Numbered from the stretch's first letter, positions 1 to 64,000 are shown. The stretch: DNA of 64,000 nucleotides from Thermoanaerobaculia bacterium (GCA_963664405.1 OY761158.1:6528001-6592000); one strand, 5' to 3'. Notes: generated by a model from the letters alone, not told the origin. Numbers and translations are program-made.

Positions 1-2197
<2,197 letters not shown>

Positions 2198-2305
2198 CTA
2201 GGAGCGCTACCCAATACGCCCAAGTGTTCAAAATAGGGTTACTTGGGAACACTCAGGACGTCGTGCGGGGTCTACTGAGCTCGACCTACTGACCTGCTCC
2301 CCGAT

Positions 2306-2497
2306 CTACGGTTGACCGCCCCTGGCTACTAGCTTCGGCGGCTGAGGCACGCTGTGATTGCAGGTGTATCTCATGCCGCCTTGGTTGTGTGTTTGGAGTT
2401 CCTCCAGGTGCTTCAGACAGAGCCCGACACTGCAGTGCCGACAGAGAGCCACTGCCCTCTTCTCCTCGCCTTCGCATGCGCAGACATAGCAATCCAT
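2306..2497 (-). CDS. Small Cys-rich protein, DUF2180-like
   Basis: 63 aa, CYVC...AVALCRHCSVGLCLKH pattern; GGAG RBS upstream. Confidence 0.7.
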   Translation of the reverse strand: MDCYVCACEGEEKRAVALCRHCSVGLCLKHLEELQTHNQGGMRYTCNHSVPQPPKLVARGGQP

Positions 2498-2651
2498 TGT
2501 TCTACTCCATTCGATTGTTCATTAAGAGGGATCGTCCTGGGACTTGGGCGAAGACACGCGGCCATCCGGGTATTTGGACGGCCGACTGAGCCGTGGGCGC
2601 CTTGGCGCGAGAGTAGCTAGCGGAGATAATGCTAATCAACACTTCTGGAAG

Positions 2652-3356
2652 CTAGTCCTGGTCGTTCGGGCAAAGCCAGCTGTACACCTTGCCTGCGATG
2701 AAGGCACCGACTAGCGGAGCGACCCAGAACAGCCACAACTGGGTCAGCGCCCAGCCACCGACAAAAACTGCCGGGCCGGTGCTGCGAGCCGGGTTGACCG
2801 AGGTGTTGGTCACCGGGATGCTGATCAGATGGATCAGTACCAGTGCAAGGCCGATAGCGAGTCCGCCAAACCCGGCCGGCGCAAGCTTGTGAGTGACACC
2901 TAGGATCACGATCAGGAAGACAAAGGTCATCACGACCTCGGTAAGGAGTGCCGAGGTCATCGAGTAGCCACCCGGCGAATGTTCCCCATACCCATTTGAC
3001 GCGAGGCCGTTAGCCGCGACATCGAAATCAGCCTGTCCACCGGCAATCACTATCAACACACCGGCCGCAACGATGGCACCCGCGACCTGGACCAAGGTGT
3101 ACGGAATTAATTCGTTGGCCGGAAATCGTCCACCTGCCCACAAGCCGACGGACACCGCCGGGTTCAAGTGACAGCCCGAGATGTGCCCGACGGCGTAGGC
3201 CATGGTCACAACTGTCAGGCCGAAAGCGAGGGATACCCCGACGAAGCCGATCCCAGTGTCAGGGAACGTGGCTGCCAGAACCGCACTCCCACACCCTCCG
3301 AGAACCAGCCAGAACGTGCCTATGAATTCAGCAGTGAGCTTTTTTGACAACGGCAT
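2652..3356 (-). CDS. aqpZ: Aquaporin Z (MIP family)
   Basis: [17 protein letters not shown]; two NPA motifs (HLNPAVS, SVNPARS). Confidence 0.97.
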
Positions 3357-3408
3357 CTTGGGTTCTCCGCATTGTGCACTTGCCCTTCTTCACAAATCTT
3401 CCGGGCTC

Positions 3409-3727
3409 TCACTGCGGGAACGAACTCGGCGCGGTGTCCTGATAGCCCTCGCCATCGAGTGCCGCCATGAACGCGACAATCTCGTTGATTTCCTCGTCTG
3501 TCAAGTCGAGCGGCTTGATCTTCAGATCCAACTGCGGGTTCGGATTACCGCCCTGGTTATAGAGCTCCACAACCTCGCGCAACGTCTCAATCGACCCGTC
3601 ATGCCGCCTCCCACGCCGGGGGTGGTTGCTCCTGCGGCGTACATCCCGCCGACAGGAAAACGATGATGAATCCCGCCAATAGGAAGCTGATGATCAGCCC
3701 TAGCCGTTTCCTGACCATAGGCTCCAT
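3409..3727 (-). pseudogene. Di-heme cytochrome c peroxidase/MauG-family lipoprotein with the core deleted
   Basis: Signal/lipobox N-terminus MEPMVRKRLGLIISFLLAGFIIVFLSAGC joined out of frame at ~3601 to HDGSIETLREVVELYNQGGNPNPQLDLKIKPLDLTDEEINEIVAFMAALDG..., a typical bCcP/MauG C-terminus. Confidence 0.75.
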
Positions 3728-4003
3728 GTCAATCGCTCCTTCTGCTGTACCCCCCCCGCACCCGAGAGTTGACGCGTCACGCGGAACGCGCAAGCGATGC
3801 TGCTGCAAGTTCTTCTCTCGGAAGGGTAGAAGGACTGTAGCATGTCAACAGATCTTATTTGTTTGGCTTACAGGACAAACATCTGTGTACTGGCTTTCAT
3901 GTCCACCAGGGCAACACCAAAGGTCGAGGTGTGACGTTGGCAGGGACTGACTTAGACCGACTTCGCCGAGCTCCTCGGCGCAAAACGGCCTACAATCTCC
4001 GGA

Positions 4004-4662
4004 ATGCGCGATGACGTGAGGGTTGTTCTGCGTCGGCTCGGGGAGGAGATCCGAGCCCGCGGACTCAAGCAGAACGACATCGAAGAGCTCGGCGGACTGA
4101 AGCCGCGGGACGTGACCCGGGTCCTCAACGGACATAAAGAGGCGACGCTTGCCATCGTGTTGTCGATCGGCAAGGGTATGGGATGGGCCTCACCCGGCCC
4201 GATCTCTTCTCGGTCCTCGCGGGCGTTCCTCTCAAGTCTGCATCGCGCTTCAGCGAGTCTGAGGCCGACGCCATCGTCGAGATCATCGAGGCGAGGTTAG
4301 GGCTGAAGGGGCCAACACAGCCGCTCGTCCCGGCCGACCCGATTAAGGTTGGCCTCTGCGTCATAGACAAGGACCTCCGTTTCGTCCAGATCAACGAGGT
4401 TCTCGCCCAGATTAACGGTAGGACAGCTGAGGCGCACATCGGCAAGCACATTGCCGAGGTGCTCCCCGGGGCGGCCGAGGGAGTAGTGCCGCAACTTCTC
4501 CATGTACTCAATACCGGAGAGCCGATCGTAGGCGGGGAGGTTGTGACAGAAACGCCTGCGCACCCCGGGGAAGAGAGACGCTACCTACACAACTACTACC
4601 CCATTTGTGGCACGGACGGCGCAGTGAGCGAGGTCAACTGCATTGTTGTGGGGGCAGCCTAG
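4004..4662 (+). pseudogene. XRE-family HTH + PAS_4 domain regulator, frameshifted
   Basis: HTH-like ORF (RARGLKQNDIEELGGLKPRDVTRVLNG) and PAS ORF (GLCVIDKDLRFVQINEVLAQING) join in frame if one copy of tandem ATGGG (4178-4187) is removed. Confidence 0.7.
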
Positions 4663-5009
4663 GGCTCGATCGCAACGCCTCCATCTCGAAATCGAGATAC
4701 CGATCTGGCTGAGGGCGCCGACCCGTGGCTCAAGGCGATGAAGTTGGAGGAGCTGCTGGCAAGGCGCCACCCTGTACGCGTTGGTTCTCTGCACGCCCAT
4801 GTTCTGGGAAGAAAAAGATTGTTCGGGACCGCCCGCGCGGGCAGAAGAGAGCGATCGACGAGACTCTTGAGGAGCTGGAAGAGGCCCCACCCCAGACAAG
4901 CAACTGGCAACCGTCCCGATCCTGGACTCCTTGGGCGCGACGAACTCGAACGTGATCGTCGTCTGGGAGCGCGGACATGAAATCAGATCGTGGGGATCCC
5001 TGTTACCGG

Positions 5010-5366
5010 CTACGAGAAAGCGCACTTAGTTGGCTGCGAGTCGGTTTTTTGTCCCCGCGAGGCGTGACTCAGGGTGTGGCGCAGATAGTCGAGGTACCCC
5101 TCGGGGGGTGGCGTCGTGGGGAGTTCTCGGAGGATGGGGAGAAAGTAGGCGAGGGATCGGATGGGCTGGAGCTTTGGTAGGCGCGGATCTCGGCATGCGC
5201 GTCGGGCGGAGCCGAGGAGGAGGGCGGCCTGGAGGACGGTGAGAGGCAGGTCTTGGTCGAAGAGCTGGTCGACGATGACGCGGTCGCCGTGGTGGAAGCG
5301 GTGCGGGGTGTCGGGAAGGAGTCGATAGAGGCGGAGGAGCTGGCGCCGATAGTGGCTTCGGGTCAT
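5010..5366 (-). CDS. IS21-associated hypothetical protein downstream of istB
   Basis: 118 aa; ATGA overlap with istB stop; ends inside the TIR; IRSLAYFLPIL motif. Confidence 0.7.
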   Translation of the reverse strand: MTRSHYRRQLLRLYRLLPDTPHRFHHGDRVIVDQLFDQDLPLTVLQAALLLGSARRACRDPRLPKLQPIRSLAYFLPILRELPTTPPPEGYLDYLRHTLSHASRGQKTDSQPTKCAFS

Positions 5367-6157
5367 GAGCGTCGTCGTGCTGCGCTCCGCCTTTTGGCGC
5401 GGTCCTTGGCCTTTTTTTCAGCAGCCTCCTTGGCCTCCTTGCGGCGATAGGAGTTAGCCTCGATCTTGACGATCTCGGCGTGGTGGGTGAGTCGATCGAC
5501 GAGAGTGACGACGCAGGAGGCGTTGGGAAAGACCTCGGCCCATTCGGCGAAGGGCTTGTTGGTGGTGAGAAGAATGGGCTTGTTGCCGTATCTCCTGGAG
5601 ACGACCTCGAAGAGGAGATCCGCGTGGCGGTGGTCGTAGGAGAGATAGCCGAGCTCATCGATTGCCAAAAGCGAGGGTCGGGTGTATTTGGAGAGCCTTC
5701 TCTGGAGCGCCGAGGGGGTTTCCTGGACGGCGAGATCGTTGAGCATGTCGGAGGCGGTGACGAAGCTGGCGGTGGCCCCTCGTTGCAGCGCCTGGTAGAG
5801 GAGGTTCTTGGCAATCATGGTCTTGCCGACACCGTTGGGTCCGAGGAGGATGACGTTGGTGATGTCGTCGAGGAATTGGAGGGTGAGCAGATCCTGGATC
5901 TGCTCGCGGTCGATGCGCTGGGGCCAGGAGAAGTCGAAGTCGGCGATGCTCTTGAAGAGCCCGACGCGGCTGGTGCGGATGCGCCGTTCGAGGCTGCGCC
6001 GTTTGCGCTCGGCCTCTTCTTTGCGCAGCAGCTGTTCGAGCCAGGGCTGTTCTCGGTAGGTGCCCCAGTCGTCGACGAGGGCGTAGAAGCCGAGGGATCG
6101 GGCGAGCTCTCGTAGTGGTTCGTCAGGGATCGTTGGACTCTTCCTGGGTCGGGCCAT
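5363..6157 (-). CDS. istB: IS21 helper AAA+ ATPase IstB
   Basis: FDFSW, Walker A GPNGVGKT, Walker B LLAIDELGY, DRLTHH; ATG at 6157 with GGAGG RBS. Confidence 0.95.
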   Translation of the reverse strand: MARPRKSPTIPDEPLRELARSLGFYALVDDWGTYREQPWLEQLLRKEEAERKRRSLERRIRTSRVGLFKSIADFDFSWPQRIDREQIQDLLTLQFLDDITNVILLGPNGVGKTMIAKNLLYQALQRGATASFVTASDMLNDLAVQETPSALQRRLSKYTRPSLLAIDELGYLSYDHRHADLLFEVVSRRYGNKPILLTTNKPFAEWAEVFPNASCVVTLVDRLTHHAEIVKIEANSYRRKEAKEAAEKKAKDRAKRRSAARRRS

Positions 6158-7631
6158 CGTCGTTGCCTCCAAGTTGGTCGTAGTCCTCGAGGTTGTGCGG
6201 TCTCACGGAGAGATCTCGCTGTTGGAGCTCCTGGCTGAGCGGCACCGGTAAAGCCGGGGGCTGACCGAGGCCGCGCTGGTGCCGTTCGAGTAGGAGCCGG
6301 ACGGACTGGAATCGCGGTGCGTGGTTCAGGAGCGCTTCGCGCACGGCTTTGTCGAGTCGCTGGGGGCCGTACTGGCGCAGGAGTCGGAGCAGGCCGGCGG
6401 TCTGCGTTCCGAGGTTCTCGCCTCGCTCGGCGAGCTGCTGCATCAGCTCTTCGCATCGAGGCACAGCGGAAAACAGCCGATGGAAGCCCCGGTGTCGTCG
6501 GGCCCTGCGTTTGTGAGCGAGGAGCTCCTCGAGGTGTTGAGGATCGAGGATCTGCTCGCCCCGGGAGTACGAGCGAGGGTGCTCGGCGAGGAGCTCCTGG
6601 CCATCGAGGATCCGCACCCGATGCTCGCTGGCGAGGAGCGTGACGGTCCTCTGCACATGACTGTGCGGCACCGAGTAGTCGTTGAGGTCGAAGCGCACGA
6701 TCGGCGTCTTTCTGACCTTGATCTCCAGTCGCAGGTCGGTTTCGAAGTCGTCTCCGGGAAGCTCAAGCAGTCGAGGTCGTTCCTGGGCCAGGGCGCTTTT
6801 CACGGTTCGCTGTCGGTCCTGCGGCCAGGGTCTGCGCTGCGACCTCTGGCACCATTCCAGGACCTGCCGATTCAGACGATCCAAATCGCTCACCGTTCGG
6901 GCGCCGAAGAACGAGCTTCGCAGGAAGCGGATTGCGCGCTCGACGCGGCCTTTCTCATTTCCCCGAGCCACCGCGGCGACGGTGGGAAGGAAGCCGTAGT
7001 GGCTGGCGAAATCGAGCAGCACGGGATGGAAGCGCACCGCGGTTCCCTGCCGCTCGATCACCGCGGTTCGCAGGTTGTCGTACAGAACGGTCCTGACGAC
7101 GCCGTCGACGTAGTGGAAGGCCAGCTGGTGAGCGTGCAAGAAGGTTTCGAGACGAGTGTCGAGGGTGAAGTGCACGAAGACCGTGCGCGAGAACGACAGC
7201 ACGAAGACGAAGGCATAGAGCCGACGATGTGCCCGGCCGACGCGGAGCCGACCGAAGTGGCCCCAGTCGACCTGCGCCTGCTCTCCTGGCAGCATGCGCA
7301 GCGAGAGAAACGCCTCGCGCTGGGGCTTCGGTCGCATCGAGGCCACCAGGTGGCGAAACTGATCCGGGCCTCCTGGATAGCCGCGCTCCACCACCATGGT
7401 GTAGAGACGGCTCGCCGGCAGTCGTGGGTAGGTCCCGAGCACCTGCTCGATGAACGGCAGGTAAGGATCGATCATCCTCCCTCGTCGCTGCTGGGGTAGC
7501 ACGCCGGACTTCTCCAGCGCCCGGCGCACGGTTGAGGGGTGCAGCTGTAGCTGTCGAGCGATCGTGCCGACTTTCCACTTCTCGACCAGGAACAGACGAC
7601 GGATCTCCCCGCGCAGCTGTGCGTCGATCAC
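6123..7631 (-). CDS. istA: IS21 transposase IstA
   Basis: N-terminal HTH, PGEQAQVDWG, LYDNLRTAV, KGRVER (DDE), Mu-type C-terminus; GTG start at 7631 with RBS. Confidence 0.95.
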   Translation of the reverse strand: MIDAQLRGEIRRLFLVEKWKVGTIARQLQLHPSTVRRALEKSGVLPQQRRGRMIDPYLPFIEQVLGTYPRLPASRLYTMVVERGYPGGPDQFRHLVASMRPKPQREAFLSLRMLPGEQAQVDWGHFGRLRVGRAHRRLYAFVFVLSFSRTVFVHFTLDTRLETFLHAHQLAFHYVDGVVRTVLYDNLRTAVIERQGTAVRFHPVLLDFASHYGFLPTVAAVARGNEKGRVERAIRFLRSSFFGARTVSDLDRLNRQVLEWCQRSQRRPWPQDRQRTVKSALAQERPRLLELPGDDFETDLRLEIKVRKTPIVRFDLNDYSVPHSHVQRTVTLLASEHRVRILDGQELLAEHPRSYSRGEQILDPQHLEELLAHKRRARRHRGFHRLFSAVPRCEELMQQLAERGENLGTQTAGLLRLLRQYGPQRLDKAVREALLNHAPRFQSVRLLLERHQRGLGQPPALPVPLSQELQQRDLSVRPHNLEDYDQLGGNDDGPTQEESNDP

Positions 7632-7635
7632 GCCC

Positions 7636-8031
7636 CTATCTCCGTCGGCAACGACGAAAGCTCGTTCGCACAAACTCTCGGCAGGCCTCTCCACACTGCA
7701 TGCATCGCGGATTCCTCGGGTCGTAGCGCACTTCGCGCCTCGGAGTCTCGATCCGACACAGTGTCCTCCCCGAAGTACCGCCTGGGGTACCCTGATGCGT
7801 CACTTTCTCTGCCCGCTCGCGCTGGCGCCGACGGTAGCGGGCCTGACGGGCGGCATGACAATGCCGACCTCGGAGGCTTCGCTGGTACCGATGGCCGGCC
7901 GCCCGAGTCGATTCCCGACGAGCCACCAGAGCACAAGCCCGGCAGTAACGCTGGCCACGGTCACAGTGCGAGCACAGCGAGATACGCCGACGGCATCGAG
8001 CACAGTCGAAGAGTCGGTAGTCCGGTCGCAT
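7636..8031 (-). CDS. IS21-associated Cys/Arg-rich putative zinc-finger protein upstream of istA
   Basis: 131 aa with CARC, CSHC, CRAC and a C-terminal CMQC; basic helix; stops 4 nt before istA. Confidence 0.7.
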   Translation of the reverse strand: MRPDYRLFDCARCRRRISLCSHCDRGQRYCRACALVARRESTRAAGHRYQRSLRGRHCHAARQARYRRRQRERAEKVTHQGTPGGTSGRTLCRIETPRREVRYDPRNPRCMQCGEACREFVRTSFRRCRRR

Positions 8032-8660
8032 CGTCGCCTCCCATTCGACGACGACCCCGACTCTCTGCCATACTGCAAGCGCAGCTAATGCTGCGGTTTG
8101 GGGCAGAGCCCGGGGCGTTTTCTACTTCGCTTTCCCGGGCTCTCGCCGTCTCTGGTCGGCCTGCTCTATCAGAGCAGAGCCCGCACTGCAAAGCCCTACA
8201 CCGACTCACGCATCTCTTCCGACCGCAAACACGCCGCCGGGACCACGCACCCGGACCGCCGTTCCGGCGGGATGATGCCGCCCTTCCTGAAGAAGGCCTA
8301 GCTTTCCCGCGGTCGCGAAGCCCTCAGCTCACTCCATCCCGGAAACTGCGCTCGCAGCCAACGGGATGCGCTTTCTCGCAGCCATCAACAATCCCGGCTC
8401 GAAGAGCTTCATGGAGGCTAGGAAGCCCACGCCGGGAGCCAGAACCGGCCCCAGAAGCCGGCATGCCGCCCCCGGGTAGGGTTGCTCTACCCCTCGAAAG
8501 CCTGCTGAATGCACACCCGCCCCGGCACCAGGCCGCGCGCCTCGTAGGGTGCAAACTCCGTCGCCCAACCTCCCAACCGTACTGTCGCATGCGCAAGCTA
8601 CAGTGCGGGGAGCACCAGGCAGTTAAGCAACAGTGCCAAACTGACCCGGAGGCGAAAACG

Positions 8661-9935
8661 TCAACGGCATAAACCCTTCCACTCGCGCAGCCGAGCCTCC
8701 GCACCCCTCGTATACTCGGGCGTGAGCAGACTCCGGCCAGAGGCTTCCAGCGGCGCGCTGAAGCGCAGCTCTCGCTCCTCTTCAGGGTGGAAGCTGGAGA
8801 TCACTCGGCGATGGCAGCGAATACAAGCACCCCGCAAGGTTGTCACCGGTGCGACCATCTGTGAGGGCATGCCGTCGACAAAGCCCGTGCGCGACATCGC
8901 CTCTTCATCGAGATCGGCGTAGACGAGCTCATCCGAGTCGAAGTTTCGCTGGTAGCGCACAGAGCGGAAGCGAACCTGCTCCTCCGCCTGTCTGTGCTCG
9001 TCCACATCGAGGCTGAGCTGCCCTCGAAACGAGACCTGCTGCCAGAACGCGACCTGATCTGTCGGCTGGATCTCGAAGTCGCTGTCGAGTACGTTGAAAT
9101 AGAGAAGCAGCACAGATTCGACGTCGGCTACCTCTAGCGCCAGCCGGCCCATGCGATCGTAGGGTGTGCCGCCGGTGAGGTACTCCTTCACCGCCTGACG
9201 CCCCTCGGGACCGGAGGTTGTGAAGAACACCCGCACCGTAAAGCGCCCGTGTAGGAGTCGGGCATGTGCTTCCGGAGGAGGAAGCATCTCGACAATGGTG
9301 CCGTCTTGCGCCGCGATGTCGCCGGCCAACGCCTCGATCTCGGGGACGCCGGCCAGCTCTGGCAAGCCGGCCAGCGTGGACGGAAGAGAGCTGACGTCCT
9401 CAGCCGAGTATGCCGTATCCTGCAACAGCGACATCGTCTCGCAGCGAAGGCGCTCGAGGCCCGGGCTCGCCGCGTTCTCGGACGCGTCCGCCACCGCATG
9501 GGCGAGCTCCCAGGCGGTACTGTGAAACATGAGCCGCTCCTGCGCTGAAGCCTCTGCAACGCGGCCTCTGATCTCGCCAAGCACAGTTACCAGAGCTTCC
9601 ACCTTGGCCGGCTCTCTGAGATCTCCCGCCAAGCCCTGCGTCGCGCGGGTGACGACGCCGTGAAGATCGGTCGGGAAGGGAAGCATGCAAGCGCCGGTCC
9701 GGGAGTACCAGGCACGCACGTCGCCTCTGTCCCACGAACCTCTCAACCCGCGTGCACTGCAAAGTGCAGGACTGGCCGCGACGATCACCTCCCCACCCTG
9801 GATCAGCTCCATCATCCGCCGATGCAGCGGACCCATAGAGGAGCCCGCCGCGGCTGCCGGCGTCAGAAGCAAAAGAACCAGACTAGGCAGGCTTAAAGTC
9901 GAGAGGGTGGGGCGTTGTCGCAGTACGGTCCTCAC
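8661..9935 (-). CDS. Hypothetical secreted protein with C-terminal CxxCH (possible c-type heme)
   Basis: Signal-peptide-like N-terminus; CIRCH near C-terminus; 424 aa. Confidence 0.65.
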   Translation of the reverse strand: MRTVLRQRPTLSTLSLPSLVLLLLTPAAAAGSSMGPLHRRMMELIQGGEVIVAASPALCSARGLRGSWDRGDVRAWYSRTGACMLPFPTDLHGVVTRATQGLAGDLREPAKVEALVTVLGEIRGRVAEASAQERLMFHSTAWELAHAVADASENAASPGLERLRCETMSLLQDTAYSAEDVSSLPSTLAGLPELAGVPEIEALAGDIAAQDGTIVEMLPPPEAHARLLHGRFTVRVFFTTSGPEGRQAVKEYLTGGTPYDRMGRLALEVADVESVLLLYFNVLDSDFEIQPTDQVAFWQQVSFRGQLSLDVDEHRQAEEQVRFRSVRYQRNFDSDELVYADLDEEAMSRTGFVDGMPSQMVAPVTTLRGACIRCHRRVISSFHPEEERELRFSAPLEASGRSLLTPEYTRGAEARLREWKGLCR

Positions 9936-10019
9936 GCCCGGCCTAAGATATCATCTGGCGCCCCGGCCCTCGCGTCGGCAACACCTCCGTTCATCCTTAG
10001 GGTCGGCGCGGAAATAACT

Positions 10020-11827
10020 TCACATTATCGCCGGAGCGTGTGAGGCCGAGGCGCCACAGGGCGGTCGCTGCATTGGAGGTGGTGGTGAGCTGAGCCCAGG
10101 CTGTGGGGCAAGCTCTTCCTGCTCGGTTCGCGGTCTCGGCGAGAGGGTGTAGTTCCACTTTCCTAGGAAGTCGCTCCTGGCCACCGCGAGCTGCAGCATT
10201 TCCTTGTCCGATACCCTGACTCCTTTCTGGTATTGGCGTTGATCACGGCACGGCTCGACGCGCAGTCCGGTGGATGTCGTCGTGTTGCGGACGAGGTTGA
10301 CGAGGATCTCGAAACTCTCGAGAGGAACTCCGGCCCAGTTCTTGCTGATCTCGCTGAACATCCTGTGCTCGATGGGATTCCATTTACTGGTGCCAGTTGG
10401 ATAGTGGGCGACGGTGATGATGAGGCCGCACTTGTCTACGAGCTTCTCCTGGAGGTACTTCTTCCAGGCTCGAAGCCGTGCGCCGTTGCTTGCGCCGCTG
10501 TCGGCAAGAATGAGGAGACGCTGAGACGCCGGATAGTGAGATCGACCGTATTTGAGCCACCAGGTCGCGATGCTGTTGACAGCGAACTCCGGCGTGTCCG
10601 ACGACTGTCCGAGGACGAGAACGCCGAAGTTCCTCTGAAGATCGTAGATCCCATAGGGGGAGGCGATGGCGAGAGCTTCGGACCGGAAGTCGTGATCCTT
10701 GACCCGCTTGGCCTCGCGGCACCATGTCTGTCCCTGGTTCTTGAACCGACCGATCAGCTCCTTCTTCTTCGTATCGACGCTGATGATCGGGTCGCCAGCG
10801 CTTGTGAAATCCTCGCGCAGTCGCTTGATGGCCTTGAACTGTGCATCACGATCTGGGGAGTTCCCCGAAGACAGACATTTCCTATTGCTCTTGAGGGAAT
10901 AGTTCAGGTCTGCGAGCAATCGACGCACCACCGTAGCCGATACGATGATGTCAAGGCGTTCGGCAAGGCATTGGGCCACCTTTGCAGCGGTCTCGTGCGT
11001 CCATCTTTTTGATGACATGGGATCACCAGCTATATCGGCCTCGAGTATGGAATGGATTCCATCGACTATCTCGGGCGTTTTTTTTCCACTCGTTGGTTGC
11101 CACCGCCTGCTCTTCGAACTCTTCCGCGCTCCACGGAGCCGCCGAAGAGCTCGCGACGTCCTTTTGCGACTGTATGAGGGTCCAGGTCCAGAAGATCGGC
11201 GATCTTCCGGTCGCCGCCATGCCCGAGCTTGGTCGCTTCCAGGCCAGCGAAGAGCCGCCGCTGGCGTTCGTCTAGCAGGCTGAAGAATAAAACGATGGCA
11301 GCCCTGAGCTCCTCGGGGAGCACTTCTGGAACGAGGCTGGCAGCTACATCCTGGAGAGCCTGCCGTTCGTTGCGCATCAGCTTCTGCTGACGACGGCGCC
11401 CTGTTTCCGAGCACAAGTATACGAACCTCTTCCCAACTCTGGATCGTACGATTCTCTTGCGACGAACGAGGTGCAACATCGCGTGCTTGACCTCGACCTG
11501 CAGCAGGAGCTCGAGTTCAGAAGCCGTATAGCCGGCAGCGGACCGGTCCACGGCAGCCACCGCAGTTTCGAGGAGGCTGCCATGCCGACTGAACCTCGCC
11601 GAACCGCACGACCACAAACCCAGATCGTCGAAATCGGGAATCTCGTTCAAGGTATAGAACCGCCCTCGATCCGAGTAGCTGGCCAAATAGCCCAATCGAG
11701 ACAGCGAACGGTAGACCGTCATGGTGGCTCGGGTTCCCATGGCGTCCTTGAGCTCATCCATGGTGGCCATCTGTTCGCTCATCAAGAGCTCGCGCACTGT
11801 TGCATCACGATCTTCGGCTCGTACCAT
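10020..11827 (-). CDS. ISAzo13-family transposase, two ORFs joined by putative -1 frameshift at A8 run (~11078-11085)
   Basis: OrfA ...LDERQRRLFAGLEA...VEKKRPR*; OrfB KKTPE...GDPMS...ISVDTKKKELIG...ADSGASNG...HYPTGTSKWNPIEHRMFS. Confidence 0.9.
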
Positions 11828-11878
11828 TTGGTATAGTTCCCCTTCCAAAAGAGGTGACAGGGAAAACTATACCAAATG
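11825..11878. promoter_or_regulatory. 14-bp inverted repeat covering transposase start codon/RBS
   Basis: CATTTGGTATAGTT (11825-11838) / AACTATACCAAATG (11865-11878). Confidence 0.6.
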
Positions 11879-12103
11879 CGGGCAGGGCTATGCTAGCTCT
11901 AAACCTTGCAAACAAGGCGCGTACCGGAGGATTATGCGGTGGCTGAAGAAGGGGGCAGTGGTATGGTCACCCCAGATACTGGAAACTTATTTCCGCGCCG
12001 ACCCTTAGGAGACGCCTCATGGGATCCCTCGACGGAATCAAAGTGATAGAGATCGCCGGCATCGGCCCAGGATCCTTCTGCGCGATGATGCTCTCGGACA
12101 TGC

Positions 12104-12739
12104 TCAGGAGCCACCGGCCAGCGCTCCCGCAACGGCTCCGGGTGGCTGGTCATTGATGGCGGCCATGAGGCCCGCCTGCGAGTCCCCGGCAAAGGGTCGC
12201 GCCCCTGTCACCATCTCATAGAGGACCGCACCGGGGCCCCAGATGTCGGAGCGCTCGTCGGCCTCCTTGCCTTCGAGCTGCTCAGGGGCCATGTACTGGA
12301 GGGTCCCCAGGATCGAGCCTTCGCCCGTCAGCGGTTGGGTGACGGTCGGGGTCTGGGTGTCCCCCACGGTCGGCCCGGCGTGAACCACGCCCTTGGCGAG
12401 GCCGAAGTCCAGGACCTTGGCTCCGTCCCGAGTCAGCATGACATTGCCAGGTTTGAGGTCCCGGTGGATCACTCCGTGACGATGGGCGGCATCGACGGCC
12501 TCGGCGATCTGCGATCCGATCGTCGCCACCTCATCCAGCGGCATGGCGCCGCGTCGAAGCCGGTCCTCGAGGGTCTCGCCCTCCAGGTACTCCATGACCA
12601 GGTAGTCGACACCGTCTTCACTGCCGATGTCGTAGAGCGTGCAGACATGAGGATGGGTCAGCTGCGCGATTGTCTTCGCTTCACGCTCCAGCCGCTGACG
12701 GTAGAGCCTGTCCTGCCCGAGCTCCCCAGGCAGCACCAC
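12104..12739 (-). pseudogene. Hanks-type Ser/Thr protein kinase fragment
   Basis: HRDLKPGN, DFG, YMAPE, SDIW present; no Gly-rich loop or VAIK; early stop. Confidence 0.85.
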
Positions 12740-12769
12740 CCTTCTGTCTGAAATCCGTCAAGTTGGCCT

Positions 12770-12948
12770 CTAGACCAGCGTTTCCAAAGTTCGCGACACC
12801 TATCTCGGCCCCTTCTGCCCGCTGGCGGCGTTGGCTGGGCGTCCCCGCGCTCCTCGACAGATTCCCAATATGCCTGCGTCGGCGCGCCTTGCCAGCGAAC
12901 AGAATGACCTCGAGCTATGCGACTCGAACTTCGGAAACGCTGGTCTAG
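12770..12948. repeat. CTAG-bounded palindromic MITE/REP-like element, copy 1
   Basis: TIR CTAGACCAGCGTTTCC(A/G)AAGTTCG; shared core TATCTCGGCCCCTT...CCCAATATGCCTGC...AATGACCTCGAGCT. Confidence 0.9.
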
Positions 12949-12959
12949 TCCCCGAGCCA

Positions 12960-13188
12960 GAGTGGGTGGATCCGAACCGATCGTCGTGGAAAAAGATAGG
13001 TCGCGTAACCGCCGAGTGGTCAACAACATCGCCGAGAGGGGTGACCGGAGGATTACGCCATGGATGAGGGTGGCGCGCCAGGGCGAGAGGTTCTGGAGCT
13101 CCGCATAGCGATGGAACGGACTCTCCGGGGTCGGATTCGCGAAGCGATAGAGGCGACCTTGGCAGATCTCGATGAGGCGCTGGGCTAA
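12960..13188 (+). mobile_element. Probable IS256-family remnant (left end plus transposase N-terminus)
   Basis: GGAGG RBS then ATG 13060: MDEGG...ERTLRGRIREAIEATLADLDEALG*, resembling IS256 transposase N-termini. Confidence 0.4.
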
Positions 13189-13202
13189 ACTCTTCTGGCC
13201 CA

Positions 13203-14249
13203 CTAGAAGTTGTAGGTCAGGCGCACATCGATGCTGTCGACGTTGACGGCTTCCGGTCGATCGCCGACGGCCGCTAGATCATCCTCGGAGTACTCGAGCT
13301 GGAGGTCGAGAACCGCGTTCAATTTGTAGGCGAGGCCGAATCGCATTGTCTCGAGTTTCGACTCGTCGGCTTCCGACCAGTCGGCGATGAAGTCGACTTG
13401 CTGGCTCAGATGCAGGGTGAGCTCGGCGATGGAGTAGGTCTCGTCGGAGATCGTACCCACAAAGTCTCCGTCGAGCTCGATCCACTCGTAAGAAAGGTCG
13501 AAGAGCGGATTCTGAAAGCCGACGCCGACGTCGGAGATGGACCTCTTGGCGTCGATCGCATCGCCGATGTAGCGCTCTTCGATCCCGGCGAAGGCGTAAA
13601 ACCCGCGCTCGCCCTGCGGCTGGTAGCGCAGGTCGAAGAAGTAGTTGTCCGACAAACTAGAACCGTTGATGTTGCCGAGCCCGCTATCCTCGAAGTACTC
13701 GGCGGTGCTCGAGCTGGTGTCGAAGGCTCCGGCGCGGAAGACCGAGGTCTCTCCGACGTCGTAGCTGAGGATGAGCGCCGGTCCACTTTGGTTCGACACT
13801 GCAAAGCCGCCCGCACCGCCGAACTCGAGCGACGATTGCACGCTGCGGTCGCCGGGGAAGCCGGCTGCCTTCAACCCGAAGAGTAAAGGTTGCACTCCCG
13901 CCGAAAGAGCGGAACCTGCACCGGTGAATCCATTCCAGACGATAAAGGCTTCGGGGATGAAGGCCTCACTGTCGACGCTGTCACCGGTGACGTTGGTGGC
14001 GCCGAGCAGCAGCACGGCCTCGAAGTCGCCGTAGAGGGCCTCGAAGAGTACGCTGATCTGGTTGACCTCGAAACGATCTCCGCCGTCCTCTTCAGGGTAG
14101 CGGTCGCCGTCGCCATACTCGGCCCTGATATAGCCGCTGATGTCGAGGTCGCCGAGAAAATCGGATGCGGCCCAGGCGTTGTGCGTCATCGCGACCGCTA
14201 GGAGAGCCGTGACTCCGGCCGGCCCGAGTTTGCGGATGTGGTCGTACAC
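13203..14249 (-). CDS. Outer-membrane porin-like beta-barrel protein
   Basis: Signal peptide (AWA), amphipathic beta strands, C-terminal VRLTYNF; GTG start with GGAGAGG RBS. Confidence 0.75.
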   Translation of the reverse strand: MYDHIRKLGPAGVTALLAVAMTHNAWAASDFLGDLDISGYIRAEYGDGDRYPEEDGGDRFEVNQISVLFEALYGDFEAVLLLGATNVTGDSVDSEAFIPEAFIVWNGFTGAGSALSAGVQPLLFGLKAAGFPGDRSVQSSLEFGGAGGFAVSNQSGPALILSYDVGETSVFRAGAFDTSSSTAEYFEDSGLGNINGSSLSDNYFFDLRYQPQGERGFYAFAGIEERYIGDAIDAKRSISDVGVGFQNPLFDLSYEWIELDGDFVGTISDETYSIAELTLHLSQQVDFIADWSEADESKLETMRFGLAYKLNAVLDLQLEYSEDDLAAVGDRPEAVNVDSIDVRLTYNF

Positions 14250-14404
14250 TTTGGTGATTCCTCTCCTTGGGGAGCTTGGTGTCGAAGCCCTCGCTGCTTG
14301 GGCCACTCGGTGCCGCGATTCTTCGCTGCCCGGCGTCTACTGTCAAGCCCGATCTTGCAGGAAATCTACTGCCCCGGCGTCGGTCGGAGTCGTGGACTGT
14401 TGTA

Positions 14405-15559
14405 GTGTCTGCGACGGTGTCTGATAGGCATTTGCGACAGGCGTTGAGACTCGCCGCCAAGGGGCGCTATCGGACGGCTCCGAATCCGCGGGTCGGTGCG
14501 GTTGTCACCGACTCCGAGGGAGTCGTCGTGGGTCGTGGCTTTCATCGCGCGTTGGGTGAGAGCCATGCCGAAGTAGTGGCGCTCAACGAGGCGGGAGCGA
14601 AAGCGCACGGCGGATCGCTTTACGTCACCCTCGAGCCCTGCTCTCATCACGGTCGCACGCCGCCCTGCACCGCGGCCGTGCTTGAGTCGGGAGTGCGACG
14701 CGTCGTCGCCTGCCATGTCGACCCGAATCCAAGCGTCTCGGGCCAGGGTTTTCACACCCTCGCCAGGGCTGGATTGGAGGTGAAGTGGGGCGAGCGGATG
14801 GAGGAAGCCCTCGCTTTGAACTTGGGCTTTGTGGTTTCCCATCTGCTCAAAAGACCGCAGGTGTCGCTGAAGTGGGCGATGAGTCTCGATGGCCGCATCG
14901 CCACCAGCGCCGGAGAAAGTCAGTGGATCTCATCCCCTAAAGGCCGTCGATGGGCACTGGCCTTGCGCGAGGAGCACGACGCCATCCTGGTGGGCAGTGG
15001 CACCGCACTCACAGACGATCCGTCCCTCGATCGTCGTCTCGGTTACTCCGGCAGCCCGAACACCAGGGTGATTCTCGATCGGAGGCTGCGTCTCCAGGCC
15101 GACGCCCGTCTCTTTGCCGCCGAGGGTCCGGTGCTGGTGTATACGGAGTCCGCTGACGCGTCGCGCAAGAAAGCGCTGGAGGGGGCCGGGGCCCGGGTCA
15201 TCCGCCGCGCGCAACTGACCCTGCCCAAGGTGCTGCGCGATCTCCACCGCCGCGGCGTTCAGAGCCTGTTGGTCGAGGGCGGAGGGATGATCCTCGGAGC
15301 CTTCGTCGGCGCCGACCTCTTCGATCGGGTGGAAGTGTGTTGCGCTCCGATGCTGATCGGAGCGGAAGGTGCACCTGGACCGGTTGGCGGCACCGGGGTC
15401 GACACCCTCGCTTCTAGCCCTCGGCTTACCGATCTCGAGGTCCGTCGCCGAGGCCCTGACTTGATCCTGTCGGCGCTGCGTCGCGGTTTGCTCGCCGAGC
15501 TGGAAACGAGGTTGGAAGCCGCGACGAGCGCGCAGACGACGTCATCGAGCCGAGGCTAA
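14405..15559 (+). CDS. ribD: Bifunctional riboflavin deaminase/reductase RibD (start approximate)
   Basis: PNPRVG, HAE, TLEPCSHHGRTPPC, KWAMSLDG, VEGG. Confidence 0.96.
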   Translation: MSATVSDRHLRQALRLAAKGRYRTAPNPRVGAVVTDSEGVVVGRGFHRALGESHAEVVALNEAGAKAHGGSLYVTLEPCSHHGRTPPCTAAVLESGVRRVVACHVDPNPSVSGQGFHTLARAGLEVKWGERMEEALALNLGFVVSHLLKRPQVSLKWAMSLDGRIATSAGESQWISSPKGRRWALALREEHDAILVGSGTALTDDPSLDRRLGYSGSPNTRVILDRRLRLQADARLFAAEGPVLVYTESADASRKKALEGAGARVIRRAQLTLPKVLRDLHRRGVQSLLVEGGGMILGAFVGADLFDRVEVCCAPMLIGAEGAPGPVGGTGVDTLASSPRLTDLEVRRRGPDLILSALRRGLLAELETRLEAATSAQTTSSSRG

Positions 15560-16506
15560 TGTCCCTGGTCAGCTATCCCCGCCCGGAGGTGGGCCGCTGG
15601 TTCGTTCGTCGCGCCTTTCGCAAGTGGCCGGGGCGGCGCAGGCGTTGGCTGGATCTGGTTTCTGGGACCATCCGTCAGGACAGCCCCGGTGTCGACCTGC
15701 CAACAGCGAAGGGGCTGCGCCCGCTCCCCGATCTGCTATACCTACCGCCGGTCGAGCCTGGTGTGGAAGAGGCTCGGGGGGAGATGATCCGGAACCTCGC
15801 CGAGAGCGGGGCAGCAGTCTTGGTGCAGTGCTCGCCACAGGGCCCATTCCCGCCCGCTACGCCCGGGGTATCCGTGGTCGTCGATGTGCTCGAGGATCTG
15901 CTCTCTGAATCACTCGACGGTCTCGGTCCCCTGCCCTCGGGTTGCGCCGTTGCTTGGCCCCTCCTCGGCGGGATCAGCGATGGCCCCGAGCTCCTGGATC
16001 GGGTGTTCGCGCACTTCGCCGAGGAGGGAGTGAGCTGTGTCCAGGCCGTGACTCCCTCGTTTTCGGCCCGCGATCGGCAGCAGTTGGTGGCGGAGAGAGG
16101 GGGCGGAGATGAGTTCTTCGATTCACTCTTTCATCGCCGGCCTGCTTCGGAGCGTGATCTCGCGGCGGTGGCGGTGAGGCACGGTCTCGGATCCTTCTTC
16201 CTGCGACCTTCACGAGCCGCGAGCCGCCACGAGCGGAACCTCGAGTTGGCTGAGACCCTGGCCCTTGCCGGTGAGGTCTGGCTGCGCCTCGGTCGCTCCG
16301 AGGTTGGCGGCCAGGCTCTCTTTCGTGCCTCGCGTTGGGCAGCCGAAACGCCGGTTGAGGTTCGTGCCGTGGCCCTCGAGGGCAATCTCGGCGTGGTGGA
16401 CTGGGTCGCCGGCGAGGTCACCGAGTTGATAGTGGAGTGGGCCTCGACCGGAGGCTCGAAGCAGTTAGAGGAGTGGCTCGGGGAGTACGCAGAGGGGGGA
16501 GAGTAA
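15559..16506 (+). CDS. Hypothetical protein; C-terminus resembles PolX 8-kDa helical domain
   Basis: TAATG-coupled to ribD and ltaE; NLELAETL...ALFRASRW...EGNL...[15 protein letters not shown]. Confidence 0.65.
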
Positions 16507-17540
16507 TGGAGATGATCGACCTCAGATCCGACACCGTGACCCGCCCCGATGCCGAGATGAGAAGGGCGATGGCGGAGGCCGAGGTTGGCGACGATGTCTA
16601 CGGTGAGGACCCAACCGTGCGCGAGCTCGAAGAAGAGGCTGCGGGCACGGTAGGCAAAGAGGCCGCTTTATTCGTGCCCTCTGGAACAATGGGCAACCAG
16701 GTCTGCCTGCACCTTCATACGCGGCCGGGAGACGAGATCCTCTGTGAAGCGATGAGCCATGTCTTTCACTACGAGATGGGCGCCTTGGCGGCGCTCTCCG
16801 GGGTTCAGGCGAAGCCGCTGACCTCGGCGGACGGACTGCTCGATCCAGATGTCGTGAGGGCCGCGATCGTTCGTGATGTGCCCTACCAGTCGCGAACCGC
16901 GGCGCTGGTGGTGGAAAATACCCACAATCTCGCCGGGGGTACTGTCTACGACCAACAGCGTCTGAATGAACTTGCCGAGGCGGCGAGAGAGGGCGGAATC
17001 CGTCTTCACGTCGACGGTGCCAGAATCTTCAATGCGGCCGTGGCATTGGGGTGTAGTGTGGCCGCGCTCGCCGAGGGTTGTGACTCTCTCACCTTCTGTC
17101 TCTCGAAGGGCCTGGGGGCTCCGGTCGGCTCACTGATCTGTGGCTCAGAAGACTTCATTCTCGAAGCGCGGCGGATACGCAAGATGCTGGGCGGCGGGAT
17201 GCGTCAGGTCGGCGTCCTGGCGGCCGCCGGCTTGGTCGCGCTGAGAAAGGGGCCGCTGGCATTGGCGGAAGACCACAGCAACGCCTCTCTCCTCGCCGAT
17301 GGGCTTTCGGAGCTTTCCGGGGTAACGATCGCGGGTCCGAAGTTGCGTACGAATATCGTTGTCTGCCGCTTACGAGAAATGTCGGCTTCGGTTCTGGCCG
17401 CGAAGCTCGAGGCAGAGGGCGTGTTGTCCATTCCCCTGGCCGAGGATCGTCTGCGCTTCGTTACCCATCGGGATCTGGTGAGAGATCAGGTCGAACGGGC
17501 TCTGGAGATCGCTCGTCGAGTGATCCTTGCTCCTCCTTGA
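16506..17540 (+). CDS. ltaE: Low-specificity L-threonine aldolase
   Basis: [39 protein letters not shown]. Confidence 0.95.
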
Positions 17541-18066
17541 GGACGCAGACATAAGGGAGGTTTCTCCAGCCCTCGTTCCAATCGAGGCCGTAGCCGACGA
17601 CGAAGCGATCGCTGATCTCGAAGCCGCAGTAGTCGATTGGGACCTCAACGCGGCGGCGCTCGCGCTTGTCGAGGAGGGCACACAAGCGTACGGTCCGCGC
17701 GCCTCTGAAGCGAAAAAGGTCGAGGATGGTACGCACTGTGTTGCCGGTATCGACGATGTCTTCGATCAGAAGGACGTCTTTGTCGCGAACGGAAAGGTCG
17801 ATGTCTTTGTGGATGCGTACCTCTCCAGGGCTGGTGGCGCCGCGATAACTCGAGGCCTGGAAGAAATCCACGGCTACGGGCACGCTCAACTGTTTGAGCA
17901 GATCCACCATGAAGAAAATGGCTCCCTTGAGGACGCCGACGCAGATCAGGTCCTTCGATTCGCGATAGTCCTCGTTGAGGCGAGTGGCAAGCTCGGTCAC
18001 GCGTTCCTGGATCTGCTCGCTTGAGATGAGTACTTCGAGACGGGGTGAGGGCGAGCTGGGGATCAT
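17461..18066 (-). CDS. hpt: Hypoxanthine phosphoribosyltransferase
   Basis: [32 protein letters not shown]. Confidence 0.95.
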
Positions 18067-18250
18067 TGTCTTGGTTCAATGTTTCGCTCGCCGATCCTAT
18101 CTCCTTGCTGGGCCACCACGGCGACGAGAGCAGTGATAAGTTGCTGTCTCGCCCTAGCCTACGGAAGTGATGGCCATCACCTCTATGGGCTGGGAAAACA
18201 GGTCGTTGCAGGTGCCGAGGCGCTTGCGCTGCGGGCTTGCAGGGGGGCGC

Positions 18251-18586
18251 ATGAAGCTGACAGAGCGAATAGTCGGCGACGCGGTTGTTGTCGATGTCGA
18301 AGGGAGGCCCAGTGTCTCTCGCGGTTCCGGTATGGTGAATGTGGTGGAGGATCTACTGAAGAGGAAGGTGCGGGCCATTGTCCTCAACCTTCGCGTCAGA
18401 GGCTTTGACAGTAGCTGCATGGGAGAGGCACTGGTCTGTCACTTGAAGGCGAAGAGGCGGGGTGCGGCTCTCTGCGTCGTCTCTGACGACATCAAGATCT
18501 GGGATGTAATCAAAGCGATGCAGCTCGATCGTGTGCTTGACTGTCACCACGCCGAGGAGGGGGCTCTGGCCGCCTTGAGGAACTGA
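18251..18586 (+). CDS. STAS-domain anti-sigma factor antagonist
   Basis: MKLTERIVGDAVVVDVEG...FDSSCMG...LDRVL...EEGAL. Confidence 0.75.
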   Translation: MKLTERIVGDAVVVDVEGRPSVSRGSGMVNVVEDLLKRKVRAIVLNLRVRGFDSSCMGEALVCHLKAKRRGAALCVVSDDIKIWDVIKAMQLDRVLDCHHAEEGALAALRN

Positions 18587-18603
18587 AGAGCAGAGGATCG
18601 AGC

Positions 18604-18858
18604 TTGGCCATCAAAGTAGCTGCCGACACTCGCAAGGCGTTGGTCACATCGATCAAGCGTTACTTCAAAGAGGAGCTGGATCAGGAGATCGGCGATCTCA
18701 AGGCGGAGCTGTTCCTGCAGTTCTGTCTCGAGGAAGTCGGCGCAACGGTCTACAACCAAGCGATTGCCGATGCTCAGGCATACTTCCAGGGGAAGATCGA
18801 GGACCTCGAGGGCTCTTGCTTCGAGCCAGAGCTCTCTTATTGGGAGAAGTCTCGCTGA
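18604..18858 (+). CDS. DUF2164-family protein
   Basis: SIKRYF.EELDQEIGDLKA...GATVYNQAIADAQ. Confidence 0.85.
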   Translation: MAIKVAADTRKALVTSIKRYFKEELDQEIGDLKAELFLQFCLEEVGATVYNQAIADAQAYFQGKIEDLEGSCFEPELSYWEKSR

Positions 18859-18872
18859 GACGACGCCTGCAC

Positions 18873-19345
18873 TCAGCTCTTCGTTCTCTCCGGTTTGACG
18901 GCGCCGATGCAAACGACCGGTACGCTCAACGCGATCTCGCCTGGCGGCTAGCGACTTCGTTAAGGCGGCGCTCCAGATCCACGAAGGTATCCTCGACGCG
19001 GTCCAGTGGCGGAATGGCCTTCCACGCTTTCAAGAAGCCGACTCGAATGAGGGTGTGGCGAAGAAGCGCTGAACCGTCGGCGAATCGGATGCGAAACGAG
19101 TCGGTCTCGAGGCCTGCACCCCACGGATCGACCGCGATAACGTTAGCGCCGGGGCCGCAGCGCTGGGCCAGCTCGAGGGTCGAGAAACCGGTACCGCAGC
19201 CGACATCGAGAATAGTGCCGTTCTTGTCGAGGGGAACACGATCGAGAAGCATTCTGCCGAAGGGCGCTGACCAGAGGGGTAGCTCGTCGTAGATCTCGGC
19301 GAAGCTGGGGTCTTCGAGATCGACGTCGTCGAGGAAGTTGAGCAT
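18873..19345 (-). pseudogene. Class I SAM methyltransferase, apparently internally deleted with a 3' frameshift
   Basis: YDELPLWSAPFG, LDVGCGTG, VDPW then an abrupt jump to C-terminal FADGSALLRH; tail GEIALSVPVVCIGAVKP in another frame. Confidence 0.6.
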
Positions 19346-19375
19346 CGATCCACCCTACACTGGACGCGCGCAGTT

Positions 19376-20155
19376 ATGAGGGCAAACGAGGAAGAGGGCG
19401 ACACGGTTCTCGATCGAGGACTACTCACTCTCGTCGGTCATGGAGATCTTCGTTTTTGGAACCCGGTGTCGCCCGAGATCATGGATGGTTTGTTCGCCCA
19501 GCTACCGGTACCGACAGGCGGACTCCTCCTCGATGTCGGCTGTGGACGCGGCGAGCTATTGCTGCGCCTCCTCGAGCGCAACAACTGCCGTGGCTTGGGC
19601 TATGACCCTTTAGTCGAGGCAATCGCGATCGCCCGGCAAGAGGCGAAAGCACGTCTCTCGCCTGGCCGACTGGAGCTGTTGGCGCAACCCTTCGAGGCAT
19701 CTCGGCTGACCCCGGAGTCGGTCGACGTTGCGGCCTGCGTCGGGGCGACGCATGCGATCTCGAATTACCGAGAGAGCCTCCGGGTGCTGCGAGGTCTGGT
19801 GCGTCCAGGAGGAGTCCTGCTGGTCGGTGAGGGATATTGGAAGCAACGCCCGGATCCCAGGTACCTGAGCTTCCTCGGTTGCAGTGAAGACGACCTCTTC
19901 AGCCATCGAGGCAATATCGAGTGCGCCCAGGACCTAGGCCTGGAGCTGCTGGAGGACCGGGAGGCGAGCGCCCGAGAATGGGCTTTGTACGAGGACACCT
20001 ATGCCAGGAATCTTCGGCGTTTCGTTCGCCTTCACCCTGGGGCTCCCCAGGCCCCGTTCTTTGCTGCCCGAGTGCGACGTTGGCGAAAGGCGTATCTCAC
20101 CTGGGGAAGAGATACGCTCGGTTTCGGCCTCTATCTTCTTCGCCGTTCGGAGTAG
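19376..20155 (+). CDS. Class I SAM-dependent methyltransferase
   Basis: LLDVGCGRGE, CVGATH, LLVGEGYW, RDTLGFGLY. Confidence 0.88.
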   Translation: MRANEEEGDTVLDRGLLTLVGHGDLRFWNPVSPEIMDGLFAQLPVPTGGLLLDVGCGRGELLLRLLERNNCRGLGYDPLVEAIAIARQEAKARLSPGRLELLAQPFEASRLTPESVDVAACVGATHAISNYRESLRVLRGLVRPGGVLLVGEGYWKQRPDPRYLSFLGCSEDDLFSHRGNIECAQDLGLELLEDREASAREWALYEDTYARNLRRFVRLHPGAPQAPFFAARVRRWRKAYLTWGRDTLGFGLYLLRRSE

Positions 20156-20182
20156 GGCCTCGGGCCGATGCGGACTTCCCGC

Positions 20183-21010
20183 TCACTGAAGGCCGAGAGA
20201 CGCTGGCGCTGAGGGGGCCGTCGTCCGTGCCGGTGCTTGCAGCCGGAAACTACTACTGTTGTGCTGCGGCGCTCTTGCCACCGGCGCCGAGGGCACCTGG
20301 ACAGTAGGCGGACGCGGGGAGGGTCTGTTGGGGTGGCCGGGACGGCTCGGAGGCGAGCCTACGACGAGTCCATATTGAAGGTAGTAGGGAACCTGGCCAT
20401 ATCCAGGATAGGGCGTGGTCTCACGCCGGTAGGCCTCGGCGGCAAGCGCCTCACTCTGGAGTCGCAGGGTCAATTCGAGGATGCGTGCCTCAGCGAGTTG
20501 GGCTGACAGCGCTCTTCGCTGCGCCACCTCGGCTGCCGGCAGCCACTCTCCCTGGTAGAAGAGGTGACCGCGGAGCTCGTGACACTGCTGTGCCTTGAGC
20601 CAGCGCTCCTCGCAGCGTACATAGCCTAGACGCTCACGAGCGCCGGCGTGCTCCGGATCCAGCGCAAGCACCTGGTCGAGTACGTGATTGGCCAAGGTCT
20701 GGTGGCCGCGGCCTCCGATGCGCAATGCGAGATGATAGCGGGCATCGGCATCGCCGGGCTCCAAGGCGTCGAGCTCTTCCCTCACCCTCTCTTCCTCGCT
20801 CCTTGCGCCGACCACTCGATCGATGAGCTCGGCCGGGAGACTCAGGGTGCCGAGGGCGGAGGTGATCTCCAGCTCTCCGTTTTCGAGCTGCCTCGTTCGC
20901 CCTTCGAGGCTGTTCCCGTTCTTGAGCCAAACGACGTCGGCCTGGATCGGAAGAGCTAGGCCTAGGGTTAGAGCGAGAGTGAGTGTGAGGACGCAGCTGG
21001 ACTTCAACAT
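20183..21010 (-). CDS. Hypothetical secreted protein
   Basis: Signal peptide then ADVVWLKNG; TPR-like LDPEHAGARERLGY; Pro-rich tail. Confidence 0.7.
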   Translation of the reverse strand: MLKSSCVLTLTLALTLGLALPIQADVVWLKNGNSLEGRTRQLENGELEITSALGTLSLPAELIDRVVGARSEEERVREELDALEPGDADARYHLALRIGGRGHQTLANHVLDQVLALDPEHAGARERLGYVRCEERWLKAQQCHELRGHLFYQGEWLPAAEVAQRRALSAQLAEARILELTLRLQSEALAAEAYRRETTPYPGYGQVPYYLQYGLVVGSPPSRPGHPNRPSPRPPTVQVPSAPVARAPQHNSSSFRLQAPARTTAPSAPASLGLQ

Positions 21011-21017
21011 CTCGCTA

Positions 21018-21194
21018 TCAACCCCCTTCCGGCTTCTTCTTGAGCACTTCGTCAAGAAAAGCGCGAGTCAGCTTCTGGGTTTGGTTGCTGAATGCCTGAA
21101 ATTTCTTACCGCACTTTGGGCAGGTTGCGATGTCGTAGTGATAGTCGTCTTGGATCTTAACCGGCAGTTTGCAGTGGGGGCAGGTAGCGTCCAT
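21018..21194 (-). CDS. Small zinc-ribbon protein (58 aa, not in ORF track)
   Basis: MDATCPHCKLPVKIQDDYHYDIATCPKCGKKFQAF...; TATAAT-GGAGGC directly before ATG. Confidence 0.75.
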   Translation of the reverse strand: MDATCPHCKLPVKIQDDYHYDIATCPKCGKKFQAFSNQTQKLTRAFLDEVLKKKPEGG

Positions 21195-21317
21195 GCCTCC
21201 ATTATACCGGGCAGGGCTTCACTGGCTGGCCTCCGGGGGTGTACATTAGCGGTGCTGCTCGAGCTAGCCCCGAACGCGCCAATTTCGGCATTGCCGTCTA
21301 CGATCGGAGTTCAACTG

Positions 21318-21773
21318 ATGAAAGTTCTGCTGCAACTGGGGGTCATCATGATCGTTGGCTATGTCGGGTGGGTCTTCGGGATGCCACTGGTCAAGGGTCT
21401 AGTAGGCGCGTCGCGGGGACCGACTTCGAGCCCGGCATCGGGCCCAGGGGGCCGGTGCGTTCAGGACGCTGGCCGTGCCAGCGACCTCGTCGAGGACCGC
21501 CTACTCACTCAGGTGCGGTCGCTGACCGAAAACCGGGCATGGGACGAGATGGTTCAGGAGGTCGAGTTCGCGGTTCTTAATGCGGCCGACCAATGCCGCT
21601 GCGCTCTGGAGTCGTGCGGTATGGCGAAGGAGGCGCTCGCCTCTCTGAGCGAGATCATCGCTGCCGGTGAGTCGCGGACTTCCGGTAGCGCACCTTACGA
21701 GGCCAGTAGAAACCACCAAAAGGCGAACCAGCGCTTGTGGGAAGCGTACGAGCTCGCCAAGAAAGGCCGCTAG
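21318..21773 (+). CDS. Hypothetical membrane-anchored protein
   Basis: GGAG RBS; N-terminal TM helix; helical domain with 4 Cys. Confidence 0.65.
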   Translation: MKVLLQLGVIMIVGYVGWVFGMPLVKGLVGASRGPTSSPASGPGGRCVQDAGRASDLVEDRLLTQVRSLTENRAWDEMVQEVEFAVLNAADQCRCALESCGMAKEALASLSEIIAAGESRTSGSAPYEASRNHQKANQRLWEAYELAKKGR

Positions 21774-22438
21774 CGCCGGTGGAGTGGAAAGTGGACTTCC
21801 CAGACCCGTCCTGCTCGACCGGCCGTTCCCTGCCTGGCGCCGGCCCGCCGGTGTAGCTGGCTCCAGGCCACTTGCAGATTCAACGCGCCGTCGATCTCGA
21901 GACCGGTAACGAAGTCGAGATCGATGCCCTCGACGCCCCATGCGCTGAGCGTGCTGAGCTCGGCGGGTAGAGGGAGTCCGTCGTGATCTTGGTCGATCCA
22001 GATCTCGATCAGGTGCCAGGCCGCATCCGCCGGAGTGAGAGCTCCGTCGCCGTTGCCGCCCGCGTCGGCTTGGTCGAGTAGAAGGAGGTCGCGCCATCCT
22101 CCGGTGCTCCCGCTGAGAGCAGGGCTACGGCGGAAACCGAGGAGCTCCTCGGTGGCGAGGGCGTCGTCGCCGTCTTCGTCGAGCCAAAGGAACGCTTCGT
22201 CGTGTCCCGTGGCGGTCCAGTTGACCCGCTCCGGATCGCCATTGCCGTCGATGTCGAGGTAGACAGGGTAGTAGCGGTCGCTGAGATGAAGGCCATCGCC
22301 CTCGAGATCGACGACCAGAAGAACGATGCGTTCGGTGTCGGCGTCTTCAGTCACTTCGCTGTCGGGCAGGCCGGCGAGGGAGAACTGCAGCGTCGGCAGG
22401 CCGGCGAGGATAATGGATGCTGTGCGCGCTGCGATCAC
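21770..22438 (-). CDS. Secreted protein with Ca-binding DxDGDG/EF-hand-like repeats
   Basis: LVVDLEGDGL, DIDGNGD, WLDEDGDD, WIDQDHDG...ELSTLSAWGV. Confidence 0.75.
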   Translation of the reverse strand: MIAARTASIILAGLPTLQFSLAGLPDSEVTEDADTERIVLLVVDLEGDGLHLSDRYYPVYLDIDGNGDPERVNWTATGHDEAFLWLDEDGDDALATEELLGFRRSPALSGSTGGWRDLLLLDQADAGGNGDGALTPADAAWHLIEIWIDQDHDGLPLPAELSTLSAWGVEGIDLDFVTGLEIDGALNLQVAWSQLHRRAGARQGTAGRAGRVWEVHFPLHRR

Positions 22439-23079
22439 GGCCGTAGCTCGCTTCCGCTAGCGGTCTGCCATGGAGCCGTTCCGCGCTCTAGACCAGCGTT
22501 TCCAAAGTTCGCGCCACCTATCTCGGCCCCTTCTGCCCGCTGGCAGCGTTGCACCTCCTCGACAGATTCCCAATATGCCTGCGTCGGCGCGCCTTGCCAG
22601 CGAACAGAATGACCTCGAGCTATGCGACTCGAACTTCGGAAACGCTGGTCTAGGGACGCGCGGAGAGCTTCCCATTCCTCATTCTCCTGGGGTGTAAGCC
22701 AGCGATGTCCGGCGGCTTGACACTCGTCATTGCCTACGGCACGCCGTTCGCCGTTGCCGTCTCGAAGCACTGACATGATGCGTTCCTTGCAGAGAGGTGC
22801 AGAGGGAGCGTCGGCGAGACCGAGGACGTGTCCGATCTCGTGAGCAAGGTTGCGGGCCGGAGAGGGGCAGCGGACGCGAGTGCCGTTGGTCTGCGTGGCA
22901 TAGACGTAGAGAGTGATCGTCCGGCCCCTGAAGCTACCGCAGCGGTTGGTGCTGCTGCTGCGGCGAAGCTCGACCTGGACTAGTCGAGAGGCTGGCGCCC
23001 GATCGGTGATGGCCGGGAATCCCTTGGCGTAGTTGATGCAGCTCTGCCAGAAGGCGATTCCTTCGCGAACGAGAGTCAT
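22435..23079 (-). CDS. Zinc metalloprotease-like (metzincin/matrixin-type) protein with in-frame MITE in C-terminus; may be N-terminally truncated
   Basis: AHEIGHVLGLAD zinc motif, Met-turn-like IMS. Confidence 0.65.
   Translation of the reverse strand: MTLVREGIAFWQSCINYAKGFPAITDRAPASRLVQVELRRSSSTNRCGSFRGRTITLYVYATQTNGTRVRCPSPARNLAHEIGHVLGLADAPSAPLCKERIMSVLRDGNGERRAVGNDECQAAGHRWLTPQENEEWEALRASLDQRFRSSSRIARGHSVRWQGAPTQAYWESVEEVQRCQRAEGAEIGGANFGNAGLERGTAPWQTASGSELRP
22488..22653. repeat. CTAG-bounded MITE, copy 2
   Basis: Near-identical to 12770-12948, 13 bp shorter. Confidence 0.9.
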
Positions 23080-23161
23080 GGCTACAGATGGGCCTGGTCA
23101 CCCGCCGTCGAGCACGCCCTCTTGGTTCTTGGCGAGCTCGCCAAGAGCCACCTCGGATAGC

Positions 23162-23980
23162 ATGAAGAGGATGTGCTCGATTTCCTGCCTACGCAGCCTT
23201 GTGCCGGTCCTGTTACTCACAATGACGGTGGCGGCGTGGGCGCCGGCGGCCGGCCAGGAGGTCGATCTGGATTCTGTGCTCGAACGGCTCTTGGAGCTCG
23301 AAAGAGAAAGCGAAGAACTGCTGGAGAGCCTTCCTCCTGGGGCTCGCGAGGAGATCGAGCGACGACTCGAGGCCGCGGCCGCGGAGGCGCCAGGAGGCTC
23401 GGAGCTTGAAGAGGACGAGATCGAAGTAGAGCAAGTCGTACAGCAGCAGGTTGAGGAGCAGGAAGAGGAGCGGGTCGAGGAGAGGGAGGCCGTCGCTGCG
23501 GAGGCGCGGATCCCCCTCGTCGAGCCGTCCAGCGAGACGGTCGAGACGGAGGTCGGTGGCTGCAACCCTCTGGCCCCCTTTGATAGCAGTCAGGACGGGG
23601 CGCTCAGCGGAAGTGATCGCTATTGGCGTCACTTTTATCTGTGGGTCGACAATGGAGACGGCGATATCGACGAGGCTGAAGTGAAGAGTCTGTTCGATGT
23701 CGGCATTCGCAGAGTCTCCTTGGACCTCGAGAGCTTCACGACGGCGGAGAAAGAGTTGGGTGGCATCGGCTTCGAGGAGTGGGTCTTCTTCGAGGTTCCG
23801 CCGAATGAGAGCAGCGTCCGCCGGGGAGCGCTGACCGTGGACTCGGATGCTCTGGAGCGAGGAGAGGGGCCCCGCCTGCTCGACGCCGGTCGGACGGCCC
23901 AACGTGGTTTTCAGCCGCTGCGACCCGGGCTCTTTGTTGCCACTGAGGCCGAGGAACTGCTGGAGCTTTACTGCCCTTGA
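23162..23980 (+). CDS. Secreted acidic protein with EF-hand-like Ca-binding domain
   Basis: Signal peptide; Glu-rich helix; DSSQDGALSGSD...WVDNGDGDIDEAEV. Confidence 0.7.
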   Translation: MKRMCSISCLRSLVPVLLLTMTVAAWAPAAGQEVDLDSVLERLLELERESEELLESLPPGAREEIERRLEAAAAEAPGGSELEEDEIEVEQVVQQQVEEQEEERVEEREAVAAEARIPLVEPSSETVETEVGGCNPLAPFDSSQDGALSGSDRYWRHFYLWVDNGDGDIDEAEVKSLFDVGIRRVSLDLESFTTAEKELGGIGFEEWVFFEVPPNESSVRRGALTVDSDALERGEGPRLLDAGRTAQRGFQPLRPGLFVATEAEELLELYCP

Positions 23981-24025
23981 GGGCAGTCTAGTCGGCCACG
24001 GGTAGCTGCTAAGCTCCGGGCCACG

Positions 24026-24247
24026 GTGAAGCGGCGTCAAAGCGAGGAGGGTTATCCGGCCCTGCTGACCGACCTCCCGCCGCACCTTCATGCTCGTTTG
24101 GTGGCGGCCTCAGCGGTACTCCGTGTACCGATCGAGAACCTCGTCGAGAGTGCGCTCGAGGCGCACTTGGAGGGCCTCGATCCGGGCCAGCAGGAGCTGA
24201 TCGATCGCCTCGCGTCGGAGACGGTAAGGCGAACGAAACGGCAGTGA
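24026..24247 (+). CDS. Small hypothetical protein, possibly ribbon-helix-helix
   Basis: LPPHLHARLVAASAVLRVPIENLVESALEAHL. Confidence 0.5.
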   Translation: MKRRQSEEGYPALLTDLPPHLHARLVAASAVLRVPIENLVESALEAHLEGLDPGQQELIDRLASETVRRTKRQ

Positions 24248-24307
24248 CCGAGATCTCTTCCATCGCTGCGGGAGACGAGTCGGGGCACTAAGAGAGGAGG
24301 ACGGAAA

Positions 24308-24688
24308 TTGAAGAAGACAAGTGTTGTGATCGTTCTGCTGATGTTGTGCCTTGTCGTGAGTGCTTATGCAGGAGCGCAGCCTGCCAAGCGACAAACGATC
24401 GTGGGTGAGGTTGTTGACATCGCCTCGTACGCGATGAAGGGGGCGCGAGGCGAGGAGTACCGCGAGGCGATGAAGTTCCGAGCCGAAGGCGGCTTCCCGA
24501 TGGGAATCCTCACCGAAGAGGGTGTTCTGTATGTCGCGGTCTATCGCAATCCGGCGCCGGCAGCCTCCCTACAGCCGGCAAACAAGATCCTGGCCCCCCT
24601 CGCCGGACTTCAGGTTGTCTGCCAGGGGCGCGTCTCCGAGGCCGACGGCGTCAAGGTCGTAGAGATCGCTATCGTCTCCGAGATGTAG
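24308..24688 (+). CDS. Hypothetical secreted protein
   Basis: GAGGAGG RBS; signal peptide; TIVGEVVDIASY, OB-fold-like. Confidence 0.75.
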   Translation: MKKTSVVIVLLMLCLVVSAYAGAQPAKRQTIVGEVVDIASYAMKGARGEEYREAMKFRAEGGFPMGILTEEGVLYVAVYRNPAPAASLQPANKILAPLAGLQVVCQGRVSEADGVKVVEIAIVSEM

Positions 24689-25160
24689 GTTTTGGGAATG
24701 ATGGATATCATTCCCAAAACCTACTCGACATGGCGCCGAGGCCGGCGCATCCGGAATGATGGATATCATTCCCAAAACCTACTCGACATGGCGCCGAGGC
24801 CGGCGCATCCGGAATGATGGATATCATTCCCAAAACCTACTCGACATGGCGCCGAGGCCGGCGCATCCGGAATGATGGATATCATTCCCAAAACCTACTC
24901 GACATGGCGCCGAGGCCGGCGCATCCGGAATGATGGATATCATTCCCAAAACCTACTCGACATGGCGCCGAGGCCGGCGCATCCGGAATGATGGATATCA
25001 TTCCCAAAACCTACTCGACATGGCGCCGAGGCCGGCGCATCCGGAATGATGGATATCATTCCCAAAACCTACTCGACATGGCGCCGAGGCCGGCGCATCC
25101 GGAATGATGGATATCATTCCCAAACCTACTCGACATGGCGCCGAGGCCGGCGCATCCGGA
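24685..25160. repeat. Tandem array of eight 58-bp units with GTAG-type REP-like palindromes
   Basis: Unit GGAATGATGGATATCATTCCCAAAACCTACTCGACATGGCGCCGAGGCCGGCGCATCC at 24695, 24753, ... 25101 (last unit lacks one A). Confidence 0.97.
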
Positions 25161-25177
25161 GCGGCTTGGGAGGAAGC

Positions 25178-26230
25178 CTAGGGGCTGAGGGCCTCTAACT
25201 CTAGGCCCTCGCTGCGCCAGGCGTCGACTCCACCGGCTAGGTGATGGCTACGGGGTAGGCCCGCTTTGAGCGCTGTCTCGAGGGCCATGGCGGAGCGCTC
25301 GCCGTAGGCGCAATAGAAGACCAGAGGCCGCTTGCCGGTCGTCGAAATCTCGTGAAGCAGGCCGCCAGGGAGCACGGCCGCCTGGGTCTGGGCGTAGGGG
25401 AGATGGACCGAGCCCGGAAGGACTCCGGTCCTTTGGCGCTCGAGTGTCTCTCGGAGATCGACCAGGATGAGATCCTCGCCCGCTTGCCGCCTCTGCAGTA
25501 GCTCTTCGCAAGTCATCGCCAACCCTTGCGCCGCGATCGAGCTCAGGGACATCCCGATCTTGAGGTTGGCGGGTACTGCGACGTCCATCATCTTGGGGTC
25601 CGCGAGGTCGAGGCCGTTCATGATGTCGACGAATTCGTCGATCGAGCTCACCTGCAGGCGGGGATTCCAGCGGCGCTCCTCTCCTATCGTGCTCACTGTG
25701 TCGCCCTTGTAATCGTGGGCCGGGTAGACAAGGGTCTGTTCCGGAAGCTTCAATAGACGGTTGAAGATCGAGTCGTACTCGGCTCTTGGGTCTCCGTTCT
25801 GGAAATCGGTGCGTCCAGTGCCTCGAATGAGGAGGGTGTCGCCGGTAAAGACGCGGTCGCCCATGGCGAAGCTGTAAGAGTCGTCGGTATGCCCGGGCGT
25901 GTAGATGGCCTCGAGCGGTGGATTGCCCTCGATCTCGAGTCGGTCGCCATCGGCGACTCGCATCGAAACCACGTCGACGCCGCTCTGCTCGCCCATGACG
26001 GTGACGCATTGGGTGCGATCTCTGAGTGCACCGAGACCGGACACGTGATCGGCGTGCAGGTGTGTGTCCACTGCCTTCATCAACCTGAGGTCGAGCTCGT
26101 TGATGAGCTGGATGTAGCGGTCGACGCGGTCGAGGACCGGGTCGATAATCAGGGCCTCTTCGCCGGGGCGGCTGGCCAAAATGTAGGTGTAAGTGCTGGA
26201 GGTCGAGTCGAATAGTTGACGGAAGATCAT
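25178..26230 (-). CDS. Persulfide dioxygenase (ETHE1-like MBL) fused to rhodanese
   Basis: MIFRQLFD, DTHLHADH, GTGRTDFQ, YPAHDY; rhodanese YCAYGERS. Confidence 0.9.
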   Translation of the reverse strand: MIFRQLFDSTSSTYTYILASRPGEEALIIDPVLDRVDRYIQLINELDLRLMKAVDTHLHADHVSGLGALRDRTQCVTVMGEQSGVDVVSMRVADGDRLEIEGNPPLEAIYTPGHTDDSYSFAMGDRVFTGDTLLIRGTGRTDFQNGDPRAEYDSIFNRLLKLPEQTLVYPAHDYKGDTVSTIGEERRWNPRLQVSSIDEFVDIMNGLDLADPKMMDVAVPANLKIGMSLSSIAAQGLAMTCEELLQRRQAGEDLILVDLRETLERQRTGVLPGSVHLPYAQTQAAVLPGGLLHEISTTGKRPLVFYCAYGERSAMALETALKAGLPRSHHLAGGVDAWRSEGLELEALSP

Positions 26231-26246
26231 CGCGAGGGCCGCTGGC

Positions 26247-28112
26247 TTAACTCGGCAATTGATGGCCGAGCTTGTCTCGCTTCGCCGCCAGGTAACGCTC
26301 CCGCTGAGGTGCCGGAGGGGCGACGATCGGGATCTGGCCAACCACCTCGATTCCGATCGAGGAGTATACGAACGCGTCGACCTTCTTGGGGTTGTTGGTG
26401 AGGAGGCGGATCTTGGACAGGCCCAGGTCCTTGAGAATCTGCAGCCCGACCATATAGTCGCGAATGTCGGCGTGATAACCCAAAGCCTCGTTGGCTTCGA
26501 CCGTATCCATGCCCTGGTCTTGAAGTTGGTAGGCCCTGAGCTTCTCGATCAGGCCGATACCTCTTCCTTCCTGGGGTAGATAGACCAGGACGCCAGTGCC
26601 CTCCTCGCCGATTTGCTCGAGTGCCATCTGCAACTGATCGCCGCAGTCGCAGCGCAGCGAGTTGATGAGGTCGCCTGTCAGACAGGAAGAGTGCATGCGT
26701 ACCAGCGGCGCCTCGAGCGCAGAGAGGTCACCGAATACGAAGGCTAGAGGCTCCTGGTCTTCGTGAGAGACCGAGTAACCGATGACTCGGCCGACACCGT
26801 GCACGGTCGGTAGCTCGGCATCCGCGCCCTCGACTCTGTGGACCAACTGCTCTCGTTCACGGCGATAGCGGATGATGTCCTCAATAGAGACCATCGGCAT
26901 GTTGAATTCGTCGGCGATGGCTTTGAGCTCCTCTGCTCCCGCCATCCCGTGCCCCTCGCGGCTGCAGATCTCGCACAGCACTCCGGCGGGTGTGAGCCCG
27001 GCGAGACGAGCGAGATCCACCGTGGCCTCGGTGTGTCCGGCGCGGCGCAGCACGCCGCCTTCTTTGGCGATGAGAACGAACAAGTGGCCAGGCGTCGAGA
27101 AGTCGTCCTCCGTGGTGCTTTTGTCGAGTATGGCCTGCACCGTGCGGGAGCGCTCTGCGGGGCTGATCCCGGTGTGACAGCTGATGTGGTCGACCGGGAA
27201 AGTGAAGGGCGTCTCGGTGGGGGTGGTGTTGTTCTCGACCATCAATGAAAAGCCCTTTTCGGCTGCCAGAGCAGGGAGAACCGGCATGCAGAAAAGGCCG
27301 CCGCCTTGTCGGGTCATGAAGTGCACGATCTCAGGAGTCAGCTTGTCGGCGGCGCAGACGAAGTCGCCTTCGTCTTCGCGTTCGGCAGCGTCCACGACGA
27401 TGACGATCCTGCCCGCCGCAATGGCCTCGATCGCGTCCTCGACAAGGGCGAGTGGGTGGTCTTCGGAGGATGATCTGGCGGGAGGGGACGCCTCCGGCAG
27501 ATTCTCTGTGCGGCGTACTCGCACAGCGTGCCAGGCGGCATCGGCGAGAGCGGGCGCCGCGGCCCGTGGATCCTCCTGTTCTTGCCCGGTAAGCCATTGG
27601 CCCATGTAGTCCAGCGTCGGTCCCATGACGACTGAGGTGTAGAGGGTGCGGGGCAGCCTGGCGACTTCTCCACGCTCGATGAAGGGCATCAGCCAGGCAC
27701 CGATGGCGCTATAGAGAGCCTCGTTGAGCGCTCCTATTTGCTCTTGGGCACCGGAGAGGAAGTCAGCTTGGCGCTGGCTCGACAAGTAGCGCGCCCAAGC
27801 GGGGTTTCGGACCACCCACTCGATGTGATGTTCGACAATCGCTCGAATACCGCGCTCCGCGCCCTTGTGGCGGAGGAGCTCCTTGAGCAGGCCGGCCTGA
27901 TAGTCCTGTAGGCCCTCTAGGTAGAGAGCGGAGGCGAGGTGCTCCTTGCTCTCGAAGTGGTGGTAGAGACTGCCGGTCGAGACTCCCGCGAGGGAGCAAA
28001 TATCGCCCATCTTCGCCTTGGCGACCCCGCAATTGCCGAAGGATTCGAGGGCAGCACGCAGTATGGTCTTCTTGCGCATTTCGCTGGCCGAGGCTCGATT
28101 GGATTGCGCCAC
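26247..28112 (-). CDS. ribBA: TetR-family regulator fused to DHBP synthase/GTP cyclohydrolase II
   Basis: N-terminal TetR HTH (GVSTGSLYHHFESKEHL); REDEGD, RAGHTEA, RMHSSCLTGD, CDCG, QEGRGIGL, LLTNNP. Confidence 0.9.
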   Translation of the reverse strand: MAQSNRASASEMRKKTILRAALESFGNCGVAKAKMGDICSLAGVSTGSLYHHFESKEHLASALYLEGLQDYQAGLLKELLRHKGAERGIRAIVEHHIEWVVRNPAWARYLSSQRQADFLSGAQEQIGALNEALYSAIGAWLMPFIERGEVARLPRTLYTSVVMGPTLDYMGQWLTGQEQEDPRAAAPALADAAWHAVRVRRTENLPEASPPARSSSEDHPLALVEDAIEAIAAGRIVIVVDAAEREDEGDFVCAADKLTPEIVHFMTRQGGGLFCMPVLPALAAEKGFSLMVENNTTPTETPFTFPVDHISCHTGISPAERSRTVQAILDKSTTEDDFSTPGHLFVLIAKEGGVLRRAGHTEATVDLARLAGLTPAGVLCEICSREGHGMAGAEELKAIADEFNMPMVSIEDIIRYRREREQLVHRVEGADAELPTVHGVGRVIGYSVSHEDQEPLAFVFGDLSALEAPLVRMHSSCLTGDLINSLRCDCGDQLQMALEQIGEEGTGVLVYLPQEGRGIGLIEKLRAYQLQDQGMDTVEANEALGYHADIRDYMVGLQILKDLGLSKIRLLTNNPKKVDAFVYSSIGIEVVGQIPIVAPPAPQRERYLAAKRDKLGHQLPS

Positions 28113-28118
28113 GACGTA

Positions 28119-28147
28119 ATTCTGCTCTAGAGCGACCCTCGAGTCAA
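28119..28147 (-). promoter_or_regulatory. Sigma70-like promoter with palindrome (candidate TetR operator)
   Basis: TTGACT-17 nt-CAGAAT-6 nt-GTG; GCTCTAGAGC palindrome at 28124-28133. Confidence 0.5.
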
Positions 28148-28228
28148 GTATTTGGTCGAATCGCGAGCCCTGGGCGACCCAATGAAGCGCTCGTCGCCGG
28201 GAGCAACGAGCGGTGGCGGTAAGTAGGT

Positions 28229-28795
28229 CTAGTCGGAGAAAGCGTCGGCGAGCTCGTCTAGGACGGTCTTTTCGCCCCCTGCGATGCTCCCGATGCCGAG
28301 CAAGCCGCCAGCGGAACGGGCGACCGTTTCTGCACGGCCGAGAACCTCGGCCTTCAGGGCGAGGCGCGAGTCTTCGCTGCAGGCTTCGCCAAGAGCACCG
28401 ACATAGTCACGCCAGGCTTCGAAGAGCTCTTCGCTGGGACGCTGAGTCAGCCAACCCTCGAAGAGCTCGAAGGCGTCGCTGCCCGGGTCCACGCCGGCCT
28501 TGGCCGCGGCCTCCAGCAGCGCGGCACGCTCGCCTTCTTGAACCGCTCCGTCCGCCCATGCCACTCGCAACAACGGCACTAAGCCGAGGGCAGCGAGTGT
28601 CTCCGACCCCAGGCCTAGCCCGACGAGCTCCTCGACGACACTCTCGTTCTGGATGCCCGAGGTCTGAGTCAGGCTCTCCCTACGGTTCTCTGAGTCGACC
28701 TTCTGTCGGAGTCGCTCGAGCAGCTCACGGTTGTGTTCTGCGAAGAAGCTCTCCTCGAGCCCCCTTTTTCTTTGTGCCAAGATCTGATCGCTCAC
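28229..28795 (-). CDS. TerB-like conserved hypothetical protein
   Basis: LEESFF, LVPLLRVAWADG, WLTQRP, AGGLLGIG; GGAG RBS. Confidence 0.75.
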   Translation of the reverse strand: MSDQILAQRKRGLEESFFAEHNRELLERLRQKVDSENRRESLTQTSGIQNESVVEELVGLGLGSETLAALGLVPLLRVAWADGAVQEGERAALLEAAAKAGVDPGSDAFELFEGWLTQRPSEELFEAWRDYVGALGEACSEDSRLALKAEVLGRAETVARSAGGLLGIGSIAGGEKTVLDELADAFSD

Positions 28796-29124
28796 GATGT
28801 CTCCTTCCTCACGAGTGCTGGGATCATACCCAATTCGACTGGGAGTCGACGCTTCTTTCGCCGTCGACTTTGCAGCCGACCCGTGGCTCGAATGCGCTGC
28901 GATCGGGTGGCGGCCGCCTCGCTGATTCACTTAGCTCTTCGACGCAACTTCGCGCCAGTTCACCTACACTGAGCACCTATGCACTACCTCGGCAGAGCCT
29001 GGCTGACGTGCATGCCTATTGTTGTCGGCCTGCTCGGCGCCTCGGCCCCCACAGAGACGTTGATCGAGCGCGAGGTCGACGACCCGTTCGACCGGCCTGT
29101 GGTGCCTTCGCCGAGGACGAAACT

Positions 29125-30273
29125 GTGCTGACACTGGAGAGATCCGGCTTGGCCCTAGCGCTCCTGGTCTCGAGCGTTTTCGGGGGTGCCTGCGCCGATC
29201 CTGAGAGCAGGGTGATCGACCGCACCGCTCCTGTAGGCGCCGAGGAGTACGAGCGCCTGCTTGCCGAGGGCTCTGGAGCCACGGTGGATGTGGCAACCGT
29301 GGTGCATCTCGCCCAGGAGGCCTACCGCGAGATCAAGGCGCGAATGGACCGGCTCGCGCGCGACATCGGAGCGGAATCTTGGCAGCAGGCGTTTGCCGAG
29401 CTACAGAGGGAGTACCCCGACAGCGTCGAGGAGCTGCTCGAGGTGTATCGCCGCGAGCTGGCGCAGGCGGCCGAGTTCGTTGCGGCGCGGGAGCTGGTTA
29501 CCTTGCCGCCGGAGCTCGCCGAGGTAGTCGAGGTGCGCAACATCGCCATACGACAGAGCTTCCCTCTTGCCCTGTATATCGATCGGCGGCTGGGAGTGAC
29601 GACAACGGCGTCTCACTACCCGGATCCCGGTTATCTGGCGAATCACTGCTTGGCGTGTATCACCCCATTGGCGGTGCATGAAGGGTATCCGGGTCACCAT
29701 GTCGGGCTCTGGCACCAGGAGCAGCCGAGTGAGTATCCGAACGCTGAGATGCGGGAGCGTGCCGACGAGAACGCGCTCAACATGTTTGTACTCGAGGGCT
29801 GGGGTCTCTACGCCGAGCTGCTGATGCTCGAGCATGGTTACTACGGAAGTGCCGAGGCGGAGCTCGGGGCCTGGCGGGCGATCCTTCACCGCGCGCTGCG
29901 CGCCAGGATCGACCCGCTGCTCCACACCGGGGAGATCGACGAATCCGCCGCGGTGGAGCTTTACCAGCGCGAGTTGATGATGACCCACGACGCGGCTGAG
30001 ACCGAAGTTCGCCGCCATCTTGCTCAGCCGGGAAACAAAGCGGCCTACCTGGTGGGGGTGCTTCAGATCCTCGAGCTCAGATTCCAGGTGTTGAAGGAGA
30101 CGCGCGCGCAGGGCCGAGAGATGCCCCTGCGTGAGTTTCACGACCGGCTTCTGGAGTGGTCCCTGCCTTATCCTGAGGTCGCGCGCGAGCGTTTTGGTGT
30201 CGAGCTTGGCGCGCTCGGCGCGGCAGAGGTGCCGTGGCCGTGGATCGAGGAAAGCGCTCGAAACGGCGGTTGA
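29125..30273 (+). CDS. DUF885-family lipoprotein (short form; start approximate)
   Basis: Lipobox-like GGAC; HEGYPGHH, EGWGLYAE, AYLVG, FHDRLL. Confidence 0.8.
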   Translation: MLTLERSGLALALLVSSVFGGACADPESRVIDRTAPVGAEEYERLLAEGSGATVDVATVVHLAQEAYREIKARMDRLARDIGAESWQQAFAELQREYPDSVEELLEVYRRELAQAAEFVAARELVTLPPELAEVVEVRNIAIRQSFPLALYIDRRLGVTTTASHYPDPGYLANHCLACITPLAVHEGYPGHHVGLWHQEQPSEYPNAEMRERADENALNMFVLEGWGLYAELLMLEHGYYGSAEAELGAWRAILHRALRARIDPLLHTGEIDESAAVELYQRELMMTHDAAETEVRRHLAQPGNKAAYLVGVLQILELRFQVLKETRAQGREMPLREFHDRLLEWSLPYPEVARERFGVELGALGAAEVPWPWIEESARNGG

Positions 30274-30313
30274 GCCCAGGGGGCTTCGATTCTCCGCCGA
30301 GCGTCGTACAGGA

Positions 30314-31027
30314 TCAGCGGTAGGTAACGTCGGGGTATAGGAGCGAGATCGAGACTTGGTCGATGAGGCCGAAGAAGTTGGGGAAGACTTGCCAGGCGAT
30401 GAGGATGCCCATCCATCCGATCATCGGTTGGCTGAGCATCTTTTGTAGGGCCCGCGCCGCGTCATCGCTCATCAGTAGCTGAATCGCGGCACTACCGTCC
30501 ATCGGTGGCAGCGGTAGCAGGTTGAAAGTGAAGAGAAGTAGATTGAGGCTGAAGAGAATGCTCAGCACGGTGCCCACCCCCTCGACCCCTCCCATGCCGC
30601 CCGCAGCAGCGACGAGGTGGGCTCGGCTGAGCATGTCTGGCGGCGTGAACATGCCGGCGACGAGACCTACCCGAATGAGACCGCCGGCCGCGATCACCAG
30701 CAGCAGATTCGCCGCCGGGCCCCCGAGGGCCATGATCGCGGCGCGTTTGGGATGGCGATGCGCCCACGAGGGGTCGTAGGGTGCGCTTGCCCACCCGATC
30801 ATCCAGCCGCCGATGAAAAAGGAGAGCAACGGTACCAGCAACATGCCGACAGGCTCTCGCCGCACGTGGGGAAGCGGGTTCAGAGAGACCTGTCCTCCTC
30901 GATAAGCCGTGGGATCGCCGAGGCGCAAGGCCAAGAAGGCGTGTGAGGCCTCGTGAAGAGTGGTCGAGAATAGGAAGACCACCAACCAGGCCAAGGCCAT
31001 GAGTAGCTGATCAGGAGCGATATCCAC
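30314..31027 (-). CDS. Site-2 protease (M50) family
   Basis: HEASH, GPAAN, FNLLPLPPMDG. Confidence 0.92.
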   Translation of the reverse strand: MDIAPDQLLMALAWLVVFLFSTTLHEASHAFLALRLGDPTAYRGGQVSLNPLPHVRREPVGMLLVPLLSFFIGGWMIGWASAPYDPSWAHRHPKRAAIMALGGPAANLLLVIAAGGLIRVGLVAGMFTPPDMLSRAHLVAAAGGMGGVEGVGTVLSILFSLNLLLFTFNLLPLPPMDGSAAIQLLMSDDAARALQKMLSQPMIGWMGILIAWQVFPNFFGLIDQVSISLLYPDVTYR

Positions 31028-31130
31028 GCTCTGTTTCTAGCACACCGTCCGCCGTGCCTGCTGCAGACGTATAATCATCAGAGGGCGGCGACTGGGCTGC
31101 CCGAAACATCCGACTCCCGCTGCGTTTCCG

Positions 31131-31955
31131 ATGAATATATACAAGGTGCTTCCCGATCTCGCCAACCGGAAGCAGATGTCTCTGTGGCACAAGGCCCTGC
31201 GAGCACAGTGGTCGGCCGAGGATGTCGACTGGAGCGCGCCGCGGGGGATTCGCTCCGATGGACTCCGAGATCGCTTTGCGAGGATATTGACTCCTGTGCT
31301 GATGGGGGAGCAGAGCGCTCTTTATTCGGTGAGCTCTCTGATCCCGATCCTCGGCCACCGAAGTGAAGTCGAGGGGCAGATGTACCTCACCACCTGGGCG
31401 GTCGACGAAGCCCGCCACACCGAGCTCTTTGCTCGCTTTTACGGGCGTCTGGAGCGGGAGCCGATGTCGATCCGGCGTTTCCCCGCCGGCTACCTCTTCC
31501 AGAGCAAGATTGCCTCCAAGGAACCGGCTGAGTGGTTGTCGGGAGTCCTGGTCAGCGAGGTCCTAGCGAAGTTGGTGATGGAAGAGTTCTGCCGTCTCGA
31601 CCTCGATCCGGTGCTCAGCGAGATCAGTCAAGGCATCCTCGAAGACGAAGCACGACATTTGGGCTTCAACCAACTCTATCTGCGGCAGCGCTTTTCCCGC
31701 CTCTACAATACCGACGAGAGAGCTGCTGAGGATCTCGCCTCTCACCTCCACCAGCATCGCACCGGCATACTGGACTTCGTCCCACCGGTGTTCGCGGCGC
31801 TGAAAGAGGAGTTGGCCGAGGTCGGCATCGACACCGAGGTCCTTTTCTCCAAGCTCTGTTCGGAGACTGAGGAGCGGCTCGAACAATCCATTCGTCGCGG
31901 CCGGAGCACCGCGGGCGTCGGCGAGGATGCGAGCGTCGCGCCCGTTGCCGGCTGA
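31131..31955 (+). CDS. Ferritin-like diiron protein (AurF/R2-like)
   Basis: GEQSAL, DEARH, SEVLA, DEARH diiron ligand pattern. Confidence 0.8.
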   Translation: MNIYKVLPDLANRKQMSLWHKALRAQWSAEDVDWSAPRGIRSDGLRDRFARILTPVLMGEQSALYSVSSLIPILGHRSEVEGQMYLTTWAVDEARHTELFARFYGRLEREPMSIRRFPAGYLFQSKIASKEPAEWLSGVLVSEVLAKLVMEEFCRLDLDPVLSEISQGILEDEARHLGFNQLYLRQRFSRLYNTDERAAEDLASHLHQHRTGILDFVPPVFAALKEELAEVGIDTEVLFSKLCSETEERLEQSIRRGRSTAGVGEDASVAPVAG

Positions 31956-33144
31956 CTCCTCGTCGCTTCCGGCGTTTGATCCTCGGCCCGGGCAGCGCCC
32001 AGGCCTTTACCTTCACGTTCCTTTCTGCTCGAGTATCTGTCCCTACTGCGATTTTGCTGTCCTCCGTGACGGCAAGGCCGCTCGCTCGCGCTTCGTGGCC
32101 AACCTGCTCCAGGAGGTGGACGCTTGGGGCGGGGGGGGAGGAGGCTTCGACACCCTCTATTTGGGTGGCGGCACTCCCTCTCTCCTCGAGCGTTCGCAAC
32201 TGGAGACGATTTTGGAAGCGGTGCGGCGGAACCTAGGTATGGGGCCCGACGCCTTCGTCGTTCTCGAGGCGAATCCCGAGGATGTGACTCGAGAGAGTGC
32301 TCAGAGCTGGCGGGCGCTTGGAGTGAACGGGGTCAGCTTGGGTGTCCAGTCGTTCCGCCCTGGTGCTCTGCGTTTCTTGGGTCGAAAGCACGATCCCCGG
32401 CGTGCGCGAGAGGCTGTCATCGAGCTGCTCGATACGGGGTTCGAGTGGATTTCGATCGATCTCATCTACGGCCTTCCGGCGCGGCTCGAGTCCTCCGGCC
32501 CTTCCTTCGAAGCCGATCTGGCGGAGGCGATTGCTCTCGAGCCCCATCATCTCTCTTGCTATCAGCTGACCGTACACAGCGGCACTCCCTTCGATCGTCT
32601 ACGCAGTCGAGGTGGCCTCGTCGAGCTCGGGGCAGACGATCAAGCCGAGGCGCTGGTGCTGACACACGAGATCCTTGCAGAGGCCGGCTACCAAGCCTAT
32701 GAGGTCTCCAGCTTTGCTCGAGAAACGGAGCATCGCTCCCGGCACAACCAGAAATATTGGGATCATACTCCTTACCTCGGTCTGGGCCCGAGTGCTCACT
32801 CCTTCGACGGAGTGAGGCGATGGTGGAACGAGCGTTCGCTCGATGCTTGGGAGTCCAGACTTCTTGCCGGCCTCAGACCGATCGGCGGAAAAGAGACTCT
32901 TTCAGCAGGTGATCTGGCGCTGGAGGCCGTGATGTTTGGTCTGCGGACCGCCGGCGGACTGGATCTCGATTCTCTCGCCGCCGACTTCGGTATCGACCTG
33001 CTGGCGCTCAACGAGGCGAGGGTAGAGCGATACTCGAGCGAAGGCCTTCTGGTGATCTCTGAAGGGTTGCTGCGCCCGACCCGGAGGGGAATGGCGGTGG
33101 CGGACGGGCTTGCCGCCTCCCTACGGCTGGAGCCCGGAGGATGA
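31927..33144 (+). CDS. hemW: Radical SAM heme chaperone HemW (HemN-like)
   Basis: LYLHVPFCSSICPYCDF, GGGTPS, YEVSSFA, HNQKYW. Confidence 0.9.
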   Translation: MRASRPLPADSSSLPAFDPRPGQRPGLYLHVPFCSSICPYCDFAVLRDGKAARSRFVANLLQEVDAWGGGGGGFDTLYLGGGTPSLLERSQLETILEAVRRNLGMGPDAFVVLEANPEDVTRESAQSWRALGVNGVSLGVQSFRPGALRFLGRKHDPRRAREAVIELLDTGFEWISIDLIYGLPARLESSGPSFEADLAEAIALEPHHLSCYQLTVHSGTPFDRLRSRGGLVELGADDQAEALVLTHEILAEAGYQAYEVSSFARETEHRSRHNQKYWDHTPYLGLGPSAHSFDGVRRWWNERSLDAWESRLLAGLRPIGGKETLSAGDLALEAVMFGLRTAGGLDLDSLAADFGIDLLALNEARVERYSSEGLLVISEGLLRPTRRGMAVADGLAASLRLEPGG

Positions 33145-33213
33145 TGCCTGGAGAGGTGGCTGTTCAGGCGCCGGTAAACGAGACCGGACAGCTGGCCGGG
33201 AGCAGTGGAGCCG

Positions 33214-35430
33214 TCATTGGCAGAGCCACTCTCGCAGTCGCGTCCAGCGGGCCTGTTGGCCGCGTCCGCGTATTGCTATGCCGAGGGCTCTTCGCTCGCC
33301 AAGAAGCACAACGAGACGCTGGCCGCGGGTGAGGCCGGTGTAGAGCAAGTTCCTCTGCAACATCACATAATGCTGGGTCGTCAGGGGGATTACGACCGCC
33401 GGGTATTCGGAGCCCTGTGACTTGTGGATGGTGATCGCATAGGCGAGGCTGAGCTGGTCGAGCTCACCGAAGTCGTAGCTCACTCTGCGCCGGTCGAAGA
33501 GAATCTCCATCTCTTGTTCGTCGAGGTCGATCCGGACCACGGAGCCGAGGTCGCCGTTGAAGACTTCCTTGTCGTAGTCGTTCTCGGTCTGCATCACCTT
33601 GTCTCCCGGACGGAAGCTCCAACCGAAACGCTCGACCGAGGCGTCGCCCTTGCTGGGGTTGAGGGCCTCTTGAAGGCTGAGATTGAGGGCCTTCGCGCCA
33701 AGCGGCCCCCGATTCATTGGCGACAGTACTTGGATGTCGCGTATCGGATGGAGCCCGAAACGGCGCGGAATGCGGTCCCTCACCATCCGTACCAGCTTGT
33801 CGACCGCGTCTTCCGCCGAAGCCGCATCTACGAAGAAGAAGTCCTGCGCTGGGTCGCCTTCAGAGGCCTGGAGCAGAGGCATCTCGCCACGGTTGACCCG
33901 ATGGGCGTTGGTGATGATGTTGCTCTGTGCGGCCTGACGGAAGATCTCGACCAAGTGGGCAACGGGGAAGACGCCTGAGCTCATGACATCTTCCAGAACC
34001 TTGCCTGGTCCCACCGAGGGGAGCTGGTCCGCGTCACCTATGAGGAGGATCGCCGCGTGCGACGGCACTGCGCCCAGGAGAATGTCGAACAGAGTCACAT
34101 CGACCATGGAGGTCTCGTCGATGATGAGTAGATCGCATTCCAGCAGATTGTCGGGCCCCCGGCGGAACCCTCTGGGGCCTGCCTCGAGGAGTCGATGGAT
34201 GGTCTTGGCTTCCATTCCGGTGCTCTCCGCAAGGCGTTTTGCCGCTCGACCGGTCGGAGCACAGAGAGCCGCGGTGACCCCGCGTGCGAGTAGGATGCGC
34301 AGCAGCGCCCTCACCAGAGTCGTCTTGCCTACCCCGGGGCCGCCGGTGATGACGCCGACCTTCGCCGAGAGGATGGTGACGAGGGCATGACGTTGACTGG
34401 TGGGCAGGGAGATCCCGAGCTGCTCCTCGACCCAGGGCAGAGCACGGCCGGCGTCGATCGCCGTCCACGGAGGGCTGCCGCGACCCAGCTCCCGCAGCCG
34501 GATGGCGATGCTGTTCTCCGCCTGCCACAAAGAAGGTAGAAAGGTGCAGGGCTCGCCTCCGATGCTGTCTGCGACGAGATCGCCGTTGTCGAGCTCGGTG
34601 ACGAGGGCTTGCTCGAGGATGGTCGCCGGGATCTCGAGCAGCTCGGTCGCCGTTTCCAGTAGCCGCTCGCGTGGCAGACCGCAGTGTCCCTGGCCCGTGG
34701 CTTCGGACAGAACCCACGAAAGGCCTGCCCGGGCACGTTGTGGAGAATCCTTGGCGATGCCCAACTTTGCGGCGATCTGGTCCGCCACCTTGAAGCCGAT
34801 GCCGCGGATATCACGGGCGAGTCGATAGGGGTCCTCGCTGACCAGAGGGACCGCGTCAGCACCGTAGGTCTTGAAGATTCGGACAGCGCGTGAAGTGCCG
34901 ATGCCGTGAGATTGGAGGAAAACCATGATCTCGCGGATCGATCGCTGCTCGGCCCAGCTCGAAGTGATGCGCTTGGCCCTCTTTGGCCCAATACCTTCGA
35001 CCTCGCGCAGGCGCTTTGGCTGGTCCTCGATGACCTCGAAGACCTCTTCCCCGAAAGCGGCCACGAGTCGCTCCGCGTAGGTCGGACCAATGCCCTTGAT
35101 CAAGCCGGAACCGAGGTATCGCTCCATGCCCTCGAGCGAGCTCGGGGGGGTGATCTGGAGATAGCGTGCTCGAAACTGAACGCCGTGGTCGCGACTGTTT
35201 TCCCAGTTTCCGCTCGCTTGCACGAACTCACCGGCGGTGACTGCCGGAGTGAGGCCGATGAGCGTGGTGAGGCCGGGCCTCCCCTTCACTCGGAGGCGCA
35301 GTACGGCAAAACCGGTATCCGGGTTGTGAAAGCTGACCCTTTCGACAAGTCCCGAGAGCGGGACGCGGCTGTCGGTCTGCGCGGGGGAGGTATCGGTGTT
35401 CCTACGCAAGGTGTTGCCGGCTCGATTCAA
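33214..35430 (-). CDS. recD2: ATP-dependent RecD2-like DNA helicase
   Basis: HhH repeats, GGPGVGKTT, IIDETSM, QLPSVG, AYAITIHKSQGSE. Confidence 0.95.
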   Translation of the reverse strand: MNRAGNTLRRNTDTSPAQTDSRVPLSGLVERVSFHNPDTGFAVLRLRVKGRPGLTTLIGLTPAVTAGEFVQASGNWENSRDHGVQFRARYLQITPPSSLEGMERYLGSGLIKGIGPTYAERLVAAFGEEVFEVIEDQPKRLREVEGIGPKRAKRITSSWAEQRSIREIMVFLQSHGIGTSRAVRIFKTYGADAVPLVSEDPYRLARDIRGIGFKVADQIAAKLGIAKDSPQRARAGLSWVLSEATGQGHCGLPRERLLETATELLEIPATILEQALVTELDNGDLVADSIGGEPCTFLPSLWQAENSIAIRLRELGRGSPPWTAIDAGRALPWVEEQLGISLPTSQRHALVTILSAKVGVITGGPGVGKTTLVRALLRILLARGVTAALCAPTGRAAKRLAESTGMEAKTIHRLLEAGPRGFRRGPDNLLECDLLIIDETSMVDVTLFDILLGAVPSHAAILLIGDADQLPSVGPGKVLEDVMSSGVFPVAHLVEIFRQAAQSNIITNAHRVNRGEMPLLQASEGDPAQDFFFVDAASAEDAVDKLVRMVRDRIPRRFGLHPIRDIQVLSPMNRGPLGAKALNLSLQEALNPSKGDASVERFGWSFRPGDKVMQTENDYDKEVFNGDLGSVVRIDLDEQEMEILFDRRRVSYDFGELDQLSLAYAITIHKSQGSEYPAVVIPLTTQHYVMLQRNLLYTGLTRGQRLVVLLGERRALGIAIRGRGQQARWTRLREWLCQ

Positions 35431-35569
35431 TCACGAAAGCAGCTGCGTCCGACGGTGTAGCTGTTTCAAAGCGATCTTTGGTGCTACAATACGTAATTCG
35501 ACATATTTCGAATCGACGATTCAGTTCAGTATCCCAACTGCGTCTCGTCATCAGCCTGCGGAGAACAAG

Positions 35570-37753
35570 ATGAGCGGAAAGCACACGAACCGGCAATTCG
35601 ACCAGGTAGTTCTCGTTTCCGTCCCCAAAAAGTTGGAGCAGAAGATCGCTCCAGCGCTCGAGGCGAGCCTGGGTGAGATCGATCTGCTGCACCTCGAAAG
35701 CGCAGAACTTTCGAACGGTCTTCCGGACCTTAGCCGTTCGCTCGTGGTGGTGCCGCATGGACTGGACAACACCGACGGAGTGGCGATCATCGAGGGACTG
35801 CGGCAGCGAGAGGTGAGGTCGCCGGTCCTTCTGCTTGCCGCCGACCCGAATGGATTGGCTGCTGAGACCGTCGCGGGCCTAGGATCCGTGACCGCGTTTC
35901 CCGCCGCGGGTTTCAAGAAGGAGGCTCTCGAGAACTGCCTGCTTGCGTTCGAAGGTCCAGCGGAAGTCGTCTCGAATGACTCCGATGGTGAAGCCGAAGT
36001 CGCGGCTAAAGCCGAAGGGGCCAAGGCCAAAGGTGTAGCTGAAGTGGAATCTGAAGCTGCGACGGAGGGCAAGAAGAAACAGGGCTCCGAGCCGACGATG
36101 GATTTGGAGCTCAAGGGCCTCCAAGAGGTCGACGATGAAGAGGAGATGTATCTCAAGGAGATCGAGACCCTTCGCGTCCGACGCAAGAAGGAGATGAAGA
36201 CTCTCGAGCGCGATCTCCAGGGGCTGCAGCGGAAGCTGAAGGGTGTAGAGAAGCGCCTTGCCAGCTCGCAGGAAGCACTGGGCGTCGAGAAGCGCCAGCG
36301 TTGGGAAGTCGTACTGGATCTCCGCGAGAGCCAGGAGCGCGTGACGGAGGTGGAGGAGCGTCTCAAGAGTGCGCGGGATGCAGAGAGCGAAAACCAGAAG
36401 GAGCTCGATGCGCTTCAGCTCGAGCAGAAGAAGCGTGAGAACGAAGTCGCCTCCATAACCAAGCAGAGGGCTGCCGTCGAGAAGAAACTCGAGCAGGCGC
36501 TGAGTAGGTTCGAGCGCGATAAGGAAAAGGCAAGTGGCCAGGTCGAAGCGTTGACCGCGGAGCTTGCGGCGGCAAGGTCGACGGAGGAAAGCTCCAAGGC
36601 CGCGGCGGCCGAAGGACTTACCAAGGTCAAAGAAGAACTGGAGGTCGCCCGCCGCGAGCTCGACGACCAGTGTGAAGACCTTGTTGGGCTCCGAGATGCC
36701 AAGGATCTACACGAAGAGGAGCTGGCGGATCTCGAGAAGAGCCTTCGTGAGGCGAAGAATGAGACCACCAAGAACGCCGCGACGTTCGAGAAGGAGGCCC
36801 AGGAGCTTCGAGTACGCCTCGAGGCGGCGGCGCAGAAGAGCGAGGGGCGTCTCGCCGAGCTGGATGCAACCCTGAGCGACACTCAGAAGGAGCTGGCGGC
36901 CCGCATCGACGAGGTCGAGCTATTCGTCGAGGAGCGAGAGAAGGTCGCGGACCAGCTCAAGTCGGTGCAGAAGGAGAGTGACGATTCACAGGCCTGGGCT
37001 GCCGAGCTCGAGACCGAGACCGAGCGGCTGCGCTCCGAGGTCGAGGCCTCGAGCCAAGAAGGTGCGAGTCGGATCGCCGAGGTCCGAGACGAGCTCGAAA
37101 GCGCGGGCGCTGCTAAGTTGGCGGCTGCTGAGAAAGATCTCCTTGCGGCGAGGGGCCAGCTCGAAGGTGCTTTGGAGGAGAGGTCGCGGGCCGACAAGCT
37201 CCAGAAGCAGGTCGATTCACTGTTAGCCGAGCTTGCTGATCACGAAGAGGAGGCGGCTCGTGTGAAGGGAGGCCGGGACGCGGCGGAGGTCGAGCTCGAG
37301 GAACTGAGATCGAGTGTTGCCACCGCTAGGGAAGAGGTGCTTGCTCACGTCGCCGAGCTCAAGGAGCAGCGAGCTGAATCCAAGCGTGCGGCGCGCGAGG
37401 CACAAGAGAAGTCCGAGACGCTGACGCGTCAGGTGAGCTCGATGAAGGCCAAGGTGGTCGATCTCGAGGTTGCTCGCGAGGAGGACTCGGAGCGAGTGCG
37501 GGACCTGGCCCCAGCTGCCGGCGCTGCGGCTCCGATCAACGGGTCAGACGAGATTGGCGCTGAGAGGGATCGGCTCAAGACCGAGCTCGACGCACTGCGG
37601 ATCGACGCCGAGAACACACGGCGGGCCCTTGCTGACTCGGACGCGCGTCTGCGCAAGCTTCAGCAAGAGACGCCGAGCGCCGCGGTCGACGCCAAGTCCG
37701 GCGACGCCGCTATTCAGCAATTGAGAGCCGAACTGGGCTCGCTGGGGGACTAG
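35570..37753 (+). CDS. Pseudo-receiver domain plus long coiled-coil protein
   Basis: N-terminal DGVAIIEGLR...SPVLLL (CheY-like); over 500 aa of E/K/L heptads; GGAG RBS. Confidence 0.75.
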   Translation: MSGKHTNRQFDQVVLVSVPKKLEQKIAPALEASLGEIDLLHLESAELSNGLPDLSRSLVVVPHGLDNTDGVAIIEGLRQREVRSPVLLLAADPNGLAAETVAGLGSVTAFPAAGFKKEALENCLLAFEGPAEVVSNDSDGEAEVAAKAEGAKAKGVAEVESEAATEGKKKQGSEPTMDLELKGLQEVDDEEEMYLKEIETLRVRRKKEMKTLERDLQGLQRKLKGVEKRLASSQEALGVEKRQRWEVVLDLRESQERVTEVEERLKSARDAESENQKELDALQLEQKKRENEVASITKQRAAVEKKLEQALSRFERDKEKASGQVEALTAELAAARSTEESSKAAAAEGLTKVKEELEVARRELDDQCEDLVGLRDAKDLHEEELADLEKSLREAKNETTKNAATFEKEAQELRVRLEAAAQKSEGRLAELDATLSDTQKELAARIDEVELFVEEREKVADQLKSVQKESDDSQAWAAELETETERLRSEVEASSQEGASRIAEVRDELESAGAAKLAAAEKDLLAARGQLEGALEERSRADKLQKQVDSLLAELADHEEEAARVKGGRDAAEVELEELRSSVATAREEVLAHVAELKEQRAESKRAAREAQEKSETLTRQVSSMKAKVVDLEVAREEDSERVRDLAPAAGAAAPINGSDEIGAERDRLKTELDALRIDAENTRRALADSDARLRKLQQETPSAAVDAKSGDAAIQQLRAELGSLGD

Positions 37754-37754
37754 G

Positions 37755-37921
37755 CTAGACCAGCGTTTCCAAAGTCGCGCTACAATAGCTCGCGGTCATT
37801 CTGTTCGCTGGCAAGGCGCGCCGACGTAGGCATATTGGGGAATATGTCGAGGAGGCGCAACGCCGCCAGCGGGGCAGAACGGGTCGAGATATGTAGCGCT
37901 ACTTTGGAAACGCTGGTCTAG
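37755..37921. repeat. CTAG-bounded MITE, copy 3 (inverted, diverged)
   Basis: TIR CTAGACCAGCGTTTCCAAAGT; lies between convergent stop codons. Confidence 0.88.
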
Positions 37922-38568
37922 TCCTCGAGGAAGTTCAGAAACTCTTCTTGGAGGAGGCGGTGAAAGGCCTCCAGGCGCCGTGGCTGCGGTGGACCCTTCT
38001 GCGCCTCGACAATGAGCACATGAGGTAGGTCCGGGCGGTCCTCGTAAGTGTCGTGCTGCTCCACGCCCTGAAACACCGGGTGGGAGCTCTCTCCGTAGCG
38101 GCACCAACTGAGGTCCACGAAGCCGCAGGCTTCGAGTGCCTCGTCAAGTAGGGGCCGGTTCCAAAGGAAGCGGTGTCGCCAGCCATGGAAGGCGCGGTTG
38201 AGTCGGATGCCGTCGAGCCGCTTCGAAGTCGGATCCTTGGGGTGGCTCGAGTAGTGGGTCTCCCACACCCAATCGAGGTTGGGTGTCGAGAGACGGAGGA
38301 GTCCGCCTGAAGCGAGGTTATTGCGCACGTCGCACAGCAAGGAGACTGCGTCGGCGAGATCGAGGTGCTCGAGGAAGTGCTCAGCAAAGACAGCCTCGAC
38401 GCCGGTGAAGTGGAGACCTCTTGTCACGTCGACGACGTGGTCGACGCCGGGTAGGTCCTGGCTGTCGAGATTGAGCCATCCTGGAAAGTGCTCCCGACCG
38501 CAGCCGATGTGGAGCCGCGGAGGGTCGGGTACTCCCCAAGCGCTTGCTGTCTCTGCGCCGTGGCTCAT
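37918..38568 (-). CDS. Methyltransferase-domain protein
   Basis: RLHIGCG, GWLNLD, AEHFLEHL, LRLSTPNL. Confidence 0.85.
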   Translation of the reverse strand: MSHGAETASAWGVPDPPRLHIGCGREHFPGWLNLDSQDLPGVDHVVDVTRGLHFTGVEAVFAEHFLEHLDLADAVSLLCDVRNNLASGGLLRLSTPNLDWVWETHYSSHPKDPTSKRLDGIRLNRAFHGWRHRFLWNRPLLDEALEACGFVDLSWCRYGESSHPVFQGVEQHDTYEDRPDLPHVLIVEAQKGPPQPRRLEAFHRLLQEEFLNFLED

Positions 38569-38660
38569 GGGGACACATTGTCTCTCATTGTGGGAGTGAG
38601 AGGGGCTCGCCGAGGGAGAAAGTTGACAAGGCGGATAAAGCCAGAGAAGATGGTTATCGC

Positions 38661-38681
38661 TATTGAGACTCTTTCTCAATA
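38661..38681. promoter_or_regulatory. Fur-box-like palindrome upstream of TonB receptor
   Basis: TATTGAGACTCTTTCTCAATA; TTGACA at 38623. Confidence 0.6.
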
Positions 38682-38699
38682 AGCCCGCGTGAAGCTCCC

Positions 38700-40946
38700 A
38701 TGACTGCTACAGCCCTCTTCATTCTGGCCTCCATTCGAATTCTCGCAGCTGCAGCCACGGGAAGCGAACCGGGAGTCTCGAGCACGGCCGAGGCGGCAGC
38801 GTCGGAGGCTGCCGTTGTGGACTCGCGAGCTGCCGAATTCAGGCTCGCCGAGCTGGTGACGGTCGTAGGTACACCCGAAAAGATGTCCCACATTCCCGGC
38901 ACGGCTCATGTCATTTCCTTGGAAGAGCTGAGAGAGCAGCGCAATGACGATGTGCACCGCGTGCTGCAGAGTATTCCCGGCGTCAACCTCCAAGAGGAGG
39001 ACGGGTATGGCTTCCGGCCCAATATCGGCATGCGAGGCACCGGAGTCGAGCGCAGTCAGAAGATAACCTTGATGGAGGACGGTGTCCTGATCGCACCCGC
39101 TCCGTACTCCGCACCGGCTGCCTACTACTTTCCCACTGTGAGTCGGATGGAGGGAGTCGAGGTCCGCAAGGGGTCGGCGGCGATCAAGCAGGGGCCCTAC
39201 ACCAACGGCGGCGCCATTAATCTCATTTCGGCCGCGATTCCCTCTTCTCTGGCCGCCAGTCTCGATGTCGCTCTTGGTGAAGACAGCACCGGTCGGGCGC
39301 AGGGCCAGGTAGGAGGTGCCACAGAGAGGTTCGGTTGGTTGTTTCAGACCTACCAGTTCGACACCGACGGGTTCAAGCGGCTCGACGGCGGCGGTGAAAC
39401 GGGTACCAAGATCGAAGACTATCTCGGCAAATTGCGTTTCAGCACCTCGGCGCGAGCCAAGGTCGCACAGAGTCTTGAGCTGAAATTGGGCAGGACCAAG
39501 CAAGACGGATTCGAGACCTATCTCGGCCTGACCGAGGAAGATTTCAGGCAAGATCCGTTTCGGCGCTACCGCGGGTCTTCGGAGGATCACTTCACAAGCG
39601 ACCACGAGCAGGTCCAAGTGCAGCACTTCGCGATGCTGAGCTCTCGCCTCGATCTGGTTTCGACCCTCTATCAGAACGACTTCTTTCGTGATTGGTTCAA
39701 GAATGAGAGCGTTCGCGGAGTTTCGAATGCTGAGGTGCTTTCGCGGCCCGCGGAGTTTCCGCTCGAGCTAGGCATCCTGCGCGGCGAGATCGACAGCGAT
39801 GGCGGTGATTTGCGGCTGCGCCATAACCGAAGAAGCTACGAGTCGCGGGGCATCAGCTCCGCACTTGGCCTGAGGATGAATTCCTTTGGCGCCGATCACC
39901 ATCTCGAGGTCGGGGTTCGCTATCACGAGGACGTTGAAGACCGATTTCAAGAAGAGGACCTCTTTAGCATGTTCGGAGGCTCGCTCGAGCTCGATGCTCT
40001 GGGCTTGCCCGGGAGCCAGAGTAATCGACTTGCGGGAGCGAACGCCTTCGCAGCCTTTGCCCAGGACCGCCTCTCCTGGAAACGGCTGAGCCTATTGCCC
40101 GGACTTCGCTACGAGTCGATTCGTTATCGCCGGCGGGACTTCTCCAAGTTGGACCCAACCCGCTCCGCGGGTGTTGTCGGGTATCGCGACAACCAGGTCG
40201 ACGTCTTCATCCCGGGCATTGGCCTAGCTGTCGACCTCGAGGGTGGGCATAGCGTTTTTGTTGGGGCCCACAGAGGCTTCTCGCCTCCGGGTGCGAGCTC
40301 TACCAAAGAGGTCGAGGAGGAGGAGAGCACCAATGTGGAGCTCGGTTACCGCTTTGGGCACAGCCGACTGCGTGCCGAGCTCACCGGTTTCTATAGTGAT
40401 TACTCGAATCTGCTGGGAACAGAGACCGTCGTTGGGGGCGGGGCCTCGACCGGCGAGATCTTCAACGGTGGTGCGGTGGAGGTGCAAGGGATCGAGGCCG
40501 CGTTTGACCGCCGCTTCCAGCTCGGTGGCGTCCAGCTTCCGCTTCGCCTCTCCTATACCTGGACCGTGGCGGAGTTTCAATCCAGCTTTTTCACCAGCTT
40601 TGCCGACTGGGGGCCGCACGTTGAGGCTGGAGATCGTGTGCCCTATATCCCCGAGAATCAGCTGCAGCTCTCACTCGGGGCCATCTCTCGTCTTTGGTCG
40701 GGCCACCTGACTACCAGTTACGCGGATGCGATGCGGACAAAGGCAGGGCGCGGTCTACTCGAGGGACAGGGGACGGACTCTAGGGTCGTTTTGGACCTGT
40801 TGGTGGAGCGGAAGCTTGCCAGGTTCAGCGTGTACGGGCAGCTGCGCAACCTGAGCGACGAAGTGTACATTGCCGCGCGGCGCCCCTATGGTGTTCGCCC
40901 GGGTCTTCCTCGCACTTTCCTCGCCGGCGTCTCCGTCGATTTCTGA
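38700..40946 (+). CDS. TonB-dependent receptor, FecA-like iron uptake
   Basis: EEDGYGFRPNIGMRG, ITLMEDGV, APAPY, C-terminal F. Confidence 0.92.
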   Translation: MTATALFILASIRILAAAATGSEPGVSSTAEAAASEAAVVDSRAAEFRLAELVTVVGTPEKMSHIPGTAHVISLEELREQRNDDVHRVLQSIPGVNLQEEDGYGFRPNIGMRGTGVERSQKITLMEDGVLIAPAPYSAPAAYYFPTVSRMEGVEVRKGSAAIKQGPYTNGGAINLISAAIPSSLAASLDVALGEDSTGRAQGQVGGATERFGWLFQTYQFDTDGFKRLDGGGETGTKIEDYLGKLRFSTSARAKVAQSLELKLGRTKQDGFETYLGLTEEDFRQDPFRRYRGSSEDHFTSDHEQVQVQHFAMLSSRLDLVSTLYQNDFFRDWFKNESVRGVSNAEVLSRPAEFPLELGILRGEIDSDGGDLRLRHNRRSYESRGISSALGLRMNSFGADHHLEVGVRYHEDVEDRFQEEDLFSMFGGSLELDALGLPGSQSNRLAGANAFAAFAQDRLSWKRLSLLPGLRYESIRYRRRDFSKLDPTRSAGVVGYRDNQVDVFIPGIGLAVDLEGGHSVFVGAHRGFSPPGASSTKEVEEEESTNVELGYRFGHSRLRAELTGFYSDYSNLLGTETVVGGGASTGEIFNGGAVEVQGIEAAFDRRFQLGGVQLPLRLSYTWTVAEFQSSFFTSFADWGPHVEAGDRVPYIPENQLQLSLGAISRLWSGHLTTSYADAMRTKAGRGLLEGQGTDSRVVLDLLVERKLARFSVYGQLRNLSDEVYIAARRPYGVRPGLPRTFLAGVSVDF

Positions 40947-40955
40947 TCGGCAGGC

Positions 40956-41678
40956 CTACCCGCGGACACCCATCAGCATCCGCCAGTCGTCAAGCGAGCC
41001 CATTCGCATATAGGTGTTGCGGCGTAGCTCATGACCGATGGTCGAGGTGGGGGAGGGGCCGTAGTCGTGGCCCGGGAAGAGGACCGTGTCCTCAGGGAGC
41101 TTGGCGAGCTTGCCGGTCAGAGAGTGGTACATGGCATCGGGGTCGGATCCGGGCAGGTCGACCCGCCCGCATCCTTCCACGAAGAGGGTGTCGCCGGCGA
41201 CCAGGGCTCCCTCGATCAAGAAGCATTGGCTGCCGGGCGTATGCCCCGGCGTGTGGATGAACTGAATCTCCCGATCGCCGAGCTTCAGCTTGTCCCCGTC
41301 GTCCACCTTTCGAAGGTCGGTCTCTGAGACGCCGGTGACCTTGATCACGCCGGCCGCCTCGTGCTTGTTGACGTGGAGAGGAACCTGCTTGCGCTCGAGC
41401 AGCCTGGCGAGGCCCTCGACGCGCATTCCGAACATCTCGCCGCCGATGTGATCGGGGTGGTAGTGGGTGACCAAGGCTCCCACCACTTCGAAATCGTCTT
41501 CTTCGGCAATGTCGAGGAGCCCGTCGACGTCCCACGCCGGGTCTACGACGAGCGCCTTTCTGGTACTGGGGTCGCCCATGAGATACATGAAGTTGCGCAT
41601 CTGCCCCGCGGCTGGATGGTTGGTCGCAACCTGCTGGCCGGCGAGAAGCTGGCGGAAGTAGAGCTCTGGTGCTGACAT
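40956..41678 (-). CDS. MBL-fold hydrolase (glyoxalase II-like)
   Basis: THYHPDH, HTPGHTPG, GDTLF, PGHDY. Confidence 0.9.
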   Translation of the reverse strand: MSAPELYFRQLLAGQQVATNHPAAGQMRNFMYLMGDPSTRKALVVDPAWDVDGLLDIAEEDDFEVVGALVTHYHPDHIGGEMFGMRVEGLARLLERKQVPLHVNKHEAAGVIKVTGVSETDLRKVDDGDKLKLGDREIQFIHTPGHTPGSQCFLIEGALVAGDTLFVEGCGRVDLPGSDPDAMYHSLTGKLAKLPEDTVLFPGHDYGPSPTSTIGHELRRNTYMRMGSLDDWRMLMGVRG

Positions 41679-41687
41679 TGCGGGTTC

Positions 41688-43952
41688 CTATTGCTGTCGA
41701 TCTGCGACCGCCGCAAGAATTCTCGGCGGCGTCATCGGCAGCCTGGTGAGGCGCACCGACTTCGCATCGTTGATGGCATTGGCGATCGCCGCCGCCGTAG
41801 CGATGACCGGTGGCTCCCCCACCCCTCTCGCCCCCATCGGGCCGAGGTCGGACGGCACCTCGATGATCTTGCAGTCAAGCCGGATCGGGGCCTGGTCCAT
41901 ATCCGGCACGGCGTAGTCCATCAGGGTGCCGGTCAGCAGCTGCCCCTCGGAGTCATGCAGCAGGCTCTCGTAGAGGGCCCAGCCGACGCCTTGCATGCCG
42001 CCGCCCGCGATCTGGCCCCGCACCGCCGCCGGATTGATTGCCTTGCCGGCGTCCTGGACCAGGACCAGTTGGTGGACTTTGACCGCACCGGTCTCTTCGT
42101 CGACCTCTACCTCGGCCAACTGGGCGCAGAAGCCGGGCGACTGAACATTGTTGGCGTGACGACCGTGGGCGAAGACCGGGGCGTATTTTCCACCGAAGCG
42201 CATCGTTCGCGAGGCGATCTTGCCGAGAGGGAGGGCCTGGTCCGGTGCCCCCTTGACTTGGACCTGAGCATCGATGATCTCGAGATCGGCGACGTCCGCT
42301 TCTAGCATCTCGGCGGCCAGGGCCAGAGTTTGCTTACGGGCTTCGGCGGCTGCCGCCAGGACTGCGGGGCCGACGGTATAGATGGTCTTGCTGCCGCCGG
42401 AGGCGCCGGCGTAGGGGCCGGTGTTGGTGTCGCCGCTGACGATACGAATCTTCTCCGGGTCGACGCCGAAGGCATCGGCCGCCAGAAGAGCAAAACTGGT
42501 GGTGGTGCCGGTGATATCGACAGAGCCGACATGAACATGCACCGTACCGTCGCGCTCGAGACTGCAGCTTGCCGAGGCCGGCTCGGTGCCGCCAGGCCAA
42601 CCACCGACGGCGATGCCGATGCCGCGCCCCTTGGCTCTGGCCTCATTTCTCTGCTGCCAGGCAGGATGCTGCTGTAGCGTTTCGAGCACCTGACGCAGCG
42701 CCATATTGCCCCACGGTGCACCGTGCACCATCGGATCGCCCGGATCGGCGGCGTTCTTCAACCGCAGCTCGATGGGATCCATGTCGAGCTTGCCGGCAAG
42801 CTCGTCCAGCGCCTGCTCCAGAGCGAAAGCAGCCTGCGGCGAGCAGGGTGCGCGGTAAGCGCCGACCGAAGGCTTGAAGGTCACTATCTCCCTGGCGCGA
42901 ATGCGTAGATTCTTCACCGGATAGAAGCTTCCCAGAAGGATAGCGGCCAGCCCCGTCATGCCTGCCGGGTAGCAGCCATCATCCAAGAGGCAGTCCGCGT
43001 CGATGGCGGTCAGGGTTCCGTCTTCGGTGGCGCCGAGGCGGATCGAGATTCTGCTCGCGGGAGCTGGGTTACCGGCCGCCAGCTCATCCCCTCGGCTCAA
43101 CACCAATCGGATCGGACGCCCTAGCTTCCGTGCCGCGAGAGCGATTAGAGGATCGTAGAGCAGGAATTTCCCGCCAAAACCGCCTCCGACCGCCGCCGGC
43201 ACGACATTGACGTCGGACTCGGTGACTTCGAGGATCTTGGAAATCTCCTGGCGGACGAAGAAGCTCGCTTGAGTGCTGGTGTAAACCGTTGCGCCACCGG
43301 TGACGAGGTTGGGCTCGACCAGCGTGGCGTGTGGCTCGAGGTAGCTCTGATGCACTCCCGAGGTCTCGAAGGTTCGGTCGACGACGACGGCCGCGGCGGC
43401 GAGTGCGGCTTCGACATCCCCGTTGTCGAAGCGAGTTTGGGACATCAGATTGGAGGGCTCTTTGGCGCTTTCTTCCTCGGCTCCGCCGCCGGCGCCGTGG
43501 GCTCCCGCCTCTTCGGACTTGCCAGGCACCCCATCCGGCCACACCAACGGCGCGTCGGCGGCGAGCGCCTCTTCAAAGCCGACAGCGGCGGGCTGTGGCT
43601 CGTAATCGACGATCACCCTCTCGGCGCCGTCCTCGGCGGCTGCCTCGGTCTCGGCGAGGACGAGGGCGACGGGTTGGCCGACGAAGATGACACGATGTCG
43701 AGCCAGTAGTAGACGCCCTCTGGTGGCCGGCACCAGCGAAGGTAGGTCGTCGGCGGTGATGACGGCCGTGACCCCCTCGGTAGCTCGCGCCTCTTCGGTC
43801 TGGATGGTCGAGAAGGTGGCGTGAGCGTAGGGGCTGGTGACCAGGCGGCCGTGGAGCATGCCTGGGCAGCTCTGGTCGGTGCCGAAACGCGTCGCGCCCA
43901 GAACCTTTTCTCTACCGTCGATGACAGGGCGAGATGTGCCTACATGAGCCAT
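41688..43952 (-). CDS. Xanthine dehydrogenase-family molybdopterin-binding subunit
   Basis: GGGFGGK, GAYRAP, AINPAAVRGQ, GARGVGE. Confidence 0.92.
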   Translation of the reverse strand: MAHVGTSRPVIDGREKVLGATRFGTDQSCPGMLHGRLVTSPYAHATFSTIQTEEARATEGVTAVITADDLPSLVPATRGRLLLARHRVIFVGQPVALVLAETEAAAEDGAERVIVDYEPQPAAVGFEEALAADAPLVWPDGVPGKSEEAGAHGAGGGAEEESAKEPSNLMSQTRFDNGDVEAALAAAAVVVDRTFETSGVHQSYLEPHATLVEPNLVTGGATVYTSTQASFFVRQEISKILEVTESDVNVVPAAVGGGFGGKFLLYDPLIALAARKLGRPIRLVLSRGDELAAGNPAPASRISIRLGATEDGTLTAIDADCLLDDGCYPAGMTGLAAILLGSFYPVKNLRIRAREIVTFKPSVGAYRAPCSPQAAFALEQALDELAGKLDMDPIELRLKNAADPGDPMVHGAPWGNMALRQVLETLQQHPAWQQRNEARAKGRGIGIAVGGWPGGTEPASASCSLERDGTVHVHVGSVDITGTTTSFALLAADAFGVDPEKIRIVSGDTNTGPYAGASGGSKTIYTVGPAVLAAAAEARKQTLALAAEMLEADVADLEIIDAQVQVKGAPDQALPLGKIASRTMRFGGKYAPVFAHGRHANNVQSPGFCAQLAEVEVDEETGAVKVHQLVLVQDAGKAINPAAVRGQIAGGGMQGVGWALYESLLHDSEGQLLTGTLMDYAVPDMDQAPIRLDCKIIEVPSDLGPMGARGVGEPPVIATAAAIANAINDAKSVRLTRLPMTPPRILAAVADRQQ

Positions 43953-44027
43953 GCTTGCGTCCTTTACTTGATTGGAGTGGGATTCTCGTCCACCCGAAGT
44001 CCTAGGTCAAGGTCGTGGAGAGCTGAC

Positions 44028-44194
44028 CTAAGCGCCGTGTCTCCGACATGGCTTACCAATATCTCGGCCCCTTTTGCCCGCTGCCGTCGTCACGACTCGT
44101 CGACATATTCCCAATATGCCTGCCTCGTCGCTCCTTGACAGCGAACAAAATGACCTCGAGCTCTTGGCAAGCCATGTCGGAGACACAACACTCG
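44028..44194. repeat. MITE-like element copy 4: same core, different terminal inverted repeats
   Basis: GTGTCTCCGACATGGCTT / AAGCCATGTCGGAGACAC flank a core shared with copies 1-3. Confidence 0.8.
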
Positions 44195-44202
44195 GAGAAG
44201 GC

Positions 44203-44925
44203 CTACGGCCTCTTCTTGAAAATGAACAGGTGCTGGGTCGGAAGCTCTTCCCATAGCTCCACGAGCTCGAAGCCGGCAGGCTCCCACTCCTTCAGTACCT
44301 GCTGTGGAGACATGCGGTGATCGAGCTTGATATGGGCAGCGGAGTCGCCGTCGAGGCGGAACTCCACCAGAGCGATGCGCCCGTTCGGAGCGAGGGCTTC
44401 GCTGAGCTTGGCCAGTACCGGGGCGGGGCGCTGCAGCTCATGGTAGACGTCGACCAGGAGGATCCAGTCGATCTCGCCCGGAGGGAGATGGGGATCGTCT
44501 TCTTTGGCGAGAATGGGGGCGATGTTCTCGATGCCCTCTCGCTCGGACAGCTGGCGCAGGATGCCGAGCATCTCGGGCTGGATGTCGACTGCGAAGACAG
44601 TTCCCTCGTCGCCGACGAGGCGGGCCATGCGGCGACTGTAGAAGCCGCTTCCACAGCCGAGGTCGGCGACAGTCTGGCCCCGCTTCAAGTCCATTTTCTC
44701 GAGCAGCGCCGCGGAGTTTTCTTCGGCCTCACGCTCTTGGCGCTCTAGCCATGGGGCTCCTCGGTAGGACATCACTCCGGCAACGGTGCGTCCCTTGAAA
44801 GCCGGGGCCGCTTCGATGCCAGGCTGCTGCCCGTTCGCAGCGGGTGACCCGCCGAGAGCCAGCAAGAGGCCGACGGCGCCGAGAGCTCGGGTATGAGTCG
44901 AGGAAGGTGGAGATGGGTGGCTCAT
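44203..44925 (-). CDS. Secreted class I SAM methyltransferase
   Basis: Signal peptide; WLER.ERE.EE, VADLGCGSG, VDVYHE, LPTQH. Confidence 0.88.
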   Translation of the reverse strand: MSHPSPPSSTHTRALGAVGLLLALGGSPAANGQQPGIEAAPAFKGRTVAGVMSYRGAPWLERQEREAEENSAALLEKMDLKRGQTVADLGCGSGFYSRRMARLVGDEGTVFAVDIQPEMLGILRQLSEREGIENIAPILAKEDDPHLPPGEIDWILLVDVYHELQRPAPVLAKLSEALAPNGRIALVEFRLDGDSAAHIKLDHRMSPQQVLKEWEPAGFELVELWEELPTQHLFIFKKRP

Positions 44926-45106
44926 GCGATCTCGAGGACCGCCCTAGGATAGGTCCTGTCCACGAGCGAGGCAAATCCAAGAACGTCGGCATCGGGGGGG
45001 CGCCGATCGGCCTTGAAGGTCGGCTAGGGGCGTGATATCTTCGTAACCCCTTTTTCTCACAGAAAGGGTCCCGAGGTGGGCCAAGGGTAGCGGCTTGCAT
45101 CTCCGT

Positions 45107-45616
45107 ATGGATTTTTTCTCTTATCTACAGACGGCACGAGTAGAGAGTGTCGGTTTTCGCCCGCCCGAGTCGGTCGGCAGCGACGCGACTGTGGCGGAAG
45201 TGATCGATATCATGCAGAGCCGGAGGGTGGGCTGTATCCTCGTGGTGTCCTCAGAGCGCGTCCTCGAGGGCATTTTCACCGAGCGCGATCTGATGCGTAA
45301 GGTCCTGTCTCACCAGGGAGATGCCGAGTTCGGCGACCCGATTGCCAAGGTCATGACCAAGGATCCCGTAACGGTGCGCGAGGACGAAACTCTGGCGGTT
45401 CTCTTTCGCCGGATGTACGAAGGCGGCTTTCGCCATATGCCGCTGCTCGACAGCGCGGGCCGGCTTCTCGGCACGGTTTCTATCAAGAGGGTGGTCAGCT
45501 TTCTCGCCGATCAGTTTCCTGAGACCGTTTATAACCTGCCGCCAAGAGGGTGGTCGAGCCGGAAAAATTCGGCGCGCCCCGCGAGGGCGCATGATCTGTC
45601 CCTCTTGCAGCTTTGA
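45107..45616 (+). CDS. CBS-domain protein (probable 3' frameshift)
   Basis: GIFTERD, GGFRHMP. Confidence 0.85.
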   Translation: MDFFSYLQTARVESVGFRPPESVGSDATVAEVIDIMQSRRVGCILVVSSERVLEGIFTERDLMRKVLSHQGDAEFGDPIAKVMTKDPVTVREDETLAVLFRRMYEGGFRHMPLLDSAGRLLGTVSIKRVVSFLADQFPETVYNLPPRGWSSRKNSARPARAHDLSLLQL

Positions 45617-46118
45617 TAACCTCGAGGGGGCGGATTCCTGTGCCGCTTGCCTCATGGATCTTCGTGCTCTAGACGAGCCACGAACCGAGGACTCTCTCGA
45701 GGACAGCCTGATGCACGAGCCGGTCGAGAGCCTCGGGCCCAAGACGGCAGTGACCGTCACCCCCGAGACGACGATTCGCGATGCTCTCGAGTGTATGGTC
45801 GAAAACAACATCGGGTGCGTGCTCGTCGTCGGAGAGGGCAGAGTGGTCGGGATCTTCTCAGAGCGCGATTTACTGTTGCGAGTAGCCGGTAGAATGGACG
45901 AGGTAGAAGATCAGCCGATCTCCCGCTTCATGACCGTCTCTCCGCAGATGCTCGAAGTAGGAACGCCTCTCGCATTCGCGCTCAACCGCATGTCGCTGAA
46001 CGATTTTCGTCATCTTCCCCTGACCGAGGGTGGGGGGCTCTTGGGGATAATCTCTCTGCGCGATTTCCTGGGACTGCTTTTTCGCTCGCACCCGAACTTG
46101 GCTGCCACGGACGCTTGA
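45591..46118 (+). CDS. Zinc-ribbon plus CBS-domain protein
   Basis: CPSC...CAAC then GIFSERD, FRHLP. Confidence 0.88.
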   Translation: MICPSCSFDNLEGADSCAACLMDLRALDEPRTEDSLEDSLMHEPVESLGPKTAVTVTPETTIRDALECMVENNIGCVLVVGEGRVVGIFSERDLLLRVAGRMDEVEDQPISRFMTVSPQMLEVGTPLAFALNRMSLNDFRHLPLTEGGGLLGIISLRDFLGLLFRSHPNLAATDA

Positions 46119-46257
46119 GCCGTCTTGAGCCTAGCCCCAGAAAACGCGCCTTCGGCCCGTTTTCCGGCCCATCCCCGCCTGAGAACTACTCGCCTGTCCG
46201 AATTCTCGGACACGCTCCTAGCGCACCGACGAGCCGAGTGACGTAAGATCAGCGCAC

Positions 46258-46899
46258 TTGCCCGGAAAACGATCGAACGCTGCGGCGGTCTGTAAAGAGC
46301 TGCACCGGCTCTATCCTGATGCCGACTGTGAGTTGACCTACTCGAACCCTCTGGAGCTGCTGGTGGCGACGATACTGTCCGCTCAGTCCACCGATCGGCG
46401 CGTCAACCTGATCACCGGCACCTTGTTCAAGAAGTACAGGGCTGCCGCCGACTATGCGGATGCGGATGCCGAGGCTCTCGGTGAAGAGATTCGGTCGAGC
46501 GGGTTCTACCGCAACAAGACGAAGAGTCTGATCGGTATGGGCCGGGCCCTAGTGGAGCGCTACGGTGGCCAGATTCCACAGCAGATGGATGAGCTGATCA
46601 CGCTGCCGGGAGTGGCCCGGAAAACGGCCAATGTGGTCCTCGGAACGGCCTACGGGATCGCCGAGGGCTTCGTGGTGGACACTCACGTCAAGAGAGTCTC
46701 GGGTCGGCTCGGTCTCACCGCGGAGAGTACGCCAGGGAAGATCGAGAGCGATTTGATGGACTTGTTTCCGAGATCGCAATGGACTTTTCTCGCTCATGCG
46801 CTGATCTGGCACGGCCGTCGTGTCTGTCGCGCCCGCAGTCCAGGGTGCGACGAGTGCACTCTACGACCTCGCTGTCCTCGGCAGGGGCTTCCAGCATGA
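46258..46899 (+). CDS. nth: Endonuclease III
   Basis: LLVATILSAQSTD, LPGVARKTANVV, VDTHV, C-x6-C-x2-C-x5-C. Confidence 0.96.
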   Translation: MPGKRSNAAAVCKELHRLYPDADCELTYSNPLELLVATILSAQSTDRRVNLITGTLFKKYRAAADYADADAEALGEEIRSSGFYRNKTKSLIGMGRALVERYGGQIPQQMDELITLPGVARKTANVVLGTAYGIAEGFVVDTHVKRVSGRLGLTAESTPGKIESDLMDLFPRSQWTFLAHALIWHGRRVCRARSPGCDECTLRPRCPRQGLPA

Positions 46900-47606
46900 G
46901 GTCGCCGGGACTCTACTCTTTCAGCTGCTCCTTGGTGGCACTGGCGCTGAGCACTGCGTTGACGGCGGCTCCGCGCTACGCCACTCCCGAGGGGTGTCCC
47001 GACCCCGATAGCCATCGAGAAGAGCTGGCTCGAGGAGAGGTCCTGATCCGCGTCGCGGAACGCCCCGGCTCCAATGGCAAGGAGGGCTGTGCTGTTGTGC
47101 ACATCGCCGCCTCGCCACGAGAAGTGTTCACGGTGGTTCGCGCTGTCGAGCACTATGCTGAGTTTCTGCCTCGCGTAGCAGTGTCCGAGGTAGAAGAGAG
47201 TGCCGAAGGGGTCCGGCTGAACAAGCAGCGCATCCGTCTTCCCTTCCCGCTGGTGGATCGAAACTACACGGTACGTCTCGAAGAATCGCCGGTCGGCGAC
47301 GAGGGATGGGTCCTACTCTGGAGCTACGTGGAGGGCAGCGGCAACGTCAAGGATACTCGTGGTGGGTGGCTGGTGGAGGCGATCGAGAGCGGGTCCAGAG
47401 TGACCTACCATGTGTTTACGGATCCGGGAGGCTTGATTCCGAAGTGGGCTGTGAACAAGCTGTCGCTGCGGACCTTGCCGGATGTGCTGCGGGCTCTGGC
47501 AGATCGTGTTTTTCTGATGCGGACGAAGGGGGGAGGCGTGGGCTCATTATCGAGTCTGCGCTCCGGGAGTCTCGATCCGGTCGAGAGAAGTGTAAAAGTT
47601 CAGTAA
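46896..47606 (+). CDS. SRPBCC/START-domain secreted protein
   Basis: Signal peptide; LPFPLVDR, GGWLV, DPGGLIPKW. Confidence 0.8.
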   Translation: MRSPGLYSFSCSLVALALSTALTAAPRYATPEGCPDPDSHREELARGEVLIRVAERPGSNGKEGCAVVHIAASPREVFTVVRAVEHYAEFLPRVAVSEVEESAEGVRLNKQRIRLPFPLVDRNYTVRLEESPVGDEGWVLLWSYVEGSGNVKDTRGGWLVEAIESGSRVTYHVFTDPGGLIPKWAVNKLSLRTLPDVLRALADRVFLMRTKGGGVGSLSSLRSGSLDPVERSVKVQ

Positions 47607-47669
47607 AGCCCGGATCTTTCTCATCACTCCGAGCGTATTGGTAAATGTAGTCTCTTTCCTCGTTAGACG

Positions 47670-47706
47670 GCCCTCTCCCCTGAACCCGGAGGGGGCTCTT
47701 TTTTTG
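47670..47706 (+). terminator. Rho-independent terminator
   Basis: GCCCTCTCC-loop-GGAGGGGGC followed by T-run. Confidence 0.65.
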
Positions 47707-47777
47707 TACCGAATTGCGGGCGCGATCCTTTGTCGAGCGGGGCGCGTAGAGTCGTTAGCAGCGCATTTGGCGTTGGA

Positions 47778-50261
47778 ATGGAAGATTCGATGCTGATCTC
47801 AACCTCGAGCCTGAGCGTGTTTCCGGCGCGTCCAAGCCGGCGCCGACCTTGGATTGCGGGGGCTCTCCTGCTGTCGCTGGTTCTTCCCGTGACCGCTGCC
47901 CAGACGGAGGGCTCGGGCGTCGCGACGGGTCGAAGCGCCGAGCTCGAAGTTCGTTTGAACAGTGCTCTGAGGGCCAAGGGGAAGGGCTACGAGCCGCGGA
48001 CGAAGCATCTCCGCGACGACGGGAGTCCACTCTTCACCAACCGTCTGATTCTCGAGGACTCCCCCTACCTGCAGCAGCACGCCCACAACCCGGTCGACTG
48101 GTACCCCTGGGGTGACGATGCCTTCGAGAAGGCCCGGGCCGAGGGCAAGCCGGTCTTCCTCTCCATCGGCTATTCGACTTGCCACTGGTGTCATGTGATG
48201 GAGGAGGAGAGCTTCGACAATCTCGAAGTCGCGGCGTTGATGAACGAGATGTTCGTCTCGATCAAGGTAGACCGTGAACAGCGGCCGGATCTCGACGACA
48301 TCTACATGACGGCTATTCACCTCACTCGCGGCCGCGGGGGGTGGCCGATGTCGAGCTTTTTGACCCCCGAGGGAAAGCCCTTCTTCGGAGCTACCTACTT
48401 TCCTGCCGCCCAGTTCATCGAGCTATTGAACGCGGTCGATCGGGGTTGGCGGGAGGAGAGACCGAACCTGGTGGCGACCGCCGATCGACTCGCGAGCGCG
48501 GTGAGAGAGGTCACGGCTGCTCGTTCGGAAGCGACTGAGTTGAGCCCTGACGCGGCACGGCGGGCGAGCGCAGCCATGCTCGGCAAGGAGGACAAAGAGT
48601 TTGGCGGCTTCGGGAGCGCTCCTAAGTTCGCCAATGAGCCCGACCTGCTATTTCTTCTCGATCGGGCGCTGCGCACCGGCGATCCTGCTCTGGTCGAGAT
48701 GCTCGAGCGGAATCTCGACGCGATGGCGAGAGGTGGGATCTTCGATCAGGTGGGAGGAGGCTTTCATCGCTATTCGACGGATGCGAAGTGGCTGGTGCCC
48801 CATTTCGAGAAGATGCTCTACAACCAGGCACACCTGGCGCGCGCCTATCTGGTGGGCTATCGGCTGTTGGGGCGACCCTATTTCCGTCGTGTCGCGGAGC
48901 AGACTCTCGACTATGTGTTGAGAGAGATGACGGCGCCGGAGGGAGGCTTCTATTCCGCCACCGACGCCGACAGCGAAGGTGAAGAAGGTCTCTTCTTCTT
49001 GTGGACGCAGGCTGAGTTGAACGAGGCTCTTGGTGCGGAGCGGGCGGAGCCCATAGCCAAGCTCTTCGGTGTCTCCGAGGCAGGCAATTTCGAGGGCAGG
49101 AACATCCTCCACCTGCCGGTCCGGCTTGATGACTTCGCGGCCGAAAGAGAGCTTGATCTCGGGGTTTTTCTGAAACGTGTGGATGACGCGCGCCAGCGTC
49201 TATGGGTGGTGCGCGAAGGCCGCGAGCATCCGTTCAGAGACGACAAGATCATCACTGCCTGGAACGGGATGATGATTACCACCTTGGCCGATGCGTACTC
49301 CATTCTTGGTGAACCCGAGTATCGAGATGCGGCCTTGTCTGCGGCCCGCTTCTTGTGGCGAGAGAACCGCAAAGAGGAAGGCCGGCTGTGGCGAGTCCAT
49401 CTACGAGGTAGCTCGTCGATTGCAGCAATGCAAGAGGACTACGCCTACCTGGCTGAGGCCCTCTTTCATGTCTACGACATCAGCGGCGAAGTGATCTGGC
49501 TCGAGCGAGCGGAGGAGCTTCTCCTTGGCATGAAGGCTCAGTTCTGGGATCGGGAGGGTGGAGGCTTCTTTTCCACCAGTGAGGAAATCGATCCGAATCT
49601 GATTGCCCTCCCGAAGTCGCCCCGAGATCTAGCGATTCCTTCGGGCAACTCGGTCGCCCTGCGCTCCCTGGCTTTAGCCTACAATCGCACCGGTAGGGCC
49701 CAGTATCGCCAACAGGCTGACGAGCTGGTGCTGGCGTTTTCCGGCTTGATCGAAAAAGGGCCCTCCGGCTTTGCCTACCTCCTGCTGGGGGCGGCAGAGC
49801 TCGAGCAAGCTGCGGTTGGAAGTCCACTTTACGCTGCCCGCGGCAAGGTTTCCTTGAGAACAGAGACCAGCCGAGTCCCGGGGGGCCTGGGCGTCGCTCT
49901 GCACCTCAGGATCGCGCCGGGCTGGCACATCAACTCTTTCGCTCCGCTGGGAGGGGATTTGGTTGCGACCTCGGTGGAGCTCGAAGGCGAAGCCGAAGGT
50001 TGGAAAATCGAGGACCTTGCTTATCCAGATCCGAGTGTCGTTCAGCTGGGATTTCAAGCAGATCCACTGTCAGTCTATGACGGAGACCTCGACTTCCGCC
50101 TCAGGCTCGAGGCCCCGCCTGAGGCGCGTGGCGCCGGCGCGATCGCACCCCTCTTGCTGCGGCTGCAGGCCTGCGACGATCGTGTCTGTCTACGTCCAGA
50201 GGAGCTCTCTGTGCGCCTTCCTCTGGCTCCAATTCTCGGCCCTTCAGGAAATCGTTTCTGA
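47778..50261 (+). CDS. YyaL/SPATA20 thioredoxin-domain protein with C-terminal DsbD-N-like domain
   Basis: [34 protein letters not shown]; GWHINS...QACDDRVC. Confidence 0.92.
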
Positions 50262-52226
50262 GCTCGCGGACGCGCGAGGCTCCTCTTCTCGCACTCTTCC
50301 CTTCCACAATAGGAGTAGCGCTCCGGCCATACCTAGGGTAGCGAGAACAAGTGCTCTGCCGCTGGGGTCTTCGATCCCTTCTGCCGCGAAGACTCCGATC
50401 CCGTTGTGAATGGCGTGCCAGAGCACGGCGGGAAAGAGGGAACCGCTGACCAGGACCACAAAGGCCAAGAGGACACCCAAGCCGGCGGTGGGGAGAAAGC
50501 GGAAGAAGGACATATGAAAGAGGCCGAAGAGGAGCGCCGAGAGAAGAATCCTCTGCGCCGGCGTGCGAGCGCCCAGGCCGCTGAGCAGCAAGCCGCGAAA
50601 GAAGATTTCCTCGACGACCGCAGGCAAGACGGCGAGAAGTAGAAAGAGCCGCCAGGCTGGGGTGTCTGGCGGAAAGAGGGTCGACTGAAGCTGGACCAGC
50701 GCTTCCTCCGGAATGGGCAGAAAGGGGGAAGTGCCCTGAACCAGCCCGGCTGCCAGCACGACCCCCGACGGTGCTCCCAGCAGGACAGCGGTCCACGACG
50801 AAGGCTTGGGTAGGCGCAACCGGAGGGTCGCCCTCGGCCCAAGACGGTAACGATGGAGGAGAAAGAGAGTGGCTGCGATGAGGACTGAGAAATTGAAGCT
50901 GAGCTGTGTAATTAGGCCGGCATCCGCTCCCATGAGAAAGGAAGCCGTGAGGAGGATCGCCCAGATTACCCCGGTCCAGCGCAGGATGTCGCGCCGGAAG
51001 CGGTTGGGGCCGGTCGGCCCCTGTTCGGGCTCGAATTCCACTGAGGTAATGAGGCTCTCTCGGCCGAGGAGGCGGACCGAGAGAGCTGCCAGCCACGTCG
51101 CCGCACCCGCTGTGACGACCCAGGACGCCACGACAAAAGGGAGGTCCAGACCTCCGGCGAGCACCTCTTTCACGGCGAGGCTGAGGTTGGCGATCGGCAC
51201 CAGCACCAGGATCGAGCGTAACGACGCCGCCGGCAGTGCCGCGGCCAGTGTTGGAGCCAGGGCGAGGACGAAGACGGGAAAGTAGAAGAGCTGCGCCTCT
51301 TTGTAGCTCTTGGCGTAGGCGGAGGTGAGCAAGAGAGCGCTCGCGATGAGAGCGGCGACCGGAAGATAGAGCAAGAGGAGGAGCGCGATTCGGCCGGACG
51401 TCAGCGTGGACGCCAGATCTCCCGGAAGAGAGATGACTCCGAGGGCTTGGTACAGCCAGAGCGAGAAAAGTTGTACCACGGTAATGCTGATTGCGACAAT
51501 GAAGATCGAGAGCTGCTTGGCTCCAACCAGCGTAGTGCGACTAACAGCGGTGGTGAGCAGGGTCTCTAGAGTCCCGCGCTCCTTTTCGCCGGCCAGGCTG
51601 TCGCTCGCCACCACCGAACCCCCAACCATCAGTAGCGAGACCAAGATCGTGCTGATAAAGCGACCGAGTTGGAGACCCATGGACTCGGCGGCTGAGGCCA
51701 GGTCGCGAGTCTCGATCAGGCCGGTGGCCGAGAGCGTGGTGGGGAAGCCGCGCTCGGCGAGAAGGTTTTCGCGAATCTCGTTTCTTGACTCCACTAGGGC
51801 GCGTCGAAAACGCTCACTTCCCTCTCTCGACAGGTCACGGTCAGCGCGAAAGTAGACCCGAAAGAGAGGCAGAGACGGATCGCTCGCTTCGTTCCCACCG
51901 GCAGCGAGCGAGCTCACCCAGAATTGGATCTCTCCGTCGGCCAGTGCGCGGGCGGCGTCTCGTTGCGAGCCGTCGAGCTCGTCGAAGTCGTCGTGATTCG
52001 GCGCCGCGGCCAGGAGCTCACGAGCGATGCTTGCGGACGGTCCGTCAACCAGGAACAGATATTTCGCGGCTTCGAGGCGCTCCTCTTGTTGAGAGGTCAC
52101 GAACTGCGAGATCAGGAGCATCAGTGGCCAAACCAGAGCGGGGAGCGCGACCGCGGCGAAGAGCGCGCGAGGTGAGCGAAGTAGTTGGCGCAGCTCGCAG
52201 GCGACGAGTGCTCTGAGTACGGTCAA
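50244..52226 (-). CDS. ABC exporter permease (NatB-like) fused to CPBP/Abi intramembrane protease
   Basis: [13 protein letters not shown]; EEIFFRG, FGLFH, HAIHN. Confidence 0.88.
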
Positions 52227-52996
52227 GGCTGCGCCTTCACCGAGTCGCTTTCGATGCCCTGTACGATCTGGACGAAAATGTCTTCCAGGTAGTGAAGTCC
52301 GGTGCTCTCCCGCAGCCCCTCGAGAGTGTCGCAGGCGTGGATCTGACCGAGATGGATGATCGCGATGCGGTCGCAAAGGCGCTCCGCCTCGCTCATGATG
52401 TGGGTGGAGAAGACCACCGTCTTGCCCTCATCTCTCAGCTCCGCGATCACTTTTTGCAGCTCGATCGAATTGAGAACGTCGAGTCCGATCGTGGGCTCGT
52501 CGAAGATGAGCACTGGAGGGTCGTGGGCGATAGTGCGGGCGATCGAGACTTTTTGCTTCATTCCGGTCGAGAGCTGCTCGATGCGTACATCGGCGTAGTC
52601 CGCGAGACCGAATCGGGCGATGAGCTCGGCGCAACGGCTCTCGGCACGAGTCTCCGAAAGCCCATTGACCACGGCGAAAAGGCGCAGGGTCTCGCGCGCG
52701 GTGAGTCGCGGATAGAGCGCAGTGGAGACCGAGTAAAAGCCGAGGTTCCGACGAACCTCCTGCGGCTCCTGACATACGTCATGGCCCATGAGCTTGGCGG
52801 TTCCCGAGCTCGGTGCGAGAACGGTCGACAGCATCCGCAGCGTGGTCGTTTTGCCCGCGCCGTTGGCTCCGAGGAGGCCGAAGATCTCCCCTCCACTACA
52901 AGAGAAGGTGACCTCGTCGACGGCGGCGATGCGCCCCCGACTGCGATCCCAGAATGCTTTACTCAGGCCTTCGACCTGGACCGGTAGGAGATTCAT
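52223..52996 (-). CDS. ABC transporter ATP-binding protein (NatA-like)
   Basis: GANGAGKTT, LSTGMKQK, FDEPT, FSTH. Confidence 0.93.
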   Translation of the reverse strand: MNLLPVQVEGLSKAFWDRSRGRIAAVDEVTFSCSGGEIFGLLGANGAGKTTTLRMLSTVLAPSSGTAKLMGHDVCQEPQEVRRNLGFYSVSTALYPRLTARETLRLFAVVNGLSETRAESRCAELIARFGLADYADVRIEQLSTGMKQKVSIARTIAHDPPVLIFDEPTIGLDVLNSIELQKVIAELRDEGKTVVFSTHIMSEAERLCDRIAIIHLGQIHACDTLEGLRESTGLHYLEDIFVQIVQGIESDSVKAQP

Positions 52997-54258
52997 GATT
53001 CCGCTGGGGTGCTCCCTCTCCATTTGTCTTTCAAGAAGCGCAGTGGACCCCCGACGTAGGAGCCGGTGATGACTTCCTCATAGCGAAGGAGGCGGATACC
53101 GAGGGTAAGGAGTGCTGCAATCAGTGTGAGCTGGACTACGACCGTGAGGGTCGCCGGTCCCCAGGGGACGTTTCCGCTGATTGCCTCTCGGACCAACATC
53201 GCGACGTTTACAACCGGAATCGCGGCCAGGGTCATCGACAGCTCGAGGCCCTCGCGAGTCAAGAACACTACCGGCAAAAAGGCGACGAGGTATACGGGGC
53301 TCACCATCGCTTGGCCCTCTCTGAAGGTTCGAGCGAAGAGAGCAGGGATCATCATTGCGGCGGCGACGGAGGCCGCCAACAGAATGGCCCCGACGAGCAG
53401 AAAGGGAAGCGAGCTCAAGGGGATTCTCACACTCAGGTCGGCGCCTGAGTCAGCGATGAGCGGAGCTAGGACCGAGGTCATGGTGAGCATCATCGCCAGC
53501 AAGTTCAAGACGCCGGCGATGCAGCCGAGGGTTGTCACGTAGAGGTACTTGGCGCACACCACACTGGTGCGCGAAGCCGCCAGGGTCAGAGTCGTCTCCC
53601 ATGTCCCTCGCTCGTGCTCGCCTGCGGTGGTGTCGACCGCCGGGTACTGGCAGCCGACGGCGACCATGATGACGAAGTAGAGAGGTACAACCAGACCCAA
53701 GAGCATGGCTCCCATATCGGCTCCGCTGGCGACGTTCTCGCTCTCGATGGTAAATCGCTCCCATTCTTGATGAGATAGCGTGCTGGCTGCGCGCCTCTCC
53801 AGCCACTGTTCCCGATGCTCTTCGAGCAAGGAGAGGAGTCTTTGGCCCGCGAGCGCACTTGCTTCTCGCGCGGAGTCGAAGGCGACTTCCGCGCGGAAGG
53901 AGCCCTCTTCTTCCGGCAGCGTCTCGAAACGTAACGCTGCATCGAGATCGCCACTGTTGATGAGCTCCTCCACCGATGCGGTTGGCTCGTCGACGATTTC
54001 CAGGCGGGGCTCTGCAGCAATGCTCTGGCTCAGCGCGTCGTGCTCTGCCGGTACGTCACTGATGACGACTCGATTGGCGACTCTTTCGCTCTGGCCCTGT
54101 ACCAAGAGCATCCCATTGATGAGGAACCACAAGAGGACGGGATAGAGGAGAACCGGGATGAGGACGGTGTTGATGACGACACTTCGCTCGCGGAAAGCGC
54201 TCCGGAGCTCCGCGAGGTAAAGAAGCCGGATGTCGCGCCAGCTCAATCGCTCTCCCAC
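52993..54258 (-). CDS. ABC exporter permease (NatB-like)
   Basis: DTTAGEHERGTWETTL; multiple TM helices. Confidence 0.88.
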   Translation of the reverse strand: MGERLSWRDIRLLYLAELRSAFRERSVVINTVLIPVLLYPVLLWFLINGMLLVQGQSERVANRVVISDVPAEHDALSQSIAAEPRLEIVDEPTASVEELINSGDLDAALRFETLPEEEGSFRAEVAFDSAREASALAGQRLLSLLEEHREQWLERRAASTLSHQEWERFTIESENVASGADMGAMLLGLVVPLYFVIMVAVGCQYPAVDTTAGEHERGTWETTLTLAASRTSVVCAKYLYVTTLGCIAGVLNLLAMMLTMTSVLAPLIADSGADLSVRIPLSSLPFLLVGAILLAASVAAAMMIPALFARTFREGQAMVSPVYLVAFLPVVFLTREGLELSMTLAAIPVVNVAMLVREAISGNVPWGPATLTVVVQLTLIAALLTLGIRLLRYEEVITGSYVGGPLRFLKDKWRGSTPAES

Positions 54259-54554
54259 CCGGCGGAGGGGTGGGCGAGAAGCTCACGGACTTCCTCTGCA
54301 TCCTCCGGGCACACGCGGAGGCTGACGCCCAAAGAGGATGGCTTGAAAAGGCCGTTCGCCGGCGACAGCGGAATCATTCCCAGCGAGTGCTCACCCTGGA
54401 CTTCGTATTGCAGCCCGGCCGAGTCGAGCAGGCCCTTGACTACCGAGAGCAGGGCCAGATCCTGGGTATGAAAGACCTTGACCAGGGATGGGGCGTCGCG
54501 CTGGCTCATCAATAACTCATCGGATCGGTTGCTCTCTGGCTGCTCGGTGTCCAT
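54243..54554 (-). CDS. DUF2007-like protein
   Basis: VVKGLLDSAGL...VQGE...LRVCPEDAEEVRELL. Confidence 0.75.
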   Translation of the reverse strand: MDTEQPESNRSDELLMSQRDAPSLVKVFHTQDLALLSVVKGLLDSAGLQYEVQGEHSLGMIPLSPANGLFKPSSLGVSLRVCPEDAEEVRELLAHPSAGWESD

Positions 54555-54609
54555 TGTAGCGGCTCTCGGAGAAGTCTCGACGGGTTGCTGGGAGCTATGA
54601 TGGCGGGAC

Positions 54610-55989
54610 ATGGGTACACCCGATTCTCTGGGCCGGTCCCTGACCGTCTATCTCCGGCCGAGGCAGTTGGTCGTTCTTGCGCTAGGTATCGCCCAGGGAG
54701 CACCCTTCGCTCTGATTGCCGGCACGTTGACGTATTGGCTTTCGAAACTGGGCGTCGACAAGTCGACGGTCGGTCTCTTCTTCTTGACCGGTCTTTCTTA
54801 CTCGCTGAAGCCGGTCTGGTCGCCGCTCATCGATCGCGTCCGATTGCCCTTCTTCGGATCCAAGTTCGGCCAGCGGCGAAGCTGGCTTTTTCTTCTTCAG
54901 AGCCTCCTCATCGTCGCGATCATCGCTCTCGGGCATTCGAACCCCGGGGAGCGTATCGGCCTTGCCGCGGTCTTGGCGGCGCTCATCGGGTTCCTCTCGG
55001 CCAGTCAAGACATCGTAATCGATGCTTATCGGATCGAGATATTGGAGGATGACGAACAGGGGGCGGGTGCGGCCTCCATCCAATTCGGTTGGCGTGTCGG
55101 TGCCTGGTTATGTGGCGGAGTGACTTTGGGGATCGCCGGTGTTTGGGGCTATATGGCCGCTTATACGGTCTCCGCTTTCTTCATTCTCCCTGGCGCGGTC
55201 GCGGCTGTGCTGTGGGGAGAGCCGCGATCGGTGGAAACGCCGGAAGCGGCTCGACTTCGCCAGGGGGCTGAGGCGTTTCTCGCTGCCAGGAAGATTCGCG
55301 GTTCGACCGCCGAATGGGTGGCGTGGCTGCAGATGGCGGTGGTCGCGCCCTTCGTCGAGTTCATGAAGCGCCCGGGTTGGTGGCTGATCCTGATCTTCAT
55401 CCTACTGTTCAAGTTCGGAGATGCCGTAGCTGCCAACCAGACTAGCCCGCTGCTGGTCGAGCTGGGCTTCAGCGAGCTCGAGACGGCGCTCGGCGTCAAG
55501 ACCGCTGGGCTCCCGCCCTTGTTTGTCGGTATCGCGTTGGGAGGCTCGCTCTACTTTATTGCCGGCGCCTACCGCTCACTACTGATAACCGGCGCCCTGA
55601 TGATGCTGACCAACCTGATGTTCGTCGGCCTGGCGGCTGCCGGCCACAGCATGCCGATGTTGATGGCGACGATCGCGTTCGAGAATTTCGCCAGCGGCTT
55701 GGGGGGGACGGCGGTGGTCGCGTATCTCTCGGGCATGTGCAACCGAAGTTTTACTGCCACCCAATACGCGCTGCTTTCTGCGGTGACGTTGATCCCCAGG
55801 AGTCTTTTCGCGAGCTTTTCGGGGTTTCTGGCCGAAGTCGTCGACTGGGAGACCTTCTTCCTGATCTCTACCGTGGTCGCGCTACCCGGCATTCTCATGT
55901 TGGTTGCGATGCGGCGGATTGCTTTCACCGCGGACGGAATGCCAAGGCTGCGCCATGATGCCGACTCCCGAGAGGCAGCCGAGTTCTAG
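54610..55989 (+). CDS. ampG: AmpG-family muropeptide MFS transporter
   Basis: LKPVWSPLID, GQRRSW, SASQDIVIDAYRIE, TATQYALLS. Confidence 0.92.
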   Translation: MGTPDSLGRSLTVYLRPRQLVVLALGIAQGAPFALIAGTLTYWLSKLGVDKSTVGLFFLTGLSYSLKPVWSPLIDRVRLPFFGSKFGQRRSWLFLLQSLLIVAIIALGHSNPGERIGLAAVLAALIGFLSASQDIVIDAYRIEILEDDEQGAGAASIQFGWRVGAWLCGGVTLGIAGVWGYMAAYTVSAFFILPGAVAAVLWGEPRSVETPEAARLRQGAEAFLAARKIRGSTAEWVAWLQMAVVAPFVEFMKRPGWWLILIFILLFKFGDAVAANQTSPLLVELGFSELETALGVKTAGLPPLFVGIALGGSLYFIAGAYRSLLITGALMMLTNLMFVGLAAAGHSMPMLMATIAFENFASGLGGTAVVAYLSGMCNRSFTATQYALLSAVTLIPRSLFASFSGFLAEVVDWETFFLISTVVALPGILMLVAMRRIAFTADGMPRLRHDADSREAAEF

Positions 55990-56114
55990 GGCGGGGAGCC
56001 AGCCCAGGAGGAGGGGGCCCTTGTCTCCGAGGGATTGTGTATAATCGGAAGACATATGGAGCCGTGCACTGGTGCGACATCCGTCGTGCCCTGTCAAAAC
56101 TTTAGGAGAGCAAC

Positions 56115-57788
56115 ATGCTGAAAAAGCGTGTGATCCTTGCGATCGCGATCGCTGGCCTCGGAGTCATAGCGTGGGCCGCAAACAACCCTTCCTCGACGAG
56201 CGACGTCACCCTTTCGGGCTTGGTGGTCGACAATGCCGGCAAGCCGGTGCGGGGAGCCACCGTAACCGCCTTCGACGATGCCATTGGCAAGAGCATCTCG
56301 GTCTACAGCCGAGAAGACGGGAGTTACAGCCTGTCCGGGCTCGAGGCGAAGGACTACACTCTCCGAGCGAGACTTCTCGGCATGGACGACTCTGCCATCG
56401 AAGTGGCTGCGAGCCGTTCGGGCAATCACAAGCTGGTGATGAATCCGGCATCGGACCTCAACGAGCAACGACCCGCCAACAGCCGCCTCGATCTTCTGCA
56501 TTGGGAGAACGAGAAGGACGGGCAGAACTTCCGCATGATGTGCATCTACTGTCATCAGATAGGCACCGAGGGCTTTCGCAGTCCCGAGGAGCCGGTGGAC
56601 TGGGAAGTCATGGTGACGCGGATGGACGGCTTCAAGGGGCTCTACGAGCACACCCAGGGCATCTTGGTCGACAAGCTCCTCGCCACCTACGGGCTGGGGG
56701 CGGAAGAGAACTGGCCCACCTATCAGCCGCCGGAGAGGCCTTCTGGAGATGCTCTTCTGGCCGAGGTCACCGAGTGGAAGATGGGCAAAGAGAACGAAGC
56801 CATGATCCACGATCTCGAGGTCGGTCGCGACGGCAAGATCTACACCGTCGACATGCTCTCAGATGCGATCTCGGTCCTGGACCCGGTGACCGGCGAGCGT
56901 GAGAACTACACGTTTCCCGGTGGAAAGGAATACAACTCCACCGACGGAACCGTCAAGGGCCCTCATTCGGTCGAGGTCGCGCCCAATGGTGACCTCTGGT
57001 TCACCTTGGCAATCTCCGGCGAGATGGCGAAGTTCGATCCGAAGACCAAGGAGTTTACGGTGGTTTCGGGCCACCCGACGCGCAAGCGCTCCGGGTATCC
57101 CCACACACTTCGAGTTGCCCCAGAGGGTGACAAGGTGTGGTGGACGGATGCCGGTATGGGTGTGTTTTCGATCGACACCGCCAGCTACGACGTGAAGTTC
57201 TACGAACTGCCGAGCGCCGACCAGGTGCGTGGCACGGGTGCCAGCGGCGAGTCTCGAGGGTTGACACCCTACGGCATCGACATCGCCCCTAATGGCAAGG
57301 TCTGGTACACCAAGCTGAACGGCCAGCGTGTCGGTCGCATCGATCCTTCGAAGCCGGACGGCGATCCCGATCAGATCGTCGAGTGGGAGCCCCCGGTCCA
57401 CGGTCCTCGTCGCCTTCATGTGGCACCCGACGGTCTGGTGTGGGTGCCGGGTTGGGCGAGCGGAAATATCGCCAGTTTTGACGAGACGCTCGAAGAGTGG
57501 GGGATTTACGATCTGCCGAACGGGAAGAACTCGATGCCCTACGCGCTCAACATCCACCCCAAGACGGGTGACATCTGGATCTGCGGCACCGGCAGCGACT
57601 CGATGTTGAAGTTCAACCCGAAGACCCAGGAGTTCACCGAGTATCGGATGCCGACGCGTGTGACCTACACCCGCGAGATAGAGTTCGACGACGAGGGTAA
57701 TATTTGGTTGAGCAACTCCAACTACCCGACTCGCCACATCGAGAACCGCCACGGTTCGATAATCAAGCTGGCCCTACTAGAAGAGTAG
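56115..57788 (+). CDS. Secreted carboxypeptidase-regulatory domain + cytochrome c + Vgb-like beta-propeller protein
   Basis: Signal peptide; G.VVD..G.PV.GA.V; CIYCH; repeated PHS/PYG/GPRR blades. Confidence 0.82.
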   Translation: MLKKRVILAIAIAGLGVIAWAANNPSSTSDVTLSGLVVDNAGKPVRGATVTAFDDAIGKSISVYSREDGSYSLSGLEAKDYTLRARLLGMDDSAIEVAASRSGNHKLVMNPASDLNEQRPANSRLDLLHWENEKDGQNFRMMCIYCHQIGTEGFRSPEEPVDWEVMVTRMDGFKGLYEHTQGILVDKLLATYGLGAEENWPTYQPPERPSGDALLAEVTEWKMGKENEAMIHDLEVGRDGKIYTVDMLSDAISVLDPVTGERENYTFPGGKEYNSTDGTVKGPHSVEVAPNGDLWFTLAISGEMAKFDPKTKEFTVVSGHPTRKRSGYPHTLRVAPEGDKVWWTDAGMGVFSIDTASYDVKFYELPSADQVRGTGASGESRGLTPYGIDIAPNGKVWYTKLNGQRVGRIDPSKPDGDPDQIVEWEPPVHGPRRLHVAPDGLVWVPGWASGNIASFDETLEEWGIYDLPNGKNSMPYALNIHPKTGDIWICGTGSDSMLKFNPKTQEFTEYRMPTRVTYTREIEFDDEGNIWLSNSNYPTRHIENRHGSIIKLALLEE

Positions 57789-57812
57789 TCGCTAACCGAT
57801 AACGAAGCCTCT

Positions 57813-57844
57813 AGGGTCGGCGTTCTACGCCGGCCCTTTTTTTT
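57813..57844 (+). terminator. Rho-independent terminator
   Basis: AGGGTCGGCGT-TCT-ACGCCGGCCCT then T-run. Confidence 0.8.
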
Positions 57845-57920
57845 GGGCCCCAGCGGCCTTCTTCGAGGCAAGGGCGGTCGCCTTTTCCGAAGGCGGGGGC
57901 CAGCGCCCGTCCTGCACGGC

Positions 57921-59282
57921 CTACTCGAAGGTGATGAGAAGCTCTCGGAACTCGGCCTCGCCGACCTCGTCGATGGAGCGAAGGAAGGCGACCAGGGGCG
58001 CGATGTCGCTCTCGGCTAGATTCATCAACAGGTAGTCAGGATCGATCGAGTGGAGCTTGCCTTCTCTTGCCAGGCTGTTTACTCGCACGATGTCCGCTAC
58101 CGCCGACTCCAGTGTCGGGTACGCTCCGTTGTGCATGTAGGGATCGGTCCGCGGTAGGTTGCGGAGGCTCGGAGTGCGGAAGGCTCCGATCATGCGCTGC
58201 AGCAGGGCGTCGTCAGTCTCGCCCTCTACGCGCTGCGGACTGTTTTCGAGATCGACCCAGTTCCAATGTCCGAGATCGATCTTGCTCTTGTTCGACTTCG
58301 TCGGCACGGCGAGAAAGTCGGGGTCGGGGCGTCTTCCAGCGGCGGCCGCCTCGGCGATGGGGAGCTTGGCGAAGGCACGAGCAGAGTTGACGTCGGTGTA
58401 CTCGAGCTCACTGATTCCGGTGTTGTGAAAGAGACCGTCGGTAAAGCCGGGGGGGACGTGGCAGGAGACACAATTGCCGACGGACGCGTTCCCTTCAACC
58501 CGGAAGAAGGTCTTGAATCCTTGGTAGGCCTCCTCGCTGAACCCCACCGGGCGCTTGATCAGAACGCGACCTTCTTGGTTGGTCAGGCGGCCGTAGATTC
58601 GGCCGGCGTAGTGCTTGGGATCTTCGTCGCGAGCGGGACCCAGCGGAATTCGGTTCTGGTCGGCGAAGGCATCCCAGGTGGCGGTCCGTGCGGACTGGAT
58701 CTCGCCGGTGTACTGGGTGAGAGCTCGAACCGTGAGATCCACGACTTCTTTCTCCGAGAGAGTCTCGATATCGACCCGGTAGGCGGCTTGGAACTTGGGT
58801 CGATAGTCGACGGCAGGATCGTCGAGGAGGGCGGTCTTGAGCTGCCCCTCGGCCCGCGCTCGATCTTTGGACTGCCAGCCCAGATGGTTGGAGAAGATCT
58901 TCTCTCGTACCAGCTCCGCGAGGGAGGCGAAGCGACCGTCGATGCCGAATCTGTGAGCGCCATCGAGGTCGAGGAGGGCCGGCGTGTTGCGGAGGGTGGT
59001 CTCCTGCCTCGCCGAGCCTTGCCCTGGCATCAGGCTGCGGGGTACCTGTTCTGAGTAGAAGCGTTCCCTTCCGCCTCTCGGAGCCTTGCCGACGAAGTGA
59101 CAGCCACCACAGCCCGATTGAAAAGTGGCTCCGGGATTGTTGAGTGTGGTCTCGAAGAAGAGGAGCTCACCGAGCTCGCGTTGGGCCTTTGAGCTGCGGT
59201 TCTGCGAATGCAGGCCCGAGCCCGCCACGCTGCTTGCAAGGATTGCGGTGAGGGCGACTACGCGCCCCAAGCTAGGGTTCAC
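57921..59282 (-). CDS. Di-heme cytochrome c peroxidase/MauG-family protein (divergent)
   Basis: LGELLFFE, CGGCH, RNTP, CVSCH, FRTPSLRN, PYMHNG. Confidence 0.85.
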   Translation of the reverse strand: MNPSLGRVVALTAILASSVAGSGLHSQNRSSKAQRELGELLFFETTLNNPGATFQSGCGGCHFVGKAPRGGRERFYSEQVPRSLMPGQGSARQETTLRNTPALLDLDGAHRFGIDGRFASLAELVREKIFSNHLGWQSKDRARAEGQLKTALLDDPAVDYRPKFQAAYRVDIETLSEKEVVDLTVRALTQYTGEIQSARTATWDAFADQNRIPLGPARDEDPKHYAGRIYGRLTNQEGRVLIKRPVGFSEEAYQGFKTFFRVEGNASVGNCVSCHVPPGFTDGLFHNTGISELEYTDVNSARAFAKLPIAEAAAAGRRPDPDFLAVPTKSNKSKIDLGHWNWVDLENSPQRVEGETDDALLQRMIGAFRTPSLRNLPRTDPYMHNGAYPTLESAVADIVRVNSLAREGKLHSIDPDYLLMNLAESDIAPLVAFLRSIDEVGEAEFRELLITFE

Positions 59283-59303
59283 CAGGTTTTCCTCCGATAC
59301 TAG

Positions 59304-60059
59304 TTATTCAACTCCGACGGCTTCTCCGAGGGTCGGGCCGATCTCGCCGTGAATCACGAGGTCGGCGAGCTTATCTTGGTCCGTCTCTTCCCGATTGAGA
59401 ATGACCAGCTTCGCGCCATTGCGCTTCGCGAGCGCGGGGAAGCCCGCGGCAGGGTACACGACCAGAGACGACCCGGTGGCGAGGAGCAGGTCGCAAGACA
59501 GGGTGGCCTCTTCACTCCGTTGCATCTCTTCGATCGGCATCGCCTGTCCGAAGGAGATCGTTGCTGTCTTGACAATGCCCCCGCAGCTCTCGCAGACCGG
59601 AAGGATGTCCTTCTCCTCGAAGAGCTCCATGAGTGGCTCGAGCTCGTGACGCCGGTCGCAATCGAGGCATTTGGCGTAGGTCGCGTTCCCATGCAGCTCG
59701 ATGACCCGGTCTGCGTCGATGCCGGATGTCTGATGCAATCCGTCGACGTTCTGGGTAATGACGGTCTGGCACGTGCCACGCCGGCACAGCTCCGCGATCG
59801 CTCGGTGTCCGCGGTTGGGCAGAGCTCTTTCAAAGCTTCCGTCGGAAGAGCTCTTGCGCTGCCAGGACTCGCGGCGCTTCTCCTCCGAGCTTACGAAGTC
59901 CTGGAAGTAGATCGGTTGAACTCGGGTCCAGATGCCACCGGGGCTGCGAAAATCGGGGATTCCCGACTCGGTGCTGATGCCGGCGCCGGTGAACGCCACC
60001 ATGCTCTCACTGGCATCCAGGAGCTCGCGAAGCCGCTGGAGATCAGCTCGAGTCGACAT
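59304..60059 (-). CDS. cobB: Sir2-family NAD-dependent protein deacylase
   Basis: GAGISTESGIPDFR, TQNVDGLH, HG, GSSLVVYPAA. Confidence 0.9.
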   Translation of the reverse strand: MSTRADLQRLRELLDASESMVAFTGAGISTESGIPDFRSPGGIWTRVQPIYFQDFVSSEEKRRESWQRKSSSDGSFERALPNRGHRAIAELCRRGTCQTVITQNVDGLHQTSGIDADRVIELHGNATYAKCLDCDRRHELEPLMELFEEKDILPVCESCGGIVKTATISFGQAMPIEEMQRSEEATLSCDLLLATGSSLVVYPAAGFPALAKRNGAKLVILNREETDQDKLADLVIHGEIGPTLGEAVGVE

Positions 60060-60549
60060 CAGCGCCTCCGGAGGGTTCTTCGCCAACCGGTTCTTCGCGG
60101 AGCTCGAAGTCCTTGCCGCAACACCAGCACGGACCCGGCGCGGTTGCGGTGATGTTACAGACTTCGCAGCGGTAATGGACGTGGTATCGGCGACCCTGGT
60201 GGAGAGAGTAAACGGAGAGAATCTCGAAGGCATCCCCTTGACGGCGCCAGCCGACTAGTTCCAGCTCCCGCTGTCTCACGATCGGATCTATGAACATCTC
60301 GACTCGAGGGTCGTCGGCGAGGAGTCTCAGTCTCTCTCCGCCTGAGGTGACCAAGGCGAACCCCGCTCCCGGCAGGTTGCAAGGGTCTTGGCCGGGGTCC
60401 TCCCGGGAGGCCGCTTCGACGCACTCGACTCGGCCTCGGAGGGTCATAGGTTCCTCCGTGCTCGCCGCGTCGGTCTCACCAAGGGCCCAGCCAGAGGCGG
60501 ATAAAACGAGAACTAGGGCGCCCCAGAGCTGCGGATGGCGCACTGGCAT
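60043..60549 (-). CDS. Hypothetical secreted protein with C-terminal metal-binding Cys cluster
   Basis: Signal peptide; YRCEVCNITATAPGPCWCCG. Confidence 0.7.
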   Translation of the reverse strand: MPVRHPQLWGALVLVLSASGWALGETDAASTEEPMTLRGRVECVEAASREDPGQDPCNLPGAGFALVTSGGERLRLLADDPRVEMFIDPIVRQRELELVGWRRQGDAFEILSVYSLHQGRRYHVHYRCEVCNITATAPGPCWCCGKDFELREEPVGEEPSGGADVDSS

Positions 60550-60722
60550 TGCCGGGAACTTTAGCATGATGCCGCCCTCCTTTCGGAGCACCGAGGCTCG
60601 CTTGCCGGAGTCTCTCAGGCCGGATCGAGCGCCGTCCGTTGCTGCTGTAGTAAACTCGCCCGACTTCCAGGCCCGGTCGCTCGACCAGGTTCCCACCAAG
60701 AAAGAAACAGGAGCCCAGTCTC

Positions 60723-61553
60723 ATGCAGTTTCAGCGTTTTCAAGGAAACGAACGCTATATCGTCTCGCAAGAGCTTCAAGATGCCGTCAATGTCGCAATA
60801 GCTCTGGAGAAGCCGCTGCTTGTTCGCGGCGAGCCCGGCACTGGAAAGACCGTCTTGGCGGAGGCGATCGCCGAGTCGTTGGTGATGGAGCTCATCACAT
60901 GGAACATCAAGTCGACAACGGAAGGCCAAGATGGTCTTTATCTCTACGACACCATTGCACGGCTCAACGACGCGCGCTTCGGCGACCGCGACATCACCGA
61001 CGTTCGTCAGTACATCAAGTATGGGCCTCTCGGTCGTAGCTTCGTCTCCGACCAGCGAGTCGTTCTTCTCATCGACGAGATCGACAAGGCCGACATGGAG
61101 TTTCCCAACGATCTTCTTCACGAGATCGATCGGATGACTTTCACGGTTCAAGAGACCGACGAGTACCACGCAGCCAAGCACCGGCCGGTCGTGATCATTA
61201 CTTCCAACGCCGAGAAAGAGCTGCCCGATGCCTTTCTGCGTCGCTGCGTATTCCATTACATCGAGTTCCCCGACAAAGAGTTGATGGAGGAGATCGTTCG
61301 GGTGCATCACCCTGACGTCGAGGAGGAGCTCTTGCGACAGGTGCTCGTTCGATTCTATTGGCTCCGCGACCTCCCGGATCTTCGCAAGCGGCCCTCTACG
61401 AGCGAGCTCATCGACTGGATCTCGGCGCTCCGTAGGGGCGGTATAGCAGCGGACACAATCGAAATGGAGCTCCCCTTCCTGGGCGTTCTGCTCAAGCGGG
61501 AGAGTGACGTCAACTTGACCTCTGCGGCGCAGCGCCGTAGTCGCGTCAATTAA
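60723..61553 (+). CDS. MoxR-family AAA+ ATPase (CoxD-like)
   Basis: GEPGTGKT, LLIDEIDKAD, LPDAFLRRC. Confidence 0.93.
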   Translation: MQFQRFQGNERYIVSQELQDAVNVAIALEKPLLVRGEPGTGKTVLAEAIAESLVMELITWNIKSTTEGQDGLYLYDTIARLNDARFGDRDITDVRQYIKYGPLGRSFVSDQRVVLLIDEIDKADMEFPNDLLHEIDRMTFTVQETDEYHAAKHRPVVIITSNAEKELPDAFLRRCVFHYIEFPDKELMEEIVRVHHPDVEEELLRQVLVRFYWLRDLPDLRKRPSTSELIDWISALRRGGIAADTIEMELPFLGVLLKRESDVNLTSAAQRRSRVN

Positions 61554-61563
61554 GGAGTCGTCG

Positions 61564-62796
61564 ATGTTCAGCGGGTTCCTCTACCATCTGCGCGGCTACG
61601 GCTTGAAGATCTCCATGATGGAGTGGCTGAGCTTGATGCGAGGGTTGGCCGAGGGCTTTGCGCGCTCCAATCTGACCGTCTTTTACCATCTCGGTCGGGC
61701 ATTACTGGTCAAGAAAGAAGCCGACTTCGATATCTTCGACCGCGCCTTCGCCTCCTACTTCTCTGACGTATCCTCGACCTTCGACCTCGACGAGGAGTTG
61801 CTGCAGTGGTTGGAGAATCCGAAGCTGCCGAGAGAGCTCACCGATGAAGAGCGCAAGAGTCTCGAGGCGCTCGGCTTCGAGGATCTACTCGAGAAATTCC
61901 GCAAGCGTCTCGACGAGCAGGACGAACGGCACGACGGCGGCAACAAATGGATCGGTACAGGCGGTACTTCTCCCTTCGGCCACGGTGGCGAGCATCCGAC
62001 CGGAATCCGGATTGGCGGAGCTGGCGGCGGACGCAGCGCTGTGCAGGTCGCCCAGTCGCGGCGGTTCCGAAATCTTCGTAACGATCGCGTCCTCGATACG
62101 CGTCAAATCGGAGTTGCGCTACGTAGGCTGAAGAAGCTTGAAAAGGACGAGGGCCCCGAAGAGCTCGATCTCGACAAGACGATCGACGAGAGTGCGCGCA
62201 ACGGCGGCGACATCGAGCTGGTCTTTGGTCCGCCGAGGAAGAACAAGATCAAATTGCTCCTCCTCATGGATGTCGGCGGCTCGATGGACCCGCATACAAA
62301 GCTCTGCGAGCGCCTGTTCAGTGCGGCTCATCGTGCAAGTCACTTCAAGAAGTTCGAGGCCCGCTTTTTCCATAATTGTGTGTACGATAAGCTCTACACT
62401 GACATCAGTCGATGGCGCGGTGAGCAGACCAAAGATCTGATGAAGAAGATGGATGAGAAGTGGTCTGTCGTGTTCGTTGGTGATGCCTGGATGAGCCCTT
62501 ACGAGTTGACCTACAGTGGCGGGGCGATCGACTACTACCACGATAACGTCGAGACCGGCTTGGACTGGCTGAAGCGAATTCGCACTCGCTGCCCGAAGTC
62601 GGTGTGGCTGAATCCGGAGCCGAAGCGGATTTGGAACGCGCCGACGATTCGCCTGATCCGGCAAGTGTTTCCGATGTACCCGCTCACCGTCGACGGTCTC
62701 GGCGATGCTGTCGACGTACTTCGCGGCGCCAAGCCGAACAAGGCTTCGACCGAGCCTCTGCCGGATGAGGCCCGATCCTGGGGGACACTCGGTTGA
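61564..62796 (+). CDS. VWA-domain protein (CoxE-like)
   Basis: WIGTGGTSPFG, MDVGGSM (MIDAS), FVGDA, VWLNP. Confidence 0.9.
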   Translation: MFSGFLYHLRGYGLKISMMEWLSLMRGLAEGFARSNLTVFYHLGRALLVKKEADFDIFDRAFASYFSDVSSTFDLDEELLQWLENPKLPRELTDEERKSLEALGFEDLLEKFRKRLDEQDERHDGGNKWIGTGGTSPFGHGGEHPTGIRIGGAGGGRSAVQVAQSRRFRNLRNDRVLDTRQIGVALRRLKKLEKDEGPEELDLDKTIDESARNGGDIELVFGPPRKNKIKLLLLMDVGGSMDPHTKLCERLFSAAHRASHFKKFEARFFHNCVYDKLYTDISRWRGEQTKDLMKKMDEKWSVVFVGDAWMSPYELTYSGGAIDYYHDNVETGLDWLKRIRTRCPKSVWLNPEPKRIWNAPTIRLIRQVFPMYPLTVDGLGDAVDVLRGAKPNKASTEPLPDEARSWGTLG

Positions 62797-62876
62797 GGGG
62801 AGCTTCGGGGTCGAGCCATCTGGGTCACCGTCGCACTTCAGTCATTGATGACAGGACATTGGGTGTGAGGAAGTTA

Positions 62877-64000
62877 ATGCGCCTGCCACTGTGGATGGCC
62901 GTAGCTGTGTTCGCATTGGTTGGGAGTCCAGCCGCGTCCCTGGCGTTCGAGGATGACAGTCCGACGGAGGAGGATGTCTGGCGGGAGTCGATTGTCGTAT
63001 CCGCCTCGCGAGCCGAGCAGCAGGAAGCGGATGTGGCCGCCAACGTCACCGTGCTCGACGCCGAGGACCTGCAGCGCACCGCCGCTTTGACGGCGGACGA
63101 CGCTCTACGCCAGGTTCCGGGCTTCAGTCTCTTCCGCCGCTCGAGCAGCTTGGTGGCGCACCCGACTTCGCAAGGTGTGTCGCTGCGTGGAATCGGGCCC
63201 AGCGGCGTGAGTCGCACGCTGGTGCTTCTCGATGGCGTGCCGCTGAATGATCCTTTCGGAGGCTGGGTTTACTGGAGTCGCGTGCCGCTGGCGAGTCTGG
63301 AGAGGGTCGAGGTGATGCGGGGAGGAAGTTCGAGCTTATGGGGGAACTTTGCCCTCGGCGGAGTCGTCCAGCTATTCACCGAAAGTCCCACCACCGGCAC
63401 CTTCAGCTTGATGGCGGAGGCTGGGGATCACCAGACAGGTCAGCTCGACGTCAGCGCTGGTGAGAGATGGGAGCGAACTTCCCTCTTTGTCTCAGGCAAC
63501 GTCTTCGACACGGATGGCTTTCACGTCCTGCGAGCCGACCAGAGAGGCTCGATCGATATCCCTGCCTTCTCGGAGCATCTGAACGGCGGCGTTCGTCTCG
63601 GTTTCTATCCCGGCGACTCGATAAGCGTATCTTTACGGGGCGGCTATTTCGAAGAAGATCGCGGCAACGGCACGCCACTGACCGGCAACGACACCGATGC
63701 CGTCTCTTTCAGCGCGGGGGTGGTGGCATCGGGTGGTGGCGGCGCAGAGTGGAATGGCTCCGTCTTCGCTCATGATCAAACCTTCGCCAGCAGGTTCTCC
63801 AGTCAGGCCGCCGATCGCAACAGTGAGAGACCGGCGCTCGATCAGTTCGATGTCGATTCGACCGGGTTCGGACTGGGCTTGCAGTGGCTGCGGTCCTTCG
63901 ACGGTGGCGAAGTAGGTCAGCTGATCACTGCTGGGGCTGAGTTTAGGCGCACCGATGGCACGACTCTGGAGCACTATTTCTTCTCCGGCGACGACTTTCT
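62877..64000 (+). CDS. TonB-dependent receptor (partial, runs off window)
   Basis: Manual translation: signal peptide, IVVSASR, LRQVPG, SLRGIG...LVLLDGVPLNDPFGG, ERVEVMRG. Confidence 0.9.
   Translation, partial: MRLPLWMAVAVFALVGSPAASLAFEDDSPTEEDVWRESIVVSASRAEQQEADVAANVTVLDAEDLQRTAALTADDALRQVPGFSLFRRSSSLVAHPTSQGVSLRGIGPSGVSRTLVLLDGVPLNDPFGGWVYWSRVPLASLERVEVMRGGSSSLWGNFALGGVVQLFTESPTTGTFSLMAEAGDHQTGQLDVSAGERWERTSLFVSGNVFDTDGFHVLRADQRGSIDIPAFSEHLNGGVRLGFYPGDSISVSLRGGYFEEDRGNGTPLTGNDTDAVSFSAGVVASGGGGAEWNGSVFAHDQTFASRFSSQAADRNSERPALDQFDVDSTGFGLGLQWLRSFDGGEVGQLITAGAEFRRTDGTTLEHYFFSGDDF

Follow-up and report, generated by a model that had tools for sequence, protein, structure and literature searches.

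A stretch of 64,000 nucleotides from Thermoanaerobaculia bacterium (GCA_963664405.1 OY761158.1:6528001-6592000; hereafter the window) contains a recently active insertion sequence (IS) of the IS21 family, in which two extra genes, zf131 and o118, accompany the transposase gene istA and the helper ATPase gene istB. Both are real genes, not chance reading frames. Taken together, the evidence set out below makes it probable that this is an active IS21-family element with four translationally linked genes, and that both extra genes function in it, with likely roles as regulators or cofactors.

Limits, gene layout and copies of the element

The IS is 3390 bp long and occupies 5001-8390 of the window. 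Its ends are TG..CA (TGTT... at 5001, ...AACA at 8390), and its arms (5001-5040 and 8351-8390) form an imperfect inverted repeat of 40 nt with 80% complementarity, the longest inverted repeat in the region. The features are as follows.

4996-5000, unstranded: target-site duplication ATCCC, left copy (same five bases at 8391-8395)
5001-5040, unstranded: terminal inverted repeat at the istB/o118 (3') end; begins TGTT and contains CGGCTACGAG (5007-5016) and TGGCTGCGAG (5031-5040)
5010-5366, minus strand: o118, 118 aa, basic, five predicted helices (from the ORF listing; no family match)
5363-6157, minus strand: istB, AAA+ helper ATPase (PF01695, NF038214)
6123-7631, minus strand: istA, DDE transposase (rve, Mu-transpos_C_2, NF033546), from its likely start
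7636-8031, minus strand: zf131, 131 aa, Cys-rich (from the ORF listing; no family match)
8032-8350, minus strand: non-coding leader between zf131 and the right repeat, without a sigma-70-type consensus
8351-8390, unstranded: terminal inverted repeat at the zf131 (5') end; AACA at its end, two TGGCTGCGAG repeats (8351-8360 and 8375-8384, minus strand)
8391-8395, unstranded: target-site duplication ATCCC, right copy (matches 4996-5000)

The preliminary description had placed exact TG...CA ends, subterminal repeats and an ATCCC duplication around four tightly coupled open reading frames, and the coordinates confirm this, with 40-nt arms and two repeats per end. The repeat, TGGCTRCGAG, is found twice at each end, on the plus strand at the left (5007-5016 and 5031-5040) and on the minus strand at the right (8351-8360 and 8375-8384). 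When one mismatch is allowed, the whole window contains 19 matches against 12.2 expected; because the motif in this form is not rare in the window, the evidence for it is its symmetric placement.

The minus strand carries all four genes, in the order zf131-istA-istB-o118. The zf131 ATG is preceded at 5 nt by GGGAGG. The istA frame as listed starts at 7694 (6123-7694); its start is likely the GTG at 7631, which lies 5 nt past the zf131 TAG and has GGAG ahead of it. The istB gene overlaps the end of istA and starts with the ATG at 6157 (an alternative TTG start at 6172 is present in the ORF listing), and the o118 ATG overlaps the istB TGA (ATGA), a junction that reads GTGA in the second IS21 element of this genome. 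The last codons of o118 fall within the terminal repeat. A promoter scan of the leader (8032-8350) found no sigma-70 consensus, other promoter types being outside its coverage. One metatranscriptome run yielded a single identical contig of 247 nt within istB, which is too little for a claim of transcription, and the parts not covered are uninformative.

The core proteins are those of an IS21 element. IstA has rve and Mu-transpos_C_2 domains and reaches 244.8 bits against NF033546 (cut-off 160), identifying it as an IstA-type DDE transposase, and the gene directly after it encodes an AAA+ helper scoring 210.6 bits on NF038214 (cut-off 200) and matching PF01695 at 1.8e-62. Terminal repeats with internal repeats and a short target duplication, as in IS21, are also present. 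In PMC10122671, IS21 family members are described with two ORFs, and their terminal inverted repeats hold the repeats L1/L2 and R1/R2. The present element thus resembles IS21 and IS5376 in that IstA and IstB exceed the NCBIfam cut-offs, istB follows istA with an overlap, the ends are TG..CA, each terminal repeat holds two repeats and the duplication is short; it differs in having four genes rather than two, in 3.39 kb, with a zinc-finger gene before istA and a 118-aa gene that overlaps the istB stop and extends into the terminal repeat. The IstA proteins of the other IS21 branches sampled are only 24-37% identical to that of this element. As four conserved genes lie inside the ends, the element is an IS21 variant, not a typical member.

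The genome (6.78 Mb) contains 21 full copies and another from which the first 24 nt are missing; identity among them is 99.9-100%. The full copies are flanked by duplications of 5 bp (18 of 21) or 6 bp (one), with none in the remaining two. Elements were also delimited by copy comparison in four other genomes: three are 3304-3328 bp long with TG..CA ends and 5-bp duplications, and the fourth is 3410 bp long with limits not resolved to TG..CA. The matches to zf131 and o118 fall inside the limits of all of them.

The zf131 and o118 proteins

Ten positions of zf131 (C10, C13, C20, C23, C30, C33, H59, H79, C110 and C113) are invariant in 53 zf131 sequences, and 232 homologues were found. The structural model (pLDDT 80.9) has two beta-hairpin strands followed by helices at 31-51 and 53-76, and zf131 is predicted to combine a zinc ribbon with an arginine-rich helical hairpin. 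Neither zf131 nor o118 matched a family in Pfam (E<=0.1) or NCBIfam. Searches of the zf131 fold against the PDB gave nothing at E<=0.001 with Foldseek and nothing reaching Z 5 with VIA-align. The gene was detected in 24 of the 401 genomes searched, all from the same phylum. It is not exclusive to IS21: 11 of 29 zf131-family loci examined have no adjacent IstA, and relatives occur in plasmid-like loci. Five of the 11 stand beside ArdC-type genes, at one of these (L173) together with a RepA_C gene, and one relative free of IS21 adjoins a ParB-HTH gene. Plasmids from Aromatoleum aromaticum EbN1 and Burkholderia thailandensis also contain relatives, and the zinc-finger gene is unannotated by RefSeq in both of the records inspected.

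For o118, one search returned 30 homologues and another 1610 representative clusters (50% identity) at E<=0.001, and this genome alone encodes about 30 members; 14 columns are invariant in 27 sequences. The model consists of five helices (pLDDT 87.4). Foldseek found nothing at E<=0.001 in the PDB or BFVD, the latter giving weak rows with 'replication' in their names at E of about 2. Structural alignment gave Z 7.2 with the AAA+ lid 3thg_A (rmsd 3.2 Å, 80 aligned) and Z 5-7 with many other lids, and Z 5.6 and 5.4 with the DnaD domains 2i5u (rmsd 2.5 Å, 66 aligned) and 2zc2; all of these lie under the caution line for helical bundles, which can reach such values by chance. PF07261 (DnaD/DnaB_2) did match the controls Bacillus subtilis and Lactococcus lactis but detected nothing in this genome at E<=0.01 and nothing at E<=1e-5 across 301 genomes of the phylum. 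The ESM Atlas returned unnamed clusters only, and tblastn of o118 against plasmids returned no match. The one match of the o118 profile to PDB sequences, an aldo-keto reductase at E 0.39, was dismissed as chance.

Relatives of o118 also occur in other IS21 branches and in one element that combines rve and AAA_22 domains. Two distant IS21 elements encode proteins of 312-317 aa that have an o118-like domain at the C-terminus and weak HTH_36 hits at the N-terminus (E 0.004 and 1.6e-4, neither reaching the Pfam cut-off). Natural fusions of IstB and o118 were considered and rejected: 25 longer proteins matched, eight of them with PF01695, and the nine inspected resemble frameshifted or internally deleted copies or partial calls. 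Complex prediction for IstB and o118 gave no answer (score 0.00 with both alignments) and weighs neither way on binding.

The rve and AAA_22 element, 3556 bp long and present in five copies in this genome, has TG..CA ends, 5-bp duplications and a four-gene order like that of the IS (a Cys-rich HTH protein, a DDE transposase, an AAA+ ATPase and, directly after the ATPase gene and last, an o118-like protein; hhalign 99.5%). It differs in that its transposase is nearest to the NCBIfam model IS481 (below cut-off) and its ATPase is AAA_22, both from other families. Its first gene was excluded as a zf131 relative (hhalign probability 0.1%). The o118-like gene of this element was seen only here and in a near-identical sibling, being absent from the three nearest relatives (49-58% identical, with room downstream).

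Linkage to an IstA clade and alternative explanations

Two samples address whether the extra genes travel with IstA. The first was o118-based, comprising 460 stretches that encode a relative in one-genome-per-species contigs, of which 80 were kept: o118 lies directly after istB in 76 of these 80, and zf131 was present in every one of the 60 loci whose IstA start is intact and preceded by at least 450 nt. The second was IstA-based (41 loci from 401 genomes of the phylum). Where IstA was at least 45% identical, zf131 was present in 11 of 12 loci and o118 in 8 of 12; where it was at most 37% identical, zf131 was found in 0 of 26 loci with room upstream and an o118-like gene in 2 of 29. A branch with SH-aLRT 100 divides the IstA tree (53 rows): all 30 members of the clade that bears zf131 fall to one side of it, and the 23 rows across from them have neither gene. 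Thus zf131 marks one well-supported IstA clade; the one locus within it where zf131 was not found (L101) is a degenerate copy. Four loci (L096, L097, L100 and L117) that group together within the clade show no o118; the element ends 60-100 bp past istB in the first three, and L117 meets a contig end. On proteobacterial plasmids, the slot of o118 is taken in two relatives by a 70-aa ORF with no relation to it (hhalign probability 0.25%).

The order of the genes is conserved across a deep IstA clade, and both extra genes are under purifying selection. Among 18 non-overlapping pairs, dN/dS is 0.14-0.39 for zf131 (17 pairs with dS estimable) and 0.08-0.33 for o118 (14 pairs), compared with 0.06-0.19 for IstA and 0.03-0.21 for IstB. 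The preliminary description had asked whether the accessory frames stay within the terminal repeats as a clade, and had named their lack of conservation with this IstA as grounds for abandoning the idea. Such a lack was not observed, given the distribution of zf131 inside and outside the clade; both genes lie inside the repeats, travel with the element, are conserved and are selected, and the expectation falls short only for o118, which is optional in the clade, being absent or replaced by an unrelated gene in some members.

This optional status, together with four orphan o118 genes among the 80 loci that have no detected adjacent transposase (the two inspected closely sit among ordinary chromosomal genes) and the IS21-free zf131 relatives beside ArdC, RepA_C and ParB-HTH genes, would suit an account in which zf131 and o118 are passengers, that is, selfish or host-directed cargo (a plasmid-type regulator, or an anti-defence or addiction DNA-binding protein) with no part in transposition. 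We regard this as unlikely, though it is the strongest competitor: the positions are fixed, with zf131 directly before istA and o118 overlapping the istB stop; both genes are kept across a deep clade with IstA 45-54% identical to this copy; the size of the element is constant at 3.3-3.4 kb, with o118 ending within the terminal repeat; and an o118-like gene occupies the same post-ATPase slot in an element with an unrelated ATPase.

It is very improbable that one of the extra proteins is a TnsD/TniQ-like selector directing insertion to particular sites, as had been suggested by analogy to Tn7. The analogy itself (a DDE transposase and AAA+ regulator with extra subunits) and the putative zinc-binding N-terminus of zf131 are what speak for it. 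Nineteen empty sites rebuilt from duplication-bearing copies gave no consensus (no position exceeds 0.6 bit) and the duplications vary between copies, so a Tn7-like target selector is not supported; Pfam matches at E<=0.1, TniQ included, were lacking for both proteins, and TniQ and TnsD are far longer than 131 and 118 aa. What the element has in common with Tn7 and Tn5053-type systems (TnsB/TniA, TnsC/TniB and TniQ/TnsD) is an operon in which a Mu/retroviral-type DDE transposase is accompanied by an AAA+ regulator and additional small subunits; here, however, zf131 and o118 have no sequence relation to TniQ, no site preference is seen, and the ATPase is of the DnaC/IstB branch, not the TnsC branch.

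Chance open frames, suggested by the many long overlapping ORFs on both strands that are expected at 63% G+C, are scarcely credible in view of the hundreds of homologues in which Cys/His or Arg/Tyr columns are invariant, dN/dS well under 1 (17 zf131 and 14 o118 pairs) and confident models (pLDDT 87 for o118 and 81 for zf131).

Proposed roles and significance

In the reading we prefer, a four-gene IS21 element with functional extra genes, IstA and IstB would perform the known IS21 chemistry as DDE transposase and AAA+ helper, and zf131 and o118 most likely serve as regulator and cofactor of the IstA and IstB steps. The zf131 protein would be a zinc-binding, arginine-rich nucleic-acid-binding protein from a pool common to plasmids, recruited as the first gene of the operon, where its most likely task is to control when or how strongly istA/istB are expressed, or to work at the ends of the element. 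The o118 protein, small, basic and helical, would be made in step with IstB and most likely act at the IstB step, in target DNA capture or in hand-over to host replication or repair. As related elements manage without it, o118 would be helpful rather than essential. The proposed cofactor role draws on gene order and conservation.

A bolder proposal is possible, although doubtful. IstB is a close paralogue of DnaC/DnaI (PMC11208146). In Firmicutes and phage replisome organisers, DnaD/DnaB act as co-loaders together with the AAA+ loader DnaI, and o118, a small basic helical domain, bears a weak resemblance to the DnaD fold; however, there is no sequence-level link, and unrelated helical bundles give Z-scores in the same range. 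DnaD itself consists of a winged helix and a helical domain. The o118 proteins might then form a large unnamed family, a third subunit of AAA+-regulated transposition of the DnaD-C or AAA+-lid type, which would dock on the IstB-DNA assembly and connect the product of strand transfer with the replisome or repair machinery of the host, in the way that DnaD/DnaB serve DnaI; they would have been independently recruited by transposons with different ATPases (IstB, AAA_22) and sometimes fused to a winged-helix domain, with zf131 as the matching IstA-side regulator common to plasmids.

The four-gene layout defines an IS21 branch that does not seem to have been described: the full-text literature searches on which this statement is based yielded no account of IS21 elements so arranged. 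The preliminary interpretation, a candidate undescribed IS21 subgroup with two accessory cofactors, is supported in part. In current annotation both the zf131 gene and the limits of the IS go unrecorded. With well-defined ends, and with two such elements adding up to 30 copies in one genome, material for transposition assays is at hand. Described as a two-gene system, IS21 serves as a structural model of DDE transposase control by an AAA+ ATPase. Should the extra genes take part in transposition, a minimal model of IstA and IstB would lack components in a large part of the family, and two unnamed protein families would gain a function.

Ends, genes and copies of the element

The IS21-family insertion sequence at 5001-8390 of the window (3390 bp) begins with TGTT and ends with AACA, and its terminal 40 nt (5001-5040 and 8351-8390) form an inverted repeat of 80% complementarity, with none longer in the region. 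Each arm carries two copies of TGGCTRCGAG spaced 24 nt, and both element ends are bordered by ATCCC. Four genes are enclosed, all on the minus strand:

zf131: 7636-8031, minus strand, 131-aa Cys-rich zinc-ribbon-like protein
istA: ORF listed from 7694 with a GTG candidate start at 7631, minus strand, DDE transposase
istB: ATG at 6157, overlapping the end of istA, minus strand, AAA+ helper
o118: 5010-5366, minus strand, 118-aa basic helical protein; its ATG overlaps the istB TGA (ATGA) and its final codons lie inside the terminal repeat

The preliminary description, which had reported these ends, repeats, flanking ATCCC motifs and four genes, agrees with the sequence examined here. The GTG at 7631 lies 5 nt past the zf131 TAG, is preceded by GGAG and coincides with the beginning of the family profile. 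IstA scores above the NCBIfam cut-off for the IS21 transposase and IstB above that for the helper ATPase. Comparison of zf131 and o118 with Pfam and NCBIfam returned no family at E ≤ 0.1. The element has the transposase, helper, ends and target duplication of an IS21 family member; it differs in having four genes, as the family is described with two ORFs (PMC10122671).

The window's genome is a single 6.78-Mb contig (G000:C1) that holds 21 full copies of the element and one without the first 24 nt, all 99.9-100% identical, besides fragments. Target duplications are of 5 bp in 18 full copies and 6 bp in one, with none in two. The 19 empty sites that were rebuilt showed no consensus (≤0.6 bit at any single position). 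The element is active, and its four genes are a mobile unit.

The full copies without a matching duplication are at G000:C1:50517 and 6746429; the latter has a right flank matching the empty site that belongs to the copy at 5444194, which points to a duplicated region or to copies having rearranged with one another. Solo fragments of the zf131-side end (70-280 nt, 94-100% identical) lie near G000:C1 5453134, 893454, 4828916, 3050771 and 3324765, and further broken copies near 3062969-3067365 and 6339246-6345987. Four public runs, each from a different study, have contigs with pieces 90-100% alike over the o118 and/or zf131 region; two of these runs are labelled marine sediment and seawater metagenomes.

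Conservation of the two extra genes

Both extra genes are real genes. Homologues number 232 for zf131 and 30 for o118 (90% clusters searched), and an o118 profile retrieved 1610 clusters (50% identity) with a threshold of E ≤ 0.001, or 896 with one of 1e-10; most are 100-170 aa long. Ten residues of zf131 are invariant in an alignment of 53 (C10, C13, C20, C23, C30, C33, H59, H79, C110 and C113), as are 14 columns in an alignment of 27 for o118, including R55, R56, R59, Y74, F75 and a YLxYLR motif. Related elements were compared in 18 non-overlapping pairs, where dN/dS ranged over 0.14-0.39 in zf131, 0.08-0.33 in o118, 0.06-0.19 in IstA and 0.03-0.21 in IstB, all rough values because dS was close to saturation in most pairs (and inestimable in 1/18 for zf131 and 4/18 for o118). 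It is very probable that zf131 and o118 are conserved functional parts of the element.

Distribution of zf131 and o118

Linkage was surveyed from IstA over 401 genomes of the phylum, 74 of which matched; 40 loci were fetched across the identity range, together with the window genome's own second IS21. Where IstA was at least 45% identical (12 loci), zf131 was present in 11 and o118 in eight. The sole locus without zf131, L101, is a degenerate copy; L096, L097 and L100 are three-gene forms in which the element ends 60-100 bp past istB, and in L117, where no o118 was found, the contig ends. Among the 29 loci with IstA ≤37% identical, zf131 was found in none of the 26 with upstream room, and an o118-like gene followed istB in two (L113 and L131), where a protein of 312-317 aa ends in the o118-like domain and gave weak, below-cut-off HTH_36 matches at its N-terminus (E 0.004 and 1.6e-4). 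In an IstA tree of 53 rows (a quick search with no bootstrap, leaving out L111, L113, L114, L131, L132 and L133, whose IstA match was <380 residues), the 30 rows of the zf131-bearing clade, L101 among them, are split from the rest by a branch with SH-aLRT 100, and the 23 rows with neither gene all lie on its opposite side. zf131 defines an IstA clade. Within this clade, both branches arising at the first split include members with o118, which is therefore either ancestral with losses or was gained more than once.

The view from o118 came from scanning a single genome for each species. There, 460 stretches encode a relative and the best 80 were kept, a sample biased towards o118 and towards high-scoring loci. 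istB lies immediately upstream of o118 in 76 of these 80, and a profile search placed zf131 directly upstream of istA in all 60 loci where the IstA start was intact and 450 nt or more of upstream sequence was available (17 loci had no IstA start and three had too little sequence before it). Acidobacteriota records supply 70 of the best 80; the other ten are titled Burkholderiales, Rhodocyclaceae, Alphaproteobacteria (2), Verrucomicrobiia, Chthoniobacterales, Planctomycetota, Syntrophobacteraceae, Methanoperedens and Methanoregulaceae, though MAG contigs as short as these may be mis-binned. Copy comparison delimited elements in four other genomes, and all four hold zf131 and o118 matches inside their limits; three measure 3304-3328 bp, begin and end in TG..CA and have 5-bp duplications, and the fourth (L062/L064) is 3410 bp with limits not resolved to TG..CA. 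Alongside the orphan o118-family genes L081, L083, L090 and L091, neither an IS21 nor an rve/AAA_22 transposase was detected; such orphans may be remnants or domesticated copies. L083 and L091, looked at more closely, sit amid ordinary chromosomal genes for a glycosyltransferase, an alcohol dehydrogenase, an arylsulfotransferase and a large helicase.

Two further element types in the same genome carry o118-like genes. L094 (G000:C1:5999500-6004000, ~8 copies) is a second four-gene IS21 of the same clade, with 50% (IstA), 40% (zf131) and 60% (IstB) identity to the element; its o118-like gene, found by profile only and missed by tblastn, begins at a GTGA overlap with istB. The rve+AAA_22 element L093 (G000:C1:264981-268536, 3556 bp, five copies, TGAGAG...CTCTCA ends, 5-bp duplications) has genes for a Cys-rich HTH_23 protein of 212 aa, an rve transposase closest to the IS481 model but below its cut-off, an ATPase of the AAA_22 type and an o118-like protein (hhalign 99.5%). 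Its relatives in other genomes retain the first three genes only, and the three nearest (49-58% identical) have no o118-like gene despite room for one. In a near-identical sibling genome (L013, CAXWPL010000005.1), a copy of the four-gene IS21 is inserted in a copy of the rve+AAA_22 element, splitting its transposase gene.

zf131 likewise extends beyond the element. The nearest plasmid DNA matches are IS21 elements of Alicycliphilus denitrificans BC and Aromatoleum aromaticum EbN1 (~67% identity over istA-istB), and tblastn matched zf131 to 31 plasmid records. In two of these, NC_006823 (L135, NC_006823.1, A. aromaticum EbN1 plasmid 1) and NZ_CP013412 (L136, NZ_CP013412.1, a Burkholderia thailandensis plasmid), the RefSeq entry has an unannotated zf131 match just upstream of an annotated istA. 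In both, istB is followed by a 'hypothetical protein' of 70-71 aa whose frame overlaps the istB stop; it is similar between the two plasmids, unrelated to o118 (hhalign probability 0.25%) and absent from the Acidobacteriota loci. Within the phylum, 29 zf131-family loci were examined (not counting one more that belongs to an unpublished genome): IstA is directly downstream in 18 and not in 11. Five of the latter (L171, L173, L176, L186 and L187) adjoin ArdC-type genes with no IS21 nearby, the ArdC-type call (ArdcN + zincin metallopeptidase) coming from Pfam for L173 and L187 and from the same N-terminal sequence in the other three; L173 also carries a RepA_C gene. Of the other IstA-less loci, one adjoins a ParB-HTH gene and one an IS256-type transposase. 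The zinc protein is common to plasmid-like backbones and this IS21 clade, and neither zf131 nor o118 is confined to the clade.

Predicted structures and possible roles

The o118 model (pLDDT 87.4) has five helices and a floppy tail whose codons lie in the terminal repeat, and the protein is strongly basic, as counted from its sequence. Foldseek against PDB and BFVD returned nothing with E ≤ 0.001. An exhaustive aligner placed AAA+ lid domains at the top (3thg_A, Z 7.2, rmsd 3.2 Å, 80 aligned), followed by DnaD domains (Z 5.4-5.6) and TnsC (Z 5.4); helical bundles commonly reach scores of this size. The zf131 model (pLDDT 80.9) has two short strands with CxxC pairs, then two long Arg-rich helices and a poorly defined tail bearing the last CxxC; structural searches with it gave no informative match.

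Small zinc proteins of the zf131 kind in plasmid backbones are usually regulators, and we infer that zf131 is a zinc-dependent nucleic-acid-binding protein common to such backbones. As the first gene, abutting istA, it would most likely tune expression or act at the element ends. o118, presumably co-made with IstB, probably works at the IstB step: in distinct types of element it recurs immediately behind an AAA+ gene, a placement that speaks for a connection to the ATPase, and its absence from some elements indicates that it is not essential. IstB is closely paralogous to DnaC/DnaI (PMC11208146), which makes a DnaD-like co-factor role attractive for o118; the fold evidence for such a role is weak, and the PF07261 profile had no match at E ≤ 0.01 in the window's genome. 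The specific roles proposed for zf131 and o118 are tentative and less likely than not to be right.

Full-text literature searches, with ISfinder outside their reach, brought up no description of accessory genes like these in an IS21 element. The four-gene layout is a departure, without earlier account in the literature searched, from the known two-ORF IS21 family.
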